NCBI GenBank assembly: GCA_016188965.1 | Contig: JACPGT010000013.1 | Location: forward strand, 66 to 64,065 | Direction: 5' to 3' | Origin: Candidatus Micrarchaeota archaeon | GTDB taxonomy: Archaea; Micrarchaeota; Micrarchaeia; Norongarragalinales; Norongarragalinaceae | Length of the DNA stretch: 64,000 nucleotides | Shown: positions 1 to 64,000 of the stretch, one piece after another | How the letters are laid out: every line of letters begins with the position of its first letter | How positions within the stretch are numbered: position 1 is the stretch's first letter | The notes under the pieces: model-generated | What the model was told of the DNA's origin: nothing | The model's database searches: none | What the model saw: the letters and a program-made list of their open reading frames with translations, nothing else | Position numbers and translations under genes: made by a program

Positions 1-24
1 TTGGTTTACGTCAATCCGCGGAAT

Positions 25-390
25 TTATTGGTCGCGGGCGATGTTGTAGACTTCCTTCAACGCAATCAGGACCGCACCGGGCGCCACGAAGAACACCAAG
101 TTGCCCAAAATGCCTTGCAGCATCGTAGAAATGTTGCCGATGCCCAACGGGGTAGCCAGTACCGTCAGCATGCTGCTGAACGTTCCGGCGCCGATCATGA
201 TGGCGACGTTGGCCAACAAGTAGGCGTGGACTTCCTTATCCGTAATGTTCAGTAATGCTACGACAAGACCTAAAATCGCCAGGACGGCGACCATCCAGGC
301 CTGCGCCTGCATGAAACCCAATACGACGGACAACAATATACCCAAAATGAAGGCATACGAGCCCATCATGTTACCGCTTTGCTTAGCCAT
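25..390 (-). CDS. small integral membrane protein, paralog of 587..1000
   Basis: 121-aa hydrophobic ORF. Aligns over its full length with the next ORF (shared GSYAF, LGFMQA and GNLVFFVAPGAVLIAL blocks). Confidence 0.6.
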   Translation of the reverse strand: MAKQSGNMMGSYAFILGILLSVVLGFMQAQAWMVAVLAILGLVVALLNITDKEVHAYLLANVAIMIGAGTFSSMLTVLATPLGIGNISTMLQGILGNLVFFVAPGAVLIALKEVYNIARDQ

Positions 391-586
391 GGTTACCCAT
401 CACTCCGATATTTTCAGACCGATTCGCGGACCGTCGTAAAACGGCAGTCCTTGCGGTACGGTTCAAAAATACCAATAGCCATGGGGCAAATTCCGACGTA
501 TAAAGCAAACCGTTTACGACAAATGACGAAAAAGAAGGTCGCGTGGTTCCCGAAAAGGGAAAAAAAAGAAAAGACCGGGCCAGCGT

Positions 587-1000
587 TTAGGCCGTCCGGA
601 TGGTTTTGACCCAGTGGTTCAACGTCGAAGGCGTCTGGTTGCCCTGCGCCAAGGCATACACCTCGCTCAAGGCAATCAGCACGGCACCGGGAGCCACGAA
701 GAACACCAGGTTACCCAAGATGGATTGAAGCAAGACGGCCAATGACCCTAATCCCAACGGCGCCGTCAGGACGCTGAGCATGTTGGACAACGTGCCGACG
801 CCCACCATCAGGGCCACGTTATACAATAGGTACGAGCGGACTTCTTCATGCCGGATGTTCAGGCCGGCCACGACCAGGCCTAAGACCGCCATGATGGCGA
901 TGGCCCAGACCGGCGCCTGCATGAAGCCCAGCAGGACGGCTAACAATACGCCGAAGATGAAGGCGTACGAGCCGATTTGCCTCTTGGTTTTGTTCGCCAT
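587..1000 (-). CDS. small integral membrane protein, paralog of 25..390
   Basis: ORF 587..1030. The internal ATG at 1000 (MANKTKRQIGSYAF) aligns with the start of the paralog. A GGGGTGGG Shine-Dalgarno-like run lies just upstream. Confidence 0.6.
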   Translation of the reverse strand: MANKTKRQIGSYAFIFGVLLAVLLGFMQAPVWAIAIMAVLGLVVAGLNIRHEEVRSYLLYNVALMVGVGTLSNMLSVLTAPLGLGSLAVLLQSILGNLVFFVAPGAVLIALSEVYALAQGNQTPSTLNHWVKTIRTA

Positions 1001-1235
1001 GGTTCTATCCCACCCCTTTTGTTTTTGCAACCCGTACGGTACGGGTTCAAAATGCTACTACGCACGGTGTAGAACGGGGCGTAAAAGCCATCCGGCGGAC
1101 GTCGGACGACGAATGGAATTGTTCGGTTTTGAACAAGGCCAAAGGCCCGTATGGCCGCAGCCCGTCGGAAAAATACCCGGCTTAAGGAAGACGCGAAATC
1201 ACGCATGCACGCCTTTACCAAGGAAGTTCTCACAT

Positions 1236-1286
1236 GGTCGCCCCGGGGGAAGCGTCCCCCTGGAGCGCCCTGCTCCTCGCCCCCTC
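1236..1286 (+). repeat. solo copy of 51-nt GC-rich hairpin repeat (family M1: GGTCGCCCCGG-hairpin-CCTGG...CCTCGCCCCCTC)
   Basis: Near-identical to 38702..38752. Related, on the opposite strand, to 49778..49832, where the hairpin stem differs by compensatory changes. Confidence 0.7.
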
Positions 1287-1301
1287 ACAAAAGCCGAGGA
1301 A

Positions 1302-2720
1302 TCACGAATGAACCCCTTTGCCTAGAAAATTCTCCATCGCTTCGGTCAAACCTTCGGACAAAGTAGGGTGTGGATGTATGCTCAAGGCGAAGTCTTCCAC
1401 GGACGCGCCCAATTCGATGGCCAAGACGGCCTCGCCGATGAGTTCGCCGGCATCCGGGCCCACGATCTGCACGCCCAAGATAGTGTTGTCCTCCGAAGCG
1501 ACGACTTTGACGAAGCCGTCACCGGCATTCATCGATAAGGCGCGGCCGGAGGCTTGAAACGGAAATTTGGCCGCCTTGACATGCAGGCCTTGCTTCTTGG
1601 CCTCTTCCTCACTTAAGCCGGCGGAGGCGATTTCCGGGTCGCAGAAGATGACGGAGGGAATGACTTTGGCCAAAAACGCCACGTTGTGGCCCGCGGCATG
1701 CTCGCCAGCGACTTTTCCCTCCAAATAGGCCTTGTGAGCCAAAAGGGGCCCGCCTCGGACGTCGCCGATGGCATAAATATGCGGCTGGTTCGTCTGCATG
1801 CTGATGTTCGTCACGATAAACCCCTTGGAATCGGTCTTGACCCGCGCTTTTTCCAACGCTAAGCCCTCGACGTAAGGCCGGTGGCCCACGCAGACGAGAA
1901 CATAGTCCGTGTAGACGTTGCCGCCGGACGTGCGGACCGTCAAAGCCGCGTCACCGCCTACTTTTTGGCCGGCGGACGGCGTGGTTTCGGAATATCCTTC
2001 CACTTTACAATTGAGCTTGAGTTCGACGCCGAGTTCCTTCATGCGTTTTTCCAGAAGCTTCCGCGTTTCGTTGTCCGCCTGCGGCAAGAACGAAGGCATT
2101 CCTTCCAAAATGGTGACGTGCGATCCGAGTTTGGCGTACATGAAGCCCAACTCCAGGCCGATGTACCCCGCACCGATGACCACGAGGCGCTTGGGAATCT
2201 CCGTCAATTCCAAGGCCTTGCGGGAATTCCAGATGCGGGCCTGGCGGTACGAAAAACCGGGAATCTCGATGCTTTTCGAACCCGTGGCGATGATGGCTTT
2301 GCCGAATTCGATGCCTTGCTTGCCGTCCGGCAGATGGATCAAGGCGCGGTTGGGCGATTCGAACTGGGCCACGCCTTGGATGACCGTCACGCCGCGCTTT
2401 TGGCACAAGTGCTCGATGCCGCGGCAGAGCTGGCCGACGACCTTTTCCTTCCAAGCCCGAAGTTTAGCCACATCAACGGAAGTCGAAGCCGTAAGCCCGA
2501 TTTCTTCGGCGTGGCGGGCGTCTTCAACGAAGTTGGCGGCGTGAATGAGCGTCTTGGAGGGGATGCAGCCGTAGTGGAGGCACATGCCGCCGAGGCGTTC
2601 CTTTTCCACCAACGTGACGGACTTTCCTAAGGCAGCGGCTCGAAGGGCAGCCACGTAGCCGCCGGGTCCGCCGCCGATGACGAGTAAGTCGGTCTGTTGG
2701 GGTAAGTCACCCATCACCAT
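1302..2720 (-). CDS. lpdA: dihydrolipoamide dehydrogenase (E3)
   Basis: GGGPGGY FAD-binding motif, redox-active CLHYGCIPSK disulfide and C-terminal HPHPTLSE interface motif. 472 aa. Confidence 0.93.
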   Translation of the reverse strand: MVMGDLPQQTDLLVIGGGPGGYVAALRAAALGKSVTLVEKERLGGMCLHYGCIPSKTLIHAANFVEDARHAEEIGLTASTSVDVAKLRAWKEKVVGQLCRGIEHLCQKRGVTVIQGVAQFESPNRALIHLPDGKQGIEFGKAIIATGSKSIEIPGFSYRQARIWNSRKALELTEIPKRLVVIGAGYIGLELGFMYAKLGSHVTILEGMPSFLPQADNETRKLLEKRMKELGVELKLNCKVEGYSETTPSAGQKVGGDAALTVRTSGGNVYTDYVLVCVGHRPYVEGLALEKARVKTDSKGFIVTNISMQTNQPHIYAIGDVRGGPLLAHKAYLEGKVAGEHAAGHNVAFLAKVIPSVIFCDPEIASAGLSEEEAKKQGLHVKAAKFPFQASGRALSMNAGDGFVKVVASEDNTILGVQIVGPDAGELIGEAVLAIELGASVEDFALSIHPHPTLSEGLTEAMENFLGKGVHS

Positions 2721-2745
2721 GAGTATTCAACTCCGTAAATCAGCA

Positions 2746-4353
2746 TCAGATGTCGCCCACGAGCAAACCCTCGGGATTTTCCAAGTGCTTCTTGACTTCC
2801 ATAACGAACAACGCGGCCGCCGCGCCGTCGTTCAGCCGATGGTCAAAGGTTAGGCACAACGGGAGGAATTGGCGGGCCTCGACTTTGGGCGCGGATTTGG
2901 ACGGCTTGGCCTTGGAATCGGTTGCGTTCTTTTTCGCGGGCGCAAAGGCCGGCCGCGTCTGCATGCGCATGACGCCTAAAATCGCGGCTTCCGGAGGGTT
3001 GATCAGCGGCGTAGCATAGATGCCGCCCGCGGAGCCGATGTTGGTGATGGTGAACGTGCTGCCGGACAACTCGTCGGCCTTCAGACTGCGCTCTTTTGCC
3101 TTGGTGGCCAACAACTGCACTTGTTGGGCGATGTCAAAGACCGACTTTTTGTCCGCGTCCTTCAACACGGGTACCATCAGACCGATGGGCGTGTCCACGG
3201 CGATGCCCACGTCATAATACTTCTTCAACACCACTTCGCCTTTTTCATCGTCCAACGACGCGTTGAAGTCTGGAAACTCCTGCAATGCCTTGCACACGGC
3301 CTTGACCACGAACGGCAACAACGTCAGCTTGACGCCCTTCTCGTCAGCGTGGACTTTCTCTTTTTCGCGGATTTTCCAAAGCTCGGTGACGTCCGCCTCG
3401 TCCACGTGCGTCACCGTCGGCAAGGCCGCGGACCAACTCAAGCGCTCGGAAATGATTTTGCGGACCGGAGTGAACGGCTTGCGGATTTCCGTGCCGTAAG
3501 GACGGGATACTACATGGATGCGGCGAGTGGCAGCGGAAGGCGCGGGCACCGATACGGAAACGGGGGATGCCGGAACGGAAGCGGCAGTCGGAGCCGATGC
3601 GGACATTGCCGTGGATTGCGGGGCGTTCGCGTTGCGGACGTCGTCCTCCGTGATGCGGCCGCCGGTGCCCGAACCTTGGACGCGGCCCAAGTCGACGCCC
3701 AATTCGAACGCCAGTTTCCGGACCGACGGAGCGGCCTTGATCAAGGCCGGATGAATCGACGGACCTGCCGCAGCCTGGCGGTATTGACTGGATGAGGCCG
3801 GAAGCTCAGATGAAGCGCCTTGGGCATCCTTTGAAGCGGAACTCTTCGCGGACTGCACATCACTTTCCGTGACGAGGCCACCCGGACCGCTGCCGTTCAC
3901 GCGATTCAAGTCCACGCCGAGTTGTTGCGCCAACTTGCGGACGGCTGGCGTGGCCTTGGGCGCGGACGTTGCCGAAAGCGAAGCGGAAGTCGGTGCCGAA
4001 ACCGGGGGCTTGGATACCGGGACGGTTGGCGAAGAAGACGTTGTGACCGGCGCGGCGGGGGAAGAAGGGTGGCCGGAAGATACCGCGGAAGCCGTGACAG
4101 CGGGAATGGATTCACCGGGCTGGCCCACGGTGACCAAAGAGTCGCCCACGTGCATGATTTGGCCGACGGATGCGTGAAGCTTCAGGACGGTGCCGGTCTT
4201 GGATGAGGGAATCTCCACGACGGCCTTGTCCGTCTCGATTTCGCACAACGGCTGATCTTCTTTGATGGCCTCGCCTTCCGCAACGCGCCATTGGACGAGT
4301 TTCCCCTCGTGGATGCCTTCGCCTACGTCGGTGAATAAGATTGTCTCGGCCAT
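2746..4353 (-). CDS. dihydrolipoamide acyltransferase (E2): one lipoyl domain, two peripheral-subunit-binding domains, catalytic domain
   Basis: Lipoyl-lysine motif EIETDKA. Two PSBD-like segments (PAVRKLAQQLGVDL..GSGPGG and PSVRKLAFELGVDL..GSGTGG). Catalytic DHRLNDGA motif. Start taken at ATG 4353 (MAETILF), 8 nt after the E1-beta stop; GTG 4374 is the alternative. Confidence 0.9.
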   Translation of the reverse strand: MAETILFTDVGEGIHEGKLVQWRVAEGEAIKEDQPLCEIETDKAVVEIPSSKTGTVLKLHASVGQIMHVGDSLVTVGQPGESIPAVTASAVSSGHPSSPAAPVTTSSSPTVPVSKPPVSAPTSASLSATSAPKATPAVRKLAQQLGVDLNRVNGSGPGGLVTESDVQSAKSSASKDAQGASSELPASSSQYRQAAAGPSIHPALIKAAPSVRKLAFELGVDLGRVQGSGTGGRITEDDVRNANAPQSTAMSASAPTAASVPASPVSVSVPAPSAATRRIHVVSRPYGTEIRKPFTPVRKIISERLSWSAALPTVTHVDEADVTELWKIREKEKVHADEKGVKLTLLPFVVKAVCKALQEFPDFNASLDDEKGEVVLKKYYDVGIAVDTPIGLMVPVLKDADKKSVFDIAQQVQLLATKAKERSLKADELSGSTFTITNIGSAGGIYATPLINPPEAAILGVMRMQTRPAFAPAKKNATDSKAKPSKSAPKVEARQFLPLCLTFDHRLNDGAAAALFVMEVKKHLENPEGLLVGDI

Positions 4354-4361
4354 TTTACCGC

Positions 4362-5330
4362 TTACGCCTCGCACGCTTTTTGAAGTGCTTTTGCAATGCG
4401 TTGCGGACTCGGAATATAATAGTCTTCGCGGCGGGCCAGCGGCATGGGTACGTCGTAGCCGCCCACGCGCAAGATGGGCCCTTTGAGGTCATACATGGCT
4501 TCTTGCGCCACGCAGGCGGCGATTTCGGCGCCGAATCCGCCGGTAATGGGGGCTTCGTGAGCGATGACCAAGCGGCCGGTCTTGCGAACGGATTGCAACA
4601 CCAAATCGCGGTCCCACGGCGAAATCGTGCGCAAATCGATGACTTCCACGGATTTGCCCGAGTCAGCCGCGGCCTGAAGCGAAGGCTTGGCCATGGAGCC
4701 CCACGATACCAGCGTCACATCCGAGCCTTCCTGTCGGATGACGGCCTCGCCCAGCGGGATGGCGTACAGTTCGTCGGGTACTTCCTGCTTGAACGCACGG
4801 TAATACTTGGACGGTTCCAGGAAAATAACGGGGTCCGGTTCGCGGATGCTCTGCACCAAAAGCCCTTTGGCGTCGTACGGCGTGGACGGGATGACGACTT
4901 TCAAACCGGCCACGTGGGCGTACAGCGCCTCCATGCTTTCCGAGTGGTGTTCCAAGGCCCGGATGCCGCCAGAACACGGCGCCCGAACCACCAAAGGACA
5001 CGTGAATTGTCCTTGCGAGCGCATGCGCAAGCGGGCGGCGTGGTTGAACAACTGGTTGATGGCCGGATAGATGAAGCCCGCGAATTGGATTTCCGCCACC
5101 GGGCGGAAGCCGTACGCCGCAAGACCGATTGCCGCGCCCACGATGGCGGACTCCGCCAGAGGCGTGTCGATGGCGCGATCTTCGCCGAACTTGGCATGCA
5201 AGCCGTCGGTTGCGCGGAAGACGCCGCCGTCCACGCCGACGTCCTCGCCCATGACCAAAACCATCGGGTCGCGCTCCATTTCCTGGCGCAAGGCTTCATT
5301 GATCGCGGCAATCAGGGTTTTTTCGCTCAT
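4362..5330 (-). CDS. 2-oxoacid (pyruvate) dehydrogenase E1 component, beta subunit
   Basis: 322 aa with a typical transketolase-like pyrimidine-binding and C-terminal domain sequence (GEDVG..GGVF, PLAE, RAPxxGG). Sits between E1-alpha and E2. Confidence 0.9.
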   Translation of the reverse strand: MSEKTLIAAINEALRQEMERDPMVLVMGEDVGVDGGVFRATDGLHAKFGEDRAIDTPLAESAIVGAAIGLAAYGFRPVAEIQFAGFIYPAINQLFNHAARLRMRSQGQFTCPLVVRAPCSGGIRALEHHSESMEALYAHVAGLKVVIPSTPYDAKGLLVQSIREPDPVIFLEPSKYYRAFKQEVPDELYAIPLGEAVIRQEGSDVTLVSWGSMAKPSLQAAADSGKSVEVIDLRTISPWDRDLVLQSVRKTGRLVIAHEAPITGGFGAEIAACVAQEAMYDLKGPILRVGGYDVPMPLARREDYYIPSPQRIAKALQKACEA

Positions 5331-5355
5331 AGGTCAGAATCGCCTTTTGGACTTT

Positions 5356-6420
5356 TCAATCGCCTTTCAAAAAGGCATCGCGCTGTTCCGCTAGGTTCCA
5401 CGGCTTCTGTTCGTACACGAAGTCAAACATGGTTTCAGGAGCCGCGGAGAATCCTTCCGCCGTCTTGACCGCGGCCTCGATGCGTTGAACCGCGGCCTGC
5501 TCGACCTGTTGCTTGTATTCCGGCGTGAAGATTTTGCGTGCGGAAAGGTAGGCCTCGAAGCGCAGCAGCGGGTCGCGTTTTTTCCAAGGCTCCACTTCGG
5601 CATCGGTGCGGTACTTCTTCGGGTCGTCCGCCGTCGTGTGCATGGTCATGCGGTAGGTGAGGCATTCGACCAGCGTGGGCCCTTCGCCCTTGAGCGCGCG
5701 CTCGCGGGCCTTCTTCACGGCGGCATACACGGCCAGCACGTCGTTGCCGTCCACCTGGATGCCCCACGCGCCGTACGCCAGCGCCTTCTGGGCGACCGTC
5801 TGGGAGGCCATCTGTTTGTTCAGCGGAACGGAAATGGCCCAGTGGTTGTTCTGGCACAGCAGGACCAAGGGAGTCTTGTGGACGGAGGAGAAATTGAACG
5901 CTTCGTGAAAATCGCCTTCGGACGTGGCGCCGTCCCCGAAGCACACCATGGCCAATTTGGCGTGCTTTTTCAGCTTCATGCCCCACGCCATGCCCGCCGC
6001 CATGGGCAAGTGGTTGCCGACGGTGATGGACAAAGGAAAAACGTTGACGCCTTGCGGCATGGCGAGGCCTTCTTCAAAACCCATCCAGTATTCGAAAAGC
6101 TGCTCGATGGGCGCGTTCCGGACCAAATAAGTCCCGTGGTCACGGTAGGTGGGAAACACGACGTCGTCCGGACCCAAGGCGTGCATGGCCCCCACCTGGG
6201 CGGCTTCCTGTCCCTCCATGGGCGCGTAGGTGTACATGCGGCCTTGCCGTTGCAAGGAAACGGCTTTGCGGTCGAAAAGGCGGCAAAGCACCATGTGTTC
6301 GTACATCGCCTTCAGTTGGGCGTCGGACAATTTCGGTTCCATTTTCTTGTCGGCGACGCCATTTTCGTCCAGCACCTGCCAGTACTCGACCTTGCCTTCA
6401 AATGCGGTTTTGCTGACCAT
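5356..6420 (-). CDS. 2-oxoacid (pyruvate) dehydrogenase E1 component, alpha subunit (TPP-binding)
   Basis: TPP motif GDGATSEGDFHEAFNF. The start ATG at 6420 overlaps the lipA stop by 1 nt (TGATG). The longer track ORF to 6507 runs into lipA. Confidence 0.9.
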   Translation of the reverse strand: MVSKTAFEGKVEYWQVLDENGVADKKMEPKLSDAQLKAMYEHMVLCRLFDRKAVSLQRQGRMYTYAPMEGQEAAQVGAMHALGPDDVVFPTYRDHGTYLVRNAPIEQLFEYWMGFEEGLAMPQGVNVFPLSITVGNHLPMAAGMAWGMKLKKHAKLAMVCFGDGATSEGDFHEAFNFSSVHKTPLVLLCQNNHWAISVPLNKQMASQTVAQKALAYGAWGIQVDGNDVLAVYAAVKKARERALKGEGPTLVECLTYRMTMHTTADDPKKYRTDAEVEPWKKRDPLLRFEAYLSARKIFTPEYKQQVEQAAVQRIEAAVKTAEGFSAAPETMFDFVYEQKPWNLAEQRDAFLKGD

Positions 6421-7331
6421 CAGGCTCGTTGCCTCCGTCGGATCAAATTCTGGATGAAGAATTCCCCGGCCCGGTATGAACTGCGCACGAACGGGCCGGA
6501 CGCGCAATAAAGAAAGCCCTTGGATTCCGCCATTTCACGGTAAGCGTCGAATCGCTCCGGGGTGACGTATTCATGTACCGGCAGATGAAGCCGGCTTGGC
6601 CGTAAGTATTGGCCGAACGTGACGACGTCCACATCAGCGGCGAGGAGGTCATCCAATGTTTGATTGATTTCGGCCTCGTTTTCGCCCAATCCGAGCATCA
6701 AGGACGATTTGGTATACGCCGCGCCCATTTTCTTGGCTTCGCGCAAAACGCCGAGCGACTGATCATAATTGGCACGCGGGTCCCGCACGCCCTTCTGCAG
6801 GCGGCGAGTTGTCTCCACGTTGTGGGCAAAGACGTCCGGTTTGGCCTTGACAATGGTGCGGACATGTTCCGCATTGCCGCGGAAATCCGGAGTCAACACC
6901 TCCACCAGCAAGTCCGGGTTGCGGGATTTGAGTTGCTGGATGCATTCCGCGAAATGGTTGGCGCCCTGATCCGGCAAATCATCTCGGTCCACCGACGTGA
7001 TGACGACGTAATCCAGGCCCCAACCCTGAACGGCTTCGGCGATTTTCTGCGGCTCCATAGGGTCCACGGGTTGGCCGTTGCGGGACGTCTTGACGGCACA
7101 GAAGCGACAACCCCGCGTACAGGTGTCGCCTAAGACCATGAACGTGGCCGTGCCGCCGGACCAGCACTCCGTCAGATTCGGGCACTGCGCCTCTTCACAG
7201 ACCGTCACCAGGCCCATCTCGTGCACGGTGCGCGTGACGCTTGCAAACGGTTCGCCATGACCGGGCTTGATGCGCAGCCAGGAGGGTTTTTCCAACGCGG
7301 AATCGGCCGATACGGTAAGCGGGATGGACAT
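6420..7331 (-). CDS. lipA: lipoyl synthase (radical SAM)
   Basis: N-terminal CxxxxCxxxxxC cluster ([12 protein letters not shown]) and radical-SAM CTRGCRFC motif. 303 aa. Confidence 0.93.
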
Positions 7332-7421
7332 GGAAAAAAGCCTTGGTAGTCTTCAACGCCCCCAATCAATAAAAACGAATGAAGATTCGACAATCAACGT
7401 CAAACGGTTGCGGGTGGAGAA

Positions 7422-8129
7422 TCATCGCATGCCGAGCCATTCGTCGGAGCGGTACTTTCCGGCGAACGTGTAGGCCAGCCCAAGCTGCTCTTCCGATACG
7501 CCCATGGGCTCCAAATTCATACCGTAGTGTTCCTCGAATCCGTCCGCCACGGCGCGTTCGACGTCTCCGAACGATTTACCGATTCCGATGACGCGTTGCT
7601 TGACGTCCGAAATGAGCTTGCCCTTCATCTTCTCGGAAGGCACCTTGAGCAAGTCGAACATGCGGTCCACGTCCACGCTCAAGAGGATGGTGCCGTGTTG
7701 CAGCAGGACGCCGCCACGGCGCGTCTGGGCGTTGCCCGAGAATTTCTTGCCGTTGACGATCAGGTCATTCAAAGGCGCGAATTGGCCGTCCACGCCGATT
7801 TTCTTCAGACCCAGCAAGATGCCAGCGCAGATGTCCCGGTACGAGTCCAAGATGTTGCCGCCGAACTGCCGCGTGACGAACGAATACGTCAATTCATCCG
7901 CATGGTACACTGCTCCTCCGCCGGTCACCCTCCGGACGACGTCGACACCATGGCGCTTGCAGGCATCCAAATCCACTTCCTCCTCCAAGCCCTGAAAATA
8001 GCCGATGGACACGGCATGCGGCTTCCAACCGTACAGCCGCAGGACGGGTTCCTGGCAGGTCCGCATCAAGGCCTCGTCGATGCCCATGTTGAGGTACGCG
8101 TCGGAAAAACCGGTTTTCAGAAGTTTCAT
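7422..8129 (-). CDS. lplA: lipoate-protein ligase A, catalytic (N-terminal) subunit
   Basis: 235 aa with a BPL/LplA catalytic-domain-like sequence (RRVTGGGAVYHD, KKFSGNAQ). Lacks the C-terminal accessory domain, which the upstream gene encodes. Confidence 0.85.
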   Translation of the reverse strand: MKLLKTGFSDAYLNMGIDEALMRTCQEPVLRLYGWKPHAVSIGYFQGLEEEVDLDACKRHGVDVVRRVTGGGAVYHADELTYSFVTRQFGGNILDSYRDICAGILLGLKKIGVDGQFAPLNDLIVNGKKFSGNAQTRRGGVLLQHGTILLSVDVDRMFDLLKVPSEKMKGKLISDVKQRVIGIGKSFGDVERAVADGFEEHYGMNLEPMGVSEEQLGLAYTFAGKYRSDEWLGMR

Positions 8130-8156
8130 GAATACGAACCTTGGATTCGATAAAAA

Positions 8157-8441
8157 TCAAACGGGCTTGGGCTCCTTTCCGGCCGCCATCAGGATAGCCG
8201 ACGTCAAATCGGAAGCGGAAAAGCCGAAGACCTGCACCCGGGCCGAAAAAGCGGCGATGTACCCTTCCAGTGCACCGCGCTCCAGCGCCACGCCCTGCAG
8301 GCCGGATTCCAGCTCAACAATGGCGTCTTCCGGATACAGGAAGAAATCGCCGTGGATGGTGACGGATTGGAGGCAGTCGCCGTCATGCTCGACGCTGACT
8401 TTCAGAAGCTTCTGCGACTTGAAGACGGAAGAGCCTTTCAT
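8157..8441 (-). CDS. lplB: lipoate-protein ligase accessory (C-terminal domain) subunit
   Basis: Small protein (start at internal ATG 8441, MKGSSVFK) with the HGDFF motif typical of the LplA C-terminal domain. Immediately upstream of lplA, as in split archaeal ligases. Confidence 0.65.
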   Translation of the reverse strand: MKGSSVFKSQKLLKVSVEHDGDCLQSVTIHGDFFLYPEDAIVELESGLQGVALERGALEGYIAAFSARVQVFGFSASDLTSAILMAAGKEPKPV

Positions 8442-8503
8442 CAAGGCAACAAAGAGACAAAACAGGTATAAAAAACGGCGGGACCGCGACAACCGACGCG
8501 CCA

Positions 8504-9004
8504 TCAGAATAACTTGTGGCCGCCGCCTTCACCGAGAAAATCGTTGACTTCCTCCTCTTCCTGGCCTTTGGCCGCGGGCGGGATTGACGCGGCTTCGGAA
8601 AACATGTCCATTCCGGCAGGCGCGCTGGGCGTCGGGACGGGTTCAGCCGGCAGGTACTCCAACGCCTGCCGAAGCGCGCGGGACAGGCTCTCGGCAAGTT
8701 GCTCGTCGCGCACGTGCACGTCTTCTATGACGAGGAAGACGTATTTGGATTCCAGGATTTCGACATCCGCGACCTTGTCGCGCATGAACGACATCTCATG
8801 CTCGTTGTCGCTTTCCGTCGTCACGGCCGCGATGACGGCGTCGACGCCCTGCGCGAACAGCTTGCGGCACGCTGCCGGCACCTTGAACGGATTCGGCGCC
8901 GTCAGCCGGACCGCCTGGACGTTGGCCTGCTGGTCCACCAAAGGCGAGAAGATAGAGTAGGCATCCTTCGAATTGGTCCTGCAATCCAAGAAACCGACGC
9001 GCAT
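8504..9004 (-). CDS. archaeal riboflavin-synthase-like / lumazine-synthase-fold protein with acidic tail (function uncertain)
   Basis: MRVGFLD..VPAACRKLF.QGVDAVIAAV and a later FLVIEDVHV segment resemble archaeal RibC, but the N-terminal substrate motif is not conserved. ATG at 9004; TTG 9025 is possible. Confidence 0.35.
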   Translation of the reverse strand: MRVGFLDCRTNSKDAYSIFSPLVDQQANVQAVRLTAPNPFKVPAACRKLFAQGVDAVIAAVTTESDNEHEMSFMRDKVADVEILESKYVFLVIEDVHVRDEQLAESLSRALRQALEYLPAEPVPTPSAPAGMDMFSEAASIPPAAKGQEEEEVNDFLGEGGGHKLF

Positions 9005-9057
9005 ATCGTTGGAAAAGGCGGACAAGTTAATTAAGGTTTATTGTCCTTGACCCAGAC

Positions 9058-9360
9058 ATGCCGGAATTGCATGCCGAAGTCATTCGACGCAGGCTACAGA
9101 ACCAGGGTTGGAAAGTCAGACCTGCATCGGGAGAGCCCGGCCAGATCGAAGTCCACTTGGAAGAAAACAGGGGCAAAGGAACGCAAAGCGTCGTGGAGAA
9201 AAAACTACAGGAAGAAGCCAAAAAAGTGGCCGAATTTCTCAAAGCCGAAGCGGGCCGCCGGGTCAGCACGCATGTCGGAAAAGTTTTCGCCCTCGGAGAC
9301 GTGGATCAGCACGGCGGATGGAAGACGCCGACACGCGGATTCTACATCCAGTTCGTATGA
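9058..9360 (+). CDS. hypothetical small protein
   Basis: 100-aa ORF with G/C-biased third positions in an otherwise empty interval. No recognisable motif. Confidence 0.45.
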   Translation: MPELHAEVIRRRLQNQGWKVRPASGEPGQIEVHLEENRGKGTQSVVEKKLQEEAKKVAEFLKAEAGRRVSTHVGKVFALGDVDQHGGWKTPTRGFYIQFV

Positions 9361-9378
9361 CGGCTCCGCCCGGCAACG

Positions 9379-10038
9379 CTATTCAAGCCGTACGCACGCC
9401 GTGGTGCGGTACACGCGCTTGTTCTGATGCTCGCCGACCAGCTTGTTGGACGTCTCGAACTCCAGCTTCAACTGCGAGAGCACTTCCAACGCCGGCCTTT
9501 TCTTCCCCACCTGGATATCGGGGCCTTCCTTGTGCTCCACGACTTTCGAGATGAAAGTCCGCGCCTCGAGACGGCGGAGGAGTTTGGGCAGCAAGCGTTC
9601 GACCCTCTCGGGGTTTCCGCGCAGCTGGATGATGGCCTCGTGGTACCCGCCGGACATCAAAGCGCAATCCGGGCACTGCGTCTTGATGAAACGGAAGTCC
9701 AACCGGTCGTCCAGCGCGACGGTCTGGCCTTCCGCCTGAACCGTGATACGAACGTCGGCATGCGCCAGTTTCGAATCCGGATCCACGTGCAGCTTGGCTG
9801 CGATGGACTTGATGACGTGGTTGCTCTTGATCTTCTCCCGCAAGTAGTCCGGCAGTTGCTTTTCGTCGCGCCAGAAGCCCTTCAGACGCATGCGGCCGCA
9901 CTTGACGCAACGGTCCAACTCCAATTCCGGCAGTTCGTACAAGGGCTGCCGCTGCAGGTAACAGTCCTTGCAGAACGCCGCAATGAACGCGACGTCCGAG
10001 CTTGATTTGCCGCAACGCGGACAGGTCTTTTGCAACAT
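9379..10038 (-). CDS. NMD3-like zinc-ribbon protein (ribosome large-subunit biogenesis family)
   Basis: Paired CxxC motifs (CPRCG..FCKDC, CVKCG, CPDC) in the NMD3 N-terminal arrangement. Shorter than typical family members. Confidence 0.5.
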   Translation of the reverse strand: MLQKTCPRCGKSSSDVAFIAAFCKDCYLQRQPLYELPELELDRCVKCGRMRLKGFWRDEKQLPDYLREKIKSNHVIKSIAAKLHVDPDSKLAHADVRITVQAEGQTVALDDRLDFRFIKTQCPDCALMSGGYHEAIIQLRGNPERVERLLPKLLRRLEARTFISKVVEHKEGPDIQVGKKRPALEVLSQLKLEFETSNKLVGEHQNKRVYRTTACVRLE

Positions 10039-10143
10039 GGAAAAACCCCGTGGGAACTACGGGAAGTTAGAACGAGTCTTAGGACGAAACCGGCTTATAA
10101 GACGGCGGAAACGCACGACGGCAGCACGGGAATAAACCAAGCG

Positions 10144-10152
10144 CTTAAAATC
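10144..10152 (+). promoter_or_regulatory. TATA-like box upstream of tRNA-Gly
   Basis: CTTAAAATC about 30-40 nt upstream of the tRNA 5' end. Confidence 0.3.
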
Positions 10153-10182
10153 AAACGCCGCCATGGTGCAGTCCAACCAGAA

Positions 10183-10302
10183 GCGGCTGTGGTCCAGTGG
10201 CATGATACGACCTTCCCATAAGCCGGGATAAACGCCCCGAAAATACGCCTTGAACCGGCTTGGAATCAGGTTGAGATGCGGGTTCGATTCCCGCCAGCCG
10301 CA
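10183..10302 (+). tRNA. tRNA-Gly(CCC) with canonical 49-nt intron (10219..10267)
   Basis: Hand fold: acceptor GCGGCTG/CAGCCGC, T arm GCGGG-TTCGATT-CCCGC, anticodon stem CGACC/GGTTG, loop TTCCCAA after splicing, 4-nt variable loop, discriminator A. Perfect BHB: 4-bp central helix TTCC/GGAA, 3-nt bulges, 7-bp inner helix AAGCCGG/CCGGCTT. T-run follows. Confidence 0.85.
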
Positions 10303-10398
10303 TGCTTTTATTTTTCGATGTGCGGCAGCCGCATATAGGACTGGACGCAAGGTGCGCCAGCCGAATACTTTAACACCCGTCGAATCCAACATAATGCC

Positions 10399-10956
10399 AT
10401 GCGAAGCGTCGAAGACCGCAACATCCTGGACTCGTTCTGCACGCGTTTTTGCCACGTGCTGGAGAAACATGCTGCGTACATCGTAGTCTCCGGATTCGTC
10501 GCCATCTCGTCGGGCCGTAGCCGTGGAACCGAAGACATTGACATCATCATGGAACGGGTACCGAAAGAAAAATTCGGAAAAATCCACACCGATTTGGAAA
10601 AAGCCGGATTCGAATGCATCCAAGGGACGAAAACCGCGGAGTTGTACGACCACTACCTCAAGGACAATCTCGGCATCCGATACATCCTCAAAGGTCACCT
10701 GTTGCCGGAAATGGAATTGAAACTGGCCAAAGACCTCCTGGACGAAGGCCAAATCAAGAACCGGGTGAAGTTGCCATTAACGGGCCTTGACGTCTGGTTC
10801 AGCAGCATCAACACCAACATCGCCTTCAAGGAAGAACTGCTCAAATCGGACAAGGATCTGGAAGACGCCCGCCATTTACGCAACGTCTATGCGGAACAGG
10901 TGGACGAAAATGAGATTAACCGGATTAAAGAACTCATCCACAAATGGCGATTATGA
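10399..10956 (+). CDS. nucleotidyltransferase-fold protein (minimal NTase-like)
   Basis: SGRSRGTEDIDII resembles the GS...DxD NTase signature. 185 aa. Confidence 0.45.
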   Translation: MRSVEDRNILDSFCTRFCHVLEKHAAYIVVSGFVAISSGRSRGTEDIDIIMERVPKEKFGKIHTDLEKAGFECIQGTKTAELYDHYLKDNLGIRYILKGHLLPEMELKLAKDLLDEGQIKNRVKLPLTGLDVWFSSINTNIAFKEELLKSDKDLEDARHLRNVYAEQVDENEINRIKELIHKWRL

Positions 10957-11171
10957 CGGACTACCAACGCTTGGAACAAATCGATCGCTGGGCCCACTAC
11001 GTCCGAGACAGCAAGGGTGCTTGGAAGAAAGACCACTCCGCATTTCTAAACGCCCAAATCCAAAAAGCCAACGCGTTTTACGAGCGCCTGGCCAAGACCC
11101 CGGGGGGGAAGGAAAAAATCATCCGGATTTTCGGCATTAAGAACCTGGACGCCGCACCTTTTCTCAAATAG
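10944..11171 (+). CDS. hypothetical small helical protein, overlaps the upstream NTase gene by 13 nt
   Basis: 75-aa ORF, coupled to 10399..10956 by overlap. No motif recognised. Confidence 0.4.
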   Translation: MAIMTDYQRLEQIDRWAHYVRDSKGAWKKDHSAFLNAQIQKANAFYERLAKTPGGKEKIIRIFGIKNLDAAPFLK

Positions 11172-11260
11172 GGCAAAATAGTATGAAGACAAGTAAAAAA
11201 AAAGAATCGGCCAAACGGCCCTCAAAGAAACGGTTGTTGGACCAAAACGCGGAAAGCAGT

Positions 11261-11452
11261 TTAAACTTTCTTGGCGTTCTTGGCGCGCAGGCCGCGGTCG
11301 GACGTCTCGACGTCGTATTCAACCGTGTCGCCGATGGCGAACGCGGTGCCTCCTTGGATGGCCGACGAGTGGACGTACACGTCTTTGCCGTCGTCTCCGG
11401 TGATGAAGCCGAAACCGCGGTCGTTGTTAAACATTTTGACTTTTCCCTTCAT
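11261..11452 (-). CDS. csp: cold-shock domain protein
   Basis: KGKVKMFNNDRGFGFI and VYVHSSAI are classic RNP1/RNP2 CSD motifs. 63 aa. Confidence 0.92.
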   Translation of the reverse strand: MKGKVKMFNNDRGFGFITGDDGKDVYVHSSAIQGGTAFAIGDTVEYDVETSDRGLRAKNAKKV

Positions 11453-11716
11453 TCAAATCACCTAATTTCAGAAAGACACAAATCGCATCAGTCTGTCAAT
11501 AAGTGAGTGACAAGACGGGTCTATTAGGGTGTGTTTTGGCCCAAAACGGGCATCCGAAAGGTAGCCTGCACGCACCGGAAGCAAGTATTAATTTCTGATG
11601 GCCATGAAGACGGGCATAACGAGATCAAACGCATCATGGCAAGCGTATTCGACGCGCTTCACGAGAAAATCCAGCAGACGGTCCAAGCGCATAACGACGC
11701 GACGGATTGAGCCTTT

Positions 11717-12910
11717 TTAGAACCACTTGCTCAAGCTGCCTTGCTTCTCGTCGGCGTTCTTGAAAGCACGCTCAAGGGAAGCCGTGACGCGTTCGTCTGA
11801 AAAATCGTTCTCCTCGACCATGATCTTCTTGACGGCCGCGACGTCCACGGGTTTGCGCGCCAGGTCGGCTTTGGAAACCTCGGCATACGCCGGCCGCAGG
11901 AACAAGTCTTCCAACGCGGCAAAGTCGACGGGTTTCGGCACGACGGATTCGGAAACGGAAGCGGAACCGGCAGGGTCCAGACTGTCGGAATCCGGATCGT
12001 CATTGGTTTGCGCCGCACCGTCCGAATCATCAAAATCGTCTTCGGCTTTCTTCTTTTTTGGCTTTTTCGCCTTTTTCGCGGCAGCGTTCGCAGCAGCGCG
12101 GGCGACCAGGTCGATGAGGCGTTGGTTGACTTCGTCCGTTGATTTTGCGCCTTGGACCAGTTTGAGCGCTTTTTTCGGACCCACGCCCAGCACGCCTTCG
12201 TTGAAATCGGTGCCGATGAGGATGCCGGCCCAGACCAATTGCTCGCGCGTCAAGCCAAGGGCGGAGAGGTTTTCCTGCAAGTCGTACACTTCGGGCTGGA
12301 CCGTGACGTACATGTTGCGCTGGGGCAGTTTGCGGCGGCCGGAAAACGTCAAGTTGCGCACCAATTTGGGCGCGCCGAAAAGCAGGGCGTCGAAGTCCTG
12401 CGACGCCGCGGCGTCCACCACGCCTCTCTGCGCCATCAAGGCGCATTGCGCCTCGCCTTCCGACGGCGCCTGGACCCAAGGCAGTCCCATGGCATCCAGG
12501 AGGCGCTGTCCTTCACGCACCATGGGACGCGTGAGGCGGGCGGTGCGTTGCGCCAAACGGGCGGCTTCGTCCAAGCGGCCTTCTTCGCGGGCCTTGCGCA
12601 GCAGTTCCTCGGCTTCGACCTTGGCGGCGACGCGCTCGGCGATGGTTTTCGCCTTAAGGGGTGACGCTTCGCCGTCGAAGACGTAGATGGGCGTGACGTT
12701 CTTTTCCAGCAACGCGCAGGTGCGGTAGAACATTCCGGAGAGATGCGAAGTGACTTCGCGTTTGGAGTTCAAAAGGGGCGTGCCGTCGGGCTGGCGGATG
12801 ATGGTCAAGAACTGGTACAGCACGTTGTAGGCGTCCACGGCATAGGTTCCGGCCAACTCATCCAGCGGGTGCTCGTGCTTGACGAGAATGGGTTTCAGAT
12901 AAACGCCCAA
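11717..12910 (-). CDS. fen: flap endonuclease 1 (FEN-1) with internal low-complexity insertion and C-terminal PIP box
   Basis: XPG-N/XPG-I motifs (AVDAYNVLYQFL, IYVFDG, SEGEAQCA, SQDFDALLFG, GTDFN). C-terminal QGSLSKWF PIP box. A TTG at 12910 gives the canonical MGV N-terminus; the track ORF starts 3 codons earlier, also at a TTG. Confidence 0.9.
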   Translation of the reverse strand: MGVYLKPILVKHEHPLDELAGTYAVDAYNVLYQFLTIIRQPDGTPLLNSKREVTSHLSGMFYRTCALLEKNVTPIYVFDGEASPLKAKTIAERVAAKVEAEELLRKAREEGRLDEAARLAQRTARLTRPMVREGQRLLDAMGLPWVQAPSEGEAQCALMAQRGVVDAAASQDFDALLFGAPKLVRNLTFSGRRKLPQRNMYVTVQPEVYDLQENLSALGLTREQLVWAGILIGTDFNEGVLGVGPKKALKLVQGAKSTDEVNQRLIDLVARAAANAAAKKAKKPKKKKAEDDFDDSDGAAQTNDDPDSDSLDPAGSASVSESVVPKPVDFAALEDLFLRPAYAEVSKADLARKPVDVAAVKKIMVEENDFSDERVTASLERAFKNADEKQGSLSKWF

Positions 12911-13137
12911 TGCGAACAACTCCCGGCAGAATGTTCGCGGGGAAGCTTATTAATATTGGAAGCCGGCGGAACGAAGGCCGCGGCAAGGACGGTGCAAAAT
13001 ACGCGGCTCGACGAAAACGGTGCGGCGCCTGCCGGAAAGAAAACCGAGCCGGCAAGAAGTGAAATATAGCAAGACCAAACCGGAAAACAAAGCATTTTTA
13101 GTCCCTTGCGGACATGAAAGCACCCTGGACGATTATC

Positions 13138-13620
13138 ATGGAGTATTGTCAAGTCTGTGGAAAGCAAGCCGTCGGCGAAGGCTACGTCGAAGGCGCGCGC
13201 GTGCCCCTCTGCCCCAACTGTGTCCAGTACGGCAGTCGCTTCCAGGTCTACGACGAGTACAAGCCCCGCGCGCCGGCACCCCGGCCTCGGTTGCAGGATG
13301 ACGTCCACTTCATCGACGACGCAGGCGCGGCCATCAAGTCGGCCCGCGAGGCCAAAGGATGGGACCGCGCCCAGCTGGGCAAACGTCTGTTCATCTCGGA
13401 GACGGACATCCGTGCCTTCGAGGAAAACCGCCGAAAACCCACGCCCGCGCAGGTCGAGAAGCTGGAACACGAATTGGGAATCACGCTGCTGGCCAAGGAC
13501 GCGCCGGAAGAGAAGCAGAAGAAGGATTCGGACGCACGCCCGGCGCCGGCGAAGGCCGCCGGGCCGCGCAAGGCCGAAGAGTTCACGTTGGGTGACATCG
13601 TCACCATCAAGAAAAAATAG
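13138..13620 (+). CDS. mbf1: archaeal multiprotein bridging factor 1 (zinc ribbon + XRE-type HTH)
   Basis: CQVCG..CPNC zinc ribbon, central HTH (WDRAQLGKRLFISETDIRAFE) and C-terminal TLGDIV..KK motif typical of archaeal MBF1. ATG 13114 is an alternative start. Confidence 0.8.
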   Translation: MEYCQVCGKQAVGEGYVEGARVPLCPNCVQYGSRFQVYDEYKPRAPAPRPRLQDDVHFIDDAGAAIKSAREAKGWDRAQLGKRLFISETDIRAFEENRRKPTPAQVEKLEHELGITLLAKDAPEEKQKKDSDARPAPAKAAGPRKAEEFTLGDIVTIKKK

Positions 13621-13720
13621 CGGGTCGGGGCGCGGCACGATTGCCTCGGCATAAACCATACCTTTTTCTTTTCAGTTCGGCCCAACGATTGAATCCGCGG
13701 CGCATGCGGAACGACGAGTG

Positions 13721-15484
13721 ATGCGGATTCTCATGAAGGAAAAGACGACGAAAACCAAACCTGCGCAGAAAAATCTGAACGGCAAAAACGGCCAGTCAAA
13801 GACCTTGTTCCACACCGCGTTCGCCGCCTTCGTGCAGCTGGCCTGCATCGGCATCGCCTGGTTCACAACCACGTCCAACGAAGCAAAGATGGCCACCGGC
13901 GCACTGCTCGTGCTGCAAGCCGCATGGGTATTGCTTCAGAAGGACCGCCGCCACGCGTTCATCCTATCCTCCGTGTTCTTCTCCAGCATCCTCCTGTTCT
14001 TCTTCATCGTCTACGCGCCCATCGACTTCATGGCCCGGGTGCTTGCCGCGCTGGCGGTCCTGGTCTTGACGGGATTTGCCGTGCACAAGATTACCGGCAT
14101 CGAATCGTTCTACGGCTTCTTGATGGTCCGAAGTTTGGCCGGATTCGACCTGATGCGGACCGTTGGCGAAAACCATCCGCGTTTTTCGCGCGAATCGGCC
14201 GATTTCGGCGCCAGCATGACCTTCGGCATCCCCTGGGCCGTGCGCACATATGGATTGCAGAAAGCCGCAGGCCACACCGTGGCCCTCATCGCCTTGCTGG
14301 CGGTCTTCATGCAGGCCAGCCTGCTGTCTTCGCTGTCCGGCGTAGTGCAGAACGGCGAGTGGATCTTCGCCGCCGTCGGCCTTCTGGCCGGATTCATCGG
14401 ACTGGGCGTGCTGGGCATGGCGGTGCACGCGTACACCATCCTGACGGTACCCAACACCCCGGCAGGCGTGCGCCTCTTGATTCCCTTCGTCACCGTGCCG
14501 GGCGAGGCGCTGTTTGCCATCGCGGTCATTGCCATCGTGCACGAGACGGCGCACGGCGTGCTGTGCTACGTGGAAAAACTCAAGTTGAAGTCATCCGGCG
14601 TGCTGTTATTCGGCTTTTTGCCGGTGGGCGCGTTCGTCGAACCTGACGAGGAGAAGCTGGACACCTTGCCGTTGGAGAAGAAGCGCCGCATCCTGGTGGC
14701 CGGGTCAACGTCCAACACGTTGTTCTTCCTCGTCTTTCTCGCGCTTTCGCTGCCTCTGATGGCCATATTGCCCGGCATGGTCGCCGGCGTCGCCGTCGAA
14801 TCGGTTCCAGGAAACTCAAGCCTCGCAGGCGTCCTGCAGGCCGGAGCAATCCTGGCATCCGTGGACGGCAAGACCATCAACAACACGCGCGACTTGCTTT
14901 CGATCAACCTGACGGACAACCCGCAAGCCGTCTTCCTCCAGGATGGCCGCAGCATCCAGACGCCGTTGATGGAAGTCGTGGTGCAGTCGGTGGACGCCAA
15001 GCACCCCGCGTCCGGAATCCTATTACCGGAGGACCGCATCCTGGCCGTGGACGGACAGGCCGTGGGAAAAGTCGCGGACATCGGCCGCGTCGTTTCGGCG
15101 AAAAAGCCGGGCGAATCGGTGAGCATCACGACGCAATTCGGCGACAAGGTCGTACCCATCGGCGACGACGGCAAGCTGGGCATCCAGATTACGCTGTCCT
15201 CCGTGGGCGTGCTGAACAACCGGCCAAAAAGCGGGTCTGAACAGGCGTACGCCACCGTATCGCTGCTGTTGGTGTTGTTCAGCTGGACTTACCTTTTGAA
15301 CATCCTCATCGGCATCGTCAACCTGTTGCCGCTGTTCATCACGGACGGTCAGAAGATGATCTACTATGAACTGGTGCCGAAGTTCGGAAAGGAACGTGCC
15401 GCCCAATTGTCGACGGCGGCCGGTTTGTTCATGCTGGGCCTGATTTTGCTCAACGCGTTGCCGTACTTCCTGGGCAAGGGATGA
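13721..15484 (+). CDS. site-2 protease family (M50) membrane metalloprotease with PDZ-like region
   Basis: HETAHG (HExxH) inside a TM segment and NLLPLFITDG second motif. Multiple TM helices. Confidence 0.8.
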   Translation: MRILMKEKTTKTKPAQKNLNGKNGQSKTLFHTAFAAFVQLACIGIAWFTTTSNEAKMATGALLVLQAAWVLLQKDRRHAFILSSVFFSSILLFFFIVYAPIDFMARVLAALAVLVLTGFAVHKITGIESFYGFLMVRSLAGFDLMRTVGENHPRFSRESADFGASMTFGIPWAVRTYGLQKAAGHTVALIALLAVFMQASLLSSLSGVVQNGEWIFAAVGLLAGFIGLGVLGMAVHAYTILTVPNTPAGVRLLIPFVTVPGEALFAIAVIAIVHETAHGVLCYVEKLKLKSSGVLLFGFLPVGAFVEPDEEKLDTLPLEKKRRILVAGSTSNTLFFLVFLALSLPLMAILPGMVAGVAVESVPGNSSLAGVLQAGAILASVDGKTINNTRDLLSINLTDNPQAVFLQDGRSIQTPLMEVVVQSVDAKHPASGILLPEDRILAVDGQAVGKVADIGRVVSAKKPGESVSITTQFGDKVVPIGDDGKLGIQITLSSVGVLNNRPKSGSEQAYATVSLLLVLFSWTYLLNILIGIVNLLPLFITDGQKMIYYELVPKFGKERAAQLSTAAGLFMLGLILLNALPYFLGKG

Positions 15485-15550
15485 GCAAAGAAGAATAGCG
15501 GAAAGCCTGCGGCCGGGAAAGAATGCGCTGGGCCTGAAGTGACGGAAAAT

Positions 15551-15928
15551 CTACTTCTTCTTGAGCTTCTCGTCCAACAAATCCTTGACTTGGTCCACCG
15601 TGGCGTAATTCAGCGGGTTGATCTGGTCCAACACGTACTTGAGTTCTTCGACCGTGTTGGTCAGTTCCTTGACGTCGGATTTGAGCTTCTTGAAATCCGT
15701 TTGCAGAGGTCCGAGGTCCACGGCGGGAACGGCCGCAACGGGTGCGGAAGACCGCTCCGCAACAGGCGCGGGGCGGCGGACCTGGTCCTTGAGAGCCAAC
15801 AAGGTGCGGCCCGCAATCTCTTGGTTGGACTCCAGCGTCTTGAGCCGTTCCACCACGAGGTTGATTTTGGAATCGAGCGTCCGGATGGTGGTGCGGATGT
15901 CCTCGGCCGGAGCGGATTTGACGGGCAT
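15551..15928 (-). CDS. hypothetical coiled-coil protein
   Basis: 125-aa ORF. Heptad-like L/V/E/K-rich halves separated by a P/A-rich linker. Confidence 0.45.
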   Translation of the reverse strand: MPVKSAPAEDIRTTIRTLDSKINLVVERLKTLESNQEIAGRTLLALKDQVRRPAPVAERSSAPVAAVPAVDLGPLQTDFKKLKSDVKELTNTVEELKYVLDQINPLNYATVDQVKDLLDEKLKKK

Positions 15929-16114
15929 AGCGGTTTTTAATGCAGGGGGCTACTTAAAGGTGCCTGGTGGGCAAGCGGCAGAAAGACCGCAAACCGTGCA
16001 AAAACGGAGGACGACGGCAGGAAAACGGCGCCAGAAAAAACAAAAGAAACTTGTTTTTCGTTTCCGCAAGCCGCGCCGCGGTTATGCCATTTCGGACGCA
16101 AGAGGTCATGGGAC

Positions 16115-18523
16115 GTGAAAGCCTGGTTGTTGGATGTCAATTACGTGCACAGCCAGCGGGCCATCCGGTTGCTGCTGAAAGTCAACGGCAAGTCCATCCG
16201 GGCCTACCACAAGCACGAGCCCTACTTTTACCTCAAGCCCAAGGACCTTGCTTCGGCCCTTGAGCCGCTGAAAAAAGTCCAGGCCAACGACGGCGAAAAA
16301 AACTACACCTTTGAGCGCATCGACACGGTCAGCCGCCTCATTGAAGGCAAGCCCACCGACGTGCTGAAGCTGGTCACGGCCCATCCCGGATTGGTGCCCA
16401 AGTTCCAGGAAGCCGTGCGGCACTACGGCGACACGTACGAGTACAACATCCTGTTCACCCGGCGCTACTTGATCGACAACCACCTCACGCCCGGCGCGGA
16501 GGTCGACGTTGAATTCGAGAGGCGGCAGGGCAAGCGCTGGGTGACGGCCATCCGCTCGGACGCCACCGACGCCGTCCCGCCGTACAACATCCTGGCATTC
16601 GACATCGAGACGTACAACCCCAGCGGCATGCCGGATGCCAAACGCGACCCCTTGCTGATGGCGTCGTACGCCGACGCCACGGAGTCCAAGGTTCTCACGT
16701 ACGCCCAGCCGCCGCGCACCGAAGGATTCGTCGAGAACCTCGCTTCGGAAAAAGAGGTGCTCGAACGCCTGGCCCAGGTCCTGCGCGAGAAGCACACCGA
16801 CGTGCTGTGCACGTACAACGGCGACGTGTTCGACATGCCCTACGTCACGGAACGCAGCCTCCAGACGCGAGCGATCGCGCATTTCGGCCGCGACCATGCG
16901 CTGGCCAAGAGCAAGCGCCTGGGCCTTCGTAACGTCACGTCGGTTGGCGGCCGCATCCACTTCGACGTGTACAACACGGTCTACTTCCTCAACTACATCG
17001 GAGCCACCAAACTTGCGCGCATGACGCAGTTAAGCGCGTACGAAGGCCTGTTGGGAAAGACCAAGATGGATTTCCCCAAAGACCAGATCGTGGCGGCGTG
17101 GAATGAGAAGGGCCAGCATTTGGCGGATTTGATTGAGTACAGCCGCCAGGACGCGGTGGCCTGTTACGAACTGGCCGAGTACTGCCTGCCGCTTTTTTAC
17201 GCCTTGGGCAAAGTCACCGGCACCACTCTTTTTGACGCCTCGCGCTTCACCTCCGGACAACTGGTTGAAGCGCTGCTGCTGAAGAAGGCGTTCGACAGAG
17301 GCGAGATTGCGCCGAACAAGCCCAGCGCCGAGGAAGTGGCCGAACGCACGGCCTCGCCGATCCAAGGCGCGTACGTCAAGCTGCCGCAACCCGGCGTCTA
17401 CGACTCCTTGGCCGTTTTCGACTTCAAGTCGCTATACCCGTCCATCATCATCTCGCACAACATCGATCCGTCCACCTTGGACTGCGACTGCTGCAAAGGC
17501 GAGGGACAGGCGCACGTCTCACCGATGGGCCATCGGTTCTGCAAGAAACGCCAAGGCCTCATCCCGGCCATGCTGCAGGAAGTCCTGACCACGCGGTTTG
17601 CCATCCAAAAGCAGATGAAGGCGTTGGACCAGGAGTCCGCGGAATACAAGCAGCTGTACGGCAAGCAGTGGGCTCTCAAGATCCTGGCCAACTCGACGTA
17701 CGGCGTCCTGCTCTACCCGCGCTTCCGGTGGTTCCGGCGCGAATGCGGCGAAAGCGTCACGGCCTACGGCCGCCAATACATCCAGGACACCATTGCCAAA
17801 GCCGAAGCCGATGGGTTCAACGTCTTATATTCCGATACGGATTCCATTTTTCTACAATATAGTGGTAACAAAAAGGAAGGCGTTGTTGATTTTGCCAAAA
17901 AGGTCAACGCCGCCCTGCCCGAATCGATGCAGCTGGAACTGGAGGACTTCTACCCCCGAGGCATCTTCGTCAGCAAGAAGGCCGAGGAAACCGGCGCCAA
18001 GAAAAAGTACGCGTTAATCAATGAAGAGGGAAAAATCAAGATCCGAGGGTTCGAACTGGTCAGGCGCGACTGGAGCAAGGTCGCGCGCAACACGCAGCGG
18101 CAGGTGCTGGAAATCCTGCTGAAGGAAGGCGACGTCAAGAAGGCCGCCGACTTGGTGCGCAACGTCGTGAACGACCTCAAGGAAGGCCGCGTGCCGCTGG
18201 AGGACTGCGTCATCTACACGCAACTGAAAAAGAAAATCGCCAACTACGAAATCAAGAGCCCGGAAGTCGGCGCCGTCCTGCATGCCCGCAAGAACGGCAT
18301 GAACATACCCGAAAACAGCATGGTGGCCTACGTCATCAGCAAAAGCGGGGGCGAAGCCGTTTCGGAAAGAGCACGCGTGACCGAATTGGCCAAGGACTAC
18401 GACCCCGATTACTACATCAACAACCAAGTTCTGCCCGCCGTACTGAAAATCCTAGGTTCACTGGGCTATGACAAAGATTCAATCCGCATGAAAGGCACGC
18501 AAACGGGTTTGGGCAACTGGTAA
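16115..18523 (+). CDS. polB: family B DNA polymerase
   Basis: Exo motifs (FDIET, YNGDVFD, YSRQDA) and pol motifs (DFKSLYPSII, KILANSTYG, YSDTDSIF). GTG start. No intein-like insertion. Confidence 0.93.
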   Translation: MKAWLLDVNYVHSQRAIRLLLKVNGKSIRAYHKHEPYFYLKPKDLASALEPLKKVQANDGEKNYTFERIDTVSRLIEGKPTDVLKLVTAHPGLVPKFQEAVRHYGDTYEYNILFTRRYLIDNHLTPGAEVDVEFERRQGKRWVTAIRSDATDAVPPYNILAFDIETYNPSGMPDAKRDPLLMASYADATESKVLTYAQPPRTEGFVENLASEKEVLERLAQVLREKHTDVLCTYNGDVFDMPYVTERSLQTRAIAHFGRDHALAKSKRLGLRNVTSVGGRIHFDVYNTVYFLNYIGATKLARMTQLSAYEGLLGKTKMDFPKDQIVAAWNEKGQHLADLIEYSRQDAVACYELAEYCLPLFYALGKVTGTTLFDASRFTSGQLVEALLLKKAFDRGEIAPNKPSAEEVAERTASPIQGAYVKLPQPGVYDSLAVFDFKSLYPSIIISHNIDPSTLDCDCCKGEGQAHVSPMGHRFCKKRQGLIPAMLQEVLTTRFAIQKQMKALDQESAEYKQLYGKQWALKILANSTYGVLLYPRFRWFRRECGESVTAYGRQYIQDTIAKAEADGFNVLYSDTDSIFLQYSGNKKEGVVDFAKKVNAALPESMQLELEDFYPRGIFVSKKAEETGAKKKYALINEEGKIKIRGFELVRRDWSKVARNTQRQVLEILLKEGDVKKAADLVRNVVNDLKEGRVPLEDCVIYTQLKKKIANYEIKSPEVGAVLHARKNGMNIPENSMVAYVISKSGGEAVSERARVTELAKDYDPDYYINNQVLPAVLKILGSLGYDKDSIRMKGTQTGLGNW

Positions 18524-18690
18524 TCCGGGCCACCCGCGCGTCCATGGATTTTTTCCCCGGCGCCGCCCCCCGCAACGTCGCGCTTGGCGTTGGCATCCTT
18601 CCGGTTTGGCGCGTTCCGTCAAATCCGATGGCCCCGGCCTTCGCGTCTTCTTGTCGAAAGCATTAACTATGTTCAGCGGGTACGCCTCCC

Positions 18691-20121
18691 ATGCGTCGGC
18701 TGTTTTGGTTGCTCGTCCTGCTTGCGCCACTTGTTTTGGGCGGGGCGCTTGACGTAGATTACGCGTCTTGCGAAACCCGATCCGCCAGTGCCGGCCAGAC
18801 GTTTACCTGTCCGTACGGCAAGGTCGCCATCGGCGTTGCCGACAATTTTCCCCCGTCCCCAAGCGTGGATTCATTCCGCTGTTGTCCGGCGTCAACTGAC
18901 GGGGCGCTAACCGGCGGAACTTCCGTGGTCTGGGATGCCTGCAGGGTCAAGGCGACGTCGGTCAATACTTGTACGGGGCAGGATTTTTTCCTGGGAGCTC
19001 TTTTTTCCAGTGAAGGAGGGTTTTCCGGCGCGAATTGCTGCGCGTTGCGGACGGCTGAAACCCGGCCCGTCGTCGTGCGTCGGAATACCTATTCCTACGT
19101 GCCTTTTGACGTAAACCCCAAAAATTGTCCGGATGGCAAGAGTATGTCCGGTGTATCGCAAGGCGCAACCGGCGCCGTAACCGGTTTGGATTGCCGGAGT
19201 GCTTTCACTTCCGGTTACGCGGTTTGGACCGGAAACCCTTCCCCCAAGCCCGGGGCGGGCGGAACAAATGCCATCGTGGCGTGTGGTGACAACCAGGTCA
19301 TGTGCGGGTTCTCGGAGAACCAGGCTGACGTGCTTTGTTGCGATGTCACGTCCGGCGTCGACTTGACCGGCGATACCGTCAAGAGAAGTTATTCAAACAC
19401 CGCGCCCGCCTGCCAAACGAACGAGTACGCGGTCGGCATTAGCAAGTCAGGTTCTCTTGGCGTGTTGTGCAAGAACACAAACAATCCGTGGTCCAGCTCT
19501 CGCAAAGTCCTTACCGTCAACCTGTATGCTCGTTGCGACCAAGATGAAGCCGCGTGCGGCTACGATTACAACGGCGGCCTGTTTTGTTGCAGGTCATATA
19601 TTCCAACTCCGGCCCCGTCTCCTTCACCCTCCCCCGGTCCTTTCCCGAGTCCTTCGCCTTCTATCTCTCCCTCTCCGGCCCCGAGTCCTCTTCCATCCGC
19701 TAGTCCTTCGCCGTCGGCCAGCCCCACGCCCGACCAACGCGCGTCGAACGGACTGAAAATCCGCTGCCCGGTCGGCGTCGTCGCGGAGGAGAACACGACG
19801 GTGTCTGCGTTCTACACGCCGGACGGAGTACCCGCCTGCGTCGGGGCGGCCATGACCGTCACGGCATACGCCAACCAAACATACCAAGCCGTTTCGTACC
19901 GCTCGTGCGACCCGGCCACGGGCCTTCACCGCTTCACCATCAACACCACGCAGGGCGGCAGCTACGACGTGACGGCCCGTTACGGCAGCTTCCAAAGTCG
20001 CTGCGCCTTCGACGTGGTTGGACACGCCCCCACGCCCACGCCGGAATTATCCGGATGGCTGGTCTTGGCAGCGGCCTTGGCGGCGTTCGGCTTGGCCCGC
20101 AAAGGCCGGACTAAACCTTAA
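18691..20121 (+). CDS. secreted Cys-rich surface protein with P/S linker, Ig-like C-terminal module and C-terminal TM anchor
   Basis: N-terminal signal peptide, many Cys residues, PSPSPSP linker. The C-terminal module is paralogous to that of 31792..32940 and ends PTPTPE + hydrophobic helix + RKGRTKP. Confidence 0.7.
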   Translation: MRRLFWLLVLLAPLVLGGALDVDYASCETRSASAGQTFTCPYGKVAIGVADNFPPSPSVDSFRCCPASTDGALTGGTSVVWDACRVKATSVNTCTGQDFFLGALFSSEGGFSGANCCALRTAETRPVVVRRNTYSYVPFDVNPKNCPDGKSMSGVSQGATGAVTGLDCRSAFTSGYAVWTGNPSPKPGAGGTNAIVACGDNQVMCGFSENQADVLCCDVTSGVDLTGDTVKRSYSNTAPACQTNEYAVGISKSGSLGVLCKNTNNPWSSSRKVLTVNLYARCDQDEAACGYDYNGGLFCCRSYIPTPAPSPSPSPGPFPSPSPSISPSPAPSPLPSASPSPSASPTPDQRASNGLKIRCPVGVVAEENTTVSAFYTPDGVPACVGAAMTVTAYANQTYQAVSYRSCDPATGLHRFTINTTQGGSYDVTARYGSFQSRCAFDVVGHAPTPTPELSGWLVLAAALAAFGLARKGRTKP

Positions 20122-20152
20122 ATCGTCCCTCGTCGTGAAAAGTACGCCCGCC

Positions 20153-21157
20153 ATGCTGACCTTTCACGACGACCACGCCCATGTCCGCGCTGGACCGCAT
20201 TCCATCGCCTTGGACGCGCCGGGAACGCATGCCTTCGTGTCCCACGCGCATTTGGACCACTACCGTTCCCTCCGCAAAGCCGAATTAGTATTATCCAGTT
20301 CGGAAACTATGGACTTGTTGTCGGCCCGCGGCAAGACCGTGCCGCCCAAAACCGTCCAACACCACCAGTCCGAAGAGGAAGGCGCGACGCAAGTCCGATT
20401 GCTCAACGCGGGCCACGTGTTGGGCTCCCGCATGCTCTACGCCGAAAGCGCGGCCAACGGGCACGCGGGCCAATCCGTGCTGTACACCGGCGATTTCTTG
20501 TCGCAAGACTCCCTGACCCAGAAAGCGGCGCAACCTAAAGACTGCGACGTGCTGTTGATGGAGTGCACCTACGGCCTGCCCCAATATGAATTCGTCGAGC
20601 GCGCCGTGATGTATGACCAAATCGGCAAATGGGCCTCCGCCGAATTGGCTCTCGGTCGCATCGCCGTCATCGGCGCCTACAGCTTGGGCAAAGCCCAGGA
20701 AGTCGTCGCCGCCTTGAACCAAGCCGGCATCGCGCCGGCCGTCAGTCCGCCCATCGCTGCGCTCAATGAGATTTACGAAAAATACGGCGTCACGTTGGAT
20801 TATACCGTGAATGACGCCGCCACGTTGGCAAGCGGTGCGTTTGCCGCAGTCGTCCCGATGCACCAAGTCAAGCCGGCCATGGCGCAAGGCTTGAAGCAGG
20901 CGTACGGCCGAAAAGCCAGCCTCTCCGTGGCCACGGGTTGGGCCTTGAGCGGCGGCTACGCCGGCTGCGACGCGGCGTTTGCGTTGAGCGACCACAACGA
21001 TTTTCCCGGATTGATCGAATTCGCCCAACAATGCAATCCCAAAAAAGTGTACACCACCCACGGGCCCGCGGACGTGTTCGCGCACCATTTGCGCAAAGCC
21101 GGGCTGGATGCGCAGCCGTTGGAAAATCTCGGCCAAAAGCAGACGACGCTCGCTTGA
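20153..21157 (+). CDS. metallo-beta-lactamase / beta-CASP-like nuclease
   Basis: SHAHLDH (HxHxDH), ECTYG and a C-terminal SDHNDF...TTHG arrangement. ATG at 20153; the track ORF extends upstream across the previous gene. Confidence 0.6.
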   Translation: MLTFHDDHAHVRAGPHSIALDAPGTHAFVSHAHLDHYRSLRKAELVLSSSETMDLLSARGKTVPPKTVQHHQSEEEGATQVRLLNAGHVLGSRMLYAESAANGHAGQSVLYTGDFLSQDSLTQKAAQPKDCDVLLMECTYGLPQYEFVERAVMYDQIGKWASAELALGRIAVIGAYSLGKAQEVVAALNQAGIAPAVSPPIAALNEIYEKYGVTLDYTVNDAATLASGAFAAVVPMHQVKPAMAQGLKQAYGRKASLSVATGWALSGGYAGCDAAFALSDHNDFPGLIEFAQQCNPKKVYTTHGPADVFAHHLRKAGLDAQPLENLGQKQTTLA

Positions 21158-21337
21158 AGCCGGAAAAACGAACCGGGAAAATAAAGACGAGCCACACGAC
21201 ATCCGCGTCACCCGCCTGCCCAGAAGGAAGGAAAAGCGTTTTATAACCGACATGCCTACTAACGGCAGTTGACGAACAGCAACGGGACTATCGAGGCGAA
21301 AAGTGGGGGCCTAAAAGTCCGAAAAGGTGGGGCACGC

Positions 21338-23701
21338 GTGGACAAGGTCGTTTACTGGTTCAACGAACTGGACAAGAACTCGTTATCCGTCGCCGGTGGC
21401 AAAGGCGCCAACTTGGGCGAAATGACGCAAGCCGATTTTCCCGTGCCTCCCGGATTCATCGTTTCCGCCCAGGCCTACCACGCATTCATGCAGTCCACCC
21501 GCCTGGACGCTCTCGTCCTGGCCAAGACCCAGGGCCTTGACACGGAAGACTCAAAAAAACTCCAACAAGTCAGCGACGACATCCGTGCGGCCATCATGGA
21601 GCAACAGGTGCCGTCGGAAATCCGCGCCGAAATCGTTCGCGCCTACAACAAGCTCTGCGGCGTCAGCCTCATACCCGCCACACACGACGAGATACTCGTG
21701 GCCGTCCGATCCTCCGCAACGGCCGAAGACCTGCCCGAAGCCAGCTTTGCCGGACAACAGGAAACATATCTCAACATCCAAGGCGCCGACGCCGTGGTAC
21801 AGGCCGTCAAACGCTGCTGGGCATCCTTGTTCGGAGCGCGCGCCATCTACTACCGCCAAGACCAAGGAATTGACCACGTCAGCGTAGGCCTTGCCGCGGT
21901 CGTGCAGAAGATGGTGCAGTCGGACAAGTCCGGCGTCATGTTCACCGTCGAACCCATGAGCAACGACCGTACCAAGATCGTCATCGAAGGCGGCTTCGGC
22001 CTCGGCGAGGCCATTGTCTCGGGCGCCATATCGCCGGACCACTACGTCGTGGACAAGAATTCCAACAAGATCATCGAAAAACGCGTGTTTAAACAAACCA
22101 TGATGATCGTCCGCGTCGGCACCGTGACCCGCGAAGAAGAAGTGCCGGAAGAAATGCAGGAAATCCAGAAGATGTCCGACGAAGAAATCACGACCATCGC
22201 CTCCTTGGGCCGCAAAATCGAGAACCACTACGGCAAGCCACAGGACATCGAATGGGCCATCGAAGGAAAGGACGCGTTCATCGTGCAGAGCCGGCCCGTG
22301 ACCACGTACAAGGAAAGCCACGACGAAAGCAAGACCGAACCCCAGGAGGTGCAAGGAGGCATGGACGCAAGCCAGGCGAACGTACTGCTCAAAGGCCTCG
22401 GCGCCGCCCCCGGCATCGCCATCGGCGCCGTCAAGATCCTCAAGACCGCCAAGGAAATCGACAAGATTCAGAAAGGCGACATTCTCGTCGCCAAGATGAC
22501 GTCGCCGGACTACGTGCCGGCCATGAAGAAAGCCGTCGCCATCATCACCGACGAAGGCGGCATGACGTGCCACGCGGCCATCGTCTCGCGCGAACTGGGC
22601 ATTCCCTGCATGGTGGGCACCACCAACGCCACGCAACTTTTGCACGACGGCCAAGTCGTCACCGTGGACGCCAAGCGCGGCATCCTGTACGAAGGAAAAG
22701 TCGACTTCGGCGCCGAAGCGAAAGAACAGGCCCAAATAGCCACCGGCGGCGCGCCCCTCATTACGGGCACCAAGATATACGTCAATCTGGCCGAGCCGGA
22801 ACTGGCCGACCGCGTGGCCGGCAAGAACGTCGACGGCATCGGACTGCTTCGAGCCGAATTCATGGTCGCAGGACTCGGCGTTCACCCCCGCAAGCTCATC
22901 GCGGAAGGCCGCCAGAAGGAATTCGTCGACGCCCTGGCATCCGGCCTGCGCAAGGCCTGCTCTGCCTTCTTCCCGCGGCCCGTCATCTACCGCGCTACGG
23001 ACTTCAAGACCAACGAGTACCGAAACCTCGACGGCGGCGAGCAGTACGAACCGAAGGAAGAAAACCCGATGATTGGTTTTCGTGGCTGCTTCCGCTACAT
23101 CAAGGACCCCGACGTGTTCAACATGGAACTGGCGGCCATCAAAAAAGTCCGCGAAGAATACGGACTGACCAACCTCTGGCTGATGATCCCGTTTGTGCGC
23201 ACGCTGCACGAGTACAAGCTCTGCAAGAAGCTCGTCAAATCCTCGGGCCTGCACCAGAACAAGGACTTCAAACTGGGCATCATGTGCGAAGTTCCCTCCA
23301 CCGCCATCTTAGCCGAGGAATTCTGCCAGTTGGGCGTGGACTTCATGTCCATCGGCTCGAACGACTTGACGCAACTGACGCTGGGATTGGACCGCGACTC
23401 TTCTTTAGTGGCGGAGGACTTCGACGAGCGCGACCCCGCGGTCATCAAGTCGATCGAACGAGTCATCACGGCGTGCCACAAGTACGGAGTCAAAGTGTCC
23501 TGCTGCGGACAGGCGCCGTCCGTCTACCCGGAATTCGCCGAAGCCCTCGTCCGGTTCGGCATTGACAGCGTTTCGGTCAACCCGGACGTCATCGACGTGA
23601 CGCGCAAGACCGTCGCCTCGGCCGAACAGAAGATCCTGCTGGAACGCCTGCGTTCGCTGACGCGCAAGCACGAAAAGGACGACGAAGAAGACGAAGACTA
23701 A
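21338..23701 (+). CDS. ppsA: phosphoenolpyruvate synthase (pyruvate, water dikinase)
   Basis: ATP-grasp N-terminus (GGKGANLGEM), phosphohistidine swivel domain (GGMTCHAAIVSRELGIPC) and C-terminal PEP-utilising domain (SIGSNDLTQL). GTG 21338 is preceded by AGGTGG; TTG 21269 is possible. Confidence 0.92.
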   Translation: MDKVVYWFNELDKNSLSVAGGKGANLGEMTQADFPVPPGFIVSAQAYHAFMQSTRLDALVLAKTQGLDTEDSKKLQQVSDDIRAAIMEQQVPSEIRAEIVRAYNKLCGVSLIPATHDEILVAVRSSATAEDLPEASFAGQQETYLNIQGADAVVQAVKRCWASLFGARAIYYRQDQGIDHVSVGLAAVVQKMVQSDKSGVMFTVEPMSNDRTKIVIEGGFGLGEAIVSGAISPDHYVVDKNSNKIIEKRVFKQTMMIVRVGTVTREEEVPEEMQEIQKMSDEEITTIASLGRKIENHYGKPQDIEWAIEGKDAFIVQSRPVTTYKESHDESKTEPQEVQGGMDASQANVLLKGLGAAPGIAIGAVKILKTAKEIDKIQKGDILVAKMTSPDYVPAMKKAVAIITDEGGMTCHAAIVSRELGIPCMVGTTNATQLLHDGQVVTVDAKRGILYEGKVDFGAEAKEQAQIATGGAPLITGTKIYVNLAEPELADRVAGKNVDGIGLLRAEFMVAGLGVHPRKLIAEGRQKEFVDALASGLRKACSAFFPRPVIYRATDFKTNEYRNLDGGEQYEPKEENPMIGFRGCFRYIKDPDVFNMELAAIKKVREEYGLTNLWLMIPFVRTLHEYKLCKKLVKSSGLHQNKDFKLGIMCEVPSTAILAEEFCQLGVDFMSIGSNDLTQLTLGLDRDSSLVAEDFDERDPAVIKSIERVITACHKYGVKVSCCGQAPSVYPEFAEALVRFGIDSVSVNPDVIDVTRKTVASAEQKILLERLRSLTRKHEKDDEEDED

Positions 23702-23719
23702 GAAAAAAAGTAAAGGAAC

Positions 23720-24004
23720 TCAAACGGTCGACGATAGCAACTGCGCCGGCGCATCAAGTCGGTTGAGCGCCATACGGGCCTCTTGGCTCAAGGTGAACAG
23801 TTGCTCCCCGTTTTCCGTACGGACATGCACCAATTCGGCCTTAATCAGTTCAGCCAATACGTTGGACAGGGCGGCAGGGTCCAAGCGGGCTTCACGGCGC
23901 AACTCTTCCAAATCCACGTCCGGATTATCCCGATAAAGTACCAGCATGACTTTGAGGGAATCCAAGTCGTGAAAGAACGAAAGCCGGTCCGACATCACAC
24001 CCAT
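23720..24004 (-). CDS. winged-helix DNA-binding protein
   Basis: 94 aa with a wHTH-like pattern (LKVMLVLY.., LSNVLAELIKAELV). Immediately downstream of 24034..24576. Confidence 0.5.
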   Translation of the reverse strand: MGVMSDRLSFFHDLDSLKVMLVLYRDNPDVDLEELRREARLDPAALSNVLAELIKAELVHVRTENGEQLFTLSQEARMALNRLDAPAQLLSSTV

Positions 24005-24033
24005 CTCCGATAAACCATACGCATATGGAGTTT

Positions 24034-24576
24034 TTAGCTTTTCCGCATTGCCTCGCCAATTCTTGTCAATTTTCTCAACGCCAAACGATGACTGGCCTGT
24101 TTTGCGGCCTTCACGCCGATTTCAACGAGGTTTTCCGGCACGTAGGTTATTTTTGTCGGAAAATACACGTAATGGTTGGTGACGCTCAGAAGCGAGTCGG
24201 CGTCAATGGCGTCCGGAACCATCAAAACCGTCCGCTCAAGCAAGTCCGGATTCTGCATCAGGAAAGCACACTCTCCGACCACGCCCCCATTGTCGGCATC
24301 AATGATGACGATGACATGCGCTTTTTGGAGAACTGCCACTTCCTTTTCAAAATCCGGAAGGGGCATCTGGGCACTATCTGGAATTCGCCGAATCAGGGTT
24401 GCGGGGTAGTTTCCGGCATTCAAGCGGTCCGCCATTTGCTCCATGGCTTGGGCGGATTTGCTGTGATTACCCAAAATGCAGATACGCTGAAGCCCGATTT
24501 GGCTTTGAAGTTTCTTGGAATCCTCCGCCAACTCATCCAACAATTCCAGTGCGACGCTTTCGATCGAAGAAGGCAT
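24034..24576 (-). CDS. hypothetical Rossmann-like protein, possibly nucleoside 2-deoxyribosyltransferase-like
   Basis: ICILGN...HVIVIIDADNGGVVGECAF resembles the beta-strand/Asp/Gly/Glu pattern of NDT-like folds. Weak, by eye only. Confidence 0.3.
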   Translation of the reverse strand: MPSSIESVALELLDELAEDSKKLQSQIGLQRICILGNHSKSAQAMEQMADRLNAGNYPATLIRRIPDSAQMPLPDFEKEVAVLQKAHVIVIIDADNGGVVGECAFLMQNPDLLERTVLMVPDAIDADSLLSVTNHYVYFPTKITYVPENLVEIGVKAAKQASHRLALRKLTRIGEAMRKS

Positions 24577-24691
24577 AAGGACAACCGATCAAAAAGGGCA
24601 CGGCCCATGAATAAAAAGCATCGGTAGAATTTTTCTCAACCTGAGACGTCAGATGCGTCAAGCTTAAAGGCGCGGGTTTAATGAGAACTGC

Positions 24692-25408
24692 ATGAAACTC
24701 TCCGTCATCGTGCCCGCGCTGAATGAGGAAAAGATCATCTGCCACACCCTCCGGGAGCTGAAAAAACGCCTGCCGAAGGGCACACAGATCGTCGTGGCGG
24801 ACGGCAAGAGCACGGACGGCACGGCCGCCTTGGCCAGGAAATACGCCGACGTGGTCTACGAACGCGGCAGGGACTGGCAAGCCGCCAGCATCGCCGCGGG
24901 ACGCAACGCGGGAGCCAGGAAAGCCAAAGGCGACATCTTTTTGTTCAACGACGCCGACACGCTGCCGCAAAAAGAGTTTGTGGACAAGGCGTTGGAAATC
25001 CTCCGCATGCAGCCGGACGTCGTCAGCGTGGGATGCGTTGTGCGTCCCGACGTGTCCGACTGGAACACCCAGCTTTTCTTCAGCATCCTCAATGGCATCG
25101 TGCGCGTCAGCACGGCCATCGGCCGGCCCGTCATCGCCGGCAACTGCGTCTTCTACCGCGCCGACGCCTTCTGGAAGGTGCATGGCTTTGACGAGGACAT
25201 GCACGCGTCGGAAGACCAGGACCTCTCGCTTCGGGTTTCCAAAATCGGCCGAGTCGTGCTCCTGACGCAGTACACGGCGTACACGTCCAACCGCCGCCTA
25301 CAGCAGATGGGCTTCCTGGGCTTGCTGAACGACTGGGGCCACACCACCGTCAACTTTCTTTTAGGAAAAAAAACGAAGCGGTACGCCATCGTCCGGGAAA
25401 TCACGTAA
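24692..25408 (+). CDS. family 2 glycosyltransferase
   Basis: LSVIVPALNEE N-terminus and NDADT (DxD-like). 238 aa. Confidence 0.8.
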   Translation: MKLSVIVPALNEEKIICHTLRELKKRLPKGTQIVVADGKSTDGTAALARKYADVVYERGRDWQAASIAAGRNAGARKAKGDIFLFNDADTLPQKEFVDKALEILRMQPDVVSVGCVVRPDVSDWNTQLFFSILNGIVRVSTAIGRPVIAGNCVFYRADAFWKVHGFDEDMHASEDQDLSLRVSKIGRVVLLTQYTAYTSNRRLQQMGFLGLLNDWGHTTVNFLLGKKTKRYAIVREIT

Positions 25409-25460
25409 GCCGAGCAGGTAAAAACGGCAGCTTAATAGCCCGATTTTCGCTAATTCCTGC

Positions 25461-26651
25461 ATGCTGGACCTCAAGACCATCCTGGAGTACGGCTTGGCAT
25501 TCGTCACGCTCTTTGCCACCGTGTTTTTCCTTTTGGTGTTCTTGGAGAACAAGGACCGCGTGCGCGAATCCCCAAAGCCGCCCAAAAAACTGCCGTCCTT
25601 GACCATCCTGATTCCCGCGTTCAACGAGGAAAAGACCATCGCGGCCACCCTCGAGTCCGCCCTACAGGCGCAATGGCCCGGCGCTCGCAAGAAAATCGTG
25701 GTCATCGACGACGGCTCGACGGATGCCACGCTCAAGATCGCCCGCTCGTACGCCAAGAAAGGGGTCCTCGTGCTGCACCAGAAGAACGCAGGCAAGGGCC
25801 GCGCCTTGAACAACGGCCTAAAGCATGCCGACACGGTCATGGTGGCCACTATGGATTCGGACTCCTACATGGAAAAAGACGCCTTGCTCAAATTGGTGGG
25901 CTATTTTGCTGATTCCAAGGTGGCCGCCGCCACGCCCCTGATGAAAGTCTGGCAGCCGAAGAACACGCTGGAAAAATTCCAACGCATCGAATACCTCCTG
26001 ACCGTCTTTTCGCGCAAGCTGCTGTCATTCATCAACGGCATCAACGTCACGCCCGGGCCCTTGAGCATGTTCCGAAAATCCGTGTTCGACCACGTGGGCG
26101 GCTACGACGAGCGCAACATCCTGGAAGACCAGGAAATGGCCATGCGCATCCAGGCCTACCAATACAAGATCGCGTCGTCCATGGACGCCGTCGTCTACAC
26201 CGCGGTGCCCGAATCGTTGAGCGATTTGATCGGCCAGCGCGTCCGCTGGCACCGCGGCGGCATCCGCAACATCCTCAAGCACTATTACCTCGTCTCGCCC
26301 AGATACGGCGATTTCGGCATCCTCGTCATGCCCCTGGCCATCCTCTCCATCTTCTCGCTCTTCTTGGTCTTCGGACTTGCCCTGTACTCCCTGCTCACCG
26401 GCGCGCCCAACCTCCTGCTGTCCTACGGCATCGAAGGCGTATGGTTCGGCCTCAAGCCATTGCACGTGCTGTCCGCCATCATCCTGGCGTCCAGCGTGGT
26501 GTGGTGCTACGTCGGCATCCGCCAACTGCAAGGCGAAACCCTCTCCGCGCCCTTCCTCGCGCTCTACCTCATCCTCTACGCGCCGCTCATCACGCTATTC
26601 TGGCTGGTGACGGCATTCAAGGAAATCAAAGGCGAAAAACTCCGCTGGTAA
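25461..26651 (+). CDS. membrane-integrated processive family 2 glycosyltransferase (polysaccharide-synthase-like)
   Basis: LTILIPAFNEE, DDGSTD, MDSDS and QRVRWHRG (QxxRW) motifs, plus N- and C-terminal TM helices. Confidence 0.8.
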   Translation: MLDLKTILEYGLAFVTLFATVFFLLVFLENKDRVRESPKPPKKLPSLTILIPAFNEEKTIAATLESALQAQWPGARKKIVVIDDGSTDATLKIARSYAKKGVLVLHQKNAGKGRALNNGLKHADTVMVATMDSDSYMEKDALLKLVGYFADSKVAAATPLMKVWQPKNTLEKFQRIEYLLTVFSRKLLSFINGINVTPGPLSMFRKSVFDHVGGYDERNILEDQEMAMRIQAYQYKIASSMDAVVYTAVPESLSDLIGQRVRWHRGGIRNILKHYYLVSPRYGDFGILVMPLAILSIFSLFLVFGLALYSLLTGAPNLLLSYGIEGVWFGLKPLHVLSAIILASSVVWCYVGIRQLQGETLSAPFLALYLILYAPLITLFWLVTAFKEIKGEKLRW

Positions 26652-26736
26652 GGCAACCGCTACGAAGGCCAACGACCCGTTGCCGAGGCCGCGGCGTCCG
26701 AAGCGAATAAAACCCCGACGGCCCTTGAAACGTACC

Positions 26737-27378
26737 ATGCGCTCCATCTCATGGAAGACGTACCTGGCCGCCTTCGTCATCTCGGCGTTCCTCTTCGGAT
26801 TCGGCATCCTGGCCGGCACCTACCTGACGCAGAGCGTCAACGACGGCCTTGAATTGCAGCTGGAATCGCTCAAAGGCCGCTCCGGCGAAGTCGAACTCCT
26901 GCTGTCGATGAACGCCTCACAGGCGCTGCTGTGCCCCTCATTGGAAGCGCAACTATCCGAATTCGACCGCCAGACCACCGCATTCGGCGCGAAACTGGAC
27001 TTGTTGGAGAACACGCGGGGCCGCACCGACGCCACCGTCCTGCGCCTGAAAAAAGAATACATGGTGCAGCAGGCGCGCGACTTCCTTTTGGTCCAAAAAA
27101 TAAACGGATACTGCGGCACGTCGATTCCCACCATCCTGTTCTTCTACACCAACCAGGACTGTCCCGAATGCACCCGACAGGGCCTGGTCGGACCCGTGTT
27201 GAAGCAGAAGCGGCCTGACGTCATGATCTACGCGTTTGACGTCGACTTAAAGGCGCCCATCGTCGATGCATTGCAGAAGGTCAACGCGGTGAACACGTAT
27301 CCGAGCCTCGTCGTGAACGGACAGACGCTTCCGGGCTACCGCAGTGCGGACGCCATTGAGCAGAAACTCGAAGGCTGA
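26737..27378 (+). CDS. membrane-anchored thioredoxin-fold protein (CPEC active site)
   Basis: One N-terminal TM helix, a coiled region, then FFYTNQDCPEC with a downstream cis-Pro-like YPS. ATG 26737 chosen (MRSISW). Confidence 0.55.
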   Translation: MRSISWKTYLAAFVISAFLFGFGILAGTYLTQSVNDGLELQLESLKGRSGEVELLLSMNASQALLCPSLEAQLSEFDRQTTAFGAKLDLLENTRGRTDATVLRLKKEYMVQQARDFLLVQKINGYCGTSIPTILFFYTNQDCPECTRQGLVGPVLKQKRPDVMIYAFDVDLKAPIVDALQKVNAVNTYPSLVVNGQTLPGYRSADAIEQKLEG

Positions 27379-27390
27379 AAAATAGCAACC

Positions 27391-27400
27391 TTTTCGAAAA
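27391..27400. terminator. T/A palindrome TTTTCGAAAA between convergent genes
   Basis: Perfect 10-nt palindrome in the 23-nt gap between the stops at 27378 (+) and 27402 (-). Confidence 0.35.
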
Positions 27401-27401
27401 A

Positions 27402-28559
27402 TTACACGAGTTCTTCGTACATCTCCAGCGTCTTCTCGGCCGACTCGTCCAACGAGAACGCCTCGGCCTTGCGTCGGGCCGCCTTGCGCCACGCCGCCGT
27501 CTTTGCGGAGCCTTGGTCCAACGCGTCGAGGATCTTCGCAGCACAGTCCTGCACATCAAAAGGTCGGAAGAGCAGGCCGTTCTTGCCGTCATCCACCGCT
27601 TCCGGCAGAGCCAACGCGTCGGCCACCACGGCCGGCGTGCCGCAGGCCATGGCTTCCAACACCGACAACCCCTGCGTCTCGAAAGCCGACGCGCTGACCA
27701 AAACGTCGGCGGCCGCATAATAGTACGGCAGGGCTTTGCCGTTGACGAAGCCTTCGAATTCGAAAGATTTGCGCACGCCGAGCGTCACGGCCGATTCCTC
27801 GCAGAACGAACGGGCGGGCCCGTCGCCCGTCACGATGAACCGCACAGGCCGCTCTTTCAGGACGCGCTTGGCCGCCTTGACGACGACATCGACGTTCTTC
27901 TCGAAGCCCATGCGGCCGGCGACGATGACGACGGATTCGTCCGGCCGGATGCCCAACAGCTTGCGCACCACCGTGCGGTCAACCGACGGCGTATAGCGCG
28001 CCGTGTCCACGCCGTTGGGAAGCACGCGGACGTGTTGCACGCCGTGGTGCCGCAGAAGTTCGGCCGTGGCATGCGACGGCGCGCAGACGACGTCGAAGCC
28101 GCGGTAGAATAGCGAAATGCCGCGCCAGAGAACCTTAGAGGCGTTGCGCTTGACCCAGGCGTTCTTCGTCAAATACTGCGTCCCGTCAGTGATCATGGTG
28201 TGGAAAGTGCCGACGATGGGCACCTTCAGCTGCCAAGCCGTGCTTCGTGCCGCCAAACCCATGGACGTGATGGCGTGCGAGTGGATCAGGTCGGGCCGGA
28301 CCTTGCGGGCCGACTGCACCGCGCTGACATACGGAAACAAGGCCAGTTTGTACTGCGGGTATTGCGGCAGGGCGACGGAGCGGAAGAAGAGCACGCGCGG
28401 ATCCGCGTTGAGCCTCTTATCACCCTGGCTGCCCGGGGTGAAGACGAACACCTCGTGTCCCTGCGCTTCCAACCGGGCCCGGGTGTTGACGATGCTGGTC
28501 ACCACTCCGTCCACGTTTGGCAGGTATGTATCCGTAAAGTAAGCAATCCGCATGCGCAT
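27402..28559 (-). CDS. GT4-family (GT-B fold) glycosyltransferase
   Basis: MRIAYFTDTYLPNVDGV N-terminus and C-terminal E..G....EA motif region (FETQGLSVLEAMACGTP). Confidence 0.8.
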   Translation of the reverse strand: MRMRIAYFTDTYLPNVDGVVTSIVNTRARLEAQGHEVFVFTPGSQGDKRLNADPRVLFFRSVALPQYPQYKLALFPYVSAVQSARKVRPDLIHSHAITSMGLAARSTAWQLKVPIVGTFHTMITDGTQYLTKNAWVKRNASKVLWRGISLFYRGFDVVCAPSHATAELLRHHGVQHVRVLPNGVDTARYTPSVDRTVVRKLLGIRPDESVVIVAGRMGFEKNVDVVVKAAKRVLKERPVRFIVTGDGPARSFCEESAVTLGVRKSFEFEGFVNGKALPYYYAAADVLVSASAFETQGLSVLEAMACGTPAVVADALALPEAVDDGKNGLLFRPFDVQDCAAKILDALDQGSAKTAAWRKAARRKAEAFSLDESAEKTLEMYEELV

Positions 28560-28581
28560 CAACCACTCTTGCCCAACCAGG

Positions 28582-30399
28582 TCATGGACTCACCCAACGC
28601 AACGCCAGCAACACCAGCCCGATTGAAATCAGGAAGACCAACGGCGCGACGACTTTCGCGACAGACACGATGGCGTTGATGGTCGAAAGCAATTCAGCCT
28701 GCCGCTGCACGCCCAACACCGACACGTCGATGCGGCGAGCGCTGACCGCGGCCTTGACCGGCTCCAAGTCATCCAAAGCCAGCCTGACGGCCGCCACAAT
28801 GCGGTCCATCAGCAATACTCGGTCCAGTCGCGCGCCCACCGGATTGTGGATGCCGCCGATAGTGTTGACCGAATGCGTGTCAGACGTGTACAAGTCAACT
28901 AGGTCAAAACCGAACGGTTCAAGGCGCTTGAGGACCTTGGCGCGAAAATCGGGCACCGCGTTGTTGCCATCCACCAGCACCACGCAGGCCTTCTTGCGAC
29001 CCATTGAGAACACCGCGACCTTGAGGCCGGCTCCGCCGATGCCGTCAGGAATGGAGAATTCGGGCAACGAGTCCGACGCCACGCCCAGGCGCAAAGACCC
29101 GCCGGACTGCACCCGGAGGCTTTCGACCGCGTCAACGTAGCGGTTGTACACGTCGGAACCCACGTCGAACATCTCGCCGTTCGTCAAGCTGTTGTGCCGG
29201 TCCACCACCAGCGCTTCGTCGAACCGCCGCAGCGCCAAATTGCGGAGAGCAAGGCCGGCACCCAGGTCGAAATCCTCGGTCGAATGCGGCGCACGCGTCA
29301 GGCTGATCCACGCACTCCGGCCGAAGCCAAGAGCTGCGACCCGCGTCTCGCCCACCTGGCGCAGGTCAAGAAATGCCGCGGATGCGTACGGACGCGCGGT
29401 GCGCACCAGGTCGCCGAATTGCTGCGCCACGACCTCGGCCTCCCGGGAGTGCACCAGGTTCATATCATGGTTGACCAGTCCGTGGAAAGTGAACGCCTCG
29501 GATTCGAATTCGCGACGGAAGTAATCGGAAAGCTGTTGGGGCAATCGGCTGGAACCCAGGTTGCCAAAAGGCCCGAAGTGAATCTGGGGCACCAAAAAGG
29601 CGGCTTTGAGCGAGCCGTCCTTGCGCCGGAAAGCCACGGCACCGATCCAGGTGCGTACCTTCTGGCCGAAACCGCCGAAGAAATCCTCCAACCCTTGCTC
29701 ACCATGCACCCACTGCGCGAAGAACAACGCCAACGCTTCAGTCGTGCTGACGCCGAAGTTGCGCTCGGAAGGCGCGTTCAGCACGTAGACCAGCGCGCCC
29801 AACGCCAGAAGGAGGATGCCGGCGGAAAGCACGAACTGCAGCAGGCTCAACGACGAAACGCTGACGCCCAGGCCCGCGATGAGGCCGAAGCCGTTCCACA
29901 CCACCAAAGCGGCCAGGTTGAACACGGCATGCGCGCCGCACAAAGCCAGCGCCATGCGGGGGCCGGCCGAAAGGACCACGCGCAACGCAATCAACCACGC
30001 CGCCACCGAAGCCGCGTTGACCACCAAGACGGCCGTGTAAAGCCCCGAGCCGAACAGGCCCTGCACAAGCGAACCCAGCACGTAGCCTGAAGCCACCAAC
30101 GACGTGACAAGCAACGCCGAGGCCAAGGCGTAGGCATCGAAATGCTTCTTGATGGCATATGAAAGCAAGCCGTACGTCAACAACGCCGGCAAAAAAAGCA
30201 CCCAGAAGCCGTGCGCGCTGCCGTAAAACGCCGCTTGAAGGGGGTCGGCCGTGCGGAACAACTGCATGAGAAAGCCGGCCACCACGCTGACGACTAGAAG
30301 ATACGCCGTAAGGATGCGCGACGACGGCAGTTCGACCAGCATGTTGCTGAGGCTGATCATCTTGCCTCGCGAATCCTTGACCATGCCCGTCTTGTCCAT
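28582..30399 (-). CDS. large membrane protein (N-terminal polytopic region + C-terminal soluble domain; DUF2070-like guess)
   Basis: 605 aa with about 6-8 TM helices followed by a roughly 350-aa soluble region. The family assignment comes from architecture only. Confidence 0.35.
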   Translation of the reverse strand: MDKTGMVKDSRGKMISLSNMLVELPSSRILTAYLLVVSVVAGFLMQLFRTADPLQAAFYGSAHGFWVLFLPALLTYGLLSYAIKKHFDAYALASALLVTSLVASGYVLGSLVQGLFGSGLYTAVLVVNAASVAAWLIALRVVLSAGPRMALALCGAHAVFNLAALVVWNGFGLIAGLGVSVSSLSLLQFVLSAGILLLALGALVYVLNAPSERNFGVSTTEALALFFAQWVHGEQGLEDFFGGFGQKVRTWIGAVAFRRKDGSLKAAFLVPQIHFGPFGNLGSSRLPQQLSDYFRREFESEAFTFHGLVNHDMNLVHSREAEVVAQQFGDLVRTARPYASAAFLDLRQVGETRVAALGFGRSAWISLTRAPHSTEDFDLGAGLALRNLALRRFDEALVVDRHNSLTNGEMFDVGSDVYNRYVDAVESLRVQSGGSLRLGVASDSLPEFSIPDGIGGAGLKVAVFSMGRKKACVVLVDGNNAVPDFRAKVLKRLEPFGFDLVDLYTSDTHSVNTIGGIHNPVGARLDRVLLMDRIVAAVRLALDDLEPVKAAVSARRIDVSVLGVQRQAELLSTINAIVSVAKVVAPLVFLISIGLVLLALRWVSP

Positions 30400-30509
30400 C
30401 CGGCAAATAGAAGGAAAAAAGCGCCTTTAAACACGCCGGAAAAGGCCAATACCGTTACCCAAAATACGAAGGCAAAAAAAGAAGAAAAAAAGTCAAACGT
30501 GAGAAGACT

Positions 30510-30890
30510 TCAGCGGCCGCCTAAGACCAACGCCAAATGGCCGAACCAAGGAATCCTAAATGCGACGGTTCCCTGCACTGAGCCATGCGGCACAATCCAG
30601 CCGTCCACCGCCACGTTGGCATCCCCCCGGGTCCGGTACGAGCCGTCAGACGCCACGAACGTCACTCGATGGACGTACACCGAATCATCCCTAGAAAAGA
30701 CTACCACATCCCCAACGTCGTACGCCGACTCTGTTTTCAACAAGACCCAGTCACCCCGCGTCAGTGCCGGCGCCATGCTATCGGACGTGACAGTAGCCAA
30801 GAAAGACGGCGTGCCCAAAACTAACGCCAAAAACACGTAGCCGCCAGCCAAAACGGCGAAGACCAGCAACAAACGACGAAAAACAGCCAT
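30510..30890 (-). CDS. signal peptidase I, archaeal/eukaryal (S26B, Sec11-like) type
   Basis: N-terminal TM helix, SDSMAP (Ser box), VHRV (His box) and GDAN..D box. Confidence 0.75.
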   Translation of the reverse strand: MAVFRRLLLVFAVLAGGYVFLALVLGTPSFLATVTSDSMAPALTRGDWVLLKTESAYDVGDVVVFSRDDSVYVHRVTFVASDGSYRTRGDANVAVDGWIVPHGSVQGTVAFRIPWFGHLALVLGGR

Positions 30891-30900
30891 GACTCACCGC

Positions 30901-31197
30901 CTACCGTCTCTTGCCGAACCGTCGGCCCAACCACAAACCAGCGCCCAACCCGATGGCCAAAGAACCCGAAGAAAAAAGCGCAACCAAGAGCCAATTCGTC
31001 ACTGGCAAAACGACGAGGCTTGAACGCGAATTGGCCCATTCGCTTTTCACGGTCTGCAAATCAGCATCTGCACGGGCCTGCGTCCAGAACATAAACGCGT
31101 CGCCAGCTAAGATCAGCAAGACGCCCAACGCAATCGATGCCAAAACCACGCGGTCAACCACAAAGCCCCACCCTTCTTCAAAACTCAAAGCCGGCAA
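30901..31197 (-). CDS. small membrane protein
   Basis: 98-aa ORF with two hydrophobic helices and a basic C-terminus. Confidence 0.45.
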   Translation of the reverse strand: MPALSFEEGWGFVVDRVVLASIALGVLLILAGDAFMFWTQARADADLQTVKSEWANSRSSLVVLPVTNWLLVALFSSGSLAIGLGAGLWLGRRFGKRR

Positions 31198-31278
31198 GCC
31201 TTAAAACTCCTGCCGCATTAAGGCCTTGGATTTGCTTCGGCGCTCGGCAACGCAAAGACGGAAAAAAGAGGCGGTTGA

Positions 31279-31776
31279 ATGAAGAAAAAAACGCACCCAA
31301 CACACGTGATCCACTTTTCGAACGTCTCCACCACGGCAAAAACCATTTTTTTAGCCGGATTCCTCTTAATCGCTTTCGCACTTTTTCTCTCGCAAGCCAC
31401 GCCCATTTTCGCCAAAGCGGCGCTTGCACCAGACATCCGAGGCACTCTGGTTCTTACAGATAAAGGATATTCGTCTTCAACACAGATGCAACTTCCACAA
31501 ACAGTCATGGCGGCGGTGTCCCTTCCAGGCTCAAGCTGCCCAGTGGTGATGATTACAGCATGCGCCTCTGGCTCAAGTGGAGGAATTTACGGCAGTTACG
31601 GTAGGCCCGAGCTCTCCATTGATGGCACGCTTTACGCCGCTGAAACAACATCGGGCGACCCCTGTACGTATTATACGGTTGCTTTAGTTCCAGGACCACA
31701 CTATTTTAGAGCGGGAAAAACAGTAAGTGGATCACTAGTCCACTACATGTCCCTAGCGTACAGCTGCAAACCATAA
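31279..31776 (+). CDS. secreted hypothetical protein
   Basis: 165 aa with signal/anchor helix LAGFLLIAFALFL and Cys pairs. Locally lower GC than the surroundings. Confidence 0.5.
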   Translation: MKKKTHPTHVIHFSNVSTTAKTIFLAGFLLIAFALFLSQATPIFAKAALAPDIRGTLVLTDKGYSSSTQMQLPQTVMAAVSLPGSSCPVVMITACASGSSGGIYGSYGRPELSIDGTLYAAETTSGDPCTYYTVALVPGPHYFRAGKTVSGSLVHYMSLAYSCKP

Positions 31777-31791
31777 TAAGGAAATACGACT

Positions 31792-32940
31792 ATGCGCGTG
31801 CTTCTTGCGGCACTGGCGTTCATGACTTTTTTAAGTGGAATGACGCTGGCGGCATCAAGTGCCATCTGCAACACGCCCATGTACGACGGCATCTGCTGCG
31901 ACTCGGCTCCAACAGAATACCTCTGGCCTTCCGGAAACGGCTGTTGCTACGGCGGACACCCCTTGCCAGGGCCGACGTGCCCGCTATTGCTTAAGAACGA
32001 CGCGGAATTCGTCAGCCAAAGCCCGCCACCGGCAACGATGACCGCCGGCCAAAGCATTGCCGTATCCATTGCGATGAAAAACAACGGAACCACGGCATGG
32101 ACCGCCGACGGGTACCAACTCGGATTGTTGCGTCAAAGCGTCCCCGTGAATCCCACCGACGCCGGTTACACCATCTGGGGCGCCAACCCCCAACCCATGA
32201 CCGCCGGAGAAACGGTCGCACCCGGGCAAAGCAAAACGTTCAGCTTCCAAATCACCGCCCCGTTAACAGCGGGATCGTACGAATTCCAATGGCAGATGGC
32301 GCAACAGAACGTCGAATGGTTCGGCCAAAAAACCCCGCCAACCCAAGTAACCGTCACCACGCCGACACCATCTCCTAGTCCAACGCCCACACCCAGCCCG
32401 ACTCCTTCTGCTAGCCCGTCATCAACGCCGATACCTTCAAACCCCCCGACCCCAATTCCAAGTCCCTCTCCAACGCCGTCCATCAGTCCGTCATTTCCGC
32501 CCATTCCTTCAGTCACGCCAACGGCAACGCCAACAGCGGTCCCTTCAACCAGCTTGCCTCCCAACGTCCGGCCGGAAGCCTCAATCAGAATGTCCTGCCC
32601 GTCCAACCTGCTAACCACGCGCAACGTCACGCTGGCCACGTTGACGCTCTCGTTCGGCCAAGCCACCTGCGACCCCGCCGTGGAACTCAACGTCACGTCG
32701 CCCAAGAAGACGAAGCCGGAAGTCACGCCGTTAGGCTGCGTCAACGGCCGCTCGGCATTCAACGTCTCGACGACGGGCGACGGCGCATATACGGTGGTAG
32801 CCAACTATTCCGGCAGCGTGGACACGTGTACGTTCGCCATTGCCGGCACGCCGCCGCAACCCACGCCCGAAATCGACCCCGTCGTCCTAATCCTGACCGC
32901 GCTCATGGCAGGCCTGGCCGCAACCGCCAGGAAGAAGTGA
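31792..32940 (+). CDS. secreted surface protein: Cys-rich head, Ig-like beta-sandwich domain (NBR1/FW-like guess), P/S/T linker, shared C-terminal module and TM anchor
   Basis: Signal peptide. TMTAGQSIAVSIAMKNNGTTAW...YEFQWQMAQQNVEWFG. PTPSPSPTP linker. C-terminus paralogous to 18691..20121, ending PQPTPE + helix + RKK. Confidence 0.7.
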   Translation: MRVLLAALAFMTFLSGMTLAASSAICNTPMYDGICCDSAPTEYLWPSGNGCCYGGHPLPGPTCPLLLKNDAEFVSQSPPPATMTAGQSIAVSIAMKNNGTTAWTADGYQLGLLRQSVPVNPTDAGYTIWGANPQPMTAGETVAPGQSKTFSFQITAPLTAGSYEFQWQMAQQNVEWFGQKTPPTQVTVTTPTPSPSPTPTPSPTPSASPSSTPIPSNPPTPIPSPSPTPSISPSFPPIPSVTPTATPTAVPSTSLPPNVRPEASIRMSCPSNLLTTRNVTLATLTLSFGQATCDPAVELNVTSPKKTKPEVTPLGCVNGRSAFNVSTTGDGAYTVVANYSGSVDTCTFAIAGTPPQPTPEIDPVVLILTALMAGLAATARKK

Positions 32941-33030
32941 ACGCGAAAGCAGCGGCTGCAAACGGGAAAATAAAGGGTCGGCGGCAAACCCACCGGAAAA
33001 ACGGAGAACGAAAAGACAGGCGTGGACCGC

Positions 33031-33624
33031 CTACTTCGTGACGATTTCGCGCAGGATGATCTTGAACGTCAGCTCTTTGCCGGCCAGCGGGTGGTTGAAG
33101 TCCACCGTCACGTTCTGGGAATCGACTTTCGTGATGACGCCCGGATAGCCTTGCGGCGACTGCACCTGAAGGCCGACTTGCGGCTCGGACGAGTTGTCGA
33201 ACATCGAACGCGGCACTTGCACGATGGCCTGCGGGTCGGACACGCCATACGCCTCGCTGGGCTTAAGCACGGCCATCTTTTCCTGGCCGACGGTCATGCC
33301 GATGACGGCCTTGTCAAAACCGGGCACTACCTGACCGGCGCCGGCGGTGAACGCCAGCGGTTCGTACGTCGGACGGGCCGGCAATCCGGCTTTCTTCGCC
33401 TCGGCTTCGATGGACGTGTCGAACACCTTGCCCTCCGTCGTGCCTAAATAATCAACCTTGACCGTATCTCCGCTTTTGACTGCCATCGAACCCACTCCAA
33501 TTGTCGGGACCATCGTCGAAACTGCGCTCGAATTCAAGACAGCTCCCGTCGTTTGCGGTTGCGTGCAGCCTGCCAACAACAGCGCGGCGAACAAAAAGGC
33601 CAACAAGCCCGCTCGGTAGTCCAT
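33031..33624 (-). CDS. FKBP-type peptidyl-prolyl isomerase (SlyD-like insert), exported/lipobox-bearing
   Basis: LLLAGC lipobox-like signal. VDYLGT..GKVFDTS, GFDKAVIGM and C-terminal NHPLAGKELTF motifs. Confidence 0.8.
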   Translation of the reverse strand: MDYRAGLLAFLFAALLLAGCTQPQTTGAVLNSSAVSTMVPTIGVGSMAVKSGDTVKVDYLGTTEGKVFDTSIEAEAKKAGLPARPTYEPLAFTAGAGQVVPGFDKAVIGMTVGQEKMAVLKPSEAYGVSDPQAIVQVPRSMFDNSSEPQVGLQVQSPQGYPGVITKVDSQNVTVDFNHPLAGKELTFKIILREIVTK

Positions 33625-33678
33625 GTAGGGCGTTGGGGCTGCAAACCGTTAAATCCCTTTGCCCGCCCAACTCAAGAC

Positions 33679-34680
33679 ATGACGGCTAACTCCAAAGCGG
33701 CCCCAGAATCCGCATCGCAAACCTCCGCTGACGAAAAACACGACCATGAAGACCCCGAGCACGCCAGCCACGGCCACGCACATGCCGGCCACCACGGCGA
33801 CACGCTCAAGCATTACCTTGAAGCCGCCCGCGTCGCCGTTTCCGTCCGGTCCTTTGCCGAAGACTACGTCAAGCCCGGATTGAAGCTGTTGGACATCGCC
33901 GAGAAGATCGAAGCCGAAATCACCGAACAAGGCGCCGCCCCGGCGTTTCCCTGCAACCTGTCGCTCAACGAGGAAGCCGCGCATGACACTCCCCTGATCG
34001 GCGATGAACGCGTCCTGAAGGATTCCGACGTTTTGAAAGTCGACTTCGGCGTCCACGTGGAAGGCCACATCGTGGACCAGGCATTCACCGTCAACTTCGA
34101 CAACCAACACGCCAAGATGATCGAAGCGGCGCAACAGGCGCTGCAGGACGCGTTGAGCGTGATGAAAGCCGGAGCCAACGTGCGCGACGTAGGAGCGGCC
34201 ATCGAAGAAGCCATCGTCACGCGCGGCTTTCAGCCCGTCGAAAACCTCTGTGGCCACAGTTTGGCGCCGTACGTCGTGCACGCAGGCGTTTCCGTGCCGA
34301 ACGTGCCGCGCGGCGATTACGTCTTTCAGGAAGGCGACGTGTTCGCCGTAGAGCCGTTTTGCACCAACGGAGGCGGCAAGGTGACCGACGGACAGCTGGA
34401 TGAGATTTTTTCCATGGTGCAGGAAAAACCCGTCCGCCTGCCGCAGAGCCGCAAAGCCGTCGAATTCATCCTCGAGAAATACCAGACGCTTCCGTTCGCC
34501 CGCCGCAACCTACTGCCCGCGCTCGGCTCGCAAGCTTCGGTGGACCTGGCGGTGCGCGACTTGACGCGCCAAGGCATCCTGCACGACTACCCGGTGTTGG
34601 TGGAAATCAACAAGGGAATGGTGGCACAAGCAGAGACAACGGTCATCGTCGAAAAAGACGGAATCAAAGCACTCGTCTGA
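33679..34680 (+). CDS. map: methionine aminopeptidase, type 2 (archaeal), with His-rich N-terminal extension
   Basis: Pita-bread motifs (FPCNLSLNEEAAH, LKVDFGVHVEGH, GHSL, FAVEPF, AQAETTVIV). ATG at 33679; the track ORF extends upstream over the FKBP gene on the opposite strand. Confidence 0.88.
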   Translation: MTANSKAAPESASQTSADEKHDHEDPEHASHGHAHAGHHGDTLKHYLEAARVAVSVRSFAEDYVKPGLKLLDIAEKIEAEITEQGAAPAFPCNLSLNEEAAHDTPLIGDERVLKDSDVLKVDFGVHVEGHIVDQAFTVNFDNQHAKMIEAAQQALQDALSVMKAGANVRDVGAAIEEAIVTRGFQPVENLCGHSLAPYVVHAGVSVPNVPRGDYVFQEGDVFAVEPFCTNGGGKVTDGQLDEIFSMVQEKPVRLPQSRKAVEFILEKYQTLPFARRNLLPALGSQASVDLAVRDLTRQGILHDYPVLVEINKGMVAQAETTVIVEKDGIKALV

Positions 34681-34728
34681 ATTCGCGTTTTTCTTTTGGT
34701 AAAGCTTTTCTTCGAAAAGAAAAGGTTT

Positions 34729-34809
34729 GTCGACCTCAACAAGGGTATGGTAGCACAGGCGGAAACGACGGTCATCGTCGAAAAAGATTCCGTTAAAGCG
34801 CTCGTGTAA
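34729..34809 (+). repeat. second copy of the last 26 codons + stop of map (VDLNKGMVAQAETTVIVEKDSVKALV*)
   Basis: 81 nt, the same length as the genuine 3' end (34600..34680). By hand alignment it has 18 nt differences, 10 of them synonymous codon changes. Preceded by hairpin 34705..34724. Confidence 0.85.
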
Positions 34810-34912
34810 AACAAAAACCTTTCTTTTGGTAGAGCCAACAAAATCGCTTTGCGAATTTGAGGGATCTGCAAAGCTCTGCTTTGCATGTCTTTTCTTTGGA
34901 AAGAAAAGGTCT

Positions 34913-34993
34913 GTCGACCTCAACAAGGAAATGGTGGCACAAGCCGAAACCACCGTTATCATTGAAAAAGACGGCGTCAAAGCACGGGTTTGA
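34913..34993 (+). repeat. third copy of the last 26 codons + stop of map (VDLNKEMVAQAETTVIIEKDGVKARV*)
   Basis: 81 nt with 16 nt differences from the genuine end, 8 of them synonymous codon changes. Preceded by hairpin 34889..34908. Confidence 0.85.
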
Positions 34994-35173
34994 AACACTC
35001 CGCGTTGCTGTGGCATCGGCACAGGCAGTCGTCCGTAAAAAAAACCCATCCTGCGTCGCCCTTCGTTTCCGTCGGTCCTCTCCCGTCAGAGACCCGTCTT
35101 GCCTCCGTCGCGCGGTTTTCGGCAAAGCCAGCCGCCGGCACAACTTTTTATAGCCCCTTGACGTAAGGCCACC

Positions 35174-36313
35174 ATGGCCGCTGCAAAAAAGAAAGACGAA
35201 ATAAAGAAGCCCGAGAACACGGATGCCAAAACCAAACCCGACTCTGCAAAAGACGCCAAAGCGGAATCGGCCAAAACCGGTTTTTCGTTTTCCATCCCTC
35301 CGTTGGCGTTGGACGACGCGTTCAAGCTCAAGGCCCCGCTTTTGGTCCTGATGCTGCTTTTGTTCGCATTCGCCGGCTACTTGTTCCAGGCGGCCAGCCT
35401 GCACGTCACCGACTTGGTCGACGTCCAACGCATGCAGTTTTCCGCGGCCAAGCTGTACAGCCTTTCCTTCATCTTGTTCCTCGTCCTGTTCGCATTGGTG
35501 CTGGCGTTGTCCATGCACTTCGGCTACGGCCAGAATTGGCTGATGAGCCTGTTGGCATTGGCACCCACCGGGCTTGCCGCCATCGTGCTGGGCGTGATGT
35601 TCCCGCCGTACTTCGCCGCATTTCTGGCGTTCGCCCTCACCGCAAGTGCGGCTTCGTTCTTCGCTTCGCGGGCCGCCAAGATGAACCTTTCCGGCGCTTG
35701 GAACGTCGTCGGCCGCGCCCTGCTGGTATTGGCATTGTTGGCGTTCGTGTTGACGTTCATGAAAGTCAGCGCCAACTCGCAATACTATTCCGACCGCTTC
35801 CTCAACTCGGCCGTGGCAATGGCGCCTGACTTGGGAGGCCAAGTGGCCGACGCGGTCAAGAACGTCGAAGTGGACGAAGCCTTCCTGCGCGGCGCCATTT
35901 CGAAGGAAACCTTCGCAAGTTCTATTTCTACCGAAAGCGTCCAGTCCGCCATCGAGACCATTCCCGGACTTTCCTCGTTCAACGCCTCGGTGCGCCAGAA
36001 GTGGGCCGAAACGGTCAAAACCAGCCTGACGTCCGACGCGGCATACAACCAGTTCATCACGCTGGGCACGGCATCGCTCAAGAAGGCCCAGGCTAACCTC
36101 GCGGACCAATTCAAGGAAACCGCCACCAACGAGGCAGTCACCGCCGGAGCCTTAGCGCAAGTTAAAAAGTTGCCGGCGTTCAAGCAAGCGACGGACAACT
36201 TCGGCATCATCCTGGCGTTCATGGTGCTTAGCGTCGTAGGCGTAATGAACGTCGCCATCAAGATCCTCGCCACCATCCTGGCCTGGGGCCTCGGGAAAAT
36301 AGCGTTCGCGTAA
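35174..36313 (+). CDS. polytopic membrane protein with lysine-rich N-terminus (unknown function)
   Basis: 379 aa, at least 6 hydrophobic helices plus one roughly 110-aa loop/domain. TATA-like CTTTTTATAGCC about 25 nt upstream of the ATG. Confidence 0.55.
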   Translation: MAAAKKKDEIKKPENTDAKTKPDSAKDAKAESAKTGFSFSIPPLALDDAFKLKAPLLVLMLLLFAFAGYLFQAASLHVTDLVDVQRMQFSAAKLYSLSFILFLVLFALVLALSMHFGYGQNWLMSLLALAPTGLAAIVLGVMFPPYFAAFLAFALTASAASFFASRAAKMNLSGAWNVVGRALLVLALLAFVLTFMKVSANSQYYSDRFLNSAVAMAPDLGGQVADAVKNVEVDEAFLRGAISKETFASSISTESVQSAIETIPGLSSFNASVRQKWAETVKTSLTSDAAYNQFITLGTASLKKAQANLADQFKETATNEAVTAGALAQVKKLPAFKQATDNFGIILAFMVLSVVGVMNVAIKILATILAWGLGKIAFA

Positions 36314-36323
36314 GGAACCCCGC

Positions 36324-37052
36324 ATGGCGCGCACGTTGTATGGCTTTCGACAGGAAGGCCGCACACACTTCGTCATCGTCGCACCCCACGCCGCCGGAGA
36401 CGACCTGCGGACCAAGGAAGTGGCTCAACACCTCGCCCGCCAGCTGGGCGCATCCCTCGTCGTCAACGAGAAGTTCATCAAGCCGAGCAATTCCGCAGCG
36501 TCCCGGCGCCCGCAAGACGTGGAAGACTTCAACCAGTTGCCTTGGACGGAACGCGGATACGGATGGGCACGCAAGAAAGCACCCATGAAACAGTTCTACG
36601 ACCACGTCAAGGCCTTGGCGGCCACGGCGCGAAGCCGAGGTGGAGGGCGGGCCGTCATCATCTACATCCACGGCATGGAGGACAATTCGCAGCAGGTGGG
36701 CATCGACATCGGCGCCGGAGCGAAGTACCACCGAGGTGCCATTCGTGGCGCCGGTGGCAGTCGGCCGCATCCTGAAGCCGGCAGCAACACAGGAGTAGTC
36801 CGGGCAAAACGTGCCGACATTGATACGTTGAAGTCAAAGCTGGACGAAAACCTTCAAGAACATGGACTCCGTGCGGACGTGGGAAGATTTCAACCAGCAT
36901 GGTCGCGGCAAAACGGCGTCCAATTCCATGCCGGAACACCGGACCACTCAATCCAATTAGAGCTTTCCACATTCTTGCGAAAACACAGCAACGTGGAAGC
37001 GACAGCGAGCATCATTGCGAACGCCCTCAAAGCCACGTACCCGATGAGCTAG
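36324..37052 (+). CDS. hypothetical hydrolase-like protein (DUF867 / poly-gamma-glutamate-hydrolase-like guess)
   Basis: VIVAPHAAGDD..T.EVA and later VIIYIHGM resemble the zinc-amidase family pattern. Weak. Confidence 0.3.
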   Translation: MARTLYGFRQEGRTHFVIVAPHAAGDDLRTKEVAQHLARQLGASLVVNEKFIKPSNSAASRRPQDVEDFNQLPWTERGYGWARKKAPMKQFYDHVKALAATARSRGGGRAVIIYIHGMEDNSQQVGIDIGAGAKYHRGAIRGAGGSRPHPEAGSNTGVVRAKRADIDTLKSKLDENLQEHGLRADVGRFQPAWSRQNGVQFHAGTPDHSIQLELSTFLRKHSNVEATASIIANALKATYPMS

Positions 37053-37078
37053 CCACCCCCCAAAAAAAGAAGCCGCAT

Positions 37079-37771
37079 CTATTGACGTTGGAAAACAAAG
37101 CAATGCCCCGCGTGTTGTTGTTTCTTACCCAACCGGCATTCGCGGTAATCCGCCGCTTTCAACGGCCGGTACGCCGCCTCGATTTCGTTGCGCGTCCGAT
37201 AATACATGACGTTTCCCATCTTGCCCACGGCTTCTGACTGGCCCGCCTTTGGCGCGTCCGCGTCGGAAAAACACGCAAGCAACAACACGCCACCGGGTGA
37301 CAACAGCTTGCCGAATTGTGCCGCATAGGCATCCAAATCCACAGGCGCGACGTGGTGCAGCAGGCTCCAGTCCAGGATGAAGTCGAATTTCTTGCCGTTC
37401 AAAGCCGACAACAGGTGCCGGACGTCCGCCTTGACAAAATCAATCCGGACCCCCGCTTTTTGCGCCTTTTTTTCCGCAAGCGCCAACGCCTTTTCCGAAA
37501 AATCGACTCCCGTCACGTCAAATCCTTTTTTCGCCAAAAAAACCGAATAATTGCCCGAACCGCACGCCACGTCCAGGGCAGTGGAGCCGGCGTTGACACG
37601 GCCGGAATCCAGAAGCGCGACCAGTTCGGACGGCGGCTGCTCGATTTCCCAAGGAATCTCGGACGACGGCAAGCGGTATGCCGAATCCCAGTGCGACGCT
37701 GCCGAAGATGCCGATGAAAAATCGGGTTTCAGGTGGCCTTTTTTTCGAGTTGCCTTGGTTTTTTCCGCCAC
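37079..37771 (-). CDS. class I SAM-dependent methyltransferase
   Basis: Motif I ALDVACGSGNYS. Acidic motif II VTGVDFS. Post-I/III spacing is typical. Confidence 0.8.
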   Translation of the reverse strand: MAEKTKATRKKGHLKPDFSSASSAASHWDSAYRLPSSEIPWEIEQPPSELVALLDSGRVNAGSTALDVACGSGNYSVFLAKKGFDVTGVDFSEKALALAEKKAQKAGVRIDFVKADVRHLLSALNGKKFDFILDWSLLHHVAPVDLDAYAAQFGKLLSPGGVLLLACFSDADAPKAGQSEAVGKMGNVMYYRTRNEIEAAYRPLKAADYRECRLGKKQQHAGHCFVFQRQ

Positions 37772-37789
37772 AATGACCGCCAGAAATAT

Positions 37790-38404
37790 ATGGTCCGCAT
37801 GCGTTCAAAAGACGGCTGCTTGCGTATGCCGATTGTCGTTCTTGACGTCGAAACCACCGGATTGGGCCACAAAGCCTATCAGCCGAGGCCTGACGCCGTG
37901 GTGCAAATCGGCATGGCCTGGCGCGAACCCAAAGGGACAGGGGCAGTCAAGACCTGGTCAAAATACTGCCATCCTGGCGAGCAATACCTCAAAGGCGGAC
38001 GGGCGCAAACCGCGTTGGACATCAACGGCATCACGAAGGAAATCCTCCAAGCGGCCCAACCCGCGTCTTTCGTAGCGGAACAATTCTGGCAACAAGTCTT
38101 CCGAATCGAATCCAGCGGCGACGCCGTCCAATTCCGCGCTTACAACAAAGCCTTTGACGCGCCTTTCTTGGCGGCCGAACCGTGGAACGTGCCGGAAAAC
38201 CGCTGGGGCGACTGCATCATGCTGGACGCCCAAAGCCACCTGCAAAGCTACAAATGGCCCAAACTGGACGCTGCCGTCCGCTCCATGGGCCTTTTGTGGC
38301 CAGAAGGCAACGCGCATGACGCCGCCGTCGACGCTCATGCGGCCTTGTTGGTGCACGAAAAAATCACGGGACACGCCACACCCGTCAATGCCCTCACGGA
38401 ATAG
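37790..38404 (+). CDS. DEDDh 3'-5' exonuclease (DnaQ-like)
   Basis: Exo I VVLDVETTG, Exo II YNKAFDAPFL and Exo III HDAAVDAHA. Start uncertain (ATG 37790, 37799 or 37829). Confidence 0.8.
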   Translation: MVRMRSKDGCLRMPIVVLDVETTGLGHKAYQPRPDAVVQIGMAWREPKGTGAVKTWSKYCHPGEQYLKGGRAQTALDINGITKEILQAAQPASFVAEQFWQQVFRIESSGDAVQFRAYNKAFDAPFLAAEPWNVPENRWGDCIMLDAQSHLQSYKWPKLDAAVRSMGLLWPEGNAHDAAVDAHAALLVHEKITGHATPVNALTE

Positions 38405-38443
38405 CTGGGCTCGAAGAAAAAGCCGGAAAGAAGACAAAATTGG

Positions 38444-38672
38444 TCGCGGTACCCGGCAGGGCGCGAAGACTTGGCGAAAAACCAAGTCCAGCGTCTTGCA
38501 AGTTCAACGGAACTTGTAAGGCCACACAATTTCGCTACGGCGAAATTGTGCTGACCAACAACGCAAAAACGTTGATGGGTCGGCGAATTCGCTCTGACGA
38601 GCACGTCAGCACACAGAACGCCAAAAGCAGAAGAAGGGTTTGCGCTCGTGCCCGGCAGGGCCGAGCGTTTTG
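38444..38672. ncRNA. hairpin-dense intergenic block, candidate structured RNA of unknown class
   Basis: At least 7 near-perfect stem-loops in about 230 nt, including CAAGTTC-AACG-GAACTTG, CACAATTTCGC-TACG-GCGAAATTGTG and CTGACG-AGCA-CGTCAG. Flanked by two matching GGCA-loop hairpins (38444..38466, 38643..38667), the second followed by TTTT. Confidence 0.4.
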
Positions 38673-38675
38673 CTG

Positions 38676-38697
38676 AAAACGGGCCCGACGGGATTTG
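38676..38697 (-). repeat. 22-nt exact duplicate of the 3' end of tRNA-Arg (T-loop to trailer)
   Basis: aaaacgggcccgacgggatttg is identical to 38833..38854. Confidence 0.9.
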
Positions 38698-38832
38698 CAA
38701 CGGTCGCCCCGGGGGACGCGTCCCCCTGGCACGGCCTGCGCCTCGCCCCCTCGAATTCGCGTGCAAATTCAAAGGGAGGGGTCAGGAGAACCGTGAAACT
38801 GGGGGAACCGTAGGTTCCCGCGGTTCCGGCGC
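38698..38832. mobile_element. 135-nt insert between the tRNA-Arg 3' end and its duplicate; ends are imperfect inverted hairpin repeats (M1 at 38702..38752, M2 at 38774..38832)
   Basis: Flanked by 22-nt direct repeats. The same repeat family sits at the tRNA-Ile locus in the opposite orientation. No ORF. Confidence 0.4.
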
Positions 38833-38836
38833 AAAA

Positions 38837-39005
38837 CGGGCCCGACGGGATTTGAACCCGCAACCTGCTGGTTTCTCCCACTAGGAAAGAAAGCCAATAA
38901 TGCCGTTCTCTCCCAAGATCGAAGCCTCGGCTTCCGAAGAGGCCTTAAAAGCTTGAAAGCCGGTATTCGGAACCAGCCGCTCTATCCTGGTTGAGCCACG
39001 GGCCC
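38837..39005 (-). tRNA. tRNA-Arg(CCG) with canonical-position 94-nt intron (38873..38966)
   Basis: Hand fold: acceptor GGGCCCG/CGGGCCC, D arm GCTC-AACCAGGATA-GAGC, anticodon stem GCTGG/CCAGC, loop TTCCGAA after splicing, variable AGGTT, T arm GCGGG-TTCAAAT-CCCGT, discriminator G. The BHB central helix is TTCC/GGAG. Confidence 0.85.
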
Positions 39006-39221
39006 TTATGAAAGAAAAGTAGTAGTGAAGCCCGTTAAAAAAGCCGCGGGAAGAACGAGCACGGTTTGCTGAAAAGGGCAGAGAAGCGTCAATACTTGAA
39101 GAGCGTCAGCAGCAAAGCGCCCAGGAGGATGAGCATGAGCCAGACTTTGACGTCGAACCACCACCAACCGCGCATGAAGAAGCGGTGGCGGACTGGGTTT
39201 TTACGTTTTTGGTTGCGGCAT

Positions 39222-41033
39222 TCAGCGGTTGGAAGAAGTCCGCGTGCCGACGGCGTAGACGCGATAGAACGCATTCTGGAACGCCACGGGTTTGCCGGAA
39301 AAGAATTCGTCGTTGACGGCGTAATCCCGGCGGACGTTGGCATCCACCACGACGTAATCCACGCCGCTTGATTCGAGGCGGGCCGCGTCGCCGGCATACA
39401 TGGCCTTGGCGTCGGCTTGCACGGAGCCGTAGTCAAAGCCGTGGCTCCACAACCAGCCCGGGTAGCCTAAGACCGTCATGCGGCCGGCCAGCGAAGAGAC
39501 CGGGTGGTTGTGCGCGGTGGACGTGAGGAACACGGCGGAGCGGGAGGTGTTGCTTTGGGCCCACTCGGCCAATTGCAAGTCGTTCGCATCATACAGCCGC
39601 CAGTGAAGGCCGGCTTCGCGCGCGATGCTCAAAGAGCCGGAAAAAACCAGGACGGCCAAGACGACCGCCACGGCAACCTGAAGCACGCGCTGCTTTCGTT
39701 GCCACAGCGACACGAGTCCTGCCGCGATGAAGAACGCCGCGGCCCACTGGACGAAGAAGAAGAACTTGAGGTTGTCGTACGCGTACGGATGCACGCTCAC
39801 GAACGCCGCCAGGACGAAAAGCACTCCGAAAGGCAGAAAGCGCTGACGCTGTTCACGCGTCGCCGACCAGAGACCGAACAGCAACGCCGGAATCCAGAAA
39901 CCCGTCTGCATCAGCCAGAAAGCCGCGCCGGCAATGGGGTCCCACGCGTTGGCCGTCCAATTGGGCTGCAAATGAATCAAGGACGAAGGAGTGAGTTGCT
40001 GGAGGCTCCAGGCCAATTGAGGCAACGCCAACAGCACTGCCGGAAGGAAGAACCAGAGCCAGACTTTGCGGCGGGCCGACACGGCATAGAATACCGCAAC
40101 GCCCATAGCGGCCAAATAGGAATGCCAATGCACCAACGGCAACAAACCGGCAAGGGCCCCGGCCAGCAGGAAGTCATGGCGGCGGGAAGCGTGAAGCAAC
40201 AAAAACAGGACGGCGGCAAAGACGGCCGCGCCGAACAACAACGTCCGCTGGGGCAGAAGGAGACTGGTCACGACGTTGGTCCACGCCGTGGGCGGCAGGA
40301 TGGTGTAATCCTTGGCCATGAGGGCCGAACCGATGCCGTCGCGTACGGCAGCAGCCGGAAAATCGATGAACCCAAGGCCCCCGCTGGACAACAGAAGCAC
40401 CAACGCCAGGACGCAGGCGGATTTGGAAAAACCCATCTTGAGGCCGACGGCATATGACAGCAGCATCAAGGCCAGGAACCAGGACAGAGCGGAAAACAAC
40501 AAGGCGGCTTGCAGCGACGCGCCGGGCATGAGCAAAGCCGTGGAAAAATCGGCCATGAACGGATACCCCAGCGGGCTGTCGAAGATTACGTACGCCGGCG
40601 GAAAGGATTGGCCGAAGACGAAGTAGTGGATCACGCCGAGGTGGAACGGCAAATCGCCCCACGTGTTGCCCGACGAATACCACCCGTCCGGCTCAACCTG
40701 GACGAAATGCGTCAACGACAAGTAGGAAAACGCGGCTACGGCCAGGGCCAGGAAGATGCAGAACGCGCGATGGTGCTTAAAGATGGACGCAAGTCGGGGG
40801 GCATGCAGGCCGAAGCGCCACGCCGAAAGCCCGAACGCGGCCACGGACGCCACGGCGGACAAGGCAAAACCGGCATCCAAGCCGAAGAACCAATACCCCG
40901 CCATGCCAAACCAGGAAAACGCCAGGAATCCCGCCACAGCGGAGAGGCCCACGGCCGGCAAATCGTCAAAACGCCTTCGAAAGAATCCGAAAAACGCCGC
41001 CGAGAAGAGCAACGGCAAAAGAAGCGACCACAT
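39222..41033 (-). CDS. GT-C-like polytopic membrane glycosyltransferase candidate with C-terminal extracytoplasmic domain
   Basis: About 13 TM helices plus a roughly 130-aa C-terminal domain. ATG 41033 overlaps the upstream stop by 1 nt. Confidence 0.5.
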   Translation of the reverse strand: MWSLLLPLLFSAAFFGFFRRRFDDLPAVGLSAVAGFLAFSWFGMAGYWFFGLDAGFALSAVASVAAFGLSAWRFGLHAPRLASIFKHHRAFCIFLALAVAAFSYLSLTHFVQVEPDGWYSSGNTWGDLPFHLGVIHYFVFGQSFPPAYVIFDSPLGYPFMADFSTALLMPGASLQAALLFSALSWFLALMLLSYAVGLKMGFSKSACVLALVLLLSSGGLGFIDFPAAAVRDGIGSALMAKDYTILPPTAWTNVVTSLLLPQRTLLFGAAVFAAVLFLLLHASRRHDFLLAGALAGLLPLVHWHSYLAAMGVAVFYAVSARRKVWLWFFLPAVLLALPQLAWSLQQLTPSSLIHLQPNWTANAWDPIAGAAFWLMQTGFWIPALLFGLWSATREQRQRFLPFGVLFVLAAFVSVHPYAYDNLKFFFFVQWAAAFFIAAGLVSLWQRKQRVLQVAVAVVLAVLVFSGSLSIAREAGLHWRLYDANDLQLAEWAQSNTSRSAVFLTSTAHNHPVSSLAGRMTVLGYPGWLWSHGFDYGSVQADAKAMYAGDAARLESSGVDYVVVDANVRRDYAVNDEFFSGKPVAFQNAFYRVYAVGTRTSSNR

Positions 41034-42121
41034 CAGGCCGACCCCGACTCGCGGCCTGCGATCCACGCCGTGGTCTGGACAAGTCCGAACGCCGCCAATA
41101 TGATAAGCGCGAACTGCAGGTAGACGATGAACCGGTCCATGAACACGCCGATGCCCAACGCGTCATTCTTGATGGCGAAAAGACCCACGGCCACCAACGC
41201 CAACAACAAGCCCTGCAGCAGGACTGGCCGCGGATTCTCGCGCCGCAATGCCTGCCAGACGTGCCAGAGAACAATCAGCAAGCCGACGGCGGCCAGGCCC
41301 AGCACGAGCCAGCCGGTCTTGTCCAAAAGCAAGTCAGGACTCACCGGTCCGCCTTCGCGGTGCTTGAACTGTGCCAACTCGAATACGTTGAAGTGGCCCA
41401 GGATGAGGAAGTTCCACAAGAAGTACGTCCCCGTGGTCGCGGCCCACGTCCAGAGCGCCGTCCAGAAGACGCGCGACGAGTCGGTCTTCAGAAGCACGTC
41501 GTGGATCTTGGACGCCGCGGCAAAAGCGAACGCTGTCAACGCGAGGAACACCGCCGCCTCCTGGTGCACCAACGCCACCAAGACTCCGCCGAGGACGGCC
41601 CACCGGCTTGCGGCAAACAATAGGCCGAAGACCAACGCCAAAAGCACCAAGCCCATGCCTTGCGGCAGCGGCCGGATGGTATAGATCAGCAACTCGGACG
41701 GCGCGGATGCCAAGAACGCCGAAGCGATGCCGGTCCACGTGCCGAAGGACGAACCGAAAGCGAAGAACGCCAAAGGCAGCGCCAATGCGAACAGAAGCAC
41801 CATCACGCGCTGCGCCAAGTCGAAGTCGAAACCGGACAGCACGACGAGCTGGGCCAAAGCGAAGCGGTAAATCGGCACGTACAAGTTAGGAATGCCGCCG
41901 CCGTAGGAAAAGTCATTCTGGAAAGGATAGTGGCCGGTTTCCACCAGTTCGCGCGCGTTGGCCTGATGAATCCCGGTGTTGCCATAGGTTGGCGCCAAGA
42001 AGGCGTCAAAGACGCCAGCATGCGCCCAGACACTGGCCAGCACGGCCACCACCACGAGCGCGCCTTGCACGGGCGTCAAACCCGACGCGTGTGACTTGCC
42101 GTCCCCAACTCCTACAGCCAT
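41033..42121 (-). CDS. polytopic membrane protein (GT-C-like candidate)
   Basis: About 10 TM helices. Start set at internal Met (MAVGVGDGK) because the longer ORF overlaps the divergent gene; start uncertain. Confidence 0.45.
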   Translation of the reverse strand: MAVGVGDGKSHASGLTPVQGALVVVAVLASVWAHAGVFDAFLAPTYGNTGIHQANARELVETGHYPFQNDFSYGGGIPNLYVPIYRFALAQLVVLSGFDFDLAQRVMVLLFALALPLAFFAFGSSFGTWTGIASAFLASAPSELLIYTIRPLPQGMGLVLLALVFGLLFAASRWAVLGGVLVALVHQEAAVFLALTAFAFAAASKIHDVLLKTDSSRVFWTALWTWAATTGTYFLWNFLILGHFNVFELAQFKHREGGPVSPDLLLDKTGWLVLGLAAVGLLIVLWHVWQALRRENPRPVLLQGLLLALVAVGLFAIKNDALGIGVFMDRFIVYLQFALIILAAFGLVQTTAWIAGRESGSA

Positions 42122-42241
42122 AGTATTCCGGCAAAATGATGGTAAAACCGGCTTAAAAGAAGCAACGGGAAACAACCGGAAAACGCAAAGGCCTTGAAGA
42201 CCGGATGCCACAAATACCTTGCACAAGACAAAGACACTGCG

Positions 42242-43378
42242 ATGAAAGAAGTACGCGCCTGGACCGAGCCGACCCGACGGTTCATCCGACAACATCCCTT
42301 CCTCTGGCGTTCGCTCAGCCTGGCCTTCGCCGTCCGAATCGCGATGCTGGCGTTAGCCTACCTGGCTGGCCGCGTTTTTTTGCAGAACGCCGCGCCGTTG
42401 ACGGACATGATGACGGAAGTGCTCGTCCGCTGGGACGCCGTGCACTACGTCAACCTCGCGCTCAACGGCTACAGCGCAGTGGGAGAGGAACGGTTCCTGC
42501 TCGTTTTCCTTCCGCTATACCCGTTGGCCATCGCGCTGTTCAACCCAATCGTGCAGCACGCCGTGCTCTCCGGCCTGCTGGTATCGTTCGGCTCCAGCGT
42601 AGCCGCCGGCTATTACCTGCAGAAACTGGCCCGCATGGACGGACCCAAGGAAGAAGCCCACCGCGCCTTGGACTTCTTCTTCCTATTCCCAACGGCGTAC
42701 TTCCTCGTCTTGCCTTACACCGAAGCGCTATTCATGGCATTTACCCTTGCCGCGTTCTGCCACGCCCGCGAAAAACGCTGGAAGGCCGCCGGAATCCTCG
42801 GAAGCTTGGCGGCCGCCACCCGTCTGCAAGGCATCCTGCTTCTGCCCGCCCTCGCCGTAGAAGCATGGAGCCAGAAGGAACAACCCGTACGCGCCGCCGG
42901 ATTGCTGCTGGTCCCGCTCGGATTGCTGGCATACGTCGCCCTCAACGTCGCGGTCAGCGGCAACGCATGGACGTTCATCGATTACCAAAGCGAGCATTGG
43001 CACCATTCGCTCGTTGCACCGTGGCAATTCGCCCTCGACGCCGTCCAGGACGTGCGGCAGGACCCGCCATCCCTCAACCGCACCTTAGTGGCCGAATCCG
43101 TCCTCGTCTCGCTGGCATTCGTCATCTTCCTGCTTTTAGGCGCCATGCGCTGGCTGCGGCCCTCATACCAGGCCTACGGATGGCTCATGCTGCTGGCGCT
43201 GTCCAGCGTCTCGTTCCAAATCAGCTTCCCCCGCTACGTGCTTTCCATCTTCCCCCTCTTTTTCGTGCTGGCGCGATGGACGAAGCGTCCCAACGTCCAC
43301 CTCCTCACTTCCGCCGTCTTCACACTGCTGATGGGCGGCCTATTCTTCCTGTACGCCATCGGACGATGGGCGTTCTGA
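42242..43378 (+). CDS. PIG-V-like / GT-C mannosyltransferase family membrane protein
   Basis: VRWDAVHYVNLALNGY followed by FLPLYPL is the characteristic PIG-V family N-terminal loop motif. Polytopic. Confidence 0.6.
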   Translation: MKEVRAWTEPTRRFIRQHPFLWRSLSLAFAVRIAMLALAYLAGRVFLQNAAPLTDMMTEVLVRWDAVHYVNLALNGYSAVGEERFLLVFLPLYPLAIALFNPIVQHAVLSGLLVSFGSSVAAGYYLQKLARMDGPKEEAHRALDFFFLFPTAYFLVLPYTEALFMAFTLAAFCHAREKRWKAAGILGSLAAATRLQGILLLPALAVEAWSQKEQPVRAAGLLLVPLGLLAYVALNVAVSGNAWTFIDYQSEHWHHSLVAPWQFALDAVQDVRQDPPSLNRTLVAESVLVSLAFVIFLLLGAMRWLRPSYQAYGWLMLLALSSVSFQISFPRYVLSIFPLFFVLARWTKRPNVHLLTSAVFTLLMGGLFFLYAIGRWAF

Positions 43379-43450
43379 TGAGGCAGAAAAATCGAAACAA
43401 CGGAGTGCGAACATCACGGCCCTAATAAACGTTTGAAACCAAAACCATCC

Positions 43451-44155
43451 ATGGCGAAAAACCGCGCGATTTCCATCGTCATCCCGGCATACAACGAGGA
43501 AAAACGTATCGGGCCCACGCTGCGTGAACTGGCGCCCGTCCTCCGCAAACGGCCGTATGAGATCATCGTGGTGGCCGACGGCCAGGACGACACGCCCGCG
43601 GCCGTGAAAAAAAGCGGCATCCGCAACGTCCGCATCCTGCCGCACCGCAACCGGCTCGGCAAAGGCGGCGCCCTGAACTCCGGAATCGCCTCGGCCAAAG
43701 GCAACGTCATCGTCATCTACGACGCCGACGGCGCCATGCCGGCAACCGAATTGCCCAAACTGCTTTCCGCATTGGAACACCACGACATCGCCATCGGCAC
43801 CCGGTACTCCAGCGAATCCCACGCCGCGCTGACGCCATTGCGCAAGATCGCGGCGTGGAGCTTCAACCGCTTCGTCCGCTTGCTTTTCAATTTGCCGTTT
43901 TCCGACACGCAGTGCGGCTTCAAGGCCTTCCGCGCAAGCGTAGCGAAAGACCTGTCGGCCCGCACCCAGCAGCGGAGATTCGTCTGGGACGTCGAAATGC
44001 TGTACTTGGCCAAGAAAGAAGGACTCCGCGTGGTCGAAGTACCCATCGAGTGGGAGGAAAAGGACGGCGGCGACTTGGCGAAGAACACGCTGAAAAGCAC
44101 GTGGAAGATATTCCGCGACACGCTCAAACTCCGCGGACAATACCGTTGGAACTGA
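43451..44155 (+). CDS. dolichyl-phosphate hexose synthase-like GT2 glycosyltransferase
   Basis: ISIVIPAYNEE, YDADG, GTRY, SDTQCGFKAF pattern of DPM1/DPG-synthase-like enzymes. Confidence 0.8.
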   Translation: MAKNRAISIVIPAYNEEKRIGPTLRELAPVLRKRPYEIIVVADGQDDTPAAVKKSGIRNVRILPHRNRLGKGGALNSGIASAKGNVIVIYDADGAMPATELPKLLSALEHHDIAIGTRYSSESHAALTPLRKIAAWSFNRFVRLLFNLPFSDTQCGFKAFRASVAKDLSARTQQRRFVWDVEMLYLAKKEGLRVVEVPIEWEEKDGGDLAKNTLKSTWKIFRDTLKLRGQYRWN

Positions 44156-44233
44156 AACCCAAAAAAAAAGCGCAAAAATGGAATACCGAGTGCGACGAAA
44201 ACAAGGCTGCCGAAGCCGGCCAAAACAAACGCG

Positions 44234-44488
44234 CTACTTCTTGCCTTGCCTCTTTTGCCAAAGCACCCAGGCGCCGACGGCCAACAACACCAAGAAGACG
44301 GCGTAGACCGTCAGCGGGTTGAACGGCACGCCGACCCAATTCAGCGCGGTGGACAGAAGCGCCGGCACCGTCACCGACGCCAGCAGGCCTGCGCCGATTT
44401 TGACGGGCCAGCTGAATTTGGACAGAAACGCCCACGCCAAGACCTGGCCGGTAAGCAGGAAAAGAGCCATACCTAAAACGTCAACCAT
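44234..44488 (-). CDS. small membrane protein (3 TM)
   Basis: 84-aa hydrophobic ORF directly downstream of 44495..45025. Confidence 0.45.
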   Translation of the reverse strand: MVDVLGMALFLLTGQVLAWAFLSKFSWPVKIGAGLLASVTVPALLSTALNWVGVPFNPLTVYAVFLVLLAVGAWVLWQKRQGKK

Positions 44489-44494
44489 CCAAAA

Positions 44495-45025
44495 TCACTC
44501 ACTGGACGCGGCATCTTTCACTCGGTAAATCCGCACGCCCTTGTCGTAGACTTTCTGGAAATAGGTCGCATTGTCGAACACGTCGGCCGGATACTTCCAT
44601 TCGTACCCCGCGAACATCTGCCGGTTCGGCACCCACACGTATGCAGCGCCATACTTGACGGCCGTCTGCCAGGCCTGCGTTGAACTGTTGGCACCGAAGA
44701 TGCGGTACTGCACGTCGCTCATGCGATCAATCACGTCCGGAACGATAGCCCAATCGCCGCCCAGCGTGCCTTCCCGCCGCGTCTTGCCCATGACCAATTC
44801 GCCTTCGAAGATGCCGGTCGCAAACACGGTCCTCGGCGCGGTATTGGACTTGATCCATTCGGTGGCCGCCACTTCGTCCTGCGTGACCACCGGGTTCAGC
44901 CACGGCTCGGCGTCCTTCTTGGCTTTCTGCACCGCCGTCGTGGCGGCGACGGCCATGGCTAACAACAATACCCACGCCAAGCCGGTCCGCACCGAATTTG
45001 ACGAAAAAACGTTCCCGACTGCCAT
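44495..45025 (-). CDS. membrane-anchored extracytoplasmic domain protein resembling the C-terminal domain of 39222..41033
   Basis: One TM helix, then a soluble domain ending ..YFQKVYDKGVRIYRV (compare ..FQNAFYRVYAV in the large protein). Start at MAVGNVF. Confidence 0.45.
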   Translation of the reverse strand: MAVGNVFSSNSVRTGLAWVLLLAMAVAATTAVQKAKKDAEPWLNPVVTQDEVAATEWIKSNTAPRTVFATGIFEGELVMGKTRREGTLGGDWAIVPDVIDRMSDVQYRIFGANSSTQAWQTAVKYGAAYVWVPNRQMFAGYEWKYPADVFDNATYFQKVYDKGVRIYRVKDAASSE

Positions 45026-45219
45026 AAGGTTTTTATTGCACGCCCGCGTTTTTAACGATTGGGCGGTTAAGCCATTTTGGCCAATCATTGGAGCGGTCGA
45101 AAGCGTTTACCTTCCTTTTTCTAAAAAACCCCAAAAAAACCAGTTTTTCTCACCCTGGCAGCTTCAGCCGCCTAACCAACGCATTTTTTTCCACCCCCGA
45201 TCATCTCCTTCTTTGCGCC

Positions 45220-45837
45220 ATGAAGAACGAATGGGATGTCCTTGCCGACGAATGGGACGAAAACCGCAAAACGCCATCGTCCACGCTGGCGTTTTTCCGG
45301 CAATACGCCCACGGGACCGTGCTGGACGCCGGCTGCGGCAACGGACGCAACAGCTTGGAGCTTGCCAAGACGGCGGAGCGCGTCATCGCCATGGACGCGT
45401 CGGCCGCCATGCTGGAAAAAACCCGCCCACACACCCAAAGCGTGGCCAACATCCGGATCCTGCAAGGCCGCATCGAGCAGATGCCCCTGGACGACGCAAT
45501 CGTGGACGCCGCGTTCTGCCTCGCTGCATTTCACCATCTGCGACCGGACGCGCATGCCGCCGGCGCGCGAGAGCTGTTCCGCGTGCTCCGTCCGGGCGGC
45601 CATTTGTGCCTGACGGTGTGGAACCGCTTGCAGCGCCGCTTCCGCGACAAGCCCAAACAAGTCGACGTGCCCTGGAAGGGAAAACCGCGCTACTATTATT
45701 TTTTCGATGAAAGCGAACTGGAAGGCCTGCTGAAGTCGGCCGGTTTCCACGTGGAAAAAAGAAGCTATGAAAAAAACGGCCAAAAAGCGGCGCCAAAAGA
45801 CGCACAAAACCTCTGCATCATCGCCCGAAAACCCTGA
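45220..45837 (+). CDS. class I SAM-dependent methyltransferase
   Basis: VLDAGCGNGRNS motif I, AMDAS motif II. 205 aa from ATG 45220. Confidence 0.8.
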   Translation: MKNEWDVLADEWDENRKTPSSTLAFFRQYAHGTVLDAGCGNGRNSLELAKTAERVIAMDASAAMLEKTRPHTQSVANIRILQGRIEQMPLDDAIVDAAFCLAAFHHLRPDAHAAGARELFRVLRPGGHLCLTVWNRLQRRFRDKPKQVDVPWKGKPRYYYFFDESELEGLLKSAGFHVEKRSYEKNGQKAAPKDAQNLCIIARKP

Positions 45838-45887
45838 CCGGAACCCGGACGAACCGACCGGTTTTTAATTCACCTCATCGTTTGACA

Positions 45888-46520
45888 ATGCGACGAACCG
45901 ACATGGCCAAGAAAACGCTCAAGACCATCGCCACGCACGCCTCCCACCATGAAGCGCGCCATGCCGAATTGATCAAACAAGCCCTCGTCGGAATCGCGCT
46001 CATCCTCCTGGCCTTGCTGGCGCTGGATTACCTGGCCGCGCAGTTCCCGCAGTCATTCCAAGCCGCCGAACAATTCGTCAAGGACAACGGCCTGCCCGGC
46101 GTCTTCCTCATCGTCTTCTTCGGCTCCTCCCTGCTTCCGTTTCCAACCGACCTAGCGTACTCCGTCGCCATCAAGCTCTCGGCGTCCAACCCCCTGCCGG
46201 TCGTCGCGGTATCAATCGTGGCCGCCTTTTTGGGATCCTTGCTCAACTACTACCTGGCATACTACCTGCGCCAGCGGTTCATCTCGCACTTCATCACCGA
46301 AAAAGATCTCAAAGGAGCCGAAGAACTGTTCGACCGCTACGGCCCCATCCCCATTGTCCTGCTGGGCGTAATCCCCGCCTCGCCCGTGTTCGACCCGCTT
46401 ACCTTCGTCGCCGGATTGGTCAAAATGGACGTACGAAAATTCGCTACGTACTCCCTCATCAGCCGCGTCCTGCACTTTGGCCTCCTGGCCGCCGCCGTGC
46501 TGGCGCTCAAACTGGTCTGA
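45888..46520 (+). CDS. DedA / VTT-domain (SNARE-associated) membrane protein
   Basis: GVFLIVFFGSSLLPFPTD plus a later GVIPASPVF re-entrant motif pattern. Confidence 0.6.
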   Translation: MRRTDMAKKTLKTIATHASHHEARHAELIKQALVGIALILLALLALDYLAAQFPQSFQAAEQFVKDNGLPGVFLIVFFGSSLLPFPTDLAYSVAIKLSASNPLPVVAVSIVAAFLGSLLNYYLAYYLRQRFISHFITEKDLKGAEELFDRYGPIPIVLLGVIPASPVFDPLTFVAGLVKMDVRKFATYSLISRVLHFGLLAAAVLALKLV

Positions 46521-46524
46521 CGAC

Positions 46525-46848
46525 ATGCCGTATATCCCGAAGCCCAAGGAAAAATTCCCGATTCCATCCGGCCTCAAACGCCGGGCCAAAGTACTCGCAT
46601 CCGACCCCAACTTCAAGAACGCCTTCGCCGAACGCTGGCACCCCCAATGGTTCGGCGAACTAGTCCGGACCTACGGCGGACAACACGAATTAGTCATCCA
46701 CGCCGGAGTACGGCTCTTAGTCAACCGCGGCCTGGACTATGAGACGCTGTCGAAAGAACACGGCGGGCTCCATTCAGCCATGCATCGGCTTGCCAAGCAA
46801 AAACAGATGAAACCCAAATCCATCTGGCACGCGCACGGCGGAAAATAA
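46525..46848 (+). CDS. hypothetical basic protein
   Basis: 107-aa ORF from ATG 46525, 5 nt after the DedA stop. No motif recognised. Confidence 0.4.
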   Translation: MPYIPKPKEKFPIPSGLKRRAKVLASDPNFKNAFAERWHPQWFGELVRTYGGQHELVIHAGVRLLVNRGLDYETLSKEHGGLHSAMHRLAKQKQMKPKSIWHAHGGK

Positions 46849-46960
46849 GAAGACTGACGCCAGAAAAAAAACAACCGTCCCCCACGTGCACGGTTGCGTC
46901 GCGTCCAGTTCAGACCGAAGCGACCCGCAACGCCGCCTGCTTGAGCGCCTCGACCCCCCT

Positions 46961-48171
46961 TCAATCGACCGCCGCGATTCGAACAGCGGCGGCCTTCAGG
47001 TCTTGGGCCTTGTCCGTCTTTTCCCACGTGAAATCCGGATCATCCCGCCCGAAGTGCCCGTACGCCGCCGTCTTTCGGTAAATCGGGCGCTTAAGCCGAA
47101 GGTGCTCGATGATGGCCCGCGGCTTGAGGACAAAATGCTGTCGCACTAGTTTTTCCAACGCCGCATCCGGAATCAAGCCTGTGCCGAATGAGTTGACCAG
47201 CACCGAAACCGGCTCGGCCACGCCGATGCTGTACGCCAACTGCACCTCGACTTTCGAAGCCAACCCGGCCGCGACGAGGTTCTTGGCCACGTACCGCGCC
47301 ATGTACGCCGCCGAGCGGTCCACCTTGGACGGATCCTTCCCGCTGAAGGCGCCGCCGCCGTGCCGGCCGTAGCCGCCATAGGTGTCGACGATGATCTTGC
47401 GACCCGTCAGACCCGTGTCCGCCTCCGGTCCGCCCACAACGAAGATGCCGGTGGCGTTGATGAAGAATTTCGTTTGCGCATCCAGCCACGCGCCGCAGAC
47501 CGGCTTGATGACCTGCTCGATCACGTCGGAACGCAGTTTGTCCTGCGGCACGTCCGGATTGTGGTGCACGGCGATGACCACGGCATCCACCCGCTTCGGC
47601 TTGCCGTCGACGTATTCGACGGTGACCTGGCTCTTGCCGTCCGGCCGCACCCACGACAGGATGGCCTCCTTGCGGACCTGGGCCAAGCGAGCCGTCAGCT
47701 TGTGCGCCAGGCTAATGGGCAGCGGCATGAGTTCCGGCGTCTCGTCGCAGGCAAAACCGAACATCAGGCCCTGGTCGCCAGCGCCCTGCTCATGGTCCTG
47801 CGACTCGTCGACGCCAATCGCGATGTTCTGGCTCTGCTCATGGATGGCCGTCAGCACGGCACAATCCTTCGAATCCAGGCCGTACTCCGGATCGGTATAA
47901 CCGATTCCCTCCAAGGTCTTGCGCACGATGCCCTGGATGTCCGAATATGCTCTCGTCGTGACCTCGCCGGCGACCATGATGAGTCCCGTGCTGGTCAGCG
48001 TCTCGACCGCTACCCGCGATTGCGGATCCTGCCGCAGCAGGTCGTCGAGGATGGCATCGGATACCTGATCACAGATTGTAGACACGCACGGGACGGCAAA
48101 CGCCGTCACATGGTTTTGTCCGGGTGACCCTCGGTAACCGACTCCGACGTGAAAAACGATCGTTCTGCCAT
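46961..48171 (-). CDS. metK: S-adenosylmethionine synthetase, bacterial/eukaryal MetK type, interrupted by a 38-nt intervening sequence (exons 48171..48115 and 48076..46961)
   Basis: Exon 1 encodes [19 protein letters not shown], preceded by GGAGGT 8 nt upstream. Exon 2 encodes [11 protein letters not shown]...[12 protein letters not shown]...[16 protein letters not shown]. The two parts lie in different frames and a stop lies inside the insert. Confidence 0.85.
48077..48114 (-). other. 38-nt intervening sequence in metK, candidate BHB-type intron (junction ambiguous by +/-1 nt)
   Basis: Removal restores GHPDK-ICDQ exactly. Contains hairpin GACGGC-GTTT-GCCGTC extended by CATG/CGTG. A 4-bp helix GGAC/GTCT is flanked by 3-nt AAA and ACA segments at the junctions. 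Confidence 0.55.
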
Positions 48172-48463
48172 AGCTTGAACCTCCAAATGAACTGGCTGAC
48201 AGACTGATGCGGCGGGCGCGTTAAAAGAATTCCTGACAACTTTATTCCGATAAGAATAAAAAGGGTGTTTGGTTAGTACCGTAGAGCGCGCGGGCATCCA
48301 TTGCTTTCGTGTCTTGGGATTCGGTCTAACCCACCTTCCCCCACCCAGCAAAGAAAAAACCGTTCCGGGAAAGCAACCCCACCCGCCGACCCGGAACGGT
48401 TCCACCTCAACGGCACCGGCGGACGCAGGCATCAACCGTCCGCACGGCCAGCGGGCAAAAACC

Positions 48464-49024
48464 ATGTTGCCGTCCATCCAGGAAATCAAGGCGCGGCGCA
48501 AGAAACTAGGCTTGACCCAGTCCCAACTCGCCTCGGAGGCGGGCGTGTCGCAGTCGCTCATCGCCAAAATCGAAGCCGGGACGCTGGACGCTTCGTATTC
48601 CAACGCCGTACGGATTTTCGAGGCAATTGAGCGGCTCGAGCACAAGATTACCCCACTGGCGAGCCAAATCATGCATGCCGGCGTGCAGCACGTCAAGACG
48701 ACGGATTCAGTGGGCAAAGCCCTGAAGCTGATGAAATCGCAGGATTTCTCACAGGTGCCGGTCTACGAAGGCAGCCACCCCGTCGGGAGCCTGTCGGACA
48801 AGACGGTGCTGGACAAGATTTCCGAAGGCATGGGCATGGCGGAATTGTCCGCATTGAAAGTTGCCGACGTGATGGGCGACGGTTTTCCCGTGGTGGATGA
48901 AAAAACGCCCCTGCCCGCCGTCTCGTCTCTTCTGAACTACCATTTCGCTGTTCTTGTTCGGAAAAAGGACAAGATCGACGGCATCATCACCAAGGCGGAC
49001 TTGATGAAGCTGGTGGGACGCTAA
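48464..49024 (+). CDS. XRE-type HTH + CBS-pair domain regulator
   Basis: LGLTQSQLASEAGVSQSLIAKIE HTH followed by two CBS-like repeats. ATG 48464. Confidence 0.7.
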   Translation: MLPSIQEIKARRKKLGLTQSQLASEAGVSQSLIAKIEAGTLDASYSNAVRIFEAIERLEHKITPLASQIMHAGVQHVKTTDSVGKALKLMKSQDFSQVPVYEGSHPVGSLSDKTVLDKISEGMGMAELSALKVADVMGDGFPVVDEKTPLPAVSSLLNYHFAVLVRKKDKIDGIITKADLMKLVGR

Positions 49025-49027
49025 CGG

Positions 49028-49567
49028 CTAGTTCTCTTGGAAAGACTGGAAGATGGATTCGTAAAGAGCGCTGTTGGAGGTGAACGTGTTCTTCAACGAA
49101 CCAACGATCACCAAAAACACCTTGCCCGGGCTTTTCTTTGATTGGATCACCACGGCTTTCCTCTTAACCCCAATATCGTCTTGCGGTTCTAAAACCACGG
49201 CATGGGCATCGTAACCATTAACCACAGTAGGGCCGTCGAAGACGACGTCGATCGTCCCGGCGTTCTGCTCCGCCGCGCCATCCTTCATGCCTGCCACCAA
49301 AGTTGACGCAAGGTCCTTAAGCGACATTTTTTCCACGCTGTTGTCGTGGCTTGCCACCCGAATCTCCTCTCCATAAGATTCGATCTGAACGGAATAAACT
49401 TCGTCAGGCGTCTCATGCACGCTCCAGCCTTGCGGATATTTGATCGAAAAACCGGCGTCCGGACTCGCGAAAGTCGCAAGTTTGCTCGAGGACGGAGTTT
49501 GAACGTTCTGGACGCAACCTGCCAAAAACAGGGCGAAAAAAAGAGCAACGGCAATTAAAGCGTTCAT
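49028..49567 (-). CDS. lipobox-bearing secreted protein (PsbP/DUF1795-like guess)
   Basis: Signal MNALIAVALFFALFLAGC. FSIKYPQGW...beta-rich body. Confidence 0.5.
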   Translation of the reverse strand: MNALIAVALFFALFLAGCVQNVQTPSSSKLATFASPDAGFSIKYPQGWSVHETPDEVYSVQIESYGEEIRVASHDNSVEKMSLKDLASTLVAGMKDGAAEQNAGTIDVVFDGPTVVNGYDAHAVVLEPQDDIGVKRKAVVIQSKKSPGKVFLVIVGSLKNTFTSNSALYESIFQSFQEN

Positions 49568-49610
49568 GTAATCGCCAAAGCGGGCGTGAATTAAAGGCTT
49601 TTGATAAAAA

Positions 49611-49625
49611 GGGCCCGGGGAGATT
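49611..49625 (-). repeat. 15-nt exact duplicate of the 3' end of tRNA-Ile
   Basis: gggcccggggagatt is identical to 49836..49850. A T-run follows on the minus strand. Confidence 0.8.
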
Positions 49626-49834
49626 TGTAACCGGAACCGCGGGGAGGAACGCCTTCCCTCAGTTTCCGCATAAGTCTTCGGAGGACTTATGGGACCCGCA
49701 AATTCAGCAGAATTTGCACGGTCACGTTCTTCCGGAGCCCCACCCTAACGAATGCATTGCGAATCAGAAAAGGGAAGGAGGCGAGGCCCAGGGCGGGCCA
49801 GGAGGAAACCGTAGGTTTCCTCCGGGGCGACCAA
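49626..49834. mobile_element. about 210-nt hairpin-rich insert between the tRNA-Ile 3' end and its duplicate (M2 at 49631..49669, M1 on the opposite strand at 49778..49832)
   Basis: Same end motifs as the tRNA-Arg insert but inverted relative to the tRNA. Inner perfect hairpins CATAAGTC..GACTTATG and GCAAATTC-AGCA-GAATTTGC. No ORF. Confidence 0.4.
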
Positions 49835-49941
49835 TGGGCCCGGGGAGATTCGAACTCCCGACCGCTCGATGTCCAAAGGTTCAGGCATGTGCCGGAACGC
49901 ATTATCAGTCGAGTGCTCCAACCAGGCTAAGCTACGGGCCC
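49835..49941 (-). tRNA. tRNA-Ile(GAT) with canonical 32-nt intron (49871..49902)
   Basis: Hand fold: acceptor GGGCCCG/CGGGCCC, D arm GCTT..GAGC, anticodon stem CTCGA/TCGAG, loop CTGATAA after splicing, variable CGGTC, T arm GGGAG-TTCGAAT-CTCCC, discriminator A. Confidence 0.85.
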
Positions 49942-49972
49942 AAAAACAGCGGATTTCTTGTTGCGCGAGCCG

Positions 49973-49982
49973 TTTTTTATAG
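49973..49982 (-). promoter_or_regulatory. TATA box (CTATAAAAAA on minus strand) upstream of tRNA-Ile
   Basis: Located about 32-41 nt upstream of the mature 5' end, with a G/C-rich BRE-like flank. Confidence 0.4.
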
Positions 49983-50277
49983 CCCACCGTCAGGGCCAGA
50001 ACGCACGAAAAGACGCGGAAGAAAAAAAGCAAAAGAAGAATGGCGAATCCGGACGGCGTCAGGATCAGCCGGCCATGCCTTGGACCGCGCCCAACGATAC
50101 GGCGGCCGAAATCCACTGCGCGATTTCCTCATCCATGTTGGTCGACAAGGCGACCACCTCCCGCCGGTTTGGTTGACGCAGGCAGGGATGCCCCATGGCG
50201 CGACTTCGGAGCGCCCCGCCGTGCATTACGCATTCAATCCGGAAAACCGGAAAAAAAGGAACAAAGGAGGTTACGGT

Positions 50278-51222
50278 TCAGCCGTAGCCTCCGCCGACAA
50301 CGCCACTCACGGCGCCGCCGACCGAGCCACTGCCGGAACCGGATGCCCCGCCAGAAGCGGAGCCGGATGCGTCAGCGGAAGCCGAACCGGACGCCTCGCT
50401 CGAACCGCCCACGCCGATGCCACCGACGATGTTGCCGGTCGAGTTGAGCGTGCCGCCGATGATCACGTCACCCGTGGTGCCGACGAGGACGACGGCATCC
50501 GCCGGAATGGCCAGGCCGATGCCGACGTTGCCCTTGATATCCATGCCGACTTTCACGTTGGTTTTGACCGAGCCGCCGACGATCTGGACGCGGTTGCCGT
50601 TCTCGACGTTCACCTTCGCGTCCGTGCGCGATTCGAACTGGATGACCGGCGCCATGACGTACTTGGCCTCGGCGCTCCCTTGGCCTTCCGCCTTCCCGGC
50701 GACATGCAACGACTCGTCCGCGATGAAGTCGAACGTCGCGCTGGACGTGCCGTTGGCCTTGACCACGAGGTCGCCGATGAACTTGATCTGGTTCGACGGC
50801 ATCTTGGCCTGGTGCGAGCCCTCCGCATCCACGACCGTGACGCTGGACACATCCATGCGCATCTGGTCATAGGTGTCGGCTTTCAGCTGGGCGTCCGCCA
50901 GCAGCGCCGTGGCGCCTTGCGCCTTCAACTCCAACAGGTCGACCGTCTTGGATTCGCTCGACGCCGTCACCCATCCTTGCGACGCGCTGTGGACCTGGAC
51001 CGAATCGATGCGCATCTGGACGCTGCTGACGGCACCCATGTCCGCCGCCGCGTCCGTGACTCCGAACACGGCACGGCCCGTGGCGGTCGTGCCGCTGCCA
51101 TACCCTCCGGACGATGTTGGCGAAGCCGTCGGCGTCGTGCTCACGCTTCCTTGCGCCGTGCAGCCGACCAACATCAGCGAAACGGCCAACACACCCAACA
51201 ACATCCAACGCATCGAATTCAT
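50278..51222 (-). CDS. lipobox-bearing secreted protein, DUF4382-like beta-sandwich N-domain, G/S-rich C-terminal tail
   Basis: MNSMRWMLLGVLAVSLMLVGC signal. VFGVTDAAAD..V..V.MRIDSVQVH..GW....S..KTVDLL.L pattern. Terminal GSASADASGSASGGASGSGSGS tract. Confidence 0.5.
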   Translation of the reverse strand: MNSMRWMLLGVLAVSLMLVGCTAQGSVSTTPTASPTSSGGYGSGTTATGRAVFGVTDAAADMGAVSSVQMRIDSVQVHSASQGWVTASSESKTVDLLELKAQGATALLADAQLKADTYDQMRMDVSSVTVVDAEGSHQAKMPSNQIKFIGDLVVKANGTSSATFDFIADESLHVAGKAEGQGSAEAKYVMAPVIQFESRTDAKVNVENGNRVQIVGGSVKTNVKVGMDIKGNVGIGLAIPADAVVLVGTTGDVIIGGTLNSTGNIVGGIGVGGSSEASGSASADASGSASGGASGSGSGSVGGAVSGVVGGGYG

Positions 51223-51411
51223 AGACGTACCCACCTCGATTGTGAAACCAATAGGGTGGAGACCCGCACTCAATATAAATATTGTTATTTTAATAACGAT
51301 ACCGTTAAAACAAAAACATTGTTATGGGCGAAGGGGGAATCGATAACAGGGGGGACCGGGAACCGGCCCACCACGAGCCATTTATAGTAGTTAGCACATA
51401 ACAGTACATAC

Positions 51412-51603
51412 ATGAAATGCAAGGAATTGGGCCGCATGGTCCAATGTCGCGGGTGCGCGAAAAACTTCCAATTCTTCCCGTCCGAGCAGACCGCCCGGGC
51501 CCAGTTGTCGCTTCACTTCCCGCCTTGCCCCGGTTGCGGCTTCGAATCCGTCGTCAAACTGACGCCGACGGAAGTCCGCGTCCTGCAGACGTACATCGGC
51601 TGA
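51412..51603 (+). CDS. small zinc-ribbon protein
   Basis: 63 aa with CRGC...CPGC. Confidence 0.45.
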   Translation: MKCKELGRMVQCRGCAKNFQFFPSEQTARAQLSLHFPPCPGCGFESVVKLTPTEVRVLQTYIG

Positions 51604-51789
51604 AACGAACGCCGCTTTTCCGATGACAATACTTCTTTTGATTAGCGTGCGCTCTTTGCTAAAAGAGAGTCCATCGAATGAACGGAGCTCGCCATCGTGG
51701 CCGGCAGGCCCGATGGCTTCGCTCTTCACCGGCCAGCACCCCTCCTTTCCTTTATAAATCCGGAAATTGCCAGTCGTGTTGCTAAAGCC

Positions 51790-51945
51790 GCCATAACGGC
51801 TTTCCTCTGAAGGAAGGAAGCACCCGGAAATTCTGTACTCGACAAACGCTCCGGCGTTTGTCGGGCCCCGCAAAGCCTGAAGCTTTGCGCGGGGGTGGGG
51901 TAGAGAATACGGAACCGCCGGGTGCTTTCTTCCCTTCTCCCCGTA
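51790..51945. ncRNA. candidate structured RNA: 16-bp closing helix (GGAAGGAAGCACCCGG / CCGGGTGCTTTCTTCC) enclosing two perfect hairpins
   Basis: Inner hairpins GACAAACGC-TCCG-GCGTTTGTC and CGCAAAGC-CTGA-GCTTTGCG. TTTATAAAT at 51751..51759 could be a plus-strand promoter. Class unknown. Confidence 0.35.
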
Positions 51946-51972
51946 TTTATGTTTCAAAATCCAAAGAAGTCC

Positions 51973-52155
51973 ATGACGAAAAATCCGCTAAGGCTAACAC
52001 AAACCATTGCTTCGACCGGAGGAGAGAAGAAATGGACCCCAACGCAATGGGCTAAAGCGCTTGAAGAGTTTCCCAAATGGGGCGTCATCCACGTCGACAG
52101 CGACAAAGATTACGAAGAAGAAATGGATTCAAGAAAACCCAAAATTGCTTACTGA
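51973..52155 (+). CDS. hypothetical small protein
   Basis: 60-aa ORF from ATG 51973. A TATTTATG element about 25 nt upstream suggests a leaderless transcript. Confidence 0.3.
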   Translation: MTKNPLRLTQTIASTGGEKKWTPTQWAKALEEFPKWGVIHVDSDKDYEEEMDSRKPKIAY

Positions 52156-52967
52156 TTTTTATTTTCTTGAGACTGAATCGCCGCACCAATCGCCGTCGCG
52201 TATTGGCCATTTTCCGGAAAATGAGGCGTCTTTCCGTGGATCTGGCAGGCAAACGCGATGCGCTGCCGGATTAGTTTGTTTTGGGCGACTCGGCCGTTAA
52301 AGACCAAGTCATTGCAACCCGTCTTGTCCGCCGCTACGCTTGCCACCGTGGCAATGGTTTCGGCCACCAAGTGAAGCAGGCTCTTGGCCACGTCTTGCGG
52401 GCGGGCGTCGTCAAACGCCTTGGCAAAATGCGACGCCGTGGCGTCCGCCGGCACGACGCCGATGCCGCTGCCGACGATGTCGCCGACGGTCAGGTCCAAA
52501 CCAGCGCCGTTTTGGGCCAGCGCTTCGAGTTCCTCCACCGGCTTTTTCAGCAACAAATGTCCGAGTCCTTCCAGCGTGCCGCCGCCCACGGCAGTGCCAC
52601 CCAAATGCAGGGTCTGAAGGCCCTCATCCTCGACGTAGTAGACTACGGCGGTGCCGGTGCCGCAGGACACGGCGACGGCTTCATCCAAGCCGCTGAGTTG
52701 TTTCGCGCCGGCGGCGATGGATTCCAACTCGTCCACGGGCCGAACAAGGATTCCGGACAATTCGGACCCCACGCGCCGCACGTCGCCACCGCAAAGCGCG
52801 ACGTGCGAAACCGAGTCCTTGCAAATGCCGGTTTTTTCCAGCAGGCCCCGCAGCAATTCTTCGGCGGAAGTAAAGCGCGAAGGCGTGCTGAAACGGCCTC
52901 GAAGGGCACCGTCGGCCCAAAGCACGGCGTCGGCCCAACTTCCACCCCAATCTAGCGCAACAATCAT
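52149..52967 (-). CDS. ASKHA-fold kinase, type II pantothenate kinase (Fumble)-like
   Basis: MIVALDWGGS phosphate-1 motif, SCGTGTA, and GGTAVGGGTLEGLGHLL resembling the PanK-II GGGTF.GL motif. Confidence 0.5.
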   Translation of the reverse strand: MIVALDWGGSWADAVLWADGALRGRFSTPSRFTSAEELLRGLLEKTGICKDSVSHVALCGGDVRRVGSELSGILVRPVDELESIAAGAKQLSGLDEAVAVSCGTGTAVVYYVEDEGLQTLHLGGTAVGGGTLEGLGHLLLKKPVEELEALAQNGAGLDLTVGDIVGSGIGVVPADATASHFAKAFDDARPQDVAKSLLHLVAETIATVASVAADKTGCNDLVFNGRVAQNKLIRQRIAFACQIHGKTPHFPENGQYATAIGAAIQSQENKNQ

Positions 52968-53100
52968 AACATCCGCCAATGAAATGCGTTTTTCTTTGAT
53001 GCGCCTATAGCAAGACCGGCAAATTTAACGACGATTTGGCCGGTCTTGCTAGACAGCAAACCAATAGTATTTTGTCGGGTTACTTTATTGGTTTGCTGTA

Positions 53101-53124
53101 ACTTTCTTTTTCGAAAAAGAAAGT
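53101..53124. terminator. 24-nt perfect palindrome ACTTTCTTTTTCGAAAAAGAAAGT downstream of cutA
   Basis: Adjacent to a second 13-bp inverted repeat (53053..53065 / 53086..53098). Same T-rich palindrome type as 34705..34724 and 34889..34908. Confidence 0.45.
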
Positions 53125-53154
53125 CGGGCCCCCAGTCCAGCGACGCGATCAAAG

Positions 53155-53487
53155 TCATGTCACCGCCAGGAAATCCCGCAGCCATCTTTCGTATTCCGCG
53201 CCGACGTGCATGGCCGGGTAAAAACAGACGCAGGGCACGTCGTGGGAATGAAGCGACTTGACTTTCTTTTCAAAAGCCGGGATCTTGGCCCGAGTCGTCT
53301 TGCACAACAGGAGGACTTCATCCGCATGCTGGACTTCGCCTTGCCAGGAAAATACCGAATGCACGCCGGTCAGAATGTTGACGCAGGCGGCCAGTTTTTC
53401 TCTCACGAGGACGTCCGCGATTCTTTGGCCTTCGCCGGCATCCGCACAGATGACGTAGCCCAGCACGACTTCGTTGGCGTCCGCCAT
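53155..53487 (-). CDS. cutA: divalent-cation tolerance protein CutA
   Basis: KLAACVNI...SVFSWQGEV...E..LL.KT is the CutA1 signature. 110 aa. Confidence 0.85.
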   Translation of the reverse strand: MADANEVVLGYVICADAGEGQRIADVLVREKLAACVNILTGVHSVFSWQGEVQHADEVLLLCKTTRAKIPAFEKKVKSLHSHDVPCVCFYPAMHVGAEYERWLRDFLAVT

Positions 53488-53495
53488 GCCCCGCT

Positions 53496-54416
53496 TCAGC
53501 CCACGTCCTGCGCCACGCCGGCGACGCGCAGGCCTTTGGCGTTCAGGTCGAAAAGCACCACGGCGTCCTTGCGTAGGGCGACGGGTTTGTGGAATTGGAT
53601 CAGGCAGTCGACCGCAGTGCCGGGGACGAGGTCCTTATCAACCTGGCAGGGCACGGATTGGAATCCGGCCACGGCGTGCAGCTGCTTGCCGGGAAGCTCC
53701 TTCCAGTACTTCGGGACGTTCACCGTCGCTTCGACTTCGGCAAAAACCGGCACGTCGCCCAGCACGGTCCCGCGGCCCAATTGGTCAGGCGCCGGACCTT
53801 TGTACTTGATGCCGAAGCGGTCGCCGGCTTCCGCGTGCTCGACGTCGACGTCGTTCTGCTGGATGCTACGCACCTCAAGTGCGACGTCGCCCGGTTTTGC
53901 CGGCAGTTTGTCGTGCACGTGCATGGTTCCTTGCACCATGAAGCCCAACGCCACGCTGCCCACCCCCCGCACGTCGAAAGCGTGGTCCAGCCAGGCTTTC
54001 GGCGGCGCGTCCTTTGGGCGTTGCGCCTCGAAGGAAAGAATCTTAGTCTTGGCCTCATCCAACGTGGAAAAGACGTCGTAATGCAGGCCGACTTCGTTCA
54101 TGAAAGCGGAAACGTCGTGGACGCCCACAAGAACGCCGTGGCTCTTGCCTAATGCCGAAAGCAAGACCAGCGTCTCACCCATCTGGGGGGAAGGTTCGGC
54201 CAAAAGCACGATGAAATCCGCACCGGACAGCGCGATGGCCAGGCTGACGGGTTTTTCCGGGTACGACGACGGCTCCAAGACGTTGACCTTCTTGCCGGAA
54301 AACACGGTGTGGTAGAAGGACACGTCCTCGTTGTGCGATTTCTTGGCCAGCGCGGAAGCCGCGGCTTTGCGCGAATCCGGGCTTCCGCCCACTACGGCGA
54401 TGTTCAAAGACGACAT
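53496..54416 (-). CDS. EF-Tu/EF-1alpha-like three-domain protein with degenerate GTPase motifs
   Basis: Domain II-like DHAFDVRGVGSVALGFMVQGTMHVHDKL and RSIQQNDVDVEHAEAGDRFGI. The N-terminal G-like domain begins IAVVGGSPDSRK, lacks GKS/T, and has no DxxG or NKxD. Confidence 0.55.
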   Translation of the reverse strand: MSSLNIAVVGGSPDSRKAAASALAKKSHNEDVSFYHTVFSGKKVNVLEPSSYPEKPVSLAIALSGADFIVLLAEPSPQMGETLVLLSALGKSHGVLVGVHDVSAFMNEVGLHYDVFSTLDEAKTKILSFEAQRPKDAPPKAWLDHAFDVRGVGSVALGFMVQGTMHVHDKLPAKPGDVALEVRSIQQNDVDVEHAEAGDRFGIKYKGPAPDQLGRGTVLGDVPVFAEVEATVNVPKYWKELPGKQLHAVAGFQSVPCQVDKDLVPGTAVDCLIQFHKPVALRKDAVVLFDLNAKGLRVAGVAQDVG

Positions 54417-54422
54417 GACTTC

Positions 54423-55025
54423 TCACTTGGATTGACGGCGTTTTAATAGGTTCAGGAAAGACCAGAAGCCGCGGTAGGGAAGCTGAACTTCGTAGGTGCC
54501 CCGGCCGTGAGCAAGGGTGTGCGTCTGGACCAGTTTCAAGCCATACGGCAGACGGCCTTCCAGATACGTGCGGTACTTGGCGGCAAGCTGGGTCTGAGCT
54601 TCGAATTCGATGACGCGCACGTTGCGCTGCAACGCGTGCTCCACCACGTGCCGGATAAGGCGGGCAGCCAACGGCCCGTAGCGGAAGTCGCCCGTCGTCG
54701 TGAGGGCGCCCACGTGCAGCTCTTTTGAAAACCGGCCGCGGGGCAACTCGTGAGTCACGACCATGCCGGCGAGACGGCCTCCGGACTCGGCCACCCACGC
54801 CGTTACACCCGGTTGGTCCAGATGATTCCGGTACTCCGCTTCTGATACCCATCTGCGCCGAAATTCGGGCGGAAGTCGAGCCTCGCCCGGATTCAATTGG
54901 GGCACGTTCTGGAAAGCCATGCGGGCCAATTGATCGAATTCGTGCGGAAGGGCCCGACGGACCACCCAAGCCTCGCGCGCCGAAGTCATGACGTGCAATA
55001 GGGCCAAAGTGCGATATTTAACCAT
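54423..55025 (-). CDS. GNAT-family N-acetyltransferase
   Basis: GGRLAGMVV..., RYGPLAARLIRHVVEHA (acetyl-CoA loop-like). Start ATG 55025 or 54989. Confidence 0.6.
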   Translation of the reverse strand: MVKYRTLALLHVMTSAREAWVVRRALPHEFDQLARMAFQNVPQLNPGEARLPPEFRRRWVSEAEYRNHLDQPGVTAWVAESGGRLAGMVVTHELPRGRFSKELHVGALTTTGDFRYGPLAARLIRHVVEHALQRNVRVIEFEAQTQLAAKYRTYLEGRLPYGLKLVQTHTLAHGRGTYEVQLPYRGFWSFLNLLKRRQSK

Positions 55026-55046
55026 CGGCCATGCGTTACCATTAGC

Positions 55047-55586
55047 ATGCGCATCGTCATCACCGGTACGCCCGGCACCGGAAAAACCAGCCTGTCCAAG
55101 ACGTTGGCCGAACAAATCCACTACCCCCGATTGGACGTAAAAAAACTGGTGGAACAACGCAAAATCTACCGCATCATCCGCGGCGAGGCGGAAAAAACCG
55201 TCAACATGCGCGCCCTGCAGCGTGCCGTCACGGAGTGGTTCCGCAACCACCCCAACGGCATCGCGGAAAGCCACTTGCTATGCGAATTCGACGCCGGCGC
55301 CGACATCGTCGTCGTGATGCGCTGCCAGCCCGACGTCCTCAAGAAACGCCTCGAAAAACGCCGCTACTCCAAGGACAAGATCCGCAGCAACGTCGAAAGC
55401 GAAGCGCTGGACTACTGCCTGGTGCGAGCCGAAGACAACTACCGCGACGGCCGCGTCATGCCGATTGACACCACGCGCCGAATGAGCGCCAAGACAGCGG
55501 CCGGAAAAATCCTGAACCGCCAAGGCGACAAGGTCGACTGGTCGGCGTGGCTGCGCAAGAACGCCGTCCGCCTCGCGAAGTCCTGA
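55047..55586 (+). CDS. Fap7/AK6-like adenylate kinase (small-subunit rRNA maturation NTPase)
   Basis: MRIVITGTPGTGKTS P-loop at the extreme N-terminus. Size (179 aa) and pattern are typical of archaeal Fap7. Confidence 0.75.
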   Translation: MRIVITGTPGTGKTSLSKTLAEQIHYPRLDVKKLVEQRKIYRIIRGEAEKTVNMRALQRAVTEWFRNHPNGIAESHLLCEFDAGADIVVVMRCQPDVLKKRLEKRRYSKDKIRSNVESEALDYCLVRAEDNYRDGRVMPIDTTRRMSAKTAAGKILNRQGDKVDWSAWLRKNAVRLAKS

Positions 55587-55666
55587 ACGCGCGACGCAAA
55601 AACGCCTTTATAAACCGACACTTTTAAAAAGGCAGCCCCGTAATATGCACAGCTTCTGTTCGAGGG

Positions 55667-55810
55667 ATGCGCATGGCGACTCCGGAAAAACGCAAAAAGA
55701 AGAAGAATTCCGACCAATGGGAAGACGAGGAAGAGGACGACTTCGAGGACGAAGAGGACTGGGATGACGAATCGGACTTCGAAGAAGAATCCGGTGGCAG
55801 CGAAGCATAA
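55667..55810 (+). CDS. very acidic small protein (below the track's 60-aa cut-off)
   Basis: MRMATPEKRKKKKNSDQWEDEEEDDFEDEEDWDDESDFEEESGGSEA. G/C-biased third positions. TTTATAAA box about 55 nt upstream. Confidence 0.4.
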   Translation: MRMATPEKRKKKKNSDQWEDEEEDDFEDEEDWDDESDFEEESGGSEA

Positions 55811-55879
55811 GCGGACCCAGTTTTGAACCCTTTTTTTCTAAGAACGCCGGCATCCCCCCTGCGGCTCGAATACAAAAGT

Positions 55880-56533
55880 TCATCGGGGACCGGCCGGGCC
55901 CTGACCGGCGTTTGGCGCTTCCTGTTGCTGCGACAGCCATTGCAGCGTGATCACATCGGTGGGCAGCGCGTCTTCTTTCTTGAAGCCGAATTTCTTGAAC
56001 AAATCGTCCAGCTTTTTTTCCTGCTTCTGCCGTTCGTTCTGAAAGTTCGTCGCCGGCAACGCGAATTCCATGAACTGGCCGAAACCCTCGATGTCAAAGA
56101 CGGCGACCTTGACCGGCGGCACCAGAAAGCGCCATTCCGTGACCGAGCGCTGCAGGGACTGCTTGTAACCCAACTGCTCGAGGTCTTCCATGAACGAAAA
56201 ACTGCTGGCTAAATTCAGGCCCAACGGCTCCTCTTCCTGGATCATGTAGCCGTCGAACAGCACGTGCTCGTCTTCCGTCTTCTTCTCGGTGCGGACGATG
56301 AAGTACGAAAAGACGCCCTCACCGTACTGCTTGGCGTGCACGACGTCCATGAACTCGCCGCCGGAGACGAACTTGTACTTCAACTTCTCCAACACGCCCA
56401 CGCGGGCTTCCGCATCCTCGACGGGCACGGAGAAACGCTGCTCGGGCAGTTTCCACTTCAGCTTGTGCACGGGCTTTTTCTTGGGCAGCAGAGGAATCAA
56501 GGCCTGCAGTTGTTCCAAAGTCGGCAGTTCCAT
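55880..56533 (-). CDS. CYTH-like (triphosphate tunnel metalloenzyme) domain protein
   Basis: VAVFDIEGFGQFMEFAL resembles the C-terminal CYTH strand motif (v.lD.v.glG.f.EiE). Beta-rich core. By eye only. Confidence 0.4.
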   Translation of the reverse strand: MELPTLEQLQALIPLLPKKKPVHKLKWKLPEQRFSVPVEDAEARVGVLEKLKYKFVSGGEFMDVVHAKQYGEGVFSYFIVRTEKKTEDEHVLFDGYMIQEEEPLGLNLASSFSFMEDLEQLGYKQSLQRSVTEWRFLVPPVKVAVFDIEGFGQFMEFALPATNFQNERQKQEKKLDDLFKKFGFKKEDALPTDVITLQWLSQQQEAPNAGQGPAGPR

Positions 56534-56583
56534 AATGGCTCATGCTGAAAACGCAAGGACCCTACAAAAAGCTTGGCTTTACC

Positions 56584-56727
56584 TCACCGACGCAAGCCCT
56601 TTGCACAAGCACGGTTTGTGAGCGGCTCGCCGGCCAAGTAGGCCAAATGGTGCGACCACGGCGTCAAAAAAAGGTGGACGGGAAACAGCGCGGCGTGGCC
56701 TTCCTCGTAAATCCTGAACAGTGCCAT
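56584..56727 (-). CDS. possible small ORF (47 aa)
   Basis: MALFRIYEEGHAALFPVHLFLTPWSHHLAYLAGEPLTNRACAKGLRR. G/C-biased third positions in an otherwise unassigned 276-nt gap. Confidence 0.25.
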   Translation of the reverse strand: MALFRIYEEGHAALFPVHLFLTPWSHHLAYLAGEPLTNRACAKGLRR

Positions 56728-56809
56728 CCAAAGGCAATGACAAGCCTGCGCATCAAGTTTTACCCGGACATGTACGGCACATTTGAAAAAAAAAGTGAAA
56801 AAAAAATAA

Positions 56810-57172
56810 TCAATCGATTTGCAGGAATTCTACGTGCGGAAGCCCCTTGAAGTGTCCATCCCCGGTAAGCAATGTCCCGCCCAAATGCAGGGCAGTGGCG
56901 TACACCAAAGCGTCGGCAAAATGGACTTCGGAAACGTCCCCGGCGCGCAGCGCGATGGCTTCCGTCAGTGGAATCACTTGACTTAAAAGAGAAATGGCCT
57001 TCATTTCCTTTTGCCACGGGCGGCCTTCTCGAATCCGTTTGCGTTTGATTTCCGTCAAACAGGTAGCAGGAGTGGCCACCGGTTTCTTGGACAAGAGCCA
57101 TTGCTGGACGTGTTGCCCGGCGGCCGACCCATTGAAATACTCAATCCATGCAAAAGAATCCAAAACGATCAA
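56810..57172 (-). CDS. vapC: PIN-domain toxin VapC
   Basis: MIVLDSFAWIEY (Asp4), TEIKR, DALVYATA and LLTGDGHF acidic-residue pattern. 120 aa. Confidence 0.85.
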   Translation of the reverse strand: MIVLDSFAWIEYFNGSAAGQHVQQWLLSKKPVATPATCLTEIKRKRIREGRPWQKEMKAISLLSQVIPLTEAIALRAGDVSEVHFADALVYATALHLGGTLLTGDGHFKGLPHVEFLQID

Positions 57173-57390
57173 TGGGGTTCACCCTCTTCACGCAAGTCGG
57201 ATAAGTCCATGGGCTTTTCGTTTTTCCAAGCGCCGAACATGGATTCGGGAATTTTTTCGTCTTGTTGCATGGATTGCCTCAACAGAACGTTCAAGAGCTT
57301 GGAAAGACTTTTGGCCGTGCCGTATCGTCGGACGGCTTGTTGGACCAATTTTTCATACACCTCATCCTCTAAAATGACAGTCGTACGCAT
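57169..57390 (-). CDS. vapB: VapB-type antitoxin
   Basis: MRTTVILEDEVYEKL N-terminus. 4-nt overlap with vapC. Confidence 0.75.
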   Translation of the reverse strand: MRTTVILEDEVYEKLVQQAVRRYGTAKSLSKLLNVLLRQSMQQDEKIPESMFGAWKNEKPMDLSDLREEGEPH

Positions 57391-57437
57391 AGCATACACC
57401 CATATTTTTAGTATGTTTGTATGCTTTTAAGCATTTC

Positions 57438-60400
57438 TTATCCGATTTCCTCCAACTCCGGCTCATCGGACTTGCGCAGCTTGAACCAGTAAGCCAAGCC
57501 GCCCAACACCAACAAACCACCCAGGCCTGCGCCGACTTCCAGAAGCGAGTGCGAACCCAGTAGACCGGAAGCCGGGGAAACGGATGCCAAAGGCGCGCGC
57601 TGCAGTTGCAAAGCCAATTGTTCGGACGCGTAAAGGGCCGCGGCAAAACGACTTTGCGATTGTGCCTCGCGGATGGCATCCAGAAGCGGCGAGGCAGATG
57701 ATGACGCGCCGAATTGCTGTACGGCTTTTTCCGACGCATCCAACGCGGCCTTGCCGTCGGCCTCCAGCCGGTCCAAAAGCGATTCCAGCGCGGCTTCCTC
57801 CTGCACCGCCGCCGAGAAATCCGACTCCACGGACGCCAACGAAACCGGTTTTCCGTCTTCCGCCTTGCCGGCCGCGGATTGCAACTGCTTGACCGCGGCT
57901 TGAAGCGCATCGGCATGGGCCTTAGATTCGGAGTACAACAGCTGCCGGCTGCGCCAGCGCAACGCCGGCTCCGACACCGACCAAGCGGATTCAAAACGCG
58001 CCAAAGCGGGCCAGGACGCGGAACGAATGCGGGCCACCAAGTCCGTCATGGACCGGTTCGCCTCCGACTGCTCGGACTGCCACTGCTGCAAGCGCAGCTG
58101 GGCCGTGGCCAACTGCCCGCGGGCGCCGGAGAGGTCCGAGAGGAACAACGCGGCCTTGGCGTCGTGCAATGCGGACTCCACCTCTTGCGGACATCGGCTG
58201 CAGACCGCCTTGATTTTTTCCCCCAACGCGTTTTTCTGGGACCGGACGTACGCATCCAATTCCTTGACGGCTGCCGAGAGCACGGCGGAATCGGAGCGCC
58301 GCCATGCCGCGTCGGCCCGCTCAAGCAAGGGCCGGATGTCTTCATCGTCCGCCAAGGCGCGGTACTTCTCTAAGGGGTCGGACGCCGCGGGAGCATTCTG
58401 CAGCTGAAACAGAAGCCACGTGGCGTCAGAAAAGCGGCCTTCCGTCAAGGCACGCCGGACTTCCGGCAGGACGCCGGCCGAATCCGGCGCCAACGCAGGT
58501 AGGCGTTCCAGCCAGGCCGTCTGGTTGGCCAGCGTCTCGGGAACGCATGGTAGCTGAACAAGAAAGTCCCGCACTTCATATGCGTTCAGCGAGACGTTGG
58601 CCGAAAAGCGGTACAAACCGTCAGACAGTTTTGCTACTGAAAAATCCGGCGATTCGGGCGTGCAAGCCACCGGCTCATCCAACCGCCATTGGAACGCCAG
58701 GTCGAACGGAACCGTGCTCTGCAGGGAATACGACCACCCGGCTGCAACGGCCGTCTTGTCAAACCGCACCGGCTGCGGCACGTCGAATTCGAAATGAAAG
58801 ACGTTGACGCCTTTTTTCAGCGGCGAGAGCACCGCCTTGATCGAACCGTCGTCGAAGGCCGCCTCTCCGGACGAAATTCCGAGACGTTCCACCGGATAGT
58901 CCACGGCCCGCATCCAGAGCGCCGAACCGTCCACCTCGCTATCCAACGTCAGGACCCAAGCACGCCGCACGACGGAAGGCGACGCGTATCGGTTTTCTTC
59001 CTTGAGCGAACGCGTGCGGACTAACACGTCGTCGGCAACTCCTTCCGCGGCCAAGAGACCGCCGGCCGGCACGTATTCCAGCAGGAGGCCGTCCGGAAGC
59101 AGACGCACGCCGGTAGCAGAAGTAAGCCGGGCGGACGCCGGGATGAACAGCGGGCGTTTGAGCAAAAGGGGCCCGTCCAGTCCGAATTCCAAGTCGTTCT
59201 GGATGGAAAGCAAGAACGACCGGTTGGCAGGCGAATCGGCCACCACCGGCCCGCCGAACCAACGCAGCTCCAGCCGTCGCTCCAAGTACTCTTTCAACCA
59301 AGCGGCCTTGTGCGCATCCACGTCATGGCGGGCCGCTTCCAGCTTTTTTTCCAAAGCGGCCAGATGGCCCAGCTGGGCATCCAGCTGCAGCCGCCCGGAG
59401 ACGTCGAACGAATCAGCCGGCAAGGATACGAATGGGCTGAACGGCAGCAATTCCAGCCACAACGGTTCCAGACGCCCGAAACGCGCCGCAGCCTTGTCCA
59501 GGACGGATTGCCGCATGGATTCCAACGCCTCGAAAACAGAAGAGCCGGCTTCCGGGCCCAACGCGGCCCACTGCGCCAGTTGGCTCCGCTCGGCCGATAC
59601 GTCAAGGCCGTCCGAAGCGGCCGAGTCCAGCCAGGACTTCAACCTATCCGATTCCGACCGGCTCGATACCTCGGCGGGTCGACGCGCAGTTTCCTGCGCA
59701 GCGTTGAGGGCAGTCACGGCGTCTGCCAGTTGCAGGATGCGCTCGCCACGCGAGGCGGGCAGCGGCCGATCCGCCAGCTCCAACGCGGATTGACGGGCTA
59801 AAGCCGTGCGTACCACGTCCGCAGCGCCATCGGCATGCTCCTGCTGGACCGCGCGGCGCAGCGCATCCACTTGCCGCAACAGGTCGGACTCCAACCGACC
59901 CGTCTGCCGGTCGACGTCTCCCCAAGCGGTTGCCGCGGCTTCCGCCTGCTCACGGGCCTGATGGGCGTACGACAGGGCGCGTTCAGCAAAGCCTAACTGC
60001 CCCGCATTCCAGTGGTCCTCCGCCTTGCGGCGGTTTTCCTGCGCATCGGTCCAGGACTGACGGGCCTGCTGCAGCGTTTCGGGAAACGACTGCACCCACC
60101 CCGTCCGCGTATAGGACGACGGCCCCTGCAGGGAAAAAGCGTATTGTGGCACCAGCGAAATCTTCTGCTCGGCCAGGCGGGACTCGAGGCGCTGACCGTC
60201 CTGTAGCCGCTGGTCCACTTCGTCAGCCAGCCGCGAGAAGTCCGAATCCAGCTGCGAAAGCACCCGCGCAACGTCCCGGCACACGGACACCTGGCGTTCA
60301 AGCACTCCTTGCGGCCCCACCAATGCATCCATTCCAGCAACCATGCCTTCGTCGGAACGGGGTGCCGATTCGGCAAAACGCAGGGCATCGGCTACGCGGC

Positions 60401-60905
60401 CACCCAATCCCGGCCCGCTGGAGCGGTTCTCGATGGATTGCCGCTCCGCTTCCAATTCAGAATAAAGCCCTTTGGCCGGGCCATCCAGCCGTACGCCGGC
60501 GTGTTCCAAGTCCGCGATGCAGACATCCACGGCGGGCCAGTTCGAATCGACGGCGGAAACCGCCTGACGCAGCGCCTCGGCGGCCACGCGATGGCACGCC
60601 ACGGAGAGAAATCCATTCAACGCGGCGTTGGCGCCGCCCCAGAACAACGGCGAGTCCTGCCACTGCGCCATCTTTCTTGCCTGCGCCATACCCTTCACGG
60701 CATCCTGGCCCAGCCGGACGCCTTGCTCGAATCCGGCATCCTGGGCCAGTTTCCCGCCGAGCGCGACGGGCCGCAAGAAGGCCGTACACGGCTGGAGCGT
60801 CAAAGGAGGCTCGATCGGAGGAAAAAGGAACGCGTAGGCGGAGAACGACAAAGCCGAGGCCGACACGGAAAAGACGATGAGAAGGCAGATGATGGAAACG
60901 CGCAT
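57438..60905 (-). CDS. giant (1155 aa) secreted, C-terminally membrane-anchored, largely alpha-helical surface protein
   Basis: Start set at MRVSIICLLIVFSVSASALSFSAYA (signal peptide, ATG 60905). Long A/L/Q/R/E-rich helical stretches, a central beta-rich region of about 270 aa, and a C-terminal GAGLGGLLVLGGLAYWF helix + KLRK. Confidence 0.7.
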   Translation of the reverse strand: MRVSIICLLIVFSVSASALSFSAYAFLFPPIEPPLTLQPCTAFLRPVALGGKLAQDAGFEQGVRLGQDAVKGMAQARKMAQWQDSPLFWGGANAALNGFLSVACHRVAAEALRQAVSAVDSNWPAVDVCIADLEHAGVRLDGPAKGLYSELEAERQSIENRSSGPGLGGRVADALRFAESAPRSDEGMVAGMDALVGPQGVLERQVSVCRDVARVLSQLDSDFSRLADEVDQRLQDGQRLESRLAEQKISLVPQYAFSLQGPSSYTRTGWVQSFPETLQQARQSWTDAQENRRKAEDHWNAGQLGFAERALSYAHQAREQAEAAATAWGDVDRQTGRLESDLLRQVDALRRAVQQEHADGAADVVRTALARQSALELADRPLPASRGERILQLADAVTALNAAQETARRPAEVSSRSESDRLKSWLDSAASDGLDVSAERSQLAQWAALGPEAGSSVFEALESMRQSVLDKAAARFGRLEPLWLELLPFSPFVSLPADSFDVSGRLQLDAQLGHLAALEKKLEAARHDVDAHKAAWLKEYLERRLELRWFGGPVVADSPANRSFLLSIQNDLEFGLDGPLLLKRPLFIPASARLTSATGVRLLPDGLLLEYVPAGGLLAAEGVADDVLVRTRSLKEENRYASPSVVRRAWVLTLDSEVDGSALWMRAVDYPVERLGISSGEAAFDDGSIKAVLSPLKKGVNVFHFEFDVPQPVRFDKTAVAAGWSYSLQSTVPFDLAFQWRLDEPVACTPESPDFSVAKLSDGLYRFSANVSLNAYEVRDFLVQLPCVPETLANQTAWLERLPALAPDSAGVLPEVRRALTEGRFSDATWLLFQLQNAPAASDPLEKYRALADDEDIRPLLERADAAWRRSDSAVLSAAVKELDAYVRSQKNALGEKIKAVCSRCPQEVESALHDAKAALFLSDLSGARGQLATAQLRLQQWQSEQSEANRSMTDLVARIRSASWPALARFESAWSVSEPALRWRSRQLLYSESKAHADALQAAVKQLQSAAGKAEDGKPVSLASVESDFSAAVQEEAALESLLDRLEADGKAALDASEKAVQQFGASSSASPLLDAIREAQSQSRFAAALYASEQLALQLQRAPLASVSPASGLLGSHSLLEVGAGLGGLLVLGGLAYWFKLRKSDEPELEEIG

Positions 60906-61092
60906 GCCCTGCTTGCGGCCGAAGCATAGGCTTAAACATTGGGTAGAGTTTTTATCAACCCAACGCAGAAAAGGACGCAAACGGACGGACGTCTCCATCG
61001 GACGAAAAACGACGGGAGGCGGGAGCACCGTGATGCGGATGCTAAAAACATTAATAGGTGCCCGGGCCCATGACAAAGCCAGGGAACAGCGC

Positions 61093-61725
61093 ATGCGATT
61101 TTTCAAGCACGGCTCCGTTTTGGCCATCAGCCTACCGGAAAGCCTCCGGCAGAAACTCGGCATCACCGAAAACGACGAATACGACTTCGTCGAAACCCAG
61201 CCGGGTATTCTGACTCTGGTCCGCAAAGGCTCGTCCGTTTCCGCGGAAAAAGTCCGCCAAGCCGTTGCAACTCCCGCAACCGGCACGGCGAGCAAACCGG
61301 TATCCACGCCACACCCACCATTTACGCCGATGCCGTCCGTCACTTCGTCCCAAACCGCATCCAAACCGGCGGGTCCGTCATCCGTCTACGGCTCGACTGG
61401 AACCGCGTTGGACCGCCAAGGCTTCCTCGTGCTTTCCAGCGAAGACGAGGCGAAAGGCTTCTCGTTCCGATTCGAGGGCCTCATCAAATCCGGCGAAATC
61501 AAAGGCATCCGGGGATTTGACAAGAAATTCTACCTTGCCGCACGCGGGTATTCCGAAACCTACGCCGATCGCATTTTAGTCGGCCTCAAGGAACCCAAGA
61601 CGGCATCCGACCTATCCGCCCTGGTCAAGCAGCCCCTCGAAGGCGTGCTCACGTTGTTGTACCTGTTGAAAGAAGAAGGCGAAGTCATCGAGAAAAAACG
61701 CGGGCTGTTCGTCCGCGTCCTGTAG
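61093..61725 (+). CDS. AbrB/SpoVT-like N-terminal domain + C-terminal winged-helix protein
   Basis: MRFFKHGSVLAISLPESLRQKLGITENDEYDFVE..GILTLVRK (swapped-hairpin pattern). C-terminal LTLLYLLKEEGEVIEKKRGLF. Divergent from the giant protein gene. Confidence 0.55.
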   Translation: MRFFKHGSVLAISLPESLRQKLGITENDEYDFVETQPGILTLVRKGSSVSAEKVRQAVATPATGTASKPVSTPHPPFTPMPSVTSSQTASKPAGPSSVYGSTGTALDRQGFLVLSSEDEAKGFSFRFEGLIKSGEIKGIRGFDKKFYLAARGYSETYADRILVGLKEPKTASDLSALVKQPLEGVLTLLYLLKEEGEVIEKKRGLFVRVL

Positions 61726-61782
61726 GTCCCGGTACCGGAAAACGGACGCACGGGGGAATAAACGCCGTCGGTGCGAAACAGT

Positions 61783-61944
61783 CTAAAGCGCGTGAAAGAC
61801 CAGTTCCGCGACGATGACCAAAGCGCAGAGGGCCATGACGATCTTGGGGTCGATCTGGATGGCGCTGGACGTCACGTCGGAATAGCGCATCAGGCCCGTC
61901 TGGGACTGCGGCGTGCTGATGCGGTTGTCATGCGACATAGCCAT
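61783..61944 (-). CDS. secG: preprotein translocase subunit Sec61-beta (SecG, archaeal)
   Basis: 53-aa ORF below the track cut-off. TGLMRYSD....IQIDPKIVMALCALVIVAELVF matches the Sec61-beta GL.RY motif plus C-terminal TM. Confidence 0.75.
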   Translation of the reverse strand: MAMSHDNRISTPQSQTGLMRYSDVTSSAIQIDPKIVMALCALVIVAELVFHAL

Positions 61945-61977
61945 CTTTTAATAGAGTGTCCCTTTTAACGTTTAGCT

Positions 61978-63024
61978 ATGGCCTCCAACATCGGAAAAGA
62001 CCTTACCCACCTCGTCGTGCTGGCCGTCCTAGTCGTCGTCCTCCTCGTCGTGCTGACCAAGTTCCAATGGGTGCACTGCTCCGTCATCCCCGGATGGTGC
62101 AACGTCTACTGCAACGTCATCACCCGCAGCCACGCGCAAGTCGGCCTCATCTACGGCCCGCCCGGCGACGGCATGGGCAACCCCGTGGCCGACGACTTGG
62201 AAGCGCGCGGAAGCTTCGAGAACGAAATAAGGGCCTTGCGTCCGGACATCGCGCTTTTGCCCATTTCCAAGGACGACTTGAGCGCCGGCCTGCTCAAGCG
62301 CTACGATGTCATCATCCTCGAGCGCGCCCGTTCGTTGTCGTCCCGCCAAATCAAGGTGTTGATCGATTTCGTCGAAAAAGGCGGCACCTTGGTGTTCGTC
62401 GGGGATTCGGCCACTTCCCAATACGTCGACCCGTACGACCTGCTTTTGGCACAGCAGGAAAACCAGACGTACTACGAACGGCTCCAACGAGAACTGAACG
62501 CCCGGAACCTGACGTGGGACAGCAACTACGCCAACCGCAGCATCGAGGAATACAAGAAGACCGACACGTACGACACCATCCAGAACTACAGCAAAGTCAA
62601 AAGAGGCTTCCGCAAGCTGGTCGCCGTTACGGCCGCCGAGTACAACCGCACTATCACCCGCGGATACTTCGTCAACCTCTCCATCGCGCTTCCGGACCAC
62701 CTCGTCGCCAAAGGCTTGCTGAAGAAGCTGACGGACACGCAGATCCGCGAATACGCCATCGTCTCGGTCGACCCGGCGTCCACTGACATCATCGCGTACA
62801 TTGAAGACGGCAAAAACCGCTACCCCGGCATCATCGAAACGCGCTACGCCGGAAAAGTTATTTATTTTGCCTACCCGCCGGAACGCACCAATTCGGCCAC
62901 CCTGCTTGCCAACACCTGGGACTACATCGCCCAATGTTCGCAAGACGCGTTCCCGCCTAGCCGCAACGAACCGCTGGAAGTCGCGCCCGCCGAAGACATC
63001 CCCGTCACGGCAAGCGCGGGTTGA
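61978..63024 (+). CDS. N-terminally anchored extracytoplasmic protein with GATase1-like (ThuA/DUF4159-like) domain
   Basis: TM helix, then YDVIILERARSLSSRQIKVLIDFVEKGGTLVFVGD. Paralogous pattern to 63121..63984. Confidence 0.5.
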   Translation: MASNIGKDLTHLVVLAVLVVVLLVVLTKFQWVHCSVIPGWCNVYCNVITRSHAQVGLIYGPPGDGMGNPVADDLEARGSFENEIRALRPDIALLPISKDDLSAGLLKRYDVIILERARSLSSRQIKVLIDFVEKGGTLVFVGDSATSQYVDPYDLLLAQQENQTYYERLQRELNARNLTWDSNYANRSIEEYKKTDTYDTIQNYSKVKRGFRKLVAVTAAEYNRTITRGYFVNLSIALPDHLVAKGLLKKLTDTQIREYAIVSVDPASTDIIAYIEDGKNRYPGIIETRYAGKVIYFAYPPERTNSATLLANTWDYIAQCSQDAFPPSRNEPLEVAPAEDIPVTASAG

Positions 63025-63120
63025 AAAACGGCGGAAAAAGGGGGCGGAAGCCGGGTCCGGCAATGACAACGCTTTAAAAGGCATTCAGATTTATAAAGTC
63101 ACGAAGCCAGGACAAAGGAT

Positions 63121-63984
63121 ATGTTTAAACTTACAAGTGGTGGTTTTGGAATGAAGCGTGGACAATACGCAGCGCCGGGAAAAGCGTATGAAAGCCTCAT
63201 CCCGCTCATCCTCATCGTCATCCTGGGTGTCTTCATCGCCGGAAAATTCGGCTTTTTGAACCTCAACTCGGTGCCCGTCGTAGGCAACCTGTTCCCCGCG
63301 CCGCAAATCAAGATCGCCGTCGTGGGCCATTCCTCGGACCAACTCAAGCAGATGATGCAGTCGGAAGACTTCCGCATCGCCGGCGTCCAATACGCCGCCG
63401 ACCTGCGGCAGGACTTCATCGTACCCGGCGTGCTGGACGGATTCGACATCGTCATCTTGCAAGGCTCGCCGGTGTGCGACCGCACCGCCCGCAAGGTCAT
63501 CGCCGACCGCGTCAAGGCCGGTGGGAAGCTCATCGTCGTTGGAGACGCATGCATCCGCGTCAATGACGACCCCAACGCCATCGGATGGGACATCGGCATC
63601 GGATCCTTGGGCGACGTCGTGCCCGTGACGTACCGCGGCGTGCTGTTCCACGAAGTCGTCAACGCCCGCGGTTCGGTTGAAGTCTCCGGCGGCAAGTTCC
63701 GCGTCGTCTCGGTCGACCACCCCATGTTCAACGGCATCAAGAACTTCGCATTCTCCGGAACGGTGACGGAAGTGTTGCCGAACGCCAACGCCAAGGTGCT
63801 GGCGTACATCGACAGCATCGGCGGCCGCCCGACTTCGCCTGCGACGTTCGGCATCATCGAAAGCCAAGGCCTCCTGGCCGGAAAGACGTTGTACTTCGGC
63901 TTCGACCCCGGCACGACGCAGACCGGAGGCTCGCGCAACATGGTGCTGAACACGTTCCTATACCTCAAAGGCGCGAAGGGCTAA
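63121..63984 (+). CDS. N-terminally anchored extracytoplasmic protein with GATase1-like domain, paralog of 61978..63024
   Basis: TM helix, then FDIVILQGSPVCDRTARKVIADRVKAGGKLIVVGD. Confidence 0.5.
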   Translation: MFKLTSGGFGMKRGQYAAPGKAYESLIPLILIVILGVFIAGKFGFLNLNSVPVVGNLFPAPQIKIAVVGHSSDQLKQMMQSEDFRIAGVQYAADLRQDFIVPGVLDGFDIVILQGSPVCDRTARKVIADRVKAGGKLIVVGDACIRVNDDPNAIGWDIGIGSLGDVVPVTYRGVLFHEVVNARGSVEVSGGKFRVVSVDHPMFNGIKNFAFSGTVTEVLPNANAKVLAYIDSIGGRPTSPATFGIIESQGLLAGKTLYFGFDPGTTQTGGSRNMVLNTFLYLKGAKG

Positions 63985-64000
63985 AACCACCCGAAACGCT

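Follow-up and report, generated by a model that had tools for sequence, protein, structure and literature searches.

A small non-coding insert at the 3' end of a Micrarchaeota tRNA-Ile gene is probably a copy of a mobile element family that targets gene ends

The tRNA-Ile locus and its sister copies

The DNA analysed here (the window) is a 64,000-nt stretch of the Candidatus Micrarchaeota archaeon assembly GCA_016188965.1 (contig JACPGT010000013.1, positions 66 to 64,065, forward strand). It carries an intact tRNA-Ile(GAT) gene that reads GGGCCCGTAGC...CTGATAA[intron]TCGAG...GGGAGTTCGAATCTCCCCGGGCCCA, with an intron of ~32 nt in the anticodon loop. Rfam finds three tRNAs in the window, all of them with introns (3/3), and ARAGORN in its default mode called none; this is an artefact of the introns, ~32 nt long in tRNA-Ile. 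Unusual tRNA introns are numerous in Micrarchaeota. The last 15 nt of tRNA-Ile before the discriminator, GGGCCCGGGGAGATT, comprise the end of the T-loop and the 3' strands of the T-stem and the acceptor stem. A scan of the window returned two exact copies of this 15-mer, at 49611-49625 and 49836-49850, and no third copy even at two mismatches. Between the two copies lies an insert of 210 nt, made up of a module termed M1, a linker, two extra hairpins and a module termed M2. The features of this locus and of two sister loci in the window are as follows.

49835-49941, minus strand: tRNA-Ile(GAT) gene, the intact target (Rfam RF00005, 55.1 bits)
49836-49850, minus strand: repeat copy 1, inside the functional tRNA-Ile (exact match to 49611-49625)
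49774-49832, minus strand: M1 module (covariance model R1, 72.2 bits, E=2e-13), previously given as 49778-49832
49718-49773, minus strand: linker between M1 and M2, with a minus-strand TTTT (49768-49771) and a GGGTGGGG box (from the sequence)
49669-49717, minus strand: two extra perfect hairpins (sequence, fold and tail comparison)
49631-49669, minus strand: M2 module (..GAAACTGAGGGAAGGCGTTCCTCCCCGCGGTTCCGG), the distal end of the insert (matches the tRNA-Arg M2)
49611-49625, minus strand: repeat copy 2, a spare tRNA-Ile 3' end (exact 15/15 match)
38676-38854, plus strand: sister insertion at tRNA-Arg(CCG) (model R1, Rfam, repeats 22/22 identical)
1188-1334, plus strand: third M1 copy (1236-1287) with its duplication (model R1, 71.8 bits)

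The GGTC 5' end of M1 starts 3 nt past the 3' end of tRNA-Ile, and the module runs in the order GGTCGCCCC, hairpin 1, CCTGG, hairpin 2, CCTCGCC(T)CC. The TTTT of the linker sits shortly past M1 on the minus strand, and this T-run now probably ends the tRNA-Ile transcript. The linker and its GAGGGAGGGG box are common to the tRNA-Arg insertion and to a related locus, L120. The two extra hairpins, at 49669-49691 (CATAAGTC..GACTTATG) and 49698-49717 (GCAAATTC-AGCA-GAATTTGC), interrupt the M2 module and are missing from the tRNA-Arg and L120 copies when the tails are compared. Past repeat copy 2, the minus strand continues with the original T-run TTTTT (49606-49610) and then with the original downstream flank. 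In the spare copy the T-loop part is altered and a T-stem 5' partner is missing. The repeat may extend to 18 nt at one mismatch (..GGGCCC[A/T]TT) and, if divergence is allowed, to 33 nt (25/33 identical). No ORF and no integrase fragment was found between the repeats. The identical arrangement, with an insert of 210 nt, occurs in four independent assemblies. A preliminary description of this DNA had reported the 15-mer pair around an insert of about 210 nt, the minus-strand T-run and the two perfect hairpins; the pair is exact in the sequence, the T-run is confirmed and both hairpins are present.

At tRNA-Arg, the spare repeat (38676-38697) is followed by M1 (38702-38753), a linker, M2 (~38784-38829) and the repeat copy on the intact side (38833-38854), which lies in the tRNA gene (38837-39005, minus strand). 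Alignment and the covariance model agree that the element is inverted relative to this tRNA and opposite in orientation to the tRNA-Ile copy, as had been proposed when the modules at 49631-49669 and 49778-49832 were described as the tRNA-Arg motifs in flipped orientation. The third M1 lies within a diverged 44-nt flanking duplication (1188-1231 and 1291-1334, 34/44 identical) that spans the last 10 codons and the stop codon of a dihydrolipoyl dehydrogenase gene (1302-2720, minus strand), giving the peptides ENFLGKGVHA* and ENFLGKGVHS*. The preliminary description had named a lack of further copies as grounds for refuting it; this third copy, with a 44-nt duplication that the description had not noted, and dozens elsewhere speak against such a refutation. 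Exact-protein look-ups near the window's own loci retrieved identical strains only.

Structure of the M1 family and its flanking duplications

Besides the 3 copies in the window, 47 copies of M1 were collected from related loci of Micrarchaeota and groundwater contigs. All score 60-76 bits, and the 50 copies reduce to 34 distinct contexts. Decayed or atypical copies are under-sampled in this set because the collection pattern required intact motifs; a looser first scan of contigs gave 118 loci, 115 of which were chance matches in GC-rich bacteria, the real ones being L016, L088 and L103. M1 is a GC-rich unit of 52-70 nt (~55) with the fixed 5' end GGTCGCCCC, two hairpins and the 3' end CCTCGCCCC(C)T(T/C)C. 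The hairpins covary: in 31 copies, 91.7% of cells are paired and 27 double changes occur, which none of 500 shuffles equalled. An RNAalifold consensus with long-range pairing of the 5' end was not adopted, and the two-hairpin structure was tested explicitly instead. M1 has no terminal inverted repeats; its termini are direct repeats, with TCGCCCC at both ends. The elements (55-210 nt) contain no ORF and have no coding capacity. Only tRNAs matched Rfam 15, all other matches having E>0.7 and falling far below gathering scores, and we therefore rejected identity with a known RNA family. Phage and plasmid records gave no similarity to the element, leaving a virus or plasmid origin without support. 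In ~430 kb of related DNA there was no autonomous relative with M1-like ends, no M1-bounded ORF and no solo half-element.

M1 occurs alone or with a subfamily-specific tail, which at tRNA-Ile, tRNA-Arg and L120 consists of the linker and M2. Different tRNA genes have tails in common (L127 and L142; tRNA-Ile, tRNA-Arg and L120), showing that M1 and its tail move as a unit. The CGCGGTTCCGG motif of M2 recurs in L120, and in L138 it is present with no M1 beside it; M2 can insert by itself. A T-run lies 5-15 nt past M1 in all six loci where M1 is oriented as the tRNA.

Direct duplications of local DNA, 14-91 nt long, flank M1 in 31 of the 34 contexts, and one copy of each ends 0-7 nt ahead of GGTC. 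A flanking-repeat score of at least 28 was reached in 31/34 M1 contexts compared to 15% of 600 random control positions, and a score of at least 34 in 27/34 compared to 2.8%. The tRNA-Ile repeat scores 34 in this test, and the argument therefore rests on the empty site described below and on the family context, not on the 15-mer alone. Repeat pairs are identical in L103a (38/38), L153 (53/53), tRNA-Arg (22/22) and tRNA-Ile (15/15). The duplicated segments of tRNA genes are 3' ends, from T-loop to trailer and with the element in either orientation, and all tRNA duplications begin in the T-loop. Those of protein genes are either 3' ends that include the stop codon or 5' ends that include both the start codon and the ribosome-binding site. 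Since the targets are gene ends and these are duplicated, the target gene retains a complete end copy. The same M1 is present at >20 different gene ends, each with repeats of local sequence. In 13 distinct protein genes the intact gene is always 3' of M1, and a single additional nucleotide is present 2-3 nt ahead of GGTC in about half of the junctions.

Where the repeat copies differ, most of the changes are in a single codon phase (101/130; null mean 65.6, maximum 79 in 20000 permutations). The L137 copies differ at ~20 nucleotides but specify the same 26 residues; read-through translation of the spare copy was rejected for this locus, where the frame differs. Spare copies thus still show a coding pattern and are more coding-like than passive duplication should leave them. 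Some sites differ between genomes yet are identical within a genome, suggesting ongoing exchange between copies. We also considered a diversity-generating retroelement with the repeats as its template and variable pair, and rejected it, as the differences lie at third codon positions and not at adenines.

Filled and empty sites in related genomes

The Micrarchaeota relative L168 has an orthologous tRNA-Ile without insert, in which the 15-mer is single-copy and the flank directly after the gene is the orthologue of the window flank past the spare copy. The tRNA and its flank, joined without insert and with one 15-mer, point to insertion with target duplication. The pair is fairly distant, the neighbouring protein being 65% identical between the filled and the empty genome. 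At the 3' end of the dehydrogenase gene, the site is filled in the window, in L134/L138 and in L175, and empty in L169 (90% protein identity), L171 and L173. L103b is filled compared to an empty orthologous site in L130, and an M2-only element with a 17-nt duplication at a tRNA 5' end in L138 has its empty site in L171. The direct repeats that flank the insert and are single in the empty allele thus measure 15-18 nt at tRNA-Ile, 44 nt at the dehydrogenase gene and 17 nt at the M2-only site. At any single locus, gain and loss by deletion between the repeats look alike and cannot be told apart. Collectively, these sequence comparisons show that related genomes differ in whether they carry the element and that its insertion is accompanied by a direct target duplication of 14-91 nt.

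Two claims of the preliminary description find their answer here. That the duplicate was copied from the local target, and not carried by the element, is borne out by the single copy in L168 and by the local-sequence repeats in 31/34 M1 contexts. That the tRNA-Ile repeat exceeds chance is upheld by the four assemblies, the L168 empty site and the 600-position control.

In L120 and L157, one and the same tRNA has been entered by different M1 subfamilies, which lie in opposite orientations. L129 and L148 have an insertion at the same gene end but with different inner junctions, and duplication length differs even at one gene end. As judged from these alignments, the same gene ends were struck independently in separate lineages.

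Possible modes of insertion and known systems

We consider it probable that the tRNA-Ile insert belongs to a family of small mobile elements, non-coding and non-autonomous, that is common in Micrarchaeota (DPANN), targets gene ends and is moved in trans. An enzyme encoded elsewhere in the genome would join both element ends to opposite strands of the target, at one position on the gene boundary and another within the gene, the two being separated by tens of bases. Filling in of the gap would then yield the duplication, as in casposon or CRISPR-spacer integration, here without a fixed ruler. Selection would purge insertions that fail to restore the gene end in full. The spare copy may exchange with functional copies by gene conversion, by deletion between the repeats or by recombination with element-free alleles, and such continued exchange could be why it keeps a coding pattern. 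We know of no transposase that gives duplications varying from 14 to 91 nt and of no transposon family that explains such insertion; staggered joining of the element ends to the target is therefore proposed as an analogy, not a finding. Plain cut-and-fill predicts neither the constant gene side in the 13 protein genes nor the extra nucleotide near GGTC.

A bolder reading, which we offer tentatively and regard as doubtful, is that M1 and M2 represent a previously undescribed archaeal mode of transposition. A structured 55-nt DNA, or its transcript, would be inserted specifically at the boundaries of transcription units with no fixed distance being measured, giving duplications of 14 to ~90 bp, and frequent reversible loss via the repeats would keep both gene-end copies under purifying selection. 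A Cas1-like integrase without a ruler, or an RNA-templated step, could then be involved. If so, the 'insertion with long target duplication' known from bacterial genomes since 2000 would gain, in this family, its first multi-copy system that is tractable.

Copy-choice during replication or repair would need no transposase. A nascent strand stalled at a gene boundary would take a DNA or RNA form of M1 with a defined GGTC 5' end as its new template, copy it to its end and return upstream of its point of departure, duplicating the interval. The fixed 5' end with a 3' extent that varies like nested prefixes (the tails), the variable duplication length, the constant orientation relative to the gene body at 13 protein genes and the single extra nucleotides near the GGTC junction, typical of template jumps, would all fit, and the hairpins and G/C runs of M1 are plausible fork barriers. 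However, the 5' junctions show no consistent microhomology between target and GGTC, discrete subfamily-specific 3' ends recur at unrelated targets (L127/L142), either orientation is found at tRNAs, and a putative reverse transcriptase or donor transcript would have to be invoked. We regard this route as unlikely.

Less likely again is a Campbell-type cycle, in which M1 and one repeat copy leave as a small circle, or ride on transferred DNA, and re-enter the same gene end in another cell by homologous recombination, the repeat copies then stemming from different lineages. It would account for the concentration of differences in one codon phase (101/130), for the two L137 copies with the same 26 residues, for the occupation of the same gene ends in several lineages and for within-genome identity at sites that vary between genomes, read as exchange between copies. 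Such a cycle cannot generate a first insertion at a new target, however, and the many identical repeats (L103a, L153, tRNA-Arg, tRNA-Ile) are what a fresh local duplication predicts. Homologous recombination would be inefficient over repeats as short as 14-22 nt, and circles of 70-250 bp are physically awkward; no circle junction was seen.

The insert might instead be a functional RNA of the tRNA locus, such as a T-loop-region intron, an alternative 3' half or a co-transcribed small RNA, and not a mobile element. The conserved structure of M1 and M2 and the introns in all three window tRNAs, in a group with unusual tRNA introns, would suit this. The alternative 3' half, raised in the preliminary description, is thermodynamically possible: the 5' acceptor strand of the tRNA pairs with either copy at similar predicted energy (-142.8 vs -141.4 kcal/mol). 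Beyond this folding result, nothing we found supports it. The orthologous tRNA-Ile in L168 works without the insert, the spare copy lacks a T-stem 5' partner and has an altered T-loop part, a T-run follows M1, the same element lies antisense at protein-gene ends and Rfam gives no match. No convincing bulge-helix-bulge motif with both cuts in the exact repeat was found; a permissive scan gave only GGGCCC self-pairing with 2-bp flanking helices. A functional RNA is very improbable on this evidence.

Scarcely credible, and already contradicted, is a relic of integrase-mediated integration of a virus or plasmid whose attL and attR remain after nearly all of the element was deleted: tRNA 3' ends are classical archaeal integration targets and direct repeats of the tRNA 3' part flank restriction-modification units and prophages (PMC2853133), but one 55-nt M1 recurs at >20 gene ends with repeats that are always local sequence, either orientation occurs, protein-gene 5' ends are also struck, the insert is just 210 nt in four assemblies, and there is neither an integrase fragment between the repeats nor any phage or plasmid similarity. 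Tyrosine-integrase elements at tRNA genes resemble M1 in that a direct repeat of the tRNA 3' part flanks the element and the gene stays intact; they carry an att core for one tRNA, a fixed orientation and an integrase gene, none of which holds for M1. The earlier view that neither a simple att site of this kind nor a fixed-length duplication would fit is thus sustained across the family, with duplications of 14-91 nt at many tRNA and protein targets, in either orientation and with no integrase.

A close parallel is insertion with long target duplication in bacteria (Furuta, Abe and Kobayashi 2010, PMC2853133), where direct repeats of tens of bases lie on either side of an insert that encodes no mobility gene of its own. 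Empty alleles there contain the repeat once, it frequently overlaps a gene or tRNA 3' end, and the mechanism was called unknown. M1 elements likewise have no transposase or integrase and are flanked by repeats that are single in the empty allele. In contrast, the bacterial inserts are kilobase-sized restriction-modification units, each a single event, with no archaeal case retained in the survey, whereas M1 is a non-coding structured repeat of 55-210 nt with many copies, a fixed 5' end and a preference for gene ends. The cargo at M1 sites is the M1/M2 repeat only, with no restriction-modification or other gene unit.

Casposons, or Cas1-solo transposons, such as that of Aciduliprofundum boonei, integrate at a tRNA 3' end with a T-loop-coding segment in the target and a 15 bp duplication (PMC5137440). 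A partial likeness is that they are archaeal, use the tRNA 3' end and T-loop segment and make a duplication of the tRNA-Ile length, and their mechanism of two staggered joinings and fill-in would yield the M1 pattern. They differ in being large, in encoding Cas1 and a family B DNA polymerase, and in having terminal inverted repeats, one site and a fixed 14-15 bp duplication; M1 has no ORF, no inverted termini, duplications of 14-91 nt and many targets, including protein-gene 5' ends. As cited in PMC2853133, IS1630 (IS30 family) of Mycoplasma fermentans targets terminator-like inverted repeats at gene ends with a 19-26 bp duplication. It resembles M1 in targeting gene-end structures with a variable duplication length, and differs as an autonomous bacterial insertion sequence with a transposase, inverted ends and a much narrower duplication range. 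MITEs and REP/BIME-type repeats are, like M1, short, non-coding, structured, multi-copy, gene-adjacent and presumed to be moved in trans. MITEs, however, have terminal inverted repeats and short fixed-length duplications and REP elements have no target duplication, whereas M1 is multi-copy, non-coding and present or absent between genomes, with neither inverted ends nor a fixed short duplication. IS200/IS605-type elements are common in Micrarchaeota (PMC13343696), but single-strand transposition of this or the REP type was rejected, since it makes no target duplication and needs a fixed target tetranucleotide, which the junctions do not have. An IS91 or integron analogy based on the T-loop GTT is unsupported, the GTT belonging to the target.

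Small non-autonomous elements and rare long-duplication insertions are already known; for a high-copy family that regenerates the end of each gene it strikes, we found no description in the searchable literature. With dozens of independent events and their empty sites, at targets that span both ends of tRNA genes and the starts and stops of protein genes, the rules of the integration mechanism become readable. The family is relevant to how mobile DNA is tolerated in the ultra-small genomes of DPANN archaea, where intergenic space is almost absent, and its copies, as movable stretches of identical sequence, may drive lineages to recombine. It also explains annotation oddities such as false calls of partial tRNAs, ORF ends that recur as short duplicates, C-terminal extensions and pilin leader peptides that contain an insertion. 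Translation of M1 as a rule was rejected, since its length varies in non-multiples of three in the alignment; inside two pilin-like leaders, M1 is translated in frame.

The insert at tRNA-Ile and its sister copies in the window

Read on the minus strand, the region 49300-50200 shows, in order, tRNA-Ile, 3 nt, M1 (a double-hairpin module of ~55 nt whose fixed 5' end begins GGTC), a linker with a T-run, the second module M2, and a spare copy of the 15-nt tRNA-Ile end followed by TTTTT. M2 is broken up in this copy by two additional, perfect hairpins. The 15-mer occurs in the window at 49611 and 49836 only. At tRNA-Arg, the orientation of M1 and M2 relative to the tRNA is flipped compared with the tRNA-Ile copy. 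Re-reading of the window sequence showed every coordinate in the preliminary description to be right.

Features of the window
1236-1287: third M1 copy
38676-38697 and 38833-38854: 22-nt repeat of the tRNA-Arg 3' end, with M1 and M2 between the copies
49835-49941, minus: archaeal tRNA-Ile(GAT) with an intron of ~32 nt (Rfam, 55.1 bits)

The tRNA-Ile arrangement is base-for-base identical in four independent assemblies, which excludes an assembly error. The window comes from a Candidatus Micrarchaeota archaeon; NCBI entries of that name match two of its proteins at 100% identity. All three of its tRNA genes carry introns (10183-10302, plus; 38837-39005, minus; 49835-49941, minus), that of tRNA-Arg being ~95 nt long. 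ARAGORN at its default setting reported none of the three; in this genome, tRNAs will therefore escape routine annotation. The window also contains three tandem-like copies of a 109-nt unit (34576-34997, 67-80% identical) and a diverged repeat pair with a spacing of 610 nt (47-366 and 657-976, 72-82% identical), which overlaps ORFs and probably represents paralogous genes.

The M1 family and its flanking duplications

M1 loci were sought in metagenomes, a genome collection and viral contigs using a tightened DNA pattern; a first scan of the genome collection with a looser pattern had been swamped by chance matches. With the tightened pattern, 43 loci came from metagenomes and three from MAGs of Candidatus Micrarchaeota (two MAGs), whereas viral contigs gave no match. 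The tRNA-Ile insert matched no Rfam family, and nothing resembling it was found in phage and plasmid records. Alignment of 31 distinct M1 sequences revealed GGTCGCCCC, a GG-hairpin 1 of variable length, CCTGG, a 5-bp hairpin 2 and CCTCGCCCC, with compensatory changes preserving the pairing in both hairpins. Overall, 91.7% of hairpin cells were paired and 27 had changed on both sides; this pairing was reached by 0/500 shuffles and dropped to 52-70% in slid controls. By a covariance model, the window has three copies and no more (68-72 bits), and the related loci have 47 (60-76 bits). The preliminary description would have been refuted by a lack of further copies; the window has a third M1, and dozens lie outside it.

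For 34 distinct M1 contexts, the 200 nt before M1 were locally aligned with the 450 nt after it, and 600 random positions served as controls.

Duplication scores at M1 contexts (n=34) and random controls (n=600)
At least 28: 31/34 contexts, 15% of controls
At least 34: 27/34 contexts, 2.8% of controls
At least 40: 22/34 contexts, 0.8% of controls

A duplication composed of target sequence is the rule. The repeat copy on the 5' side always ends 0-7 nt ahead of GGTC, the other begins after a tail (the element sequence following M1) of 0-154 nt, and the duplications span 14-91 nt.

Target classes (L-numbers are loci on related Micrarchaeota or groundwater contigs)
tRNA 3' ends, T-loop to trailer: 14 contexts, both orientations
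Last 10-26 codons and stop of protein genes: L016, L160, L103a, L130, L119, L129, L148, L137, L153, window copy 1, L134, L175
Ribosome-binding site, start codon and first 10-22 codons: L123, L131, L126, L144, L150
Cleavage-site region of pilin-like leader peptides: L124, L145, L159

The duplication in L119 (6382-6512) ends just short of the stop codon, and the functional gene now stops five codons later at a TAG within M1 (..LRKKGGEA* versus ..LRK*). In the pilin-like genes of L145 (4921-5059) and L159 (122-238; both in oriented coordinates), M1 is flanked by duplicated RGQGT[IF]EY cleavage motifs and is in frame with them, with the predicted translation GRPGGSVPL[AE]RP[GA]PRPL. The sole start codon lies ahead of the first motif copy; hence the insertion must leave together with the leader peptide.

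Tails fall into subfamilies sharing their first 9-25 nt (CCCTCAAAxTxG.., CCTTCCTTTTGATTC..) and are short (0-41 nt) at protein-gene sites and long at tRNA sites. Two different tRNAs (L127, L142) share an identical 52-nt tail, and three (Ile, Arg and that of L120) have the M1-linker-M2 composite, indicating that the composite moves as one unit. In 6/6 loci with M1 oriented as the tRNA, a T-run follows 5-15 nt past M1 and probably stands in for the displaced tRNA terminator. In L121 (about 1250-1400) and L088 (5040-5150), tRNA-Leu is followed by M1 and a tail ending in a diverged tRNA 3' half that includes variable arm and T-arm; the acceptor end of the L121 tail (CGGGCCCA) mismatches the adjacent tRNA-Leu, as if from another tRNA.

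Empty sites, target re-use and rival explanations

The gene next to tRNA-Ile (49028-49567) has a homologue, 65% identical, in MAG JACQQD01. There, nothing separates the orthologous tRNA-Ile, likewise intron-bearing, from ATTTCCAAAAACCTTTAATTCGCGCCCCGC and the start of the gene. The window counterpart of this flank, TTTTTATCAAAAGCCTTTAATTCACGCCCGC, is placed after the spare 15-mer. Since this MAG has M1 at other sites (L088, L103), the family is present there and yet the tRNA-Ile site is empty. Similarly, the 3' end of a dehydrogenase gene (window 1302-2720) is filled in the window, L134/L138 and L175. It is empty in L169, which at 90% protein identity is the closest relative, and also in L171 and L173; L103b is filled and the orthologous L130 site is empty. 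These empty sites demonstrate insertion. Together with the duplications at 31/34 contexts, they bear out the earlier proposal that the duplicate was copied from the target.

L138 (about 1290-1470, minus) carries an M2-only element of ~100 nt, without M1, at a tRNA 5' end. The first bases of the tRNA are duplicated over 17 nt, and the empty site of the element is found in L171 (about 2930-3010). Within the tRNA-proximal end of the element, TTAAAAAAG lies ~30 nt ahead of where the tRNA starts and might be a promoter. A weak M1-like match in L171 (3165-3220, minus, 32 bits) is close to a further, incomplete copy of the tRNA 5' end (ACGACTAGAGC), some 190 nt away from the tRNA itself; this may be an insertion that is old and has been rearranged. 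A toxin-antitoxin-like HEPN and nucleotidyltransferase gene pair lies directly upstream of the dehydrogenase gene in L171 (631-1292) and L175 (772-1475) and is absent from the window.

Targets are re-used. Of two loci with one orthologous tRNA (3' end ..TCCCCCCTCCTCCA), L120 has an M1 of the long-hairpin type plus M2, oriented as the tRNA, and L157 has a short-hairpin M1 with a different tail and opposite orientation. At one protein-gene end, the inner junctions of L129 and L148 differ by 32 nt. In L153, a decayed, older M1 (GGTTAAGTCCGTTTGCTCGCCCCCTTCC) closely precedes the spare copy, ~60-90 nt ahead of where the present M1 starts (oriented), indicating two successive insertions at one gene end; the 53-nt perfect duplication there starts within the 3' end of the decayed M1. 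tRNA genes make up 14/34 contexts, well above their genome share. The re-used targets and the tRNA excess point to a real preference for gene ends, added to selection against disruptive insertions.

We consider it secure that M1 is a mobile element and that the duplication derives from the target; how it integrates we can only infer. Copy-choice synthesis and Campbell-type cycling are both live alternatives, and either would leave the identification unchanged. A T-loop intron or an alternative 3' half of the tRNA would explain the tRNA-Ile insert differently. The folding check suggested in the preliminary description found the alternative 3' half thermodynamically possible, but the spare copy lacks a T-stem partner, a permissive scan gave no convincing bulge-helix-bulge motif, the orthologous tRNA manages without the insert, and the same element lies antisense at protein-gene ends. 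A relic integrase att site is contradicted by the many targets, locally derived repeats and both orientations, and there is no integrase or virus similarity. The original observation is confirmed, and its interpretation supported and extended.

Like the M1 element, casposons are archaeal and target the tRNA 3' end including its T-loop segment. Their duplication, 15 bp, has the length of the repeat at tRNA-Ile, against 14-91 nt over the M1 family, which also hits protein genes; casposons are large, with inverted termini and a fixed stagger (PMC5137440). Among the insertions with long target duplication that were kept in a survey (PMC2853133), a type of unexplained mechanism, none is archaeal. 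IS1630, cited in the same paper, targets terminator repeats and duplicates 19-26 bp. MITE and REP definitions do not cover the M1 element. It is therefore filed as non-autonomous mobile DNA and placed in no named family.

Features beyond a simple insertion model

A simple model does not predict the constant side of the intact gene, an extra nucleotide at the junction or the coding-like spare copies. In each of 13 distinct protein genes, M1 has its 3' (tail) side towards the intact gene and its GGTC end against the spare copy, for gene starts and stops alike. The only opposite-orientation copy at protein genes, L103b, has neither duplication nor GGTC. At about half of the independent junctions, the GGTC-side repeat copy has one extra nucleotide 2-3 nt before GGTC, for example GGATTTG[C]AAC before GGTC versus GGATTTGAAC, and TTCTC[A]CAT before GGTC versus TTCTCCAT. 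In the window it is seen at, for example, 38698 and 1232; at tRNAs its place in the spare T-loop is between T55 and C56.

Differences between paired copies fall in one codon phase per locus in 101/130 cases (null mean 65.6, maximum 79; 20000 permutations). Both copies in L137 encode the same 26 residues despite ~20 nucleotide differences, and nearly all differences between orthologous spare copies are synonymous (L016/L160, L123/L131, window/L134). Across five four-way comparisons, both copies of one genome agree against the other genome at 3, 3, 2, 11 and 4 sites, and old copy-specific differences number 2, 0, 2, 0 and 0. The many sites of within-genome agreement and few copy-specific ones show that gene conversion or re-insertion is frequent. 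Spare copies probably stay coding-like through gene conversion, through deletion between the repeats, by which the spare copy becomes the working one, and through recombination with element-free alleles. The spare copy in L175 contains indels, showing that decay happens too.
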